64,000 nucleotides of DNA from Eledone cirrhosa (Eukaryota): contig OZ024756.1 of the NCBI GenBank assembly GCA_964016885.1, positions 10,416,001 through 10,480,000 on the forward strand, read 5' to 3'. The position numbers and the translations under genes were made by a program. The notes under the pieces were generated by a model that was not told where the DNA came from, did no database searches, and was given only the letters and a program-made list of their open reading frames with translations. Shown here in pieces: positions 1 through 64,000 of this stretch (positions within the stretch are counted from its first letter, which is position 1; every line of letters starts with the position of its first letter).

Positions 1-100
1 TAAATTCTTCAATTTATAAATTTAATTTATAATAAATTGAAGTGAAAGCAACTGGTGCGCGTGTTTCTTTCTTATTGGCAACATGACCCTCCCAAAGCAT

Positions 101-106
<6 letters not shown>
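1..106 (+). mobile_element. 3' part of a Penelope-like pseudo-LTR (same family as 54428-54700 and 28891-29252)
   Basis: Matches the reverse complement of ~54484-54590 (TTGAAGTGAAAGCAACTGGTGC...CCCTCCCAAAG.ATAACAATAT); runs into (TA)n at 105-153. Confidence 0.75.
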
Positions 107-165
<59 letters not shown>

Positions 166-639
166 CATAATATATATACAGGGAAATTCCGTTATAAAGA
201 AATTCACGGGGTATAAAGATAATACGTTGTAACGAAAAATTCTTTGTAACCGAAACAAATCGTTTGTTTGTTGTTCAATTGTATTCTAGTTATGGTGTTT
301 CACATGGAACCTTATAGATATAACACAGGGAAGTATAGAGTCCAAAATATAAGACAACATATAATCTAATAAGAAGGTTAAAGAAAAGAAGGAAAAACAA
401 GTGAAATGAAAGAGAAAGTTGAAAGGAAAATGTAGAAAGTATCATTGAAATAATTATTCTACAAAGTGTTCTGTCTCATTTAGAAAGTGTTTTCTATGTT
501 GGCCAGCTAAAATCTTCCCTCACTCAATTGTATCAAGTTCATTAGTTAATCCTAACTTTCCTGTAAAATATTACTGATTTCAACAAGAACTTTTTTGGTT
601 ACAACCACTAACAATAACAAATATATTTGTTTCGAGAGA

Positions 640-710
640 AGGAGTGAAGACCTCTATGTGGTTACTTGAGCTGTTGGAAATAGCAGCCAAATTTCTTTCA
701 GGACACATAC
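640..710 (+). repeat. Old dispersed repeat fragment
   Basis: Core GAAATAGCAGCCAAAT resembles TAGAAATAGCAG at ~39300 and GCTAGAAATAACAG at ~41575. Confidence 0.35.
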
Positions 711-1651
711 CTTCTTGGATTAGGAAAGGACTGTTTGGTCGGTTGCTTTAAGCCAGAGTTTAAAGACAATCGGGAACTAAACGGGGGTTAGTTCCCTAAT
801 GAAATATATATCAGGATTGAGTGATCCAAATTTCAGTTTGACATATTATTCGTAATCACGTGTAACACGTGTTTCGTGAATGTATTATATTTATTTCTTC
901 TCCACTGTTTTTGATACATCTCAAAATTCTGTTTAGGCAGCCGTCCCTGCCGGACGGGTTTTTTAGGGCTCCACTTAAGTCAACATAAGCAACACACACA
1001 ACCACGTGCGACTACCCACCAAAAACAAGAAATCAATCACTGAAATATTGACTTTAAATAGCCCTTACAAACCTAAGGTAACACAACAAAAGCCTACTTG
1101 GTCTTACCTGGACGAAAGCTAGGAAATTCCACAATTTATTATTCATCTGAACATTATCTCCATAATTATGTGGTTGGTGCCAGTAAATCTCTCAACAAGA
1201 TTTCTGCTGTTAACCTGGCTTCCACACACTGAAGCATTAACACTGCAGTAACTCAACCACTCTTATAACACGTGGGTTACATTTACAATCAAAAGAAAAT
1301 AAAACACGGAAAAATTAATTCAAATACAAACAGAAAGAAAGATCTATCGCCTTGCTTCTCCACATTTTTATTGGAGATTCTCATCCAACATCTGCTAACA
1401 CAATAAGTTAGTTTCAGAAGCCCCAAGTTCGAGAAGTGATTCGGTAATCTTGGTAAAGTTAAACCTACATAAGTAGATATAATTCAGACTAAGGGTCAGA
1501 CCTGCTTTTATGAGGAGTAGTAAGAGACAATAATATATGTAAGGAGGAGGAGTGAGAGAGATAGGAAGACAAAACTGTGTTAATTCTCTCTCCCCCTCTC
1601 TTCTTTTACTCTATCTACCTCTTATGTCTTCATTTCACTGTTTTATTGTCT

Positions 1652-1685
1652 TACTAGCAATGTATCCCGGCGTTGCACGAGTAAG
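1652..1685 (+). mobile_element. Possible Helentron/HINE-type terminus
   Basis: TACTAGCAATGTATCCCGGCGTTGCACGAGT resembles the ACTAG...CCCG.CGTTGC.CG ends of non-autonomous Helentrons; no partner end seen. Confidence 0.3.
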
Positions 1686-1747
1686 AACATTGGTAATAGC
1701 ACCTCCAATGAGAAACCTTTATTTACGTTACATGATATTTACATATA

Positions 1748-1826
1748 GCGGGTGTCCCTAAAATATGTATACACATTTACATAGACTGTAGTTGAAGTGT
1801 GTATACACTTTTTGGGGGAGACCCGG
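1748..1826. mobile_element. 79-bp Tc1/mariner-type MITE
   Basis: Imperfect ~31-bp TIRs (GCGGGTGTCCCTAAAATATGTATACACATTT / AAGTGTGTATACACTTTTTGGGGGAGACCCGG) flanked by TA on both sides. Confidence 0.65.
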
Positions 1827-1865
1827 TATATATTTTATATACACATATATATATTAAAAGATATA

Positions 1866-4371
1866 TTTTAAAGATATTTTACGCAACGCCTACGACTGTA
1901 GAGAAGAACAGATAGAGACATTCAATGTAGAAGAGCACTGGGAGTTCCTAAAAAATAACTTACTAGAGGCGACGGATGAGATCTGTGGCTGGAGTAAGAC
2001 CACAGGTAGGAGGAGAGTAACTTGGTGGTGGAACAATAAGGTAGATGAGACAGTTTAAGCCAAGAGACAGGCATGGAAAGAATGGAAGAACGGGGGAAGC
2101 AGGGTACATTACATAGAGACCAAGAGGGAAGCTAGGCAACAAGTATACTTAGCTAGGAGGGAAGCAGAGGATAGAAATTCAAGTATGTTTTGCAACGTGA
2201 GGACCAGAAACAGGAGGTGTTCAAGATTGCGAGGCAGTGTGTCAGAGAGAATTGTGATGTCATTGGAGAGAAGTGTATCTGAAATGATAAAGGTGAGCTT
2301 GCCCTCACAAGTGCTGAGAAGAAAGATGCATGGAAGAGTCATTATGATAGATTACTAAATGAGGAGAATGCATGGGAAGAAGAGACCCTACCCCCAAGTA
2401 GACGTTATAGAGGGGCCAGCAGTACAAGTCAGCAGCAGCGTAGTAAGTAAGGCAATCAAAGATATGAAGATGGGGAAGGCAACCGGTCCATCGGGTATAG
2501 CTGCCGAGATGCTGAAGGCATCTGGGTCTGTAGGTCACACTATAACCACACGTATTGTTAACCAGGTAATACTGGAAGGTGTCATACCAAAGGATTGGTG
2601 CAGTAGCATCATTGTCAACTGCTACAAATGTAAAGGTGATGCACTAGATAGAGGAAACTATAGAGGTATAAAGCTGATGGACCAGGTCATGAAAGTAACA
2701 GAAAGAGTTATAGCACAGTTGATTAGGGACCGGGTGAAACTAGATGAGATGCAATTTGGGTCTGTACCAGGAAGAGGCACCACTGATGCCCTCTTCCTTG
2801 TGAGGGAGTTACAGGAAAAGTACCTAGCTAAAAGTAAGCCACTCTACCTGGCATTCGTCGATCTCGAGAAAACCTTTGACAGAGTTCCCCGTGCTATAAT
2901 CTGGTGGGCTCTTAGAAAACTAGGAGCAGATGAATGGCTTGTGAAAGCTGTACAAGCTATGTATAGAGGAGCAGTCAGCAAAGTTAGGATTAGCAATGAG
3001 TATAGCGAGGAATTTAGCGTACAGGTTGGTGTCCACCAGGGCTCTTTTCTTAGCCCTCTCCTGTTCATCATAGTCCTGTAAGCAATAACGGAGGAGTTTA
3101 AAAGTGGATGCCTATGGGAACTCCTGTATGTAGATGACCTCGCACATATAGCTGAATCTATGGTAGAACTAGAGAAGAAATTCCAAACTTGGAAGCAGGG
3201 ACTAGAAAGAAAGGGTCCCAAAGTCAACCTGACAAAGATTAAGGTCCTCGTCAGTAGACGAGAAAACAGAACCCAGATCCCCTCAGGGAAATGGCCTTGC
3301 TCAGTATGTAGGAAAGGTGTAGGTAGGAACTCCATTCTCTGCCCCAAGTGCTAACAATGGGTACACAAGAGATGTAGCGGGATCTCAGGAAGCTTAATTA
3401 AGAATGTAGGATTCACATGTAGCGGCTGTGCTGGGACAGCAAGCAAAAACGGCCACAGGGTACAAGTACCACCAATCTCTGGGAGGGCTCTGTACAAACA
3501 GTAGACAGCTTCTGCTACCTAGGTGACTGAATTAGCAGTGGAGGTGGGTGTTCAGAAAGTACAATAACTAGGTTAGGAATGGGATGGAAGAAGTTCAGGG
3601 AGCTACTGCCACTGCTAGCTGCAAAAGGCTTTTCCCTCAAAATGAAAAGCAGACTGTATGATGCGTGTGTCCGAACAGCAATATTACATGGAAGTGAGAC
3701 CTGGGCGCTGAAGGTGGAAGACTTGCGTAGATTAGAAAGAAACGAAGCCTGCATGCTCCGATGGATGTGTAATAGAAATATATGCGAACGGCAAAGCATA
3801 AATAAATTGAGAGAGAGACTGGGCATAAGTGGAATCAAATGCTGTGTGCAGGAGAGGCGGTTGCGTTGGTATGGACATGTGATGCGTATGAAGGATGACA
3901 GCTGCATAAAAAGGTGCAGAGCACTAGAAGTCAATGGAAACCGCTGAGTGGGGAGACCCAAGAAGACCTGGGATGAAGGGATAAAGGCCGACCTTAACCA
4001 ATTACACCTTTCAAAGGCGATGACACACGACCGTGACCTCTGGCGTCACACAGTAATACAGAATACCCGACCCCCCAGAGGTACAAGCCGAAGCTGAAGC
4101 ATATAGACAATATGCCCCCACACCCTCTCACTGCAAAGTGGTCGTGGGGGTGCCACGGCACAAACGCCCCCAGCACTCACTGTAAAGTGGTCGTGGAGGC
4201 GCCACGGAAAAAAAGCACCCAGCACTCACTGTAAATGAGGCTGGTGTTAGTAAGGGCATCCAGCTGTAGAAATCAAGCCAGAATCAGTTCCCGAATGAGC
4301 AAGACAAGGTCAGCCGACCGGACACTGCCCACTACAGGACAACCCGTCTAACCCATGCTAGTGTGGAAGAA
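1866..4371 (+). mobile_element. RTE-clade LINE, 5'-truncated and decayed (RT, Cys/His-rich insert, C-terminus, 3' UTR)
   Basis: ORF pieces 2359-3081 (NYRGIKL, QFG, FVDLEK.FD, GVHQGS.LSPLLF), LYVDD, 3579-3947 (LHGSETW, RLRWYGHV); stops and frameshifts; collinear with 31636-34000. Confidence 0.95.
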
Positions 4372-5410
4372 CATTTTGTGAAATGGATAATAAAGACCTG
4401 TGTTAAGGTTTAAAGTTACATCTAGAAAGTTAACTATTTTATAATTATTCTCTATTTCTACTTTAAGATTAAGGTAATTAAAATATTGTATAATTTCTTT
4501 TCTTTTCCTATTTATTTCACAGTTATTATTATTTTCTATAAGTAATAGCATATCGTCACGATATAAACCTCCGGTCATCTCCGGTATTTTCCTATGTAGA
4601 GTATTATTAATAAAGAGCCCCACAAGATCCGTTATTTGGGCGGAATCAGATGACCCTATAGTGATATTGAAATTATTATCTCTGTCTGCTCTAGCCCAGA
4701 GGTGGTTGTTAAATTTAATTAATGTTTTCCGTGCAGTTAAGATAATGCGCATTTCATTACTAGTTAAGTCTGTATGTTTAAATGCATTTATTAAGTAGAT
4801 TAGGAGTGATGGATGAGTAATAATTAGCAATATCCAATTGAATAAACTTATAGGTTATGGTTTGGATATATTCCTATGAAAAAATGTTTAAATGTTAAGA
4901 CGTTATAGCAAACAAATTTATGATTTTAACAGTCATAACTGTATAACAGGTAGATTTATAAAATTATAACTTGCTATAAAATAACATAAGATTCATACTC
5001 TAATTACATTATTGAGATGGAAAATTTAATTTTTTAACATCTTAACTTTATAGCATTTAATCCTTAGAGCTATCTAAATTATTAATAAATCGCTAGCAAT
5101 TTCCTTTACGCCCTACTGCTATTACAAATAAGGGATTATTCTTCTGTAAACTCTCGGAATTTCCATGGGCTTAGAAATATTCGGATATTTTAAACTTACA
5201 AATTTTTTAAAATAATTAATTAATAATTAATAAAATTATATATGGTTTTGTAATAATAACATATTTTCTAATAATATATATTTTAATGATATATATTCTT
5301 TAATAATATATAGGTCTCAATTTTTAATAATCTAACATACACATCTAAACATTTAAACTACGGATTGAATTTATAAATTTATTAATTAAATCAAATTTAT
5401 TAATTAAACA
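4372..5410 (-). mobile_element. Penelope-like RT fragment (GLYRDD type, probably Naiad-like), decayed
   Basis: ORF 4348-4830: FNITIGSSDSAQITDLVGLF, GLYRDD, VNFLDVTLNLNTG.YYPFHK. Confidence 0.85.
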
Positions 5411-5456
5411 TTTGATAAAATTCTTCAACTTATCTTTATTATTGTTTATCCATGCT

Positions 5457-5609
5457 ACGGTATTCATCCACGTTATATTCTTTTCTTCGCCTCTTCTCTC
5501 AAAATTACGGTATTCATCCACGTTATATTCTTTTCTTCGCCTCTTCTCTCAAAATTACGGTATTCATCCACGTTATATTCTTTTCTTCGCCTCTTCTCTC
5601 AAAATTACG
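5457..5609. repeat. 50-bp tandem repeat x3
   Basis: TATTCATCCACGTTATATTC... recurs at 5461, 5511 and 5561. Confidence 0.95.
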
Positions 5610-5639
5610 CTATTCTCTCTCACTTAAATATACTCAGGT

Positions 5640-6208
<569 letters not shown>

Positions 6209-6438
6209 ATAGACAAGGGTTAAAATGTCCTCTTCAGTAGTCTGCTGATTATCGTTGGTATTTCGACGCATTAAAGACTAGATACCTAAAATCAGTGCGA
6301 GCGATAACTCAATTAAGTTATCGGGATAGTGGGAAAACAGAGGGAAGGAAACAAAGACATGGTGGTATGCAACGCAAAGAGAGGAAAATAGAAACAAGTC
6401 AATGAATCCTGTGGGCTTAAACCCGACATATCAAATTG

Positions 6439-6638
6439 NNNNNNNNNNNNNNNNNNNNNNNNNNNNNNNNNNNNNNNNNNNNNNNNNNNNNNNNNNNNNN
6501 NNNNNNNNNNNNNNNNNNNNNNNNNNNNNNNNNNNNNNNNNNNNNNNNNNNNNNNNNNNNNNNNNNNNNNNNNNNNNNNNNNNNNNNNNNNNNNNNNNNN
6601 NNNNNNNNNNNNNNNNNNNNNNNNNNNNNNNNNNNNNN
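6439..6638. other. Assembly gap (200 N)
   Basis: N run. Confidence 1.
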
Positions 6639-6673
6639 AAACAAAAGACAGTTATTTAAGTCCATCCCAATTT

Positions 6674-6748
6674 ATTTTATTATACATATTTCGAAGATGT
6701 ATGGCTTATGTATAACATAAGCCAAAACATGTTCTCTTCAGATAAAAT
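6674..6748 (-). ncRNA. Minimal type I hammerhead with long stem II
   Basis: Minus strand: ATTTTAT-CTGAAGA-GAACATGTTTTGGCTTATG-ttata-CATAAGCCATACATCTTC-GAAA-TATGTA-TA-ATAAAAT. Confidence 0.8.
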
Positions 6749-7148
6749 CCACGGGAGATGTAGATGTCATTTGATATGCAGGCGGTCAGATTCGAAGCAG
6801 GCAAGAAGATATATGAGTGGGACAAATATTACAGTTGGTGTTGGCGTTTCCGAACTGGCTGGAGTATAAGGTTACTGGATTGGTCAAATAAAACAAAAGA
6901 AAACAAGTATGGACCGTTAGTCTATTTATTTATAACTTCTGTTAGATTAAATTAGATACTAAATCGAAATTATGGAAATTTAAATATTTATTCAAGGATG
7001 CTATATAACTATATAACTATATAATAAAGAAAAATGTTAAATTACTAATTTCGTAGTCATTTTATCTTAGATTATATTTACAATTTTATTTTAGTAGATA
7101 TTATATGAGTGGAAAAATATTTAACAATTGGCATTACTATTTTTTAGA

Positions 7149-10100
7149 ACTGGTTATTATGGCACCAGTTGGTACTGTATGTAATAACAGTTATTATGGA
7201 ACCAGTTGGTACTGTATGTAGTAACAGTTATTATGGAACCAGTTGGTACTGTATGTAGTAACAGTTATTATGGAACCAGTTGGTACTGTATGTAGTAACA
7301 GTTATTATGGAACCAGTTGGTACTGTATGTAATAACAGTTATTATGGAACCAGTTGGTACTGTATGTAGTAACAGTTATTATGGAACCAGTTGGTACTGT
7401 ACTTAGTAACAGTTATTATGGAACCAGTTGGTACTGTATGTAGTAACAGTTATTATGGAACCAGTTGGTACTGTATGTAATAACAGTTATTATGGAACCA
7501 GTTGGTACTGTATGTAATAACAGTTATTATGGAACCAGTTGGTACTGTATGTAATAACAGTTATTATGGAACCAGTTGGTACTGTATGTAGTAACAGTTA
7601 TTATGGAACCAGTTGGTACTGTATGTAATAACAGTTATTATGGAACCAGTTGGTACTGTATGTAATAACAGTTATTATGGAACCAGTTGGTACTGTATGT
7701 AGTAACAGTTATTATGGAACCAGTTGGTACTGTATGTAGTAACAGTTATGGAACCAGTTGGTACTGTATGTAGTAACAGTTATTGTGGAACCAGTTGGTA
7801 CTGTATGTAGTAACAGTTATTATGGAACCAGTTGGTACTGTATGTAGTAAGTTATTATGGAACCAGTTGGTACTGTATGTAGTAACAGTTATGGAACCAG
7901 TTGGTACTGTTTGTAGTAACAGTTATTATGGAACCAGTTGGTACTGTATGTAGTAACAGTTATTATGGAACCAGTTGGTACTGTATGTAGTAACAGTTAT
8001 TATGGAACCAGTTGGTACTGTTTGTAGTAACAGTTATTATGGAACCAGTTGGTACTGTATGTAGTAACAGTTATGGAACCAGTTGGTACTGTATGTAGTA
8101 ACAGTTATGGAACCAGTTGGTACTGTTTGTAGTAACAGTTATGGAACCAGTTGGTACTGTATGTAGTAACAGTTATTGTGGAACCAGTTGGTACTGTATG
8201 TAGTAACAGTTATTATGGAACCAGTTGGTACTGTATGTAGTAACAGTTATTATGGAACCAGTTGGTACTGTTTGTAGTAACAGTTATTGTGGAACCAGTT
8301 GGTACTGTATGTAGTAACAGTTATTATGGAACCAGTTGGTACTGTACTTAGTAACAGTTATTATGGAACCAGTTGGTACTGTATGTAGTAACAGTTATTA
8401 TGGAACCAGTTGGTACTGTTTGTAGTAACAGTTATTATGGAACCAGTTGGTACTGTATGTAGTAACAGTTATGGAACCAGTTGGTACTGTATGTAGTAAC
8501 AGTTATGGAACCAGTTGGTACTGTTTGTAGTAACAGTTATGGAACCAGTTGGTACTGTATGTAGTAACAGTTATTGTGGAACCAGTTGGTACTGTATGTA
8601 GTAACAGTTATTATGGAACCAGTTGGTACTGTATGTAGTAACAGTTATTATGGAACCAGTTGGTACTGTATGTAGTAACAGTTATGGAACCAGTTGGTAC
8701 TGTATGTAGTAACAGTTATTGTGGAACCAGTTGGTACTGTATGTAGTAACAGTTATTATGGAACCAGTTGGTACTGTATGTAGTAACAGTTATTATGGAA
8801 CCAGTTGGTACTGTATGTAGTAACAGTTATTGTGGAACCAGTTGGTACTGTATGTAGTAACAGTTATTGTGGAACCAGTTGGTACTGTATGTAGTAACAG
8901 TTATTATGGCACCAGTTGGTACTGTATGTAGTAACAGTTATTATGAAACCAGTTGGTACTGTATGTAGTAACAGTTATTATGGCACCAGTTGGTACTGTA
9001 TGTAGTAACAGTTATTATGGAACCAGTTGGTACTGTATGTAGTAACAGTTATTATGGCACCAGTTGGTACTGTATGTAGTAACAGTTATTATGGAACCAG
9101 TTGGTACTGTACTTAGTAACAGTTATTATGGAACCAGTTGGTACTGTATGTAGTAACAGTTATGGAACCAGTTGGTACTGTATGTAGTAACAGTTATTAT
9201 GGAACCAGTTGGTACTGTATGTAGTAACAGTTATTGTGGAACCAGTTGGTACTGTACTTAGTAACAGTTATTATGGAACCAGTTGGTACTGTATGTAGTA
9301 ACAGTTATGGAACCAGTTGGTACTGTATGTAGTAACAGTTATTATGGAACCAGTTGGTACTGTATGTAGTAACAGTTATGGAACCAGTTGGTACTGTATG
9401 TAGTAACAGTTATTATGGCACCAGTTGGTACTGTATGTAGTAACAGTTATTATGGCACCAGTTGGTACTGTATGTAGTAACAGTTATTATGGCACCAGTT
9501 GGTACTGTATGTAGTAACAGTTATTATGGAACCAGTTGGTACTGTTTGTAGTAACAGTTATTATGGAACCAGTTGGTACTGTATGTAGTAACAGTTATTA
9601 TGGCACCAGTTGGTACTGTATGTAGTAACAGTTATTATGGCACCAGTTGGTACTGTATGTAGTAACAGTTATTATGGAACCAGTTGGTACTGTATGTAGT
9701 AACAGTTATTATGGAACCAGTTGGTACTGTATGTAGTAACAGTTATTATGGAACCAGTTGGTACTGTATGTAGTAACAGTTATGGAACCAGTTGGTACTG
9801 TATGTAGTAACAGTTATTATGGCACCAGTTGGTACTGTATGTAGTAACAGTTATTATGGCACCAGTTGGTACTGTATGTAGTAACAGTTATTATGGCACC
9901 AGTTGGTACTGTATGTAGTAACAGTTATTATGGAACCAGTTGGTACTGTATGTAGTAACAGTTATTATGGAACCAGTTGGTACTGTATGTAGTAACAGTT
10001 ATTATGGAACCAGTTGGTACTGTATGTAGTAACAGTTATTATGGAACTAGTTGGTACTGTATGTAGTAACAGTTATTATGGAACTAGTTGGTACTGTATG

Positions 10101-13100
10101 TAGTAACAGTTATTATGGAACCAGTTGGTACTGTATGTAGTAACAGTTATTATGGAACCAGTTGGTACTGTACTTAGTAACAGTTATTATGGAACCAGTT
10201 GGTACTGTATGTAGTAACAGTTATTATGGAACCAGTTGGTACTGTATGTAGTAACAGTTATTATGGCACCAGTTGGTACTGTATGTAGTAACAGTTATTA
10301 TGGAACCAGTTGGTACTGTATGTAGTAACAGTTATGGAACCAGTTGGTACTGTATGTAGTAACAGTTATTATGGCACCAGTTGGTACTGTATGTAGTAAC
10401 AGTTATGGAACCAGTTGGTACTGTACTTAGTAACAGTTATTATGGAACCAGTTGGTACTGTACTTAGTAACAGTTATTATGGAACCAGTTGGTACTGTAT
10501 GTAGTAACAGTTATGGAACCAGTTGGTACTGTATGTAGTAACAGTTATTATGGAACCAGTTGGTACTGTATGTAGTAACAGTTATGGAACCAGTTGGTAC
10601 TGTATGTAGTAACAGTTATTATGGAACCAGTTGGTACTGTATGTAGTAACAGTTATGGAACCAGTTGGTACTGTACTTAGTAACAGTTATTATGGAACCA
10701 GTTGGTACTGTACTTAGTAACAGTTATTATGGAACCAGTTGGTACTGTATGTAGTAACAGTTATTATGGAACCAGTTGGTACTGTATGTAGTAACAGTTA
10801 TTATGGAACCAGTTGGTACTGTATGTAGTAACAGTTATGGAACCAGTTGGTACTGTATGTAGTAACAGTTATTATGGAACCAGTTGGTACTGTATGTAGT
10901 AACAGTTATTATGGAACCAGTTGGTACTGTATGTAGTAACAGTTATTATGGAACCAGTTGGTACTGTATGTAGTAACAGTTATGGAACCAGTTGGTACTG
11001 TACTTAGTAACAGTTATTATGGAACCAGTTGGTACTGTATGTAGTAACAGTTATTATGGAACCAGTTGGTACTGTATGTAGTAACAGTTATTATGGAACC
11101 AGTTGGTACTGTATGTAGTAACAGTTATTATGGAACCAGTTGGTACTGTATGTAGTAACAGTTATTATGGCACCAGTTGGTACTGTATGTAGTAACAGTT
11201 ATTATGGAACCAGTTGGTACTGTATGTAGTAACAGTTATTATGGAACCAGTTGGTACTGTATGTAGTAACAGTTATTGTGGAACCAGTTGGTACTGTATG
11301 TAGTAACAGTTATTGTGGAACCAGTTGGTACTGTACTTAGTAACAGTTATTATGGAACCAGTTGGTACTGTATGTAGTAAGTTATTATGGAACCAGTTGG
11401 TACTGTATGTAGTAACAGTTATTATGGCACCAGTTGGTACTGTATGTAGTAACAGTTATTATGGAACCAGTTGGTACTGTATGTAGTAACAGTTATTATG
11501 GCACCAGTTGGTACTGTATGTAGTAACAGTTATTATGGAACCAGTTGGTACTGTACTTAGTAACAGTTATTATGGAACCAGTTGGTACTGTATGTAGTAA
11601 CAGTTATTATGGAACCAGTTGGTACTGTATGTAGTAACAGTTATTATGGCACCAGTTGGTACTGTATGTAGTAACAGTTATTATGGAACCAGTTGGTACT
11701 GTATGTAGTAACAGTTATTATGGAACCAGTTGGTACTGTATGTAGTAACAGTTATGGAACCAGTTGGTACTGTATGTAGTAACAGTTATTATGGAACCAG
11801 TTGGTACTGTATGTAGTAACAGTTATTATGGCACCAGTTGGTACTGTATGTAGTAACAGTTATTATGGAACCAGTTGGTACTGTACTGTAGTAACAGTTA
11901 TTATGGAACCAGTTGGTACTGTATGTAGTAACAGTTATTATGGAACCAGTTGGTACTGTATGTAGTAACAGTTATTATGGCACCAGTTGGTACTGTATGT
12001 AGTAACAGTTATTATGGAACCAGTTGGTACTGTATGTAGTAACAGTTATTATGGAACCAGTTGGTACTGTATGTAGTAACAGTTATGGAACCAGTTGGTA
12101 CTGTATGTAGTAACAGTTATTATGGAACCAGTTGGTACTGTATGTAGTAACAGTTATTATGGAACCAGTTGGTACTGTATGTAGTAACAGTTATGGAACC
12201 AGTTGGTACTGTATGTAGTAACAGTTATTATGGAACCAGTTGGTACTGTATGTAGTAACAGTTATTATGGAACCAGTTGGTACTGTATGTAGTAACAGTT
12301 ATTATGGAACCAGTTGGTACTGTATGTAGTAACAGTTATGGAACCAGTTGGTACTGTATGTAGTAACAGTTATTATGGAACCAGTTGGTACTGTATGTAG
12401 TAACAGTTATTATGGAACCAGTTGGTACTGTATGTAGTAACAGTTATTATGGAACCAGTTGGTACTGTATGTAGTAACAGTTATGGAACCAGTTGGTACT
12501 GTATGTAGTAACAGTTATTATGGAACCAGTTGGTACTGTATGTAGTAACAGTTATGGAACCAGTTGGTACTGTATGTAGTAACAGTTATTATGGAACCAG
12601 TTGGTACTGTATGTAGTAACAGTTATTGTGGAACCAGTTGGTACTGTATGTAGTAACAGTTATTATGGAACCAGTTGGTACTGTATGTAGTAACAGTTAT
12701 GGAACCAGTTGGTACTGTATGTAGTAACAGTTATTATGGAACCAGTTGGTACTGTATGTAGTAACAGTTATGGAACCAGTTGGTACTGTATGTAGTAACA
12801 GTTATTATGGAACCAGTTGGTACTGTATGTAGTAACAGTTATTATGGAACCAGTTGGTACTGTATGTAGTAACAGTTATTGTGGAACCAGTTGGTACTGT
12901 ATGTAGTAACAGTTATTATGGAACCAGTTGGTACTGTATGTAGTAACAGTTATTATGGAACCAGTTGGTACTGTATGTAGTAACAGTTATTGTGGAACCA
13001 GTTGGTACTGTATGTAGTAACAGTTATTATGGAACCAGTTGGTACTGTATGTAGTAACAGTTATTATGGAACCAGTTGGTACTGTATGTAGTAACAGTTA

Positions 13101-16100
13101 TTATGGAACCAGTTGGTACTGTATGTAGTAACAGTTTATGGAACCAGTTGGTACTGTATGTAGTAACAGTTATTATGGAACCAGTTGGTACTGTACTTAG
13201 TAACAGTTATTGTGGAACCAGTTGGTACTGTATGTAGTAACAGTTATTATGGAACCAGTTGGTACTGTATGTAGTAACAGTTATTATGGCACCAGTTGGT
13301 ACTGTATGTAGTAACAGTTATTATGGAACCAGTTGGTACTGTATGTAGTAACAGTTATTATGGAACCAGTTGGTACTGTATGTAGTAACAGTTATTATGG
13401 CACCAGTTGGTACTGTACTTAGTAACAGTTATTATGGCACCAGTTGGTACTGTATGTAGTAACAGTTATTATGGCACCAGTTGGTACTGTATGTAGTAAC
13501 AGTTATTATGGCACCAGTTGGTACTGTATGTAGTAACAGTTATTATGGAACCAGTTGGTACTGTATGTAGTAACAGTTATTATGGAACCAGTTGGTACTG
13601 TATGTAGTAACAGTTATTATGGCACCAGTTGGTACTGTATGTAGTAACAGTTATTATGGAACCAGTTGGTACTGTATGTAGTAACAGTTATTATGGAACC
13701 AGTTGGTACTGTATGTAGTAACAGTTATTATGGAACCAGTTGGTACTGTATGTAGTAACAGTTATTATGGAACCAGTTGGTACTGTATGTAGTAACAGTT
13801 ATTATGGAACCAGTTGGTACTGTATGTAGTAACAGTTATTATGGAACCAGTTGGTACTGTATGTAGTAACAGTTATTATGGCACCAGTTGGTACTGTACT
13901 TAGTAACAGTTATTATGGACACCAGTTGGTACTGTATGTAGTAACAGTTATTATGGCACCAGTTGGTACTGTATGTAGTAACAGTTATTATGGCACCAGT
14001 TGGTACTGTATGTAGTAACAGTTATTATGGAACCAGTTGGTACTGTTTGTAGTAACAGTTATTATGGAACCAGTTGGGACTGTATGTAGTAACAGTTATT
14101 ATGGAACCAGTTGGTACTGTTTGTAGTAACAGTTATTATGGAACCAGTTGGTACTGTTTGTAGTAACAGTTATTATGGCACCAGTTGGTACTGTATGTAG
14201 TAACAGTTATTATGGAACCAGTTGGTACTGTATGTAGTAACAGTTATTATGGAACCAGTTGGTACTGTATGTAGTAACAGTTATTATGGAACCAGTTGGT
14301 ACTGTATGTAGTAACAGTTATTATGGAACCAGTTGGTACTGTATGTAGTAACAGTTATTATGGAACCAGTTGGTACTGTATGTAGTAACAGTTATTATGG
14401 AACCAGTTGGTACTGTTGTAGTAACAGTTATTATGGAACCAGTTGGTACTGTTTGTAGTAACAGTTATTATGGCACCAGTTGGTACTGTATGTAGTAACA
14501 GTTATTATGGAACCAGTTGGTACTGTATGTAGTAACAGTTATTATGGAACCAGTTGGTACTGTATGTAGTAACAGTTATTATGGAACCAGTTGGTACTGT
14601 ACTTAGTAACAGTTATTATGGAACCAGTTGGTACTGTATGTAGTAACAGTTATTATGGAACCAGTTGGTACTGTATGTAGTAACAGTTATTATGGAACCA
14701 GTTGGTACTGTATGTAGTAACAGTTATTATGGAACCAGTTGGTACTGTATGTAGTAACAGTTATTATGGAACCAGTTGGTACTGTTTGTAGTAACAGTTA
14801 TTATGGCACCAGTTGGTACTGTATGTAGTAACAGTTATTATGGAACCAGTTGGTACTGTTTGTAGTAACAGTTATTATGGCACCAGTTGGTACTGTATGT
14901 AGTAACAGTTATTATGGCACCAGTTGGTACTGTATGTAGTAACAGTTATTATGGCACCAGTTGGTACTGTATGTAGTAACAGTTATTATGGCACCAGTTG
15001 GTACTGTATGTAGTAACAGTTATGGCACCAGTTGGTACTGTATGTAGTAACAGTTATGGAACCAGTTGGTACTGTATGTAGTAACAGTTATGGAACCAGT
15101 TGGTACTGTATGTAGTAACAGTTATTATGGAACCAGTTGGTACTGTATGTAGTAACAGTTATTATGGCACCAGTTGGTACTGTATGTAGTAACAGTTATT
15201 ATGGCACCAGTTGGTACTGTATGTAGTAACAGTTATTATGGCACCAGTTGGTACTGTATGTAATAACAGTTATTATGGCACCAGTTGGTACTGTATGTAG
15301 TAACAGTTATGGCACCAGTTGGTACTGTATGTAGTAACAGTTATGGAACCAGTTGGTACTGTATGTAGTAAGTTATTATGGAACCAGTTGGTACTGTTTG
15401 TAGTAACAGTTATTATGGAACCAGTTGGTACTGTATGTAGTAACAGTTATTATGGAACCAGTTGGTACTGTATGTAGTAACAGTTATTGTGGAACCAGTT
15501 GGTACTGTATGTAGTAACAGTTATTATGGAACCAGTTGGTACTGTATGTAGTAACAGTTATTATGGAACCAGTTGGTACTGTATGTAGTAACAGTTATTA
15601 TGGAACCAGTTGGTACTGTACTTAGTAACAGTTATTATGGAACCAGTTGGTACTGTATGTAGTAACAGTTATTATGGAATCAGTTGGTACTGTATGTAGT
15701 AACAGTTATTATGGAACCAGTTGGTACTGTATGTAGTAACAGTTATTGTGGAACCAGTTGGTACTGTATGTAGTAACAGTTATTATGGAACCAGTTGGTA
15801 CTGTATGTAGTAACAGTTATTATGGAACCAGTTGGTACTGTATGTAGTAACAGTTATTATGGAACCAGTTGGTACTGTATGTAGTAACAGTTATTATGGA
15901 ACCAGTTGGTACTGTACTTAGTAACAGTTATTATGGAACCAGTTGGTACTGTATGTAGTAACAGTTATTGTGGAACCAGTTGGTACTGTACTTAGTAACA
16001 GTTATTATGGAACCAGTTGGTACTGTACTTAGTAACAGTTATTATGGAACCAGTTGGTACTGTATGTAGTAACAGTTATTATGGAACCAGTTGGTACTGT

Positions 16101-19100
16101 ATGTAGTAACAGTTATTATGGAACCAGTTGGTACTGTATGTAGTAACAGTTATTATGGAACCAGTTGGTACTGTATGTAGTAACAGTTATTATGGAACCA
16201 GTTGGTACTGTACTTAGTAACAGTTATTATGGAACCAGTTGGTACTGTATGTAGTAACAGTTATTGTGGAACCAGTTGGTACTGTACTTAGTAACAGTTA
16301 TTATGGAACCAGTTGGTACTGTATGTAGTAACAGTTATTATGGAACCAGTTGGTACTGTATGTAGTAACAGTTATTATGGAACCAGTTGGTACTGTATGT
16401 AGTAACAGTTATTATGGAACCAGTTGGTACTGTACTTAGTAACAGTTATTATGGAACCAGTTGGTACTGTATGTAGTAACAGTTATTGTGGAACCAGTTG
16501 GTACTGTACTTAGTAACAGTTATTATGGAACCAGTTGGTACTGTATGTAGTAACAGTTATTGTGGAACCAGTTGGTACTGTACTTAGTAACAGTTATTAT
16601 GGAACCAGTTGGTACTGTTTGTAGTAACAGTTATTATGGAACCAGTTGGTACTGTATGTAGTAACAGTTATTATGGAACCAGTTGGTACTGTTTGTAGTA
16701 ACAGTTATGGAACCAGTTGGTACTGTATGTAGTAACAGTTATTATGGAACCAGTTGGTACTGTATGTAGTAACAGTTATGGAACCAGTTGGTACTGTATG
16801 TAGTAACAGTTATTATGGAACCAGTTGGTACTGTATGTAGTAACAGTTATTATGGAACCAGTTGGTACTGTATGTAGTAACAGTTATTATGGAACCAGTT
16901 GGTACTGTATGTAGTAACAGTTATTATGGAACCAGTTGGTACTGTACTTAGTAACAGTTATTATGGAACCAGTTGGTACTGTATGTAGTAACAGTTATTG
17001 TGGAACCAGTTGGTACTGTACTTAGTAACAGTTATTATGGAACCAGTTGGTACTGTATGTAGTAACAGTTATTATGGAACCAGTTGGTACTGTATGTAGT
17101 AACAGTTATTATGGAACCAGTTGGTACTGTATGTAGTAACAGTTATTATGGAACCAGTTGGTACTGTACTTAGTAACAGTTATTATGGAACCAGTTGGTA
17201 CTGTATGTAGTAACAGTTATTGTGGAACCAGTTGGTACTGTACTTAGTAACAGTTATTATGGAACCAGTTGGTACTGTATGTAGTAACAGTTATTGTGGA
17301 ACCAGTTGGTACTGTACTTAGTAACAGTTATTATGGAACCAGTTGGTACTGTATGTAGTAACAGTTATTATGGAACCAGTTGGTACTGTATGTAGTAACA
17401 GTTATTATGGAACCAGTTGGTACTGTATGTAGTAACAGTTATTATGGAACCAGTTGGTACTGTACTTAGTAACAGTTATTATGGAACCAGTTGGTACTGT
17501 ATGTAGTAACAGTTATTATGGAACCAGTTGGTACTGTATGTAGTAACAGTTATTATGGAACCAGTTGGTACTGTATGTAGTAACAGTTATTATGGAACCA
17601 GTTGGTACTGTATGTAGTAACAGTTATTATGGAACTAGTTGGTACTGTACTTAGTAACAGTTATTATGGCACCAGTTGGTACTGTATGTAGTAACAGTTA
17701 TTGTGGCACCAGTTGGTACTGTATGTAGTAACAGTTATTGTGGAACCAGTTGGTACTGTACTTAGTAACAGTTATTATGGAACCAGTTGGTACTGTATGT
17801 AGTAACAGTTATTATGGAACCAGTTGGTACTGTATGTAGTAACAGTTATTATGGAACCAGTTGGTACTGTATGTAGTAACAGTTATTATGGAACCAATTG
17901 GTACTGTATGTAGTAACAGTTATTATGGAACTAGTTGGTACTGTACTTAGTAACAGTTATTATGGCACCAGTTGGTACTGTATGTAGTAACAGTTATTAT
18001 GGCACCAGTTGGTACTGTATGTAGTAACAGTTATTGTGGAACCAGTTGGTACTGTACTTAGTAACAGTTATTATGGAACCAGTTGGTACTGTATGTAGTA
18101 ACAGTTATTATGGAACCAGTTGGTACTGTATGTAGTAACAGTTATTATGGAACTAGTTGGTACTGTATGTAGTAACAGTTATTATGGAACCAGTTGGTAC
18201 TGTATGTAATAACAGTTATTATGGAACCAGTTGGTACTGTACTTAGTAACAGTTATTATGGAACCAGTTGGTACTGTATGTAGTAACAGTTATTGTGGAA
18301 CCAGTTGGTACTGTACTTAGTAACAGTTATTATGGAACCAGTTGGTACTGTATGTAGTAACAGTTATTATGGAACCAGTTGGTACTGTATGTAGTAACAG
18401 TTATTATGGAACCAGTTGGTACTGTATGTAGTAACAGTTATTGTGGAACCAGTTGGTACTGTACTTAGTAACAGTTATTATGGAACCAGTTGGTACTGTA
18501 CTTAGTAACAGTTATTATGGAACCAGTTGGTACTGTATGTAGTAACAGTTATTATGGAACCAGTTGGTACTGTATGTAGTAACAGTTATTGTGGAACCAG
18601 TTGGTACTGTACTTAGTAACAGTTATTATGGAACCAGTTGGTACTGTACTTAGTAACAGTTATTATGGAACCAGTTGGTACTGTATGTAGTAACAGTTAT
18701 TATGGAACCAGTTGGTACTGTATGTAGTAACAGTTATTATGGAACCAGTTGGTACTGTATGTAGTAACAGTTATTGTGGAACCAGTTGGTACTGTACTTA
18801 GTAACAGTTATTATGGAACCAGTTGGTACTGTACTTAGTAACAGTTATTATGGAACCAGTTGGTACTGTATGTAGTAACAGTTATTATGGAACCAGTTGG
18901 TACTGTATGTAGTAACAGTTATTGTGGAACCAGTTGGTACTGTACTTAGTAACAGTTATTATGGAACCAGTTGGTACTGTACTTAGTAACAGTTATTATG
19001 GAACCAGTTGGTACTGTATGTAGTAACAGTTATTATGGAACCAGTTGGTACTGTATGTAGTAACAGTTATTATGGAACCAGTTGGTACTGTATGTAGTAA

Positions 19101-22100
19101 CAGTTATTATGGAACCAGTTGGTACTGTATGTAGTAACAGTTATTATGGAACCAGTTGGTACTGTATGTAATAACAGTTATTATGGCACCAGTTGGTACT
19201 GTATGTAGTAACAGTTATTATGGAACCAGTTGGTACTGTATGTAGTAACAGTTATTATGGAACCAGTTGGTACTGTATGTAGTAACAGTTATTATGGAAC
19301 CAGTTGGTACTGTATGTAGTAACAGTTATTATGGAACCAGTTGGTACTGTATGTAATAACAGTTATTATGGAACCAGTTGGTACTGTACTTAGTAACAGT
19401 TATTATGGAACCAGTTGGTACTGTATGTAGTAACAGTTATTATGGAACCAGTTGGTACTGTATGTAGTAACAGTTATTATGGAACCAGTTGGTACTGTAT
19501 GTAGTAACAGTTATTATGGAACCAGTTGGTACTGTATGTAGTAACAGTTATTATGGAACCAGTTGGTACTGTATGTAGTAACAGTTATTATGGAACCAGT
19601 TGGTACTGTATGTAGTAACAGTTATTATGGAACCAGTTGGTACTGTATGTAGTAACAGTTATTATGGAACCAGTTGGTACTGTATGTAGTAACAGTTATT
19701 ATGGAACCAGTTGGTACTGTATGTAGTAACAGTTATTATGGAACCAGTTGGTACTGTATGTAGTAACAGTTATTATGGAACCAGTTGGTACTGTATGTAG
19801 TAACAGTTATTATGGAACCAGTTGGTACTGTATGTAGTAACAGTTATTATGGAACCAGTTGGTACTGTATGTAGTAACAGTTATTATGGAACCAGTTGGT
19901 ACTGTATGTAGTAACAGTTATTATGGAACCAGTTGGTACTGTATGTAGTAACAGTTATTATGGAACCAGTTGGTACTGTATGTAGTAACAGTTATTATGG
20001 AACCAGTTGGTACTGTATGTAGTAACAGTTATTATGGAACCAGTTGGTACTGTATGTAGTAACAGTTATTATGGAACCAGTTGGTACTGTATGTAGTAAC
20101 AGTTATTATGGAACCAGTTGGTACTGTATGTAGTAACAGTTATTATGGAACCAGTTGGTACTGTATGTAGTAACAGTTATTATGGAACCAGTTGGTACTG
20201 TATGTAATAACAGTTATTATGGCACCAGTTGGTACTGTATGTAGTAACAGTTATTATGGAACCAGTTGGTACTGTATGTAGTAACAGTTATTATGGAACC
20301 AGTTGGTACTGTACTTAGTAACAGTTATTATGGAACCAGTTGGTACTGTATGTAGTAACAGTTATTATGGCACCAGTTGGTACTGTACTTAGTAACAGTT
20401 ATTATGGAACCAGTTGGTACTGTATGTAGTAACAGTTATTATGGAACCAGTTGGTACTGTATGTAGTAACAGTTATTATGGCACCAGTTGGTACTGTACT
20501 TAGTAACAGTTATTATGGAACCAGTTGGTACTGTATGTAGTAACAGTTATTATGGCACCAGTTGGTACTGTATGTAGTAACAGTTATTATGGAACCAGTT
20601 GGTACTGTATGTAGTAACAGTTATTATGGAACCAGTTGGTACTGTACTTAGTAACAGTTATTATGGAACCAGTTGGTACTGTATGTAGTAACAGTTATTA
20701 TGGAACCAGTTGGTACTGTATGTAGTAACAGTTATTATGGAACCAGTTGGTACTGTACTTAGTAACAGTTATTATGGAACCAGTTGGTACTGTATGTAGT
20801 AACAGTTATTATGGAACCAGTTGGTACTGTACTTAGTAACAGTTATTATGGAACCAGTTGGTACTGTACTTAGTAACAGTTATTATGGAACCAGTTGGTA
20901 CTGTATGTAGTAACAGTTATTATGGAACCAGTTGGTACTGTATGTAGTAACAGTTATTATGGAACCAGTTGGTACTGTATGTAGTAACAGTTATTATGGA
21001 ACCAGTTGGTACTGTACTTAGTAACAGTTATTATGGAACCAGTTGGTACTGTACTTAGTAACAGTTATTATGGAACCAGTTGGTACTGTATGTAGTAACA
21101 GTTATTATGGAACCAGTTGGTACTGTATGTAGTAACAGTTATTATGGCACCAGTTGGTACTGTACTTAGTAACAGTTATTATGGAACCAGTTGGTACTGT
21201 ACTTAGTAACAGTTATTATGGAACCAGTTGATACTGTACTTAGTAACAGTTATTATGAAACCAGTTGGTACTGTATGTAGTAACAGTTATTGTGGAACCA
21301 GTTTGTACTGTATGTAGTAACAGTTATTATGGAACCAGTTGGTACTGTATGTAGTAACAGTTATTATGGCACCAGTTGGTACTGTATGTAATAACAGTTA
21401 TGGAACCAGTTGGTACTGTATGTAGTAACAGTTATTGTGGAACCAGTTGGTACTGTATGTAGTAACAGTTATTATGAAACCAGTTGGTACTGTATGTAGT
21501 AACAGTTATTATGGAACCAGTTGGTACTGTATGTAGTAACAGTTATTATGAAACCAGTTGGTACTGTATGTAGTAACAGTTATTATGGAACCAGTTGGTA
21601 CTGTATGTAGTAACAGTTATTATGGAACCAGTTGGTACTGTATGTAGTAACAGTTATTATGGAACCAGTTGGTACTGTATGTAGTAACAGTTATTATGAA
21701 ACCAGTTGGTACTGTATGTAGTAACAGTTATTATGGAACCAGTTGGTACTGTATGTAGTAACAGTTATTATGGAACCAGTTGGTACTGTACTTAGTAACA
21801 GTTATTATGGAACCAGTTGGTACTGTACTTAGTAACAGTTATTATGAAACCAGTTGGTACTGTATGTAGTAACAGTTATTGTGGAACCAGTTGGTACTGT
21901 ATGTAGTAACAGTTATTATGGAACCAGTTGGTACTGTATGTAGTAACAGTTATTGTGGAACCAGTTGGTACTGTATGTAGTAACAGTTATTATGGCACCA
22001 GTTGGTACTGTATGTAATAACAGTTATGGAACCAGTTGGTACTGTATGTAGTAACAGTTATTATGAAACCAGTTGGTACTGTATGTAGTAACAGTTATTA

Positions 22101-22724
22101 TGGAACCAGTTGGTACTGTACTTAGTAACAGTTATTATGGAACCAGTTGGTACTGTATGTAGTAACAGTTATTATGGAACCAGTTGGTACTGTATGTAGT
22201 AACAGTTATTATGGAACCAGTTGGTACTGTACTTAGTAACAGTTATTATGGAACCAGTTGGTACTGTATGTAGTAACAGTTATTATGAAACCAGTTGGTA
22301 CTGTATGTAGTAACAGTTATTATGGAACCAGTTGGTACTGTATGTAGTAACAGTTATTATGGAACCAGTTGGTACTGTACTTAGTAACAGTTATTATGGA
22401 ACCAGTTGGTACTGTATGTAGTAACAGTTATTATGAAACCAGTTGGTACTGTATGTAGTAACAGTTATTATGGAACCAGTTGGTACTGTATGTAGTAACA
22501 GTTATTATGGAACTAGTTGGTACTGTATGTAGTAACAGTTATTATGGAACCAGTTGGTACTGTACTTAGTAACAGTTATTATGAAACCAGTTGGTACTGT
22601 ATGTAGTAACAGTTATTATGAAACCAGTTGGTACTGTACTTAGTAACAGTTATTATGAAACCAGTTGGTACTGTATGTAGTAACAGTTATTATGGAACTA
22701 GTTGGTACTGTTTGTAATAACAGT
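7149..22724. repeat. 37-bp satellite array, ~15.6 kb, about 420 copies
   Basis: Unit GGAACCAGTTGGTACTGTATGTAGTAACAGTTATTAT; recurrent point variants and a 34-bp deletion variant; no spacers. Confidence 0.99.
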
Positions 22725-23148
22725 CTTCGTTAATTTGGAAATCATTGGATGTGAAGCTAATTATGATAACCTTGTTTTTCAATTTTGTAAGAAATGTTTA
22801 TTGAAGTTTATCTAATCAAACTTTCACAGAAATATCTCTCTGATTACTACTTATTGATTGTTTAACGATATTTTCCCTGCACTCTATCTACTTGTATGTA
22901 CTTATTATTTTACATTAATCAGCCATGCAGTATTCCTTGTACGCTTGTAATATAATTGTGATTCTATGATAATTGTGATTCTGCGATAATTATGATTGGA
23001 ACATAATTGTGATTCTCTGATAACTATGATTATAACAGAATTTTCTTTATTTAGCTGGCATGAAATTACCCCACCCCCACACACCTGTGCCTTTTTCCGT
23101 CTTTCTTTCGAAACTTTTAACTTGCCTGATGAAATGAGTTTGAGTGAA

Positions 23149-24010
<862 letters not shown>

Positions 24011-24012
24011 AT

Positions 24013-24100
24013 ATGTAAAAGGTAAACAGAAATAACAACACAAACGGTACAGTGTATGGAAGAAATATATTAGTTTTATGCTTGAAATAGAAGGAAGAGG
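24013..24100 (-). mobile_element. Short 3'-terminal piece of the HHR-bearing repeat at 29296-29660
   Basis: TATGTAAAAGGTAAACAGAAATAACAACACAA...GGAAGAGG aligns with 29296-29386. Confidence 0.8.
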
Positions 24101-24174
24101 ATATATATATATATATTTATATATATATAGTGATAAAACATAAGTCAATTGCATGAACTCATAATCCTTTATTT

Positions 24175-24230
24175 ACTGCTATATATATTTCGATGATAGC
24201 CATTGAATGGCTATGACCTCATCAGGCAGT
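24175..24230 (-). ncRNA. Minimal type I hammerhead ribozyme
   Basis: Minus strand: ACTGC-CTGATGA-GGTCATAGCCA-ttcaa-TGGCTATCATC-GAAA-TATATA-TA-GCAGT; core intact. Confidence 0.85.
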
Positions 24231-24309
24231 TAGTCAGTTCTTAGATATGCCAGCTCTGTGTTTATAGTGTTGATGGTATCAGAGCCTTGGGACATATATA
24301 TATATATTA

Positions 24310-24663
24310 GAATATAAATATTAATAAAATAGATGTTCTTTTGATCAATTACATTTTATTATACATATTTCGGATGTACAACAGTACGTCCTCATTAGAC
24401 AAAATATAATGATACATGACATACCCTGAGATGTTAAATGGTTAAGATTTAATCAAGGTAGTGATTAACCTAAGAGAAAATTTAACATTTATACCCTAAT
24501 GATGAGAAAATGCGAAAACGTAATAAATTCAATAGAGCATGTGTGAGTAAGAAAAACGTTTCTTACTGTACCAGTTATCGGAAAATTATTTCCCGTAGAG
24601 TGCTTCCAATCTACTGTAAAACTCATTCTTTGATATACTCATTGAATTTTGTTTAACTCTTCA

Positions 24664-24665
<2 letters not shown>
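24310..24665 (-). mobile_element. PLE-type pseudo-LTR (family B) with degenerate HHR at 24353-24405
   Basis: Homologous to 61366-61812; HHR core reads CTAATGA (G5 mutated), stem II GGACGTAC/GTACATCC, GAAA-TATGTA-TA. Confidence 0.7.
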
Positions 24666-24699
<34 letters not shown>

Positions 24700-24703
24700 A
24701 GGT

Positions 24704-25100
24704 GTCGACGTCACCACCCCTTCCTTCTTCAGTCGACGTCATCACCCTTCCCTCCTCAGTCAACGTCATCACTCCTTCCCTCCTCAGTCGACGTTACCAC
24801 CCCTTCCCTCCTCAGTCGACGTCATCACTCCTTCTATCCTCAGTCGACGTTACCAGCCTGTCCCTCCTCAGTCGACGTCATCACCCCTTCCTTCCTCAGT
24901 CGACGTCATCACCCCTTCCTTCCTCAGTCGACGTCACCACCCCTTCCTTCCTCAGTCAACGTCATAACCCCTTCCTTCTTCAGTCGACGTCATAACCCCT
25001 TCCTTCTTCAGTCGACGTCATCACCCCTTCTTCCCTCAGACGACGTTATCACTCCTTCCTTCCTTCCTCAATCGATGTTCATACCCCTTCCTTCCTCAGT
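24704..25100. repeat. 28-bp minisatellite, about 14 copies
   Basis: Unit CAGTCGACGTCATCACCCCTTCCTTCCT. Confidence 0.95.
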
Positions 25101-25402
25101 CATCTCTAGTGTGTGACGGACAAATACACAAACTTTTATACATCAGTAGATCTTTCTTTTCTTGATTTTTAAAGATTTTCTTCATTCATTAACTCCCCTT
25201 TGTGTTCTTGTTGTCGTCCGTGATGTTTCTCACCCTTGTGGTCAATTAATTTATTATGATGACTACTACCATCATCATCATTACCCCCCCCCCCACACAC
25301 ACACACACATCAGCCCTCCCCTCCCCATTCCAAAACACCTGAAAGTCAAATGTCATTCTTGTATGATAACTTAAATCACAATTGCTGACAAAGAACTGTA
25401 TG

Positions 25403-26580
25403 AGGTGGTGGTAGTGATGGTGGTGGTTGTGATGGTGGTGGTTGCGATGGTGGTGGTTGTGTTGGTGGTGAGGCTGGAGTTTGTGATTATGGTGGAGTTG
25501 TGGTGGTGGTGATGGTGATGGCGGTGGTAGTGATGGTGGTGGTTGTGATGGTGGTGGTTGTGTTGGTGATGGTGGTGGTGAGGCTGGAGTTTGTGATTGT
25601 GGAGTTGTGGTGGTGGTGGTGATGGCGGTGGTTGTGGTGGTGGTGGTAGTGATGGTGGTGGTTGTGTTGCTGATGATGGTGGTGAGGCTGGAGTTTGTGA
25701 TTGTGGTGGAGTTGTGGTGGTGGTGTTGATGGTGATGGCGGTGGTTGTGGTGGTGCTGGTAGTGATGGTGGTGGTTGTGTTGGTGATGATGGTGGTGATG
25801 GTGGAGTTTGTGATTATGGTGGAGTTGTGGTGGTGATGGTGATGGCAGTGGTTGTGGTGGTGGTGGTTGTGTTGGTGATGATGGTGGTGATGGTGGAGTT
25901 TGTGATTATGGTGGAGTTGTGGTGGTGATGGTGATGGCGGTGGTTGTGGTGGTGGTGGTAGTGATGGTGGTGGTTGTGATGGTGGTGGTTGTGTTGGTGA
26001 TGATGGTGGTGAGGCTGGAGTTTGTGATTATGGTGGAGTTGTGGTGGTGATGGCGGTGGTTGTGGTGGTGGTGGTTGTGATGGTGGTGGTTGTGTTGGTG
26101 GTGATGAGGCTGGAGTTTGTGATTATGGTGGAGTTGTGATGGTGATGGCGGTGGCGGTGGCTGTGGTGGTGGTGGTGGTGGTTGTGTTGGTGATGGTGGT
26201 GGTGAGGCTGGAGTTTGTGATTGTGGTGGTGGTGGTGGTGGTGGTGGTAGTGATGGTGGTGGTTGTGATGGTGGCTGTGGTGTTGGAGATGGTGGTGGTG
26301 GTAGTGGCGGTGATGGTGATGGTCGTGTTGGAGATGGTGGTGGTAGTGATGATGATAGTGGTAATGGCAGTGGTGGTGGTGGTGATGATGATGATGGTGG
26401 TCGTAGTGGTGGTGACGATGATGGTAGTGGCAGTGATGATGATGATGATGATGATGGTGGTAGTGATGATGATGATGGTGGTAGTGGTGATGGTGGTAGT
26501 AATGATGATGATGGTTGTGATGGTGATGGTGGTGATGGTGATATTGGCGATGGTAATGGTGGAGGTGGTGATAATGGTAA
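25403..26580. repeat. Imperfect (GGT/GAT)n array with a higher-order unit
   Basis: Recurrent GAGGCTGGAGTTTGTGATTATGGTGGAGTTGTG within GGT repeats. Confidence 0.95.
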
Positions 26581-26657
26581 TACACCATAAGGCCGCCTGC
26601 CTGTGTATATGTCTCTCTCATCATCATCATCGTTTAACGTCTATCTTCCACGCTAGC

Positions 26658-27763
<1,106 letters not shown>

Positions 27764-28380
27764 GGTCACCAGTTGGTGCTACTGGTAACATGTATCCCAG
27801 TACAACCTGTCTCATGGTCGGGTCGTTGGCGACTAAACTGGCAACCCCACCAAGGTTTCTTGGTGAGGAGGGTGACTTTGGACATCCTGCAGGACTAAAA
27901 ACAAAACCTGTCAAAGGGCAAAGGAGCTCTTAAGAGTCAATGGCCATCCAAAATCACCGGGAGAGATGACCCCTTAGCCTTTGTCAAGGCAGAATTCTAG
28001 GAGAAGGAAAACTCTGATATAACACCTGCAACCTTGATGGTATCCAATGATGTTGACTTGTTCTTCTTTTTGGTAAATATCATCTTGGTTAAGAGAGTGG
28101 GACTGGCTTTGTGCAGTGCCTTTGCTCACTATAAAAGCTTCACGGCACAGGCATTGCTTTATATCTGGAGATCTCTCTGCACTTGTCCTCACATGGTACC
28201 ATGGGCCCAGCACTATGTGTCAATAATTGTCACAAGTGTAGTGTTTGTACCAGAGTTTTCAAGTCGCTGGCTGGACTAAAAAGTCACACTCATGCAGCGC
28301 TTCGGTAGGGGTTCTCCTACATGGATATAAAGTAGTGGCCGTACTCGAAAACGAGTTGGCAGCCACCATGTATGTATGTA
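27764..28380 (+). mobile_element. Probable internally deleted LINE derivative (structured 5' region plus C-terminal C2H2-like finger, (TATG)n tail)
   Basis: ~28230-28298 reads [22 protein letters not shown]; 3' end GGCCGTACTCGAAAACGAG...GGCAGCC is echoed at ~40668-40700. Confidence 0.5.
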
Positions 28381-28502
28381 TATATATATATATATATGTA
28401 TATGTATGTATATATATGTATATATATATATATATTTATATATGTATATATATGTATATATATATATATTTATATATGTATATATATATATATTTATATA
28501 TG

Positions 28503-28549
<47 letters not shown>

Positions 28550-28890
28550 GGAGGCACATGGCTTAGTGTTTAGAGCATTGGCCTTGCAATCGAAAGGTTG
28601 TGAGTTAAATTCTCAGACCGGGTGATGTGTTGTTTCCTTGAGCAAGACACTTTATTTCACATTGCTCCAGTTTACTCAGCTTTAGTAATGAGATGATAGG
28701 GACTGGGGTCCCTATCATTCCACTGTAAAGTGGCCGTGGAGGTACCACGGCAAAAAAGCACCCACCACTCACTGTAAATGAGGTTGGTGTTAGGAAGGGC
28801 ATCCAGCTGTAGAAATAAAGCCAGAATCAGTTCCCGTCCCACCCTTGCAAGCAGGGAAAAGCGGACGTAAAATGATGATGATGATGATGA
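28550..28890 (+). mobile_element. tRNA-derived SINE with RTE-derived tail
   Basis: A-box TGGCTTAGTG, B-box GTTAAATTC, CORE-like CCTTGAGCAAGACACTT, tail GGTGTTAGGAAGGGCATCCAGCTGTAGAAA...(GAT)n. Confidence 0.9.
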
Positions 28891-29250
28891 TATATATTGT
28901 TATACTTTGGGAGGGTTATGCTGCCAATAAAAACACACGCACCTGTTGGTTATCACTTCAATTTATTATAAATTGGTTGGTTGGTTCAATAACTGGATGG
29001 TTGTTTATTTATTGTCAAAGCTCTTTTGTCACACATTCTGTGATCTCCTCAGTGACGAAAGAGCTTTCACAATATATAAACAACCATTCGGTTATCGAAC
29101 CAACCAACCAACTGGAAATTTATAATAAATTAAAGTGAAAACCAACAGGTGCGTGTGTTTTATTAGCAGCATGACCCTCCCAAAGTATAACAATATCTGT
29201 TTCAACACACATTTACAGATAAGAAATCTTGCTAAACAAATCCAAAAACG

Positions 29251-29252
<2 letters not shown>
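28891..29252. mobile_element. Inverted pair of PLE pseudo-LTR ends with degenerate HHR (29014-29056, minus) at the centre
   Basis: ~140-bp diverged inverted arms homologous to 54428-54690. Confidence 0.85.
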
Positions 29253-29301
<49 letters not shown>

Positions 29302-29387
29302 AAAAGGTAAACAGAAATAACAACACAATCGGTACAGTATATGGAGATGTATATATTAGGTTAACGCTTGATATAGCAGGAAGAGGG

Positions 29388-29423
29388 TCTTAACGTTTCG
29401 GACGCTAGTCCTTCATCAGAAGA
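29388..29423 (-). ncRNA. Minimal hammerhead in a pseudo-LTR-like repeat (29296-29660)
   Basis: Minus strand: TCTT-CTGATGA-AGGAC-tagc-GTCC-GAAA-CG-TT-AAGA; stem III is possible only as a dimer via the AACGTT palindrome. Confidence 0.7.
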
Positions 29424-29679
29424 AAGAATAAGAAATATAATAGAGCGAGGGGACGGGTGGGATGGTATTGGAAAAAATGTCTTTAGATAAAAATAACAGG
29501 TCCATTCATGTTGATATCTCTTGCAAAACTGTTGGTGCTGGCGTTTTGTGTATGATTTGTTTTTTTAGAAAAGTGGATGATAGAGCGCGTCTACCTGAAA
29601 TGGGAAAAAAACCGTTTTGTAAAAAGAGCTATACTTGAGCACGTGCGTAAGCATGTGTTTGTGTGTGTTATATATCTAT

Positions 29680-30026
29680 CTAAGGCGGGTAAAATTCCCG
29701 AGATCCATGGACGAGTTCTCTCCAGCGGTCTCTGTCCCTCATTATCGCTGCCATATCCTGCGTCTCCAACAGACCAGTGTCTGTCCTTAGGGCATCAACA
29801 TACGTTAACCTTGGTCTTCGTCTTCTAGTATGTCCATGTAGGGGCTCCCAAAGGAGTCTGTGCTGCTGTATGGGTCTGAGACTTGGACACTGACCAAGAA
29901 ACTCACTCAGATGGTGGATGGATGCTACACGAGAATGCTGAGGATGGCTCTGAACATTAATCAATATACACTGAGGATGAAAAACTCAGAGCTGTATGGG
30001 AGCATCCCAAGAGTCAGCTCAAAAGT
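29680..30026 (-). mobile_element. 3' end of an RTE/RTEX-like LINE with 5' inversion
   Basis: Minus 29680-29855: LLWEPLHG...RRRPRLTYVDAL...DRDRWR; plus 29850-30026: LLYGSETWTLTK...CYTRMLRMAL (upstream part inverted). Confidence 0.85.
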
Positions 30027-30028
30027 GT

Positions 30029-30059
<31 letters not shown>

Positions 30060-30689
30060 TTCGAGGTTTTCACGAAGTCAGACACACTTGATTGATTCTG
30101 AAAGGCTAAAATGGATTACTAGAACTCCTAAACCATATTCCAGACATCCATACATTTCCAGGAATCCCCAATTTCAAATGTTCCGCTCACATTATTATTA
30201 TTATTGTTGTTATTTATCATTTTGCTGGCCTTCACCACCCATATATATTCTTTACCCTTATTTTTCCCATGTCGGTTATTATGACTGTCTCTATGGAAGT
30301 CATCTATCTCCTTACCTCCCTCCCCCCCTTTCTCTCTCTTTTCGAGGTTCACGAAGGTAGATGAACATCTTCGAAATCTTAACATATTTGCCTTGTCTAA
30401 TATACGTACTTGTATTGGATTATTTCATCCAAATCTTCTGGGATGCTATAAGCCATGATGGCTACCTATCTCACAATTTCCCTCCCGCCCACCCCCTCAC
30501 ACCACCTATAGCCTATTTGACCAATCAAACCTCAGCAACATGTCCCCACCCACCCATTACCAACCCCAACAAACTCTGCCATTACTACTATTACTACTAC
30601 TTTCTTCCACCCCTTACCAGCCCCAACAAACCCTGCCATTATTACTTCTACTGCCCTTCTATCCCTGAATTCTTTTACCATTTTGTATG

Positions 30690-33600
30690 GATGAGCTGAG
30701 GATAAATGGAGCAACCCCGAATTAATAAATGAATATGAATCCATGAGTTACCAAGCACCCATGCAGAGCTTTAATTCAGAGACAGGAAGCATACACACAC
30801 CCCTGCTAAAATTTACCCTTTCCCATGAATGATAGTAAATGTCCAAAACTCTGAGTGGGAACCATCAATGTGAGCACAATAAAAGGAAGAGCAGGAGAAA
30901 TTGTAGAGATGCTAGAGCGAAAGGAAATTGATGTATGCTGTGTGCAAGAGACTAGATGGAGAGGAGAATCCTCTAGAGTCCTTGTAGGCAAAAGTCAATG
31001 CTACAAATTTTTCTGGGTGGGAAATGACAATAGGATGGGTGGTGTAGGTATACTATTAGCTGACAAATAGGTTGATAAGGTAATCTCAGTGAACAGGGTG
31101 AACGCAAGAATCATTAAACTCAGACTAGTCTTGAATAAAACAATTGCCACAATAATATCAGACAAATTTAAGGATAGATTTTACGAGTCCCTAATGCACA
31201 CTACTGCCCTAACAAATGTCAATGACTTCCTAATCATTGCAGGAGATTTTAACGGATATGTAGGTAAACACTGTGACGGCTTCTATAGAATCCATGGAGG
31301 CCACGGGTTTGGCACAAGAAATGAAGAAGGCTTCAGGCTTCTAGAATTCTGCGACGCCAATGACATGTCGATATGTAACACAAACTTAAAAAAACCCGAC
31401 ATCCATCTGATCACTTATAGATCCAGGGAGCTTACTAGTCAGATAGATTTTATCCTTATCAGAGAACGTGATAGATGGACAGTTATTAACACAAAAACCT
31501 TCTCTGGTGAGGAATGTACCTCCCAACATAACTTAGTTGTCAGCGACCTCACTGTCAGAACTAGACAAACTTGGAAACAGAAGGCAGCCTGGAGAAGAAA
31601 GATCTGGAAGCTGAAAGACCCTTCAGCCAGTAACAGATTTAAAGATATTTTACTCGACGCCTATGACAGTAAAGAACAGATAGAGACATTCAATGTAGAA
31701 GAGCACTGGGAGATCCCCAAAAATAACTTACTAAAGGCGACGGACGAGATCTGTAGTTGGAGCAAGGCCACGGGCAGGAGGAGAGTGACTTGGTAGTGGA
31801 ACAATAAGGTAGATGAGACAATTAAGGCTAAGAGACAGGCATGGAAAGAATGGAAGAACGGGGGAAGCAGGGCACATTACATAGAGACCAGGAGGGAAAC
31901 GGAGGATAGAAAATTCAAGCATGTTTTGCAATGTGAGGACCAGAAACAGGAGGTGTTCAGGATTGCGAGGCAGTGTGTCAGAGAAAATTGTGATATCATT
32001 GGAGAGAAGTGTGTCCGGATGATAAAGGTGAGCTTGCCCTCGCAAGTGCCGGGAAGAAAGATGCGTGGAAGAGTCATTATGAAAGATCACTAAATGAGGA
32101 GAATGCATGGGAAAAAGAGACCCTGCCCCAAGTGGACCCTATAGAGGGGTCAGCAGCAGCGTAGTAAGTGAGGCTATCAAAGATATGAAGACTGGGAAGG
32201 CAACCAGTCCATCGGGTATAGCTGCCGAGATGCTGAAGGCATCTGGGTCTGTAGGTAACACTATAACCACACGTATTGTTAACCAGGTAATACTAGGTGT
32301 CATACCAAAAGATTGGTGCAGTAGCATCATTGTCAACTGCTACAAAGGTAAAGGTGATGCACTAGATAGAGGAAATTATAGAGGTATAAAACTGATGGAC
32401 CAGGTCTTGAAAGTAATGGAAAGAGTTACAGCACAGTTGATTAGGGACCGGGTGAAACTAGATGAGATGCAGCTTGGGTTTGTACCAGGAAGAGGCCCCA
32501 CTGATGCCCTCTTCCTTGTAAGACAGTTACAGGAAAAGTACCTAGCTAAGAGGTAAGCCACTCTACCTGGCATTCGTCGATCTGGAGAAAGCCTTTGACA
32601 GAGTCCGCCGTGCTATAATCTGGTGGGCTCTTAGAAAACTAGGAGTAGATGAATGGCTTGTGAAAGCTGTACAAGCCACGTATAGAGGAGCAGTCAGCAA
32701 AGTTAGAGTTAGCAAAGACTATAGCGAGGAATTTGGCATACAGATCGGTGTCCACCAGGGCTCTGTTCTTAGCCCTCTGTTCATCATAGTTCTGCAGGCA
32801 ATAACGGAGGAGTTTAAGACTGGATGCCCATGGGAACTTCTGTACGCGGATGATCTCACACTTATAGCTGAATCTATGGTGGAACTAGAGAAGAAATTCC
32901 AAACATGGAAGCAGGGACTAGAAAGAAAGGGTCTCAAAGTCAACCTGACAAAGATTAAGGTCCTTGTAAGTAGACGAGAAAACAGAATCCAGATCCCCTC
33001 CGGGAAATGACCTTCCTCAGTATGTAGGAAAGATGTAGGTAGGAACTCCATCCTCTGCCCCAAATGCAAACAATGGGTACACAAGAGATGTAGCGGGATC
33101 TCAGGAAGCTTAACTAAGAATGTAGCAGCTGTGCTGGGAAAGCAAGCAGCAAACAGCCACAGGAAAAAAGCACCACCAAACTCTGGCAGAGCTCTGTAGA
33201 AACAGTAGACAGCTTCTTCTACCTAGGTGACCGAATTAGCAGCGGATGTGGGTGTTCAGAAAGTACAATAACTAGGGTGAGAACAGGATGGAAGAAGTTC
33301 AGGGAGCTACTGCCACTGTTAGTTGCAAAAGGCTTTTCCCTCAAAATGAAAGGCAGACTGTATGATGCGTGTATACGAACAGCAATGTTGCATGGTAGTA
33401 AGACCTGGGCGCTAGACAACGCGAACGGCAAAGCATAAACGAATTGAGAGAAAGACTGAGCATAAGAGGAATCAAATGCTGCGTGCAGGGGAGGAGGTTG
33501 CGTTGGTATGGACATGTGATGCATATGAAGGATGACAGCTGCATAAAAAGGTGCAGAGCACTAGAAGTTGATGGAAGCCGCGGAGTGGGGAGACCCAAGA

Positions 33601-34035
33601 AGACCTGGGATGAGGTGATAAAAGCCGACCTTACCCAATTGCACCTCTCAAAGGTGATGACACATGACCGTGACCTCTGGCGTCACGCAGTAATACAGAA
33701 GACCTGATCCCCAACGGGTACAAGCCGAAACTGAAGCATATAGACAATATGCCGCCACCCCCTGCAAAGGGGTTGTGGAGGTGCCACGGAAATAAAGCAC
33801 CCAGCCCACACTGTAAAGTGGACGTGTAGGCGCCATGGAAAAAAAGCACCCAGCACTGACTGTAAATGAGGTTGGTGTTAGTAAGGGCATCCAGCTGTAG
33901 AAATCAAGCCAGAATCAGTTCCCATATGAGTAAGACATGGTTAACCAACCGGGCACTGCCCACAACAGGACAACCCATCTAACCCATGCTAGCGTGAAAG
34001 AATGAATGTAAAACGGTGATGGTGATGATGATGAT
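30690..34035 (+). mobile_element. Near full-length decayed RTE LINE (APE endonuclease + RT + 3' UTR + (GAT)n tail)
   Basis: GTINV, CCVQETRW, IAGDFNG, SQIDFIL, SQH.LVV (APE); LYADD (RT); many frameshifts and deletions. Confidence 0.95.
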
Positions 34036-34972
34036 CAGTGGGGGAGGGTGCTCTGAAAGTACAGTAGCTAGAGTCAGAACTGGGTGGAAAAAGTTCAGAG
34101 AGCTTATACCACTATTAGCCGCTAAAGGGTTCTCCCTAAAAATGAAAGGCAGGTTGTACGATGCCTGCATACGAACAGCAATGTTGCATGGCAGTGAGAC
34201 CTGGGCATTGTGTGCAGAGGATATACGCAGACTAGAGAGAAACGAAGCTTGCATGCTCCGCTGGATGTGTAATAGTAATATACGTGAACGACAAAGCATA
34301 AACGAACTAAGGAAAAAATTAGAAATAAGAGGGATCAGATGTTGTTTACTCGAGAGAAGGCTACGTTGGTATGGTCACGTGATGCGCATGAAGGACGATA
34401 GCTGTATAACAAAGTGCAGGGCAATAAAGATAGACGGTAGCCACGGAATAGGCAGACCCAGAAAAACCTGGGACGAGCTGATAAACTCCGACCTCACACA
34501 ATTACACCTCACCAAGACAATGTCACTGGACCGAGACCTTTGGCGGTACTCAGTAATAGAGAAGACCCGCCTTACCTAAATACAAAGTAAAACCTACTAC
34601 AGTCAGTAGGCATCTCTAACAAAATACACCCCCGTCCCACCACCCCCACCCCATCCACACCGCCCCCTTCTATGTAAAGTTATGTTGGTGCCACACCATC
34701 CAGGCCGAAACAAATGAGATTGTGTAGGTGTCACAACAAAAATACACACAGTCTACGCTGTAATGTGGCCGTGTAGGCAACACGGTAAAAACCTCCCAGA
34801 CCCACACTGTAAATGTGGTTGGTGTTAGGAAGGGCATCCAACTGTAGAAAACCTGCCAGACAGTCCTATGCGAGCAAGACAATCACTCTTGCCTCAAGTA
34901 GGAAAACCCCCATCCAAACCCATGCAAGCGTGGAACACGGATGTTAAACGATGATGATGATGATGATGATGA
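34036..34972 (+). mobile_element. 3' fragment of a second RTE subfamily
   Basis: Open frame to 34579 (GGCSES...LHGSETW...GRPRKTW), distinct 3' UTR, (GAT)n tail. Confidence 0.92.
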
Positions 34973-35125
34973 TTCAATTGAAGAAAGTTGGTTGATTAAA
35001 ATTCTTCCGACTTTTTTTTAACAGTTGTAAAGCACTCCACGGTTTTTATTTATTCGGATTGGTTGGCAAAGTGAATAATACACCCAATCTTTAACATATC
35101 AATGGAATTTTTCATCTCATTTGTA

Positions 35126-35199
35126 TATCTATCTGAAGAGAACACATAGGGCAGTTATTATATAATTGCCCTATATGTTCGAAATACGTATAATGAATA
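35126..35199 (+). ncRNA. Minimal type I hammerhead with ~20-bp stem II
   Basis: TATCTAT-CTGAAGA-GAACACATAGGGCAGTTA...TAATTGCCCTATATGTTC-GAAA-TACGTA-TA-ATGAATA. Confidence 0.8.
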
Positions 35200-35235
35200 A
35201 AACCGTCCTTCTTGTTTATTATATATATATATATA

Positions 35236-35280
<45 letters not shown>

Positions 35281-35309
35281 ATATATGTATATATATATAT
35301 ATGTGTGTG

Positions 35310-35648
35310 TCATCGATATCATCATTTTTACGTCCGCTTTTCCCTGCTTGCAAGGGTGGGACGCGAACTGATTCTGGCTTGATTTCTACAGCTGGATGCC
35401 CTTCCTAACACCAACCTCATTTACAGCGGGTGCTGGGTGCTTTTTTCCCGTGGCACCTCCACGTCCACTTTGCAGTGGAATGATAGGGGCCCCGGTCCCT
35501 ATCATCTCATTTCTACAGCTGAGTAAACTGGAGCAATGTGAAATAAAGTGTCTTGCTCAAGGAAACAACACATCACCCGGTCTAAGAATTTAACTCACAA
35601 CCTTTCGATTGCAAGGCCAATGCTCTAACCACTAAGCCATGTGCCTAC
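35310..35648 (-). mobile_element. tRNA-derived SINE
   Basis: Reverse complement of 28550-28890. Confidence 0.9.
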
Positions 35649-35756
35649 ACTGTGTGAGTATATATATGTATATATATATATATATGTGTGTGTGTATATA
35701 TATATATATATACGGACAGAATAATTCCAGTATGTATATATATATATGTGTGTGTA

Positions 35757-35795
<39 letters not shown>

Positions 35796-36220
35796 CAGTA
35801 TGTATAACAATGAACTCTTTTATCAAAATACTAATTAGCAGCAATTTTACATTTCAGTCCATTTCCGTATCTCATTTCATCTAACAATTTGTTTTAGAAT
35901 CAACAACCACTTATCAATATACTTTCACACACACTTTATTGATTTTATTTATTTATTTATTTATTCATGAATGAGATCTCTGCGTAATGAGGTTCAAATC
36001 TTCCGCAACAAAATAAAAGATTGTATCACATCTACATTTTAAGATCGTCTTCCTAACAGAAAACAATGTCTGCTTCTTCCTCTGATCAACACAAGATAAA
36101 TTAATTGCTTAGCAATACAACTTCCAAATCAGATCAGTCTCCAATATATTTTCCAATGCAATTTTCATCATTCCAGAAGTTGAGAATTTCCATTTCCCAA
36201 ATCAATGCACTTGATTCTTA

Positions 36221-37593
36221 ACAAACCATTCTTCCCAGCCAAAACAGGATCTATTTCTGATTGGGTCACAACAAACCATTCTTCCCAGCCAAAACAGTAT
36301 CTATTTCTGATTGGGTCACAACAAACCATTCTTCCCAGCCAAAACAGTATCTATTTGTGATTGGGTCCCAACAAACCATTCTTCCCAGCCAAAACAGTGT
36401 CTATTTGTGATTGGGTCCCAAAAAACCATTCTTCCCAGCCAAAACTGTCTATTTGTGATTGGGTCACAACAAACCATTCTTCCCAGCCAAAACAGTGTCT
36501 ATTTCTGAGTGGATCACAACAAACCATTCTTCCCAGCCAAAACAGTGTCTATTTCTGAATGGATCACAACAAACCATTCTTCCCAGTCAAAACAGTATCT
36601 ATTTCTGAATGGATCACAACAAACCATTCTTCCCAGTCAAAACAATATCTATTTGTGATTGGGTCACAACAAGCCATTCTTCCCAGCCAAAACAGTGTCT
36701 ATTTATGAGTGGATCACAACAAATCATTCTTCCCAGCCAAAACAGTGTCTATTTCTTATTGGATCACAAAAAACCATTCTTCCCAGCCAAAACAGTATCT
36801 ATTTCTGATTGGGTCCCAACAAACCATTCTTCCCAGCCAAAACAGTATCTATTTGTGATTGGGTCCCAACAAACCTTTCTTCCCAGCCAAAACAGTGTCT
36901 ATTTATGAGTGGATCACAACAAACCATTCTTCCCAGCCAAAACAGTGTCTATTTCTGATTGAATCACAACAAACCATTCTTCCCAGCCAAAACAGTGTCT
37001 ATTTGTGATTGGGTCACAACAAACCATTCTTCCCAGCCAAAACAGTATCTATTTCTGAGTGGATCACGACAAACCATTCTTCCCAGCCAAAACAGTGTCT
37101 ATTTCTGAATGGATCACAACAAACCATTCTTCCCAGCCAAAACAGTGTCTATTTCTGAATGGATCACAACAAACCTTTCTTCCCAGCCAAAACAGTGTCT
37201 ATTTCTGAATGGATTACAACAAATCATTCTTCCCAGCCAAAACAGTGTCTATTTGTGATTAGATCACAACAAACCATTCCTCCCAGCCAAAACAGTGTCT
37301 ATTTGTGATTGGATCACAACAAACCATTCTTCCCAGCCAAAACAGTGTCTATTTCTGAATGGATCACAACAAACCATTCTTCCCAGCCAAAACAGTGTCT
37401 ATTTGTGATTAGATCACAACAAACCATTCCTCCCAGCCAAAACAGTGTCTATTTCTGATTGGATCACAACAAACCATTCTTCCCAGCCAAAACAGTGTCT
37501 ATTTCTGATTGGATCACAACAAACCATTCTTCCCAGCCAAAACAGTGTCTATTTGTGAGTGGATCACAACAAACCATTCCTCCCAGTCAAAAC
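36221..37593. repeat. 50-bp minisatellite, about 27 copies
   Basis: Unit ACAAACCATTCTTCCCAGCCAAAACAGTGTCTATTTCTGATTGGATCACA. Confidence 0.98.
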
Positions 37594-37639
37594 AGAGGAG
37601 ATAAGGAAGGACTGCAACAAGTGGGGGAATGTTGTGCTG

Positions 37640-38190
37640 GTAATGACTTGACCAACCCTTGCAAACAGGAAAAAGTAGATGTAAAACAATGGTGGTGGGG
37701 TGGGGGTGGTGATGATGGTGGTGGTAGGTGTGATGGTGATGGTGTTTGTGTTGATGGTGGTGATGATGATGATGATTGTGGTGGTGGTGGTGGTGGTGAT
37801 GGTGGCCATGCTGATGGTGGTGATGATGGTGGTGGTGGTGGTGATGGTGGCAATGGTGATGGTGGTGGTGATGATGCTGGTGATGATGATGATGGTGGTG
37901 GCAATGGTGATGATGGTGGTGGTGATAGGTGGTGGTGGCCATCGTGATGGTGGCGATGGCGGTCGTGGTGATGGTGGTGATGGTGGCGATGGTGATGATG
38001 ATGGTGATCATGATGCTGGTGATGATGGCAATGGTGGTGGTCATCATTGTGGTGATGGTGGTGTTGATGGTGGTGGTGATGATGGTGGTCATGATGGTGA
38101 TGATGGTGGTGGTGTTTGTGATGATGGTGGTGGTGGTGATGGTGTGTGGTTGTGCTCATGGTGGTGGTGGTGTTGGTGTCCATGGTGGTG
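37640..38190 (+). repeat. RTE/SINE 3' tail remnant running into a (GGT/GAT)n array
   Basis: CCCTTGCAAACAGGAAAAAGTAGATGTAAAA matches the SINE tail; followed by trinucleotide repeats. Confidence 0.75.
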
Positions 38191-38251
38191 GCGACACCAC
38201 TTTAGAAGTTTCTCAAAGACCTTATATTATTATGTATTATTTTATGTTTAC

Positions 38252-38368
<117 letters not shown>

Positions 38369-38375
38369 ATATTTA

Positions 38376-38427
<52 letters not shown>

Positions 38428-38429
<2 letters not shown>

Positions 38430-38775
38430 AGGCACGTGGCTTAGTGGTTAGAGCATTGGCCTTGCAATCGAAAGGTTGTGAGTTCAATTCTCAGACCGGG
38501 TGATGTGTTGTTTCCTTGAGCAAGACACTTTATTTCACATTGCTCCAGTTTACTCAGCTGTAGAAATGAGATGGTAAGGACTGGGGTCCATATCATTCCG
38601 CTGCAAAGTGGTCGTGGAGGCGCCACGGCAAAAAAGCACCCAGCATTCACTGTAAATGAGGTTGGTGTTAGGAAGGGCATCCAGCTGTAGAAATCAAGCC
38701 AGAATCAGTTCCCGTCCCACCCTTGCAAGCAGGGAAAAAGCGGATGTAAAATGAAATAAAATGATGAAATGATGA
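38428..38775 (+). mobile_element. tRNA-derived SINE
   Basis: A-box TGGCTTAGTGG, B-box GTTCAATTC; highly similar to the 28550 copy. Confidence 0.92.
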
Positions 38776-39600
38776 ATAAGGGTTGACGGACCCAGCATAT
38801 ATATCAATGCCAGTACCGGTTGTATCTCAGCGCACTCAATGGGTAATGTAAGATACATTACCAGAGTATACACCTAGTTATTTGCCTCAACACAACACAC
38901 GTAAAACGGGTGCCTATAAAGTTCCCAGACTCAAGTTCCTGCACTAATGCAGCAGTAAGATGGTGCACTGCAGTAAGATACAGACAGATGGTGCACTGCA
39001 CCATCTGTCTGCATATATTATGCAACAATGCACAATCGGCTTGTGCGGCTTCATCAGCGGGTATCGCCTAATCAATAACCAATCGATCGACATAATCCAA
39101 ACACCGGCCCGTGCCGGTCATGACTGTTTGTGACAACCGACACGGTGAAGTGATTAGCAACTGGCAACTGATAGGACTCTATCTCTCAACTAGCCACCGA
39201 TTTACAGATTTTACATGGGGACGGGAAGCTAAAAAGAATCAATCTATTAGTTCCTGTCAGAAGCTCTCAGCCAACGTATCTCAAGTGAAAAGATGGCTAT
39301 TAGAAATAGCAGTTCACATTGATATAAAATAGAATGGCAGCATTCGATTCATGTCTCCAAGCCCCATGGCTAGAGGACAGCGATGGTAACAATGGTAGTG
39401 CCAAGAACCTTTAACGAACTTTAAATGCGATCATCCATTATATACCAATATAGTAGCGAGCTGAAATGTGTCAGCCTCGTGCGTAGATAACGAGTCTAAT
39501 TCACAACTTAAACGAGTGAGAGACAAAATTAGTAGCAGGAAAAAGAGTGCATATCAAAACAAAAACACAATAAAAAGTGAAAAATTGTTTAACTTACTCT

Positions 39601-39634
<34 letters not shown>

Positions 39635-39671
39635 TATTAATAAATGGAAGCTATCTTTATAAAACCAATTT

Positions 39672-39731
39672 ATTTTATTATATATATATTTCAATGGTAC
39701 CAGTATTTTGGTATGCTCTCATCAGATAAAA
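39672..39731 (-). ncRNA. Minimal type I hammerhead
   Basis: Minus strand: TTTTAT-CTGATGA-GAGCATACCA-aaatac-TGGTACCATT-GAAA-TATATATA-TA-ATAAAA. Confidence 0.7.
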
Positions 39732-39798
39732 CACAAAAATTCGTTTACAGATAGTGACTTATTTACATATGAACTTAATGTTATGAGTTCTATGTAAA

Positions 39799-40290
39799 TC
39801 ATCATCATCATCATTTTACGCCCGTTCATCCACGCTAGCATGGGTTAGACAGGTTGTCCTGTTGTGGGCAGTGTCCGCTCGGCTGACCTTGTCTTGCTCA
39901 TACGGGAACTGATTCTGGCTTCATTTCTACAGCTGGATGCCCTTCCTAACACCGACCTCATTTACAGTGAGTGCTGGGTGCTTTTTTTTTCCATGGCGCC
40001 TACACGACTACTTTACAGTGTGGGCTGGGTGCTTTTTTTTCCATGGCACCTACAGGTCCACTTTACAGTGTGGGCTGGGTGCTTTTTTGCCGTGGCACCT
40101 CTACGTCCACTTTGCAGTGGAATGATAGGGACCCCAGTCCCTATCATCTCATTTCTACAGCTGAGTAAACTGGAGCAATGTGAAATAAAGTGTCTTGCTC
40201 AAGGAAACAACACATCACTCGGTCTGAGAATTGAACTCACAACCTTTTGATTGCAAGCCCAATGCTCTAACCACTAAGCCATGTGCCTTC
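39799..40290 (-). mobile_element. tRNA-derived SINE with expanded ~50-bp internal repeats and the long RTE tail
   Basis: Same head as the other SINEs; tail matches LINE 3' ends at 4240-4365 and 33870-34030. Confidence 0.9.
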
Positions 40291-40357
40291 AAATATATAT
40301 GTATATATAAATATGCGTGTGTGTGTGTGTATATATATGTATGTATGTTTGTATGTA

Positions 40358-40530
40358 TGAAGAGGAAGACCCCGAAAAACATGGGCGAAGGTAGTGAGAG
40401 CTGACCTCAGATTGCTGAAGCTCACAGGAGAGATGACAAAGGACCGTGATGAATGCAGATATGCTGTGCTGAAGAGGACCAGTCCTACCCTTATAAGCAG
40501 GGAAAAGTGGACGTAAAATGATGATGATGT
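40358..40530 (+). mobile_element. 3' end of a third RTE subfamily
   Basis: RGRPRKTWAKVVRADLRLLKLTGEMTKDRDECRYAV, then CCCTTATAAGCAGGGAAAAGTGGACGTAAAATGATGATG. Confidence 0.85.
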
Positions 40531-40939
40531 ATGTTTGTATGTATGTATGTATGTATATATATATGTATGTGTGTGTAGATATGTTTGTGTGTGTGTGTGT
40601 GTATATATATATACATATATGTATATTGTTGTTGTTGTTGTTTTTTGGGGGGTTTTTTCTCATGCAATGGCCATACTCGATAACGAGGGGGCAGCCCTCA
40701 TCATATAAGTATGTTCTTCTGGTTTTATAATTTCACAAAGTTTTACCAATAGAGAGAGAGTCGGTTTCTAACATAGACACAAGACTCTCTCATTGGAATT
40801 TACACAACATCAACTAGGTAGATATGTATGTCTGCATGCATGTGTAGATATGGATGTTATTGTATGTGTGGATGTGTATGTTTTGAGTTGTATGTGTGCA
40901 TGTGTATATGCTTTGCATCTGTACATCTGTATATGCAGT

Positions 40940-41100
40940 TGTTAGATGCAAAATTTTTGGAATGTTTTACATATTTTTACTGTTCCATTAATGGATTGTA
41001 CTTGTAATTTCCTAACTAGTTGTGTTCTTTCTGTTCCTGTGAAGCCTAATTTCTCAAGATTTGTATTGGGGCAATTACTAACATACCCCAGTGCCCAATA
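40940..41100 (-). mobile_element. Extreme C-terminus of an RLE-type non-LTR element
   Basis: ALGYV...NLEKLGF...LQVQSINGTVKICKTF resembles the GALG...LQ...GT..I end of RLE LINEs (cf. 43273-43557). Confidence 0.5.
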
Positions 41101-41961
41101 AATATGTATGTATGCATGCATGCATGTGTATGTATGCATGTATATATGGATGTGTGTGTGTATGCATGTATGTGTGTGTTATGTAAGCATGCACTCATAC
41201 ATGTATGTGATCATCATCATCGTTTAACATCTATCTTCCATGCTAGCATGGGTTAGATGGGAATTGTCCCTCTTGAGGCAAGATTGATCGGGTGACCGTG
41301 TTTCGCTCGTACAGAACTGTTTTGGGCAGGTTTTCTATGGCTTGATGCCCTTCTTAACACCAACCACATTTACAAAACATGTAAAATGATGGCAATGATG
41401 ATAATGATGAACTGCTCAGTAAAGGCTAGAGCATATATTTTGTGAAATAGCTGTAGTACCTGTAGTGTACAATGTCCAATAAGATACCAGTGTAGGATTT
41501 ATACATTTCACTCTGACTTATACAAACAGAAAGGGATGAAGTGTATGAGGAGCCTATATAAGGTTCCATGATTTGCTAGAAATAACAGTTAACCTAAATC
41601 ACCATCAAATCATACAATACAATATTAGCATATTAGATAAGCAATACACATTGGCTGATGTATTCCTAGGTAGACAGTGGCACTGTATCTAGGGAAATGG
41701 CTAGATCACGACTGAGTGGCCCTAAGTCTTCTTGGTGAGAGTAACAACAACAACACTATATAGAATGGAAGGAAAGAGGAAAGAAAGGAGAAAAAAATGG
41801 AGACAGAATGACCTTAGATAGAGAGATAGATAGAGAGATAGATGGATAGATGGATAGATAGATAGATAGAGAAATAGATAGATAGAGAGAGAAAGAAATA
41901 TGTGTGTATGTATGTGTGTGTATATATATATATATTATTATATTATAGTTTTAATATAGAT

Positions 41962-42014
41962 GAGATTCTACAGGACTAGAACTGTTTCATTCTTTAGAAA
42001 TCATCAGGAATCTC
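41962..42014 (-). ncRNA. Type I hammerhead with monomeric stem III, inside a perfect palindrome (41947-42074)
   Basis: Minus strand: GAGATTC-CTGATGA-TTTC-taaa-GAAT-GAAA-CAG-ttctagtc-CTG-TA-GAATCTC. Confidence 0.8.
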
Positions 42015-42214
42015 TGATGATTTCTAAAGAATGAAACAGTTCTAGTCCTGTAGAATCTCATCTATATTAAAACTTTTATACTCTGCAATGTATTGAGTAC
42101 CTTACTTACTGTGGTTACCTCCGATTCAACCCGGAATAACGTATATATATTATATATATATATATAAATTATCAATATACAAAATATAGACTCACTGCAC
42201 TATATATTAATAGT

Positions 42215-42817
<603 letters not shown>

Positions 42818-43130
42818 GTGCTGTAATAAATGTAGAAAAGAAGAAATTTGTTCATGAAGCATCAAGAGAATATATATAAAAGGATATTTTATGCCATTGT
42901 TTGCACCAAAGAATCACTGATGCAAAAAATATAGATTTTCTCAATTTCTAGTTTTGCAATTTTTGGCATAATATGAAAGATTGCCTGAATATTACCGAGA
43001 GTGACATTAGTTTAATGGTGCTAGGGTTCTGTCTCTTTGTTTCTTTGGTATTTGTTGTTGTTGATGGGTTTTTAATTTTTTTTTTTGGGGGGGGGGGGGT
43101 ATCTTGGGGTGGAGATGGGGTTTAGGGCAG

Positions 43131-45375
43131 TTTATTATTATTATTATTATTACAGTTGCATTTATCTTGCTTTATGTTCATACGAGTTATCACCAGGTCA
43201 CAACCAGTGACCTCAAGAAACAACAAAGTCTGCCATGTTCAAGAAAGAACATACATACACACACATGCATCTTTAGTGTTTAGACTTGTGATGTACTAAT
43301 ATTGACAGAATCTTCCTTAGTATATGGGCAGTTCCCATTAGTACTATCTTTTGTATTTCTCCTATACGCGGGTTTCCTGGGATTTGCAATAAGTAATCAT
43401 TAGACCCCTTAGGTATCATTCCTAGAGCGCCTACAACCACTGGTATTGTTTTAGTTCTCAATTTCCACATTTTTCCAATTTCTATCTCCAGGTCCTTATA
43501 CTTGCTCAATTTTTCAAATGTTTTTATAGATACATTCTTGTCTCTTGGAACGGACATATCAATTAGCAGGCATACCCTCTTTTTAAAGTCCTTCAGTATT
43601 ATATCAGGTCTATTTTTCGGTCTGTTTGGATGCTAAAGTTCCACAAGATTGAGATGTGACCTTTTTCAAGTATGGGAGATGGTTGATGCTCCCACCAATT
43701 CTTTTGATGGGGCAGGTCAAAATGCTTACACATTATCCAATGTATGTATTGTGCAGCTCTGTCATGCCTGTTTAGGTATTCGGTTGGAGCTATAGGACTG
43801 CACATTGAAATTATATGATCAATGGTCTCTGGTTGTTTTTTACATAATGGGTTGCACCCATTTTTTATTATGTTGGCTTGGTAATTTTTTGTTGGCAGAC
43901 ACTGATCTTGTGCTGATATAATCAGTCCTTCAGTCTCCAATTTCAGTCCAGAGGATGTCAACCACTGATGGGTTAAAATTTTTGTCAACATCAGGATTGT
44001 TAGCTCTTTCTGGGTATTTTCCCTACAGAGGCTTTTCTTGCCATTTCTTAGCCAGTTTCTGTAGCAGTTCTTTCTTTGCAGTTACTTTTACTTGCTTTGT
44101 TTTTTCTGTGTTTTCCATTTCAGCAGTAAATGGGACTTCTGAAATTTGTAGTCCATTACTGTATCTTTGTGCATCTTTTGTAATGGAGTATGATCTTTTG
44201 ATGCTTTCGTGTTTCAAAACGAGTTTGATCATCCAATCATGTGATTCCCTTAGATATGTAGATAATCCAATTGTTGCAGTTTTCAACGCAATATCTAACT
44301 GGATTAACCCACGCTCTCCTTCTTTCCTAGGGAGATATATTCTATCTGTATCTGCCTTAGGGTGATGCATTCTGTGCATGGTTAAGAATTTTCTAATTTT
44401 TGTATCGAGCCTACGGATCTCTGTGCTTGACCAGTTGATGACATTGTAACTGTAGGTTACTACTGGTATGGCAAGCGTGTTTATGGCATCAAAGCTATTC
44501 CTTGCATTCAATTCCGTTCTTAAGATTGCTCTTACTCTGCGGTAACATTCCTTCCTTATCCTTTCCCTTATTGTCGAGTGCTTGATTCCGTCTCCTTCAC
44601 AAACACCTAGATATTTGTAAGTTTCCTCTTGATCAAGTTCTCTTATCACATTCCCCCGATCAAGATTAATGTCTGAACTTTTCGGCAGCTTTCCTCTGGT
44701 GAACGTTGCTTTGGTGCATTTATCTAGTCCAAACTCCATTTTAATGTCATCACTGAACTGCTCCACAGTGGATAATAGCCCTTGCAATTGTTCATCATTT
44801 TTTGCAAATAGTTTCAGGTCATCCATGTAGAACAAGTGATTAATGGTTTTGTCATAGACTTTATATCCATGTTTTGTTTCATTGAGCATTTTACTTAATG
44901 GTATAAGTGCGATGCAGAATAAAAGTGGTGATAAAGAGTCACCCTGAAAAATTCCACAATTAATATTAACTTCTCCAGCTTCCAGTGATTATTTTTTCAC
45001 TATTCAAAAGGAGTGTCGTTTTCCATGTCTTCATACTGAATGACAGGAACCTCTTGACAACGGGAGATATTTTAAAAATCTCTAAACATTTCTTCAATCC
45101 AACTGTGTGGCAAACTATCGAATGCTTTTTTTATAATCTATCCAAGCAATTGATAGATTTTTGTGTCTGTTATGACAATCTTCCAGTATCATTTTGTTAA
45201 CCAAAAGCTGATCCTTACAGCCATATGAGCCTCGTTTACACCCTTTCTGCTCATTGGAAAATAGATCATTTGTTATCAGGTGGTCATATGTATATTCAGT
45301 TAGGACTGATGTTAAGATTTTATACATTGTGGTCAAGCAAGTTATCGGTCTGTAAGTTTTGGGATTGTTTGTCTC
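43131..45375 (-). mobile_element. R4/Dong-clade non-LTR retrotransposon (RT + CCHC + RLE), 5'-truncated and decayed
   Basis: EQKGC, GIFQGDSLSPL, HLFYMDDLKLF, CPLC..ET.DH....C, RHD, PDI...IDMSVP, K..KY..L; 3' end abuts (TAA)n. Confidence 0.92.
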
Positions 45376-45389
45376 ATATTATTATTATT

Positions 45390-45485
45390 CTGACATCAAG
45401 AAAAACATTACAGACGGCACATCGTACCGTCCTGTGCCGTCTGTAATGTTTTTCTTGATGTCAGCCCTTGTGGCCAATAAAGAAA
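45390..45485 (+). repeat. Perfect 32-bp-arm hairpin followed by AATAAA and (ATT)n
   Basis: Arms 45390-45421 and 45433-45464, 11-nt loop; probably an inverted LINE 3' tip. Confidence 0.8.
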
Positions 45486-45486
45486 T

Positions 45487-45506
45487 CATTATTATTATCA
45501 TTATTA

Positions 45507-45538
<32 letters not shown>

Positions 45539-46385
45539 GGAGTCTCAGTCATTGATATTATCTAACTGGAAAGTTTGTTCAAATGAATATCAAGCCACTA
45601 CCTGCTGCCTCAGATATTCAGGACGTATCAGAGGGTTCTTGCTGTTCCCAACAAGCATGCCTTTTGAAGTGTTCCAAAAAAAAAGAGGGCTGGACTAATG
45701 TTTTTTAACCATCCTTGAAAACTCTTTGAGATAGTACCTAGTGCTCCTATAACTCCACTCTCTCTCTCCACAGATCCTACACAGTGAGCTAGCCTCCTCC
45801 TTGTCAATATGGTGTTTCACCCACTTCGTTCTGAGAGCTTGCTCTGATGCAGCCAGTAGCATTCCTTCTGTAGCTTTTTTAAGGTCTCCTCTTATTAACC
45901 AGTTCCATGTCTATGGATCTCTGAATTCTGTTTTCTTAAAAAGGTGTTATGAAGGGATTTTTCATGAAGGTTGCTCTTTCTCTTTGTTGTTACTTCCTCC
46001 TTGGGCATTCCCTGGTCTATTTTCTTCTCCTTCAGTACAACTTTGAGCATCGGTTCCCTACTCTCAGACATATATTTGCGTAGACTGTTTTTCTCCATCT
46101 GAACACAGTCCTCTATGCTGCTAAGACCTCTTCCACCTTCAGATCTCTTTAAGTAAAGTCTACCAACATCGCTCCTCTTGTGGAACATGCTGTAGGTAGT
46201 CATTAGCTTCCTAGTCTTTCTATCCATTTCTTTTTGTTCAGTAACATTCCATTTCAGAATTCCCGCACTGTACCTAATAATAGACACAGCTCAGGAATTT
46301 ACTAAACTTATGACATTCCTACTATTTAGATGTGATTTTAGTATGTTACTTACTCTCCTTATTTACTCATATCTTATCAATTCCT
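45487..46385 (-). mobile_element. Second R4/Dong-like fragment with internal deletion
   Basis: RYSAGILKW...DRKTRKLMT...RLYLKRSEGGRGL; AASEQALRT; GALGT; ends in (TAA)n. Confidence 0.85.
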
Positions 46386-47106
46386 TCATTTTATTGTTCT
46401 TGATGTCAGTTGGACACCATGGCTCTCCAGTTGTGGGGCACGGCATAGGGAGAAGGCAGTAGCAGAAATACTACCAGCACCAGCGACACCAACAACAGAA
46501 ACACCATCTCCTCCACCACCAACAGCGCCAACAAGACCAATGGAGAGCATGTTCTTTGCCAAAACCGCTAAATCAGACAGGGAGTGTGATAACGCTGAAG
46601 GTTGGAAAACCATCGCAGCAAAAAAAAAAAAACTGAAAGAACCTCCTACCTTCACTCTTCAAAAAAAAAGGAAGAGGAAAAATAAATGTAAGTCAATTAC
46701 CCCACTACCACCTACACCACCAACACCACCATCGCCACCTCCACAACCACCTACACCATCACCACCACCACCACCACCACCACCGATACCACCACCATCG
46801 CCACCCCCCACAACCACCTACACCATCACCACCACCACCACCACCACTGATACCACCACCACTGCCACCACCACCGATACCACCACCACCATCGCCACCA
46901 CCACCGCCATCATTATCATCTACCCCATCGTCACCTCCAACAATAATACCACAGCAAACACAGAAAGCCCCAACATCCCAAAGGCAGACACAATACACAG
47001 CCATAGACACAGACAACACAAAGCTTTTAAATTACATTCAACACCACACCAACATCACAGAAACAAATTACATACAACCACCAAAATTGCACCCCAACAC
47101 GCATAA

Positions 47107-47935
47107 AAATAATTGAAATCTCTCAAAAGAATTACACAACATTAAAGAAAAAGTTCCTCACGTCAACAGGAGATTATCGAAGGAACATCACCAAAATGCT
47201 TCGATTAGTACAAAACTATCTCTTTTATTCTTTAAACATTTCCCTAATTCCCATAAATATAGTAAAATTCTAAAAGTGTTAAACTATCATACTCCACTGC
47301 ACCAAACCTAGAAGCACACATGAAAAAACTTAACTTAAAGCGATTATTAAACAACACTACAAAACAAAATACTTTAGACACAGATGGGCATAACGTAATA
47401 TCAACTTCTCAACCACCAAATGGAAGACGGGTATTACACAACCCACCTGAACTGTTATCCCAACCTATCCATGGTGCAGTTGTTACCCATAACAAAAACT
47501 GTAATTGCCCTCTACCCGAGAGATGCCCATTGAAGAATAAATGCCTAGAGTCCAACATTGTTTATCAATGCACTGTCTAATCAAACGACCAGAAATGGTA
47601 TTACGTCGGGTCTACCACTACCTCCTTTAAATCACGCTGGTATCGTCATCGATTTTCGATTAAACATCCTGAACTCCGTTATGTAACTACACTCGCTAAT
47701 AAGACCTGGCTTGAGAAGGAAACCTTATTATGTAAGAAGCTGTCTGATGAGATCATGGCACTGGTCAGGCGGAATTGTGTGGCTACAGTCATTGAAATAT
47801 GTATCACAGCCTTATCAATAAAGGCCTTAACATCTGAAACTACTTCACATTTTCTTATTCTAAATATACTCCGTCATTTCTATTTGGAAAAACTACGTTG
47901 AGTGGTTGAACTAAATTGCATTAATGTTTACCGTG
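47107..47935 (+). mobile_element. PLE 3' fragment (GIY-YIG, Naiad-like) plus pseudo-LTR, decayed
   Basis: KHFP.SHKYSKI, NCNC...CPL..KCL..NIVY.C.V*...YYVGST...FK.RW..H. Confidence 0.85.
47739..47810 (+). ncRNA. Minimal type I hammerhead
   Basis: GCTGT-CTGATGA-GAT...ATT-GAAA-TATGTA-TC-ACAGC. Confidence 0.75.
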
Positions 47936-47937
47936 AG

Positions 47938-49920
<1,983 letters not shown>

Positions 49921-49968
49921 AAAGAATTAAAAAGAACAGAAAGATGCAGTAAAAGAGATTTATTCGGT

Positions 49969-50083
49969 TCTTACGTACGTTTCAATAGACATCTATTTGC
50001 CTAGATCTCGCTACATCTATAATATTATATATTTAGTAGAGCATTCGACATCCAATGCACAATCGATCCCATATCATCAGAGA
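49969..50083 (-). ncRNA. Candidate hammerhead with ~90-nt stem II insertion
   Basis: Minus strand: TCT-CTGATGA-(long)-GAAA-CGTACG-TA-AGA; weak stem I and stem II base. Confidence 0.45.
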
Positions 50084-50496
50084 TTATGTTTACCGCACCA
50101 GAATGTTCAGGTTTTTATAGGAATTCATGTGAAGTTGAAGTAGAGAAGAAGGAGGATGTGACAAAGACGAGCGAGATAGGGGGTTTTTCATAGTTGTTGA
50201 GGTAAAACAGAGGGGAGGATAAAATATGATAATGAAGTCTAGATATGGACTAGTCCAACTATGTGTGTGTACTAGAGAGATGGTAGACGTTGATAGGTTT
50301 ACGATCTATGATAGATGGAGGCAAGGGAGGTTATGTCGAGTGACTTGTAAAGTATGTAGGCGGAGATGTTGAATAGGGGAGATGTGGTTAATAGAAGGCA
50401 TAGCAATAATCCACAGGGATAGATAGAGGAGGTAGAAGGAAGATAGAGGAAGGCAGAAGTCGCAGGATCAAATCAAGCCAGGTTTGTATTTAGAGA

Positions 50497-50888
50497 TCAT
50501 CATCATCATCATCATCATCAGGTTTAGCGTCCGTGTTCCACGCTTGCATGGGTTTGGACGGGGGTTTTCCCACTTGAGGCAAGAGTGGTTGTCTTGCTCG
50601 CATAGGACTGTCTGGCGGGTTTTCTACAGCTGGATGCCCTTCCTAACACCAACCACATTTACAGTGTGGGGCTGGGAGGTTTTTACCGTGTTGCCTACAC
50701 GGCCACATTTACAGCGTGGACTGTGTGTTTTTTGTCGTGACACCTACACGATCTCATTTGTTTCGGCCTGGATGTTGTGGGACCAACATAACTTTACATT
50801 GAAAGGGGCGGTGTGGGTGGGGTGGAGGTGGTGGGACGGGGGTGTGTTTTGATAGAGGTGCCTACTGACTGTAGTAGGTTTTTACTTT
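50497..50888 (-). mobile_element. RTE 3' UTR fragment (second subfamily)
   Basis: Reverse complement of ~34582-34972. Confidence 0.9.
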
Positions 50889-50957
50889 GTATATTTATAT
50901 ATATATATATTTATATATATATATATTTATATATTTATATTTATATATATATATATT

Positions 50958-50990
<33 letters not shown>

Positions 50991-50993
50991 TTA

Positions 50994-51024
<31 letters not shown>

Positions 51025-51053
51025 TTATATATTTATTTATATATATACATATC

Positions 51054-52937
51054 GAGACTCTCGACAACAACACCACGGAATCCACCACACCCAGATTCCC
51101 GATATACCAACTAGATCGCCCACTCTATCCACCGCCCGCCAACCGCGAGCTGGAAGAAAAACTCTCGAGACTAAAACATTCCGTATTTAACATCTTACGG
51201 AAACAGAAGAAGATGGCCCCTAACCTCTCCAGGACACAACAACTCGCCCTGAAGAACCTACGGAATAAGGAACTTATTTACTTACCATCCGACAAAGGTA
51301 AAGAGTTCTGCGTCATCTCTCAAGCCACATACAATAACCTAGCCTTCGAACACCTAAGCGACAGTGAACTGTACACAGTGATCCCGGACATGACCGCAGC
51401 CCAAATCGAAAAACAGACCAACTCCATTTGGTTCGATATCTGTAGGAGAAGACAACTCCCGAATAAAATTAAACTCAACTACACCACTAGAAATAGCAGA
51501 CTGCCCACTTTCTACCACCTCATCAAGACCCACAAGAATAGCACTAAGACGCATATAAGACCCATCGTCTCTAGCATAGAAGGACCCCTATACAAAATTT
51601 CCTGGCTTCTCTCCCAGGTCCTCAAGCCTCTACTCTCCACCTTCCCCGGACATGTCAGTAGCTCCGACGAAGTTATACGTAGATTACACCAACTCCAGCC
51701 AGAACAACTTAAACTTAATAAATACGCTTTTAGCCTCGACGTTGTCTCCCTCTACACTACAGTCCCCGCTCACCCAGCTGTCGATTTATTGACGGACTGC
51801 GTGGTCGCAGAGGACATCCACTGCTACGGCCTCCATCCGACGGACATACACCAGCTTTTGTCCTTCACAGTAGACAACACGTTCTTCACCTTCCACCACC
51901 ACACATACAGACAGACAACAGGATTACCCATGGGATCCAGCCTCTCTGGCCTGCTGGCCATCACTTACATGAACCAACTAGAATGCCGAGCCCTCAACAC
52001 CTGCCATTCCCATGCCTTCTTCACCCGATATGTAGATGACATACTCATCCTTACATCATCCCGTGAAGAGGCAGAGAAAATATACACAACATTCTCCAGC
52101 ATGGACGCCAGTATAAAGTTCAGCATAGAACACCCCGATGACCGCGGATCCCTATCCCTGCTGGACTTCCAACTCAGGGTAACAGAGGAAGGCAACATCC
52201 ACACCTGCTTCTATAAAAAATCCGCCAGCAGGGACCTGTTCGTACATTTCAGATCGGCCCTCCCACTCGGTGCCAAGTTCGGATACATAAAGAACGAACT
52301 GGCACGTATCAAGAACAAATGCACCGACGCCAGAGACCGAGACACACACACCACACATTTCCTGGAAGTACTCAAACTGAACGGATACACGACATCCACC
52401 ACAAACCGTGCCAGAAAGAACAGAGGACACCACACCCGAGGCACTAACACTTGCTTCCTGAAGCTCCCACACTTCAGTGAAGAAACAACAACAGCCATCC
52501 GCAGAGCCATCAGACGAGAAGGTCTGGATATTCAACTGGTCCATTCGGGTCCTTCTTTGCGTGAACGGCTAGCTAAGAGACACTCCACCAGACATGACAA
52601 CTGCTGCAGACTAGCCAACTGCCCCATCAACGACACAGACCTATGCCACCAGGCTTACGTAGTTTACAGACTAGAGTGTGACAAATGCAACAACTTCTAC
52701 GTAGGTAGCACCACCAGACCACTCCACATAAGAATAAAAGAACACCTCAATACTAACGCTTCCTCATTTAAGAAACACCTAGTTAAATGCAAAAACACTG
52801 ATAAAAACATAACAGTTAGGATAGAAACTAAAGAAAGAAACCTCGGCAATCTTAGAATCAAGGAAGCACTCATTATAGATAGAACACATCCACCAATCAA
52901 TAATAGACTAGAGCTCAACACCCAATTTATAACCTGA
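51054..52937 (+). CDS. PLE reverse transcriptase + GIY-YIG endonuclease (open from 51054; first Met at 51213)
   Basis: [40 protein letters not shown], Cys-rich linker, VVY...FYVGST...R..EH, E...I...P.IN. Confidence 0.92.
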
Positions 52938-53319
52938 TAGGGCCTCTAGCCCCACTTTACGCACCCCACACACACGCACGCGCGCACCTCCACTTATTCT
53001 CTCTCACACATACACACACAAAACCAGTTCTAACACTAGATAACACCTACCCCCCACTTTTACGATTAGACCTATCTTCCCACACTCACACACACACACC
53101 CACATACCTACACCTTCATGCTTTCTCCCACACACATATACAGGCACGCATATAAAATTTAAAAAACACAACAAAAACATAAACAAACCCCTCTTAAAGG
53201 GAGACTACTCTTCACCCACCTAATTTTAATTCTTTGATATTAAAGTTAGAACTCTATACTATTTCCGGTCAGCATGGCTTCATTGGAAATTTAAGACGCT
53301 GGTCTGAGACTTTTACTTC

Positions 53320-53354
53320 CCTCCGAAGAAGAGATATTATCTCGAAAATTAAGG
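53320..53354 (+). ncRNA. Variant minimal hammerhead in the PLE 3' pseudo-LTR
   Basis: CCT-CCGAAGA-A-GAGAT-att-ATCTC-GAAA-AT-TA-AGG; U4 replaced by C. Confidence 0.5.
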
Positions 53355-53469
53355 ACATTTAAATAAATTCAAGGTGAAAGACGAATTCTCATCAATATCT
53401 CTCACTATTGCATTCTTTTTTCTATGTCCATACCTGCATTGTCTTGGCCTTATTACACATATTCTAACA

Positions 53470-54427
<958 letters not shown>

Positions 54428-56532
54428 TCGTTTCTGAATTTGTTTAGCAAGATTCTTTATCTGAAATCGTGTGTTGAAACCGATATTGTTATACTTTGGG
54501 AGGGTCATGTTGCCAATAAGAAACACACGCACCAGTTGCTTTCACTTCAATTTAATTTAATATATATTTATAAATTTACAAATTTATAAATTTCTGGTTG
54601 GTTGGTTGGTTCCACAACCAGATAGTTGTTTATATATATATAGTCATAGTTCTTTCGTCACACACTCTGTGACCTCTTCAGTGACTGGGGATTTCTTTCT
54701 TCGTTTCTGTGCCTTTCCTTTCTTCTATCCTACGCCATTTTGTTTGTGTGTGGGTTGCGTGCTCAGTTTGCGCATGCGCCACATCCGGGTGTCTGTGTGT
54801 GTTTGTGTTCATTTTTCTATTTTTCTATTTATATTTGTTTGTTTATTTATTTATTTATTGTTGGTTGGTTGTTTGTTCTATGTGTGTGTGTGTTTTCATT
54901 TTGTCTTGTGTGTGTTTTCATTTTGTGTGTGTTTTCAATTGTAAGTTGTTTGTTCTATGTGTGTGTGTGTTTTCATTTTGTCCTTAATTGTAAGTTGTGA
55001 TGTTGCTGTTCCACTCATATTTTCTATTTAATTTTGGTTTTAATTCTTTTATGCTTACTGCCTCTGTAATTTGCCTAAACATTGCGTCTTTCTTGTGTGT
55101 GGATTCTATTTTTATTTCTATGCTCTCTAATTTACCCCTGTGTTCTATCTTAGCATGTTGGTAGAGCACAGATGATTCTTTACTATCTTGGAGGTCTCGC
55201 CAGTGTTCATTTATTCGTTCCCCTATACTACGAGCTGTCTCACCTATGTACACTATATTTTTGTTTCTACATTGTCCTTCAGTACATCTTATGCTATATA
55301 CTACATTTCTAGTTTTACAGTTAATATGGGGGCTTATTTTACAGGTTATACATTTCTTATCTATACATGAGGGTCTTTGGAACGGGTATGTCTTGCTAAT
55401 AAGTGTTTTTACGGAGGTACCAGGTCTTTCTACTATCTTAATATTGAGATTATGTTTCTTTAGGGCCCTTCTAAATTTGTAGGCTAGTTCGCCTCTAGGG
55501 GTTGTATTGATGAACATTACACTCTGGTATTTATTGCTATCATACCATGAGTTTATTCTATTGGCCTTGTTCTTAGTTCTTTCTATTCTATTCCAAAATT
55601 TGCTCCTATACAAGGGGCAGGTCCCATTTATGTCATTATTTACCATTTTTTCCCATTTGGTTCTGGCTCCTTTATACACTCTGATTCTATCTCTCTGATT
55701 GTAACCAGAGAACTGCATACGGTGGATGAAGTGTTGTATGTGTCTCTCTAGTTCTTCGGGGTTGCACATGCGAGACACATTTCTCATCACCCGTACCAAA
55801 TCCGCAATTAGTATGTTGATTTTGGTATGGTCCGAAATGGCCGAGTTTCGGTGGATCAGATGTTTGGAAGTCATGGGTTTGGCATAATGGGAATGGAGGA
55901 TTTGTTTTTGGTTGTTAATAGTATCTAACCAGAGCTCTGTGTCTAGTACAGGTAATCGATGGTTGGGGTGTCTACTTGGGTAGTCTATAGTAACTCTAAT
56001 GCTCTGGTGGATGGAGTTTGCTATTTGCTGGATGCTTTCCATTGTGTTTTTCTCTGGTTCCTGACTGTTCTTTAGTGGGGGTGTCTTAACTACGATGTTT
56101 ATATCATCTACCTAGCGGGAGTACATTATCAGGGTTAAGCTGTCTTCTAATTGTTCATTAAGTTTTTGTTTAAGTCTACTGTCCCACCATACCATGAACA
56201 AGTTAGCTATGTCGCCTGCAATGCTAACACCAATGGCTGCTCCTTCCTCTTGGGCATATGTTTTACCATTAAATCAAGACCAGCAAGAGGCAGACCACCT
56301 ACCATTACCTCAATGGCCAAGAAAACCCACACAGATAGATGGAACGGGTGGACCAGAGCCATACGGACACCCGAAAACCACGATGAACTGAAGAAAATGA
56401 TTGCACATGTGGTAGGGGCCAGCATAAAATTAACCCTTAAGGAACATATGTTCAAATTTAATGGTAAAACATATGCCCAAGAGGAAGGAGCAGCCATTGG
56501 TGTTAGCATTGCAGGCGACATAGCTAACTGTA
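54428..56532 (-). mobile_element. Penelope-like element (Neptune-like Cys linker), 5'-truncated with inverted RT segment; pseudogenised
   Basis: ORF 54984-56042 (LPVLD, CxxxxCxxC, VVY...YIGET.R...R..EH); upstream YSR*VDD has a stop in the catalytic motif; 56275-56529 inverted. Confidence 0.92.
54642..54686 (-). ncRNA. Minimal type I hammerhead in the PLE 3' pseudo-LTR
   Basis: Minus strand: AGTCA-CTGAAGA-G-GTCAC-agagtgt-GTGAC-GAAA-GAAC-TA-TGACT. Confidence 0.8.
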
Positions 56533-56672
56533 TATAAATAAGTAAATATATATATATGTTTGATGTGTATAGTTAGATGTAAGTGTATTCATGTATTAAA
56601 GTGCTTATATATATATATGTATGTATATGTGTGTATATGTATGTGTATGTATATATGTATGTATATATATAT

Positions 56673-56706
<34 letters not shown>

Positions 56707-57424
56707 GTATGTATATATGTGTATATGGATGTGTAAGTATGTGTATGTGTGTACACATGGACTAGAGTATGTATGTATTTATGAGTGTGTCTATACGTGT
56801 GTATATAAAGATAAGTTGAGTATGAAAATGTATACACATGAGCGCGTATGTATGTATATGAATACATGTGTGTATATATATGTGTATGCATGTGTATATA
56901 TATGTAAGTATGAATATGTGAATTGTGAGTATATGTATTTTGTAGAGGCGTGCAAATATATTTGTGTGTGAATGCGTGGGTGAAAGGATACGTACACTTG
57001 AAAGAAAAATTTAAGTCTGAATGTTAATTAAGTGCAAACACAAAACCAACCACGCATATCTTTACTATCTCTAATCCTTCTATAGATTTAGAAAAATAAC
57101 CAATAATATATTCTATAAAAAATGTCAAAACAACAGATGGGAATCTAATTACTCACTGCCACCAAGAATTCTCACTGCTATCGAAAAACCACTCCTTCAA
57201 CTATTCTTCTAACAACTTCACCCCTCCCTCCTAATATTCTCTATAAAAACTAAATAGGTCCCCAGTAATATTATTCTGATGAAATGACAGTAAATAATAA
57301 CATTGAAATATTGAATGTCTGCATAACTAAAAGTTTGTAGATAGCTGTTTTAGGTTATGTAACTGTTATAGAAACACGTGTCAATAAATTCCTTTCAACT
57401 AAACTGTATCCATTCAAATCTTTC

Positions 57425-57425
<1 letters not shown>

Positions 57426-57455
<30 letters not shown>

Positions 57456-57492
57456 TTATATATATATTTATATATATATTTATATATATATT

Positions 57493-57523
<31 letters not shown>

Positions 57524-57608
57524 TTATATATATATTTATATATATATTTATATATATATTTATATATATATTTATATATATATTTATATATATATTTATA
57601 TATATATT

Positions 57609-57641
<33 letters not shown>

Positions 57642-57840
57642 TTATATATATATTTATATATATATATATTTATATATATATTTATATATATATTTTTTAT
57701 ATATATTTATATATATATTTATATATATATTTATATATATATTTATATATATATTTATATATATTTATATTTATATATATATTTATATATATTTATATTT
57801 ATATATATATTTATATATATATTTATATATATATATATAT
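57426..57840. repeat. (TA)nTT microsatellite
   Basis: Direct reading. Confidence 0.98.
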
Positions 57841-58478
57841 AAATGAAAATTAGAGTTAAAACTCCAATTGGAACCCTGTAACTATTAAGCTCCAAGTATA
57901 AAATACTGAGCCGATTAATAATATATATGCAGTAAGAAACAAATGTGGTTTTTCAACCCTTGTAATATTAGACACACGGTTTACTGTGTTTCTTACTGCA
58001 TATATATTATTAATCGGCTCAGTATTTTATACTTGGAGCTTAATAGTTAGAGGGTTCCAATTGGAGTTTTAACTCTAATTTTCATTTATATTTCTGCTCC
58101 CTCACAAGTCGAGCTTATTAAGTTGTGTGTGTTGACTGTTGTTTCTCTTCAATACACGCTTACCACGTTTGACTAGCGGCGCACGAGGTGGTAAATTTCA
58201 TCTTTCTGTGTGAACGTTGGTACATAGTGTTTGTTGCATTTAATCAGATTCTTTCGCTGATGATGCCCAAGATTATCTGTTACAAACACACTCAGGGCGA
58301 AACAGATTAGGGATAATCTGTCCGAGAGAGATAATGGTTATTGAGGCGGTTTGTATAATAATATATTTTTATTTTATCATTCTGTCTGCTTCTTGGTTAA
58401 ATATTTCAAACAAATGTGGTTTTTCAACCCTTGTAATATTAGACACACGGTTTACTGTGTTTCTTACTGCATATATAT

Positions 58479-58481
<3 letters not shown>
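57838..58481 (+). mobile_element. Non-coding retrozyme-like element: 471-bp unit with ~74-bp terminal redundancy and ~104-bp inverted 5' arm
   Basis: Direct repeat 57937-58010 / 58408-58481; inverted arms 57838-57941 / 57987-58090; HHR inside; (TA)n on both sides. Confidence 0.7.
58249..58330 (+). ncRNA. Canonical type I hammerhead, GUC cleavage after 58322
   Basis: TTCTTTCG-CTGATGA-T-GCCC-(26-nt loop)-GGGC-GAAA-CAGATTA-ggga-TAATCTG-TC-CGAGAGAG. Confidence 0.92.
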
Positions 58482-58541
<60 letters not shown>

Positions 58542-58542
58542 T

Positions 58543-58625
<83 letters not shown>

Positions 58626-58643
58626 TTATATATATATATATAT

Positions 58644-59478
58644 GCAAAGTTTTATTTAAATTGTTGGGTTACAACGAGTAAATATTTATAACTGATATAA
58701 AAGCACTCAACAAGTATTTGGAGTATATTTACGATATTAAATAAATGGAAACTATATTTATAAAACCATATTTATTTCATTATACATATTTCAGGGATAC
58801 CAAATTAAATCATGGTATGCCTTCATCAGACAAAATACAATATATAACAGTTTTACAAATAAGCTTTGACGTACCCTTTTAAAATGCAACCATTATTTTT
58901 GGAAGCCATCTGGATAGTGAATTGTTTATATTATTTTAATAAGTCTTAGTGTTAAGGACAATTAAAAAAAGACGGAGAGAAAGAAAAAAAGACGAAGAGA
59001 AAGAAAAAGAAAAAAACGTGGAGAAATATCGGAGAGAGAGAAATGCATGGAGAAAAAAGAGAGAGATAAATAAAGACAGGGGGAAAGAAAGAAAAAAGAA
59101 AAAAAGAAAAAAAGAAAAAAAAGAAAGAAAAAAGAAAAAGAAAAAAAGAAAAACGAAAAAGAAAAAAAGAAAAAAAGGAAGAAATAAGAAAAACAGAGGA
59201 AAGCAACAGAGAGATATCAAGTCATCAGACAGATAGAAAAACTCAAGAGAGAGAAATAATATATATAGAGAGGGGGAGATAATGAAAACTTTACGTCATG
59301 TTGAGTTAACAATTTATATGAAATGAATAATAAAAATATAAATATTAATATTCATGAATGGGACATAAATATATAATATGAGAAATTAAACAGTGTTTAA
59401 TAATGATTATATGTTTAGTTTAAAACTTGAGATCAATATACTAAAATTTGAGAAACCACTATCTTACGGCAAAGATAG

Positions 59479-59528
<50 letters not shown>

Positions 59529-61329
59529 GTCCTGAGAATAGAAATTATGTCTACTCAGGTCTACAATATAGACATACAAAACGCAAATGATTTCTCTTAA
59601 TCACTGCTATACATTCCTTGTGATATAAAAAGTTCACAGTATATATACATAAATATATACGATTAACATTCATGCCTTCATATATACGATTACCATTCAT
59701 GCATTTAACATTTTGTTAAAATTATGCATATCTACAATCAAAACTGCGTGGGTAGGCATGCACACACATAACTCTCACCCACACACATACATATATATAT
59801 ATATACACATACATATGTATAAATAAATATTTGCGTGCGTCTTCACCAATTGTTAGACCCGCATCACTCATGTACACATACAGACAGATATACAATCATA
59901 AAAAAACCTATAACACTTTTATATGCATGTTAATACACACATACACATCTGTATAGAGATAATCAAGTGTCAATATATTACTAAAGGATTATACTTTGGA
60001 AATATAACTATAACAATATAAATTTAAAATACCAAAGGATTATATTTTGGAAATACAATTATATCAGTATAGTCTAAAGGACAAACGAATTCTAGAGATA
60101 TCAAAACATTAAATATCTTCAAAAACACTATAGAGTATCTTAAGTTAACATAATATGTTTCATATATTTAGTATAGAAATTTATCCTACGTATATTTTAA
60201 TCAAGATATTGAAAGGGTAGACTTATGAAAATTATGAGAAGCTATCAGAATAAAAATAAAAATAAAAGTTAAATAAATATTATATCAATATAATTTAAAA
60301 ATTTAAAAACTTTAAAAAGTTTTTAAAAAGTTTAAAAAATTTAAAAATTTTAAAATTTTAAAAAAGCCTAGGATTCTACAGATATCCTTATATTTAGTAT
60401 AGAAATTTATCTTACGTATATTTTATTTAAGACATTGGAAGTATAAACATTTTAGAGTAGTTTATTATATCTATGTTTATATTTAGGAAGAAAATTTAAA
60501 AAGAAAAAGGTGAAGGAATGATTTATCAACAGGTTTCTAATGATTTATCAATAGGTTTCATATATTAACTAAATTACTTAATTACTTATACTACATTTTA
60601 AATTTATATTTATATTTAAACGTTGAGTTCAATCTCTGTCTGCAGCAACTGAATAAATTATTCCTTAAATTAAGGGAATTTTTGGACTTTAATATAAAGA
60701 ATATTTCTTCAATACAAAGATCATAATTTTCTGAAGAGGAATTAAAAAGAGTAGCTTTTTTAAATAATATTCCAAGTCATCGAATATTTAACATTATCTC
60801 GTTTAAGGTCCCATAGTAGGCTAAATAGCGAAGTTGAAGATTTTTTGTTTGGATCTGTGAAAGAATTTTTATGATTATTGAAGCGAAATTTAAATTCTGT
60901 AGAGGTAGAACCGACATAGTTAAATGAATTTAAATTAGTTTTAACATTACAATTATACACTACATTTTTAGCTAAGCAGTTGTTATTTAACGGACAGTTA
61001 GATTTATTTCTACAGTTACAGTTATTCAATTGAATATTGCTTGGGTTATTATTGGTATTTTGGTTAGGCTTCCAAAAATAATGGTTGCATTTTAAAAGGG
61101 TACGTCAAAGCTTATCTGTAAAACTGTTATATATTGCATTTTGTCTGATGAAGGCATACCATGATTTAATTTGGTATCCCCGAAATATGTATAATGAAAC
61201 AAATATGGTTTCACAAATACAGCTTCCATTCATTAATATCGCATATCTATTCCAAACACTTGTCGAGTGCATTATATCAGTCATAAAAATATCTACTTGT
61301 TGTATCCCAACAATTTTAAATAGAACCTT

Positions 61330-61335
<6 letters not shown>
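58644..61335 (-). mobile_element. Naiad-like PLE (family A): 3' pseudo-LTR, long 3' UTR, GIY-YIG remnant, inverted pseudo-LTR at 61068-61335
   Basis: ORF 60760-61029 NCNCRNK..CPL..NCL..NVVY...YVGST...FK.RFNNH; HHRs at 58773-58837 (-) and 61139-61199 (+); (TA)n on both sides. Confidence 0.88.
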
Positions 61336-61365
<30 letters not shown>

Positions 61366-61370
<5 letters not shown>

Positions 61371-61808
61371 TTCAACTATTAATAAAATAGATGTTCCTGC
61401 GATCAATCAAATTTTATTATACATATCTCAGAGGCACCCGAATCAAGTTAAATAGCACGTCCTCATCAGATAAAACAAAATGATACATGACATACACTGA
61501 CATGTCAAATAGTTCAGACTTAATCAAGGTAGTGACTACCTTGATTAAATCTTAACCATTCAACACGTCAGGGCATGTCATGTATCATTTTGTTTTGTTT
61601 TGTTTTATCTGATGAGGACGCACCATTGAAGTTGATTCAAGCACCTCCGAAACATGTATAACAAAATCCAACTGATCACAAGAACATCCATTTTATTAAT
61701 ATTTGAATTTAATATTAATAACTCTGGAAAATATTTCTCTGTAGAGTGCTTTCAATCTACTGTAAAACTCATTCTTTGATGTACTCATTGAATCTTGTTT
61801 AACTCTTT

Positions 61809-61812
<4 letters not shown>
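61366..61812. mobile_element. Fold-back pair of family B pseudo-LTRs with HHRs at 61411-61475 (-) and 61603-61667 (+)
   Basis: Inverted arms centred at ~61534 (TAATCAAGGTAG-TGA-CTACCTTGATTA); homologous to 24310-24665. Confidence 0.85.
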
Positions 61813-61855
<43 letters not shown>

Positions 61856-61858
<3 letters not shown>

Positions 61859-62320
61859 AAGTTTTATTTAAATTGTTGGGCTACAACGAGTAAATATTTA
61901 TAACTGATATAAAAGCACTCAACAAGTATTTGGAGCATATTTACGATATTAAATAAATGGAAACCACATCTACAAAACCACATCTACCTCATTATACATA
62001 TTTCAGGGTTATCACATTAAAAAATGTTATGCCCTCCTCAGACAAAACACAATATAAACAGTCTTACAAATAGATAGATTTGACATACCTTTCAACTTCA
62101 TCTTCCATTTAAAAAGTTGATTTGGTAGTGAAAAATGTTAGGGACAGTTATAAAAAGAAAGAAAGAAAGAAAGAAAAAAAGAAAGAAAGAAAAAACGAAG
62201 AAAAAGAAGAAATGCATGCAACTAAATAGAGAGAGATATATATAGAGAGATAGATAGAGAGAGGAATTCATGTAAAGAAACAGAGAGAGATATATAGAGA
62301 GAGGAAAAACACAGAGGGAT

Positions 62321-62361
<41 letters not shown>

Positions 62362-63595
62362 AAATAGAGAGAGATAGACAGAGATAGAGAGAAAGAAAAT
62401 AGGTAGTTGGGCACCAGTTGAATGACGTATCAATGATATATTTATTTATTTATTTATTCATTTAGTTCTAGTATTAATATAGAGAGAGATATATGTGGTT
62501 AGGAGAGAAAACAGCCGTTACATAGAGAGAAAAGAAAAATATCCAGACATAAACGAGGCAGATTTAAAACATTATGTTTCATCAATGTAAAAATATAAAT
62601 TCGTATGAATCAGGCATTATAATGTAAATATCAGTATTCATGAATGAGACACGTATCAATAATGTGTGAAAAATAATGATCATATGTCTAGTTTAAAAAT
62701 TCCTAGGTTTATATTAGAGTTGAGATAAAATAGGTTATCCCAGATTCGATACTATAGACATCCATGTGAATTTACGTGATCAACTCTGCAAATTCCTATT
62801 TCACACGAAAACATTCTCATTGTGCTATAAAATTCTAGTATACATATATGTGTACATACACACAAATATATATAGAGTCTACATTAATTTTAACAATACT
62901 ATTCTTGTCTTTACTCTACATGATTATCGTTCAAGCATAAATAAAAAACAGATATCAATATATCAATAAAAATATCAGAAATAAAAAATAAAAAAATATA
63001 AAAATATTAAAAATAAAAATATTAAAAATATTAAAAATATTAAAAATAAAAAATAAAACATAGTATGCCCCGCAAATCAACCACAGAGATCAACCCTTCA
63101 AGGTTAATTGACAATATATTTTCTTTCTTTCCTCCTGTCTTTATTTATCTCTCTCTTTTTTCTCCATGCATTTCTCTCTCTCCGATATTTCTCCACGTTT
63201 TTTCTTTTTCTTTTTTCTCTCCCTCCGTCTTTTTTCTTTCTCTCCGTCTTTTTTTAATTGTCCTTAACACTAAGACTTATTAAAATAATATTAAAATAAT
63301 ATAAACAATTGACTGCTAGCGTAAACCTCTTCAAATGAAGTTGATGTTTATTACGGTATGTCGAATATATTTATCTATAAAACTGTTTATATTGTATTTT
63401 GTCTGATGAAGGCATAGCATATTGTTAATATGATATCCCCGAAATATATATAATGAAATAAATATGGTTTTATAAATATAGTTTTCCATTTATTTAATAT
63501 TGTAAATATACTCCAAATATTTGTCGAGTGCTTTTATATCAGTTATAAATATTTACTAGTTGTAACCCAACAATTTTAAATATAACTTTACATAT
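61856..63595 (-). mobile_element. Non-coding family A PLE remnant with inverted pseudo-LTRs; HHRs at 61987-62047 (-) and 63395-63460 (+)
   Basis: 61856-62100 aligns with 58644-58880; 63120-63595 is a reverse-complement homologue of 58644-59095. Confidence 0.82.

Positions 63596-64000
<405 letters not shown>

Follow-up and report, generated by a model that had tools for sequence, protein, structure and literature searches.

Clustered one-strand T>C changes in inverted ends of likely Penelope-like elements of Eledone cirrhosa suggest germline fixation of ADAR-edited RNA

A nested fold-back of transposable element ends in the genome of Eledone cirrhosa carries T>C changes on one DNA strand throughout its four hairpin arms and almost none outside them (53/313 T versus 1/810 T; Fisher P = 5e-30, compared with an unedited sibling locus and family copies). 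We consider it very likely that these began as A>G edits made by the host ADAR on fold-back Penelope-like RNA and were then fixed in the germline by reverse transcription. An earlier note on this DNA had proposed a reverse-transcribed, hyper-edited fold-back RNA, and this reading is supported by the spectrum of the changes, the strand on which they lie, where they stop and which bases adjoin them. Coordinates are positions in the window, the 64,000-nt stretch that was analysed (contig labelled C17, 10416001-10480000; genome 3.0 Gb), unless a contig is named.

The composite locus (Table 1) consists of an inner family-B palindrome (61365-61715) with a 96-nt tail, enclosed by inverted family-A arms, with (TA)n in between.

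Table 1. Features of the composite locus (window coordinates; T>C counted on the + strand)
Feature	Positions	Strand	Observations
Family-A 3' tail	58644-58740	-	Right-outer-arm subfamily, joined to a body of another subfamily; unedited
5'-truncated element, likely Penelope-like	58732-61066	-	Terminal-repeat arm 58732-58907, 3' UTR, GIY-YIG-like endonuclease fragment from 60763
Left outer arm, inverted and tailed (family A)	61067-61332	+	14 T>C, all within the part pairing with the right outer arm
(TA)n spacer	61333-61364		No C
Left inner arm, family-B palindrome	61365-61527		T>C 10/11 substitutions
Centre of inner palindrome	61528-61541		No change
Right inner arm, family B	61542-61715	+	T>C 13/13 substitutions
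Family-B tail	61716-61811	+	Outside the long stems; T>C 0/40 T
(TA)n spacer	61812-61855		No C; sibling locus stops here
Right outer arm, 3' end of second family-A element	61856-62092	-	16 T>C from 61881 to 62067
Remainder of second family-A element	62093-63593	-	Own inverted end 63320-63593; no T>C excess in compared segments

The one-strand signature and the elements that carry it

Clustered T>C on the + strand was found in every arm whatever its orientation (Table 1), as the earlier note had described, and the sequence strings that it quoted are all present where it placed them. Its hand counts were close: about 22 of about 30 one-way mismatches between the inner arms became 24 A.C, 0 G.T and 5 other in 167 aligned pairs, and about 12 T>C in the left outer arm became 14 of 16 substitutions relative to the sibling. 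In the right outer arm, 16 of 19 substitutions relative to the majority of 29 family copies are T>C. The strand-wise spectrum of the arms as a whole (53 T>C, 0 A>G, 0 G>A, 1 C>T and 4 transversions) shows strong T>C enrichment.

The unedited sibling (L002, C1:51.73 Mb) shares the layout of 58732-61811 and is without the right outer arm. Relative to it, T>C accounts for 37/40 substitutions across the left outer arm and the two inner arms, 0/3 in the family-B tail and 1/13 in 1,070 upstream bases, and the loop has no substitutions. Most other copies have T at each of the 37 sites shared with the sibling, which bears out the claim that T is ancestral, and the C alleles of the locus do not form a normal subfamily. 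The 28 other differences between locus and sibling divide into 16 locus-derived, 9 sibling-derived and 3 undecided; hence, both loci are young.

Regions lying next to the arms have almost no T>C. The element at 58732-61066, which is common to the sibling locus, has 1 T>C at 737 T and is thus not edited; a third family-A arm (58732-58907) shows T>C at 0/60 T, and the first part of the left outer arm (61067-61095) at 0/10 T. Between the arms of 24 other family-B palindromes (from 30 loci, 5 dropped as duplicates or rearranged), we counted 0–4 A.C and 0–3 G.T mismatches, and A.C and G.T are balanced in 134 other inverted repeats examined (266 versus 259; 10 rows were left out that were the composite locus seen repeatedly). 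The earlier note had disfavored CpG decay and APOBEC-type G>A, and the confinement to one strand, the ancestral T and the lack of G>A in the arms agree with this. Arms without A>G or G>A on the + strand exclude CpG decay and APOBEC-type editing, as well as selection for wobble pairs. The new C precedes G (CpG) at only 5 of 53 sites. In family-B palindromes (L003-L029), arm-to-arm divergence is usually below divergence from other copies; as the arms are closer to each other than to those copies, the second arm was likely made anew at each insertion.

The elements are likely to be Penelope-like, judging by sequence features: copies are truncated, inverted ends have an optional tail and targets are (TA)n, while the protein evidence is weak. 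An inverted terminal repeat with a tail at one end, inserted into (TA)n, is present here, and the endonuclease fragment from 60763 gives a weak Pfam GIY-YIG match (E = 0.016, below the cut-off). By eye, the + strand of the right inner arm contains what we take to be a hammerhead-like core motif; Rfam returned no hammerhead match to the motif region at E ≤5 (fold z −0.65), and only sub-threshold hairpin matches overall. The available text of three accounts of Penelope-like elements (PMC8557442, PMC3846280, PMC11167929) describes the same 5'-truncated copies, inverted ends with one tail, microsatellite targets and C-terminal GIY-YIG-like region. Tails are about 90 nt here, compared with 30–40 in those elements, and a genomic editing signature is present here, whereas none was seen in the available text of those accounts.

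Elsewhere in the window, a further palindromic element, which contains an internal direct repeat (57845-58470), adjoins the composite on its left and has 0 A.C and 0 G.T mismatches in 111 pairs. A 693-codon frame, stop to stop, at 50856-52937 (+) matches Pfam RVT_1 and GIY-YIG above the cut-off and apparently represents an intact Penelope-like element of another family. A further RT/GIY-YIG-like frame (54984-56537, -) is interrupted by a stop and has no Pfam match above the cut-off.

Neighbour context and RNA folding

Read as A>G on the minus strand, the changes at the locus depend on the 5' neighbour (U 31/112, A 17/114, C 5/48, G 0/38). The depletion of 5' G that the earlier note had suggested looking for is therefore complete, and the context pooled over four other edited hairpins (see below) is similar (U 83/200, A 59/181, C 7/72, G 1/51). 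The order U>A>C>G is that given for ADAR in the available text of PMC3113232, and depletion of G upstream of editing sites is described in that of PMC5625713. On the 3' side, G is favored at the locus (10/27, P = 0.012), with a flat distribution in the pooled four events; the preference for a 3' neighbour is weak in octopus, according to the available text of PMC5625713.

Prediction of the minus-strand RNA fold pairs exactly the four nested arms. The (TA)n spacers are also predicted to be paired, yet contain no edits, for which the chance is about 3e-5 at the after-U rate; slippage turnover or template jumps could lie behind this. The genome has an ADAR2 gene with the catalytic motif, which shares 95% identity with its Octopus vulgaris counterpart. 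Adenosine-deaminase family matches occur at four places (C6:13.64 Mb, C1:146.45 Mb, C1:320.73 Mb and C25:17.35 Mb), the one on C6 being ADAR2.

Further edited hairpins and competing explanations

The earlier note had advised scanning the genome for inverted repeats with same-strand A>G; motif searches recovered at least eight further edited hairpins, and a random sample of 1.15 Mb gave no clear case. A family-A motif of 33 places, two of them forced to C, matched 29 times, an opposite-arm motif 37 times and a transversion control 0 times, counts that are lower bounds and concern one family only. Grouped by backbone sequence, the edited hairpins represent at least nine independent editing events including the composite locus, all in the same Penelope-like end sequence; the further events comprise three asymmetric hairpins, four mirrored palindromes and one amplified hairpin. 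One-way, other-way and other mismatches number 26/0/0 in hairpin C2, 51/2/2 in C28 (51 in 171 pairs) and 41/1/1 in C13, and comparison with family copies confirmed the T>C direction at all three. For hairpin C2 there is likewise an unedited sibling (C3:283.81 Mb), whose arms are perfect; relative to it, 27/32 arm substitutions in C2 are T>C, and the tail has no T>C (0/36 T). Some T between its arms were changed as well (13/190); hence, the arm limit is not strict at C2. The edited strand of every asymmetric hairpin terminates in a repeat in sense orientation, tailed or untailed. This fits the two start sites described in the available text of PMC11167929, although support is weak because any palindrome offers such an end. 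A near-perfect, unedited palindrome (L161 5845-6155, C13) lies 700 bases from a heavily edited one, and would be either a later arrival or a sequence outside the edited RNA.

In the four palindromes, each arm mirrors the edits of the other (13, 11, 11 and 6 T>C relative to their nearest copies), and all of these edits are A>G when read on the repeat's sense strand. Among the 37 opposite-arm motif matches, no closely similar mirrored pair had the opposite polarity. Mirrored edits of fixed polarity indicate that the edits likely predate the making of the second arm. Such a pattern would arise if insertion involved copying a single arm of an edited RNA twice, and with sense-strand A>G in 4/4 palindromes it is stronger support than the strand ends of the asymmetric hairpins. 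Arm-to-arm gene conversion may be an alternative for the mirroring.

Among 193 inverted repeats in the random 1.15 Mb (115 pieces, each of 10 kb, with one satellite piece skipped), there were 0 clear edited cases, and mismatches were balanced (A.C 811 versus G.T 778). Family-B motif searches gave 2 and 3 matches, with several C only in the composite locus, and thus no second hyper-edited family-B copy. Together, these results suggest that the process is rare per hairpin. A skewed candidate from the random sample (L281) was rejected as a tandem satellite. Another, of a different family (L191 7964-9157, C4:150.0 Mb; skew 12/1/2), was set aside since its 8 T>C are clustered in one arm, are mixed with G>A and lie in a non-ADAR context.

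One edited hairpin has been amplified to 38 copies at about 32 sites on many contigs (union of two motif searches, hand count). Its mismatches number 36/3/6 (one-way/other-way/other), with 32–38 one-way across copies, and the copies share edits and fall into nested subtypes. The hairpin sits 3' of a frame with RT-like and endonuclease-like parts in 7/11 fetched stretches, those with a coding part, and this carrier frame is 97–99% identical between copies. Variants shared among 31 amplified copies are T/C in 17 of 22 cases in about 390 hairpin columns, compared with 5 of 12 in 1,738 columns of the carrier body (8 copies, a moderate control). This excess suggests further rounds of editing. As an element edited in its non-coding ends can still transpose, edited copies can found lineages and be edited again.

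The carrier frames contain RT-like and endonuclease-like motifs and have no Pfam match; they show weak likeness to the RVT_1 and GIY-YIG frame at 50856-52937 (E = 0.003) and have 299 unnamed relatives. The endonuclease fragment of the 58732-61066 element shares 50% identity with the carrier's endonuclease region. In carrier frames L155, L162 and L173, a long asparagine/threonine/histidine-rich stretch lies between the RT-like and endonuclease-like parts, which recalls the N-rich inserts mentioned in the available text of PMC3846280. About 10 kb to the right of the window, a further carrier copy (L063 9199-10000 and beyond) is 96–98% identical to the hairpin-bearing ones, and no family-A hairpin was seen beside it.

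These further cases bear on explanations other than edited RNA. An error-prone polymerase (polymerase-eta-like) or a DNA deaminase may have mutated one strand of the hairpin DNA during or after insertion, which we judge to be very unlikely. The signature of polymerase eta is A>G after A or T, with which the 5' U/A preference here overlaps, and the unedited TA spacers and the missing parent would fit an event in place, as would the partial change of C2 outside its arms. Nonetheless, the changes end at the arm limits, are transitions at 53 of the 54 changed T and reach the density found in C28. Moreover, the mirrored edits have fixed polarity in both arms, and the 134 and 193 other inverted repeats are balanced, which also tells against such an origin.

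An assembly or polishing artefact, for example, from RNA-derived reads or base-calling errors in hairpins, is highly improbable. The edited bases were read from the assembly, and four public runs (X1-X3 and X5) yielded short family fragments only, none spanning the edited bases. However, an artefact would not be expected to yield 38 copies of one hairpin with shared edits and nested subtypes across many contigs, nor mirrored copies kilobases apart that carry edits in both orientations, and near-perfect palindromes of the same families were assembled without skew.

There is very little chance that ADAR, or reverse-transcriptase error, acted on an RNA:DNA hybrid during reverse transcription rather than on folded RNA. 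In model substrates, the DNA strand of a hybrid is open to editing by ADARs, according to the available text of PMC12925331, but hybrid editing would span the whole template and not spare the 810 T outside the arms, and editing of cDNA predicts opposite polarity in mirrored palindromes. Selection that maintained a hairpin in the RNA while allowing G.U pairs on the strand that is transcribed can be dismissed almost entirely: although every change leaves a G.U pair on the minus strand and the predicted fold energy is little shifted (−221 versus −235 kcal/mol), selection predicts C>U too (G>A on the + strand is seen at 0/102 arm G), cannot yield 53 changes where flanks of locus and sibling differ by about 0.5% and offers no account of the 5' G depletion.

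A route from edited RNA to inherited DNA

In the favored reading, ADAR editing of folded RNA followed by reverse transcription, elements would insert into (TA)n beside one another, often with inverted ends, an architecture that results in long RNA stems. A minus-strand RNA would fold on itself, with family B forming the inner stem and family A the outer one, and ADAR would convert about 17% of the paired A to inosine. Reverse transcriptase reads inosine as G; the element's own enzyme would do so and integrate the copy in a germline cell. Editing followed by target-primed reverse transcription leaves both arms with T>C on a single strand of the DNA.

The earlier note took the minus strand as the sense strand of the flanking elements, which holds for the endonuclease fragment and the right outer arm. 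Judged by tail position, the left outer arm and the inner family-B element are instead oriented to the + strand, and they would accordingly have been edited as antisense passengers. A search for an unedited parent locus, also advised in the note, was successful in part, since the sibling covers 58732-61811 and is without the right outer arm. For this reason, we infer, rather than observe, one read-through transcript spanning the entire nest. No locus with the whole nested layout was found among the best 40 candidates of each DNA search. As regards retro-insertion, C2 has a full unedited sibling and the composite locus has one for 58732-61811 only; TA flanks hide target duplications.

At the left end, the tail at 58644-58740 has 0 differences in 102 nt from its nearest copies, the exact 92-mer spanning the join of tail and body occurs once in the genome, and none of 14 other bodies of the left-end body's subfamily (fetched loci) has a tail of this type. 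This unique chimera of two subfamilies points to a template switch, and it is likely the place where reverse transcription began. An origin of the left tail from the same molecule was rejected because it is without two edits of the right tail, as was a circular-RNA origin because the sequence beyond the second tail is of another subfamily. As for how the locus was assembled, read-through from a nested parent that is now absent has roughly an even chance; template jumps between duplexed RNAs are a tentative, rather unlikely option, and conversion of the existing locus by edited cDNA made from it is more doubtful still.

RNA edits are known to become DNA through reverse transcription in plant mitochondria (retroprocessing), where the process differs in that it concerns C-to-U changes, organellar mRNAs and gene conversion, with no ADAR, hairpins or transposition. 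The nearest precedent is edited inverted repeats in retroviruses. ADAR-type A>G hyper-editing occurs in Rous-associated virus as well as in avian leukosis virus, and, as here, affects an inverted-repeat region of a reverse-transcribed RNA, at up to about half of adenosines (PMC12925331, available text). Those viruses are infectious, whereas a host germline retrotransposon is involved here, and genome-wide recurrence and re-amplified edited lineages, seen here, are not reported for avian retroviruses in the available text of that source. APOBEC editing of LTR retrotransposons is similar in involving a host deaminase and strand-biased clusters in genome-fixed copies, recognized by parent-daughter comparison; it differs in producing sense-strand G>A via C deamination of cDNA, with no tie to RNA stems (PMC4866542, PMC2873906, available text). 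The changes described here are A>G, confined to stems and in an invertebrate non-LTR class, and APOBEC-type DNA editing is reported as absent from 19 invertebrate genomes in the available text of the same two sources. At the RNA level, octopus shows very high hyper-editing and many predicted dsRNA loci, and Penelope RNA of a lizard is heavily edited (PMC5625713, PMC9068888, available text). Hyper-edited animal repeats likewise have G depleted upstream of sites, but they are recognized from RNA-versus-genome differences, while here the signature lies in the genome sequence itself. Among the titles and abstract openings of openly available papers, we found no report of ADAR edits that are germline-fixed, recurrent and re-amplified in a retrotransposon.

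We think it probable that the octopod ADAR has been a recurrent germline mutagen of Penelope-like elements, with RNAs edited, reinserted and inherited, edited ends founding lineages that are edited again, and edits barcoding both arms made from one RNA. If so, RNA editing would be a source of inherited mutation and would feed back into the inherited genome of the most heavily editing animal group, as an A>G counterpart, in an invertebrate, of APOBEC editing of retroelements. The edited copies would form a fossil record of germline ADAR activity and its sequence preference. Genomes may already contain such copies, which would confuse RNA-editing calls and the dating of repeats. Since the edits would mark both the template strand and the molecule, questions about Penelope-like transposition, such as the use of sense or antisense templates, the origin of inverted arms and template jumps, would become testable from genomes alone.
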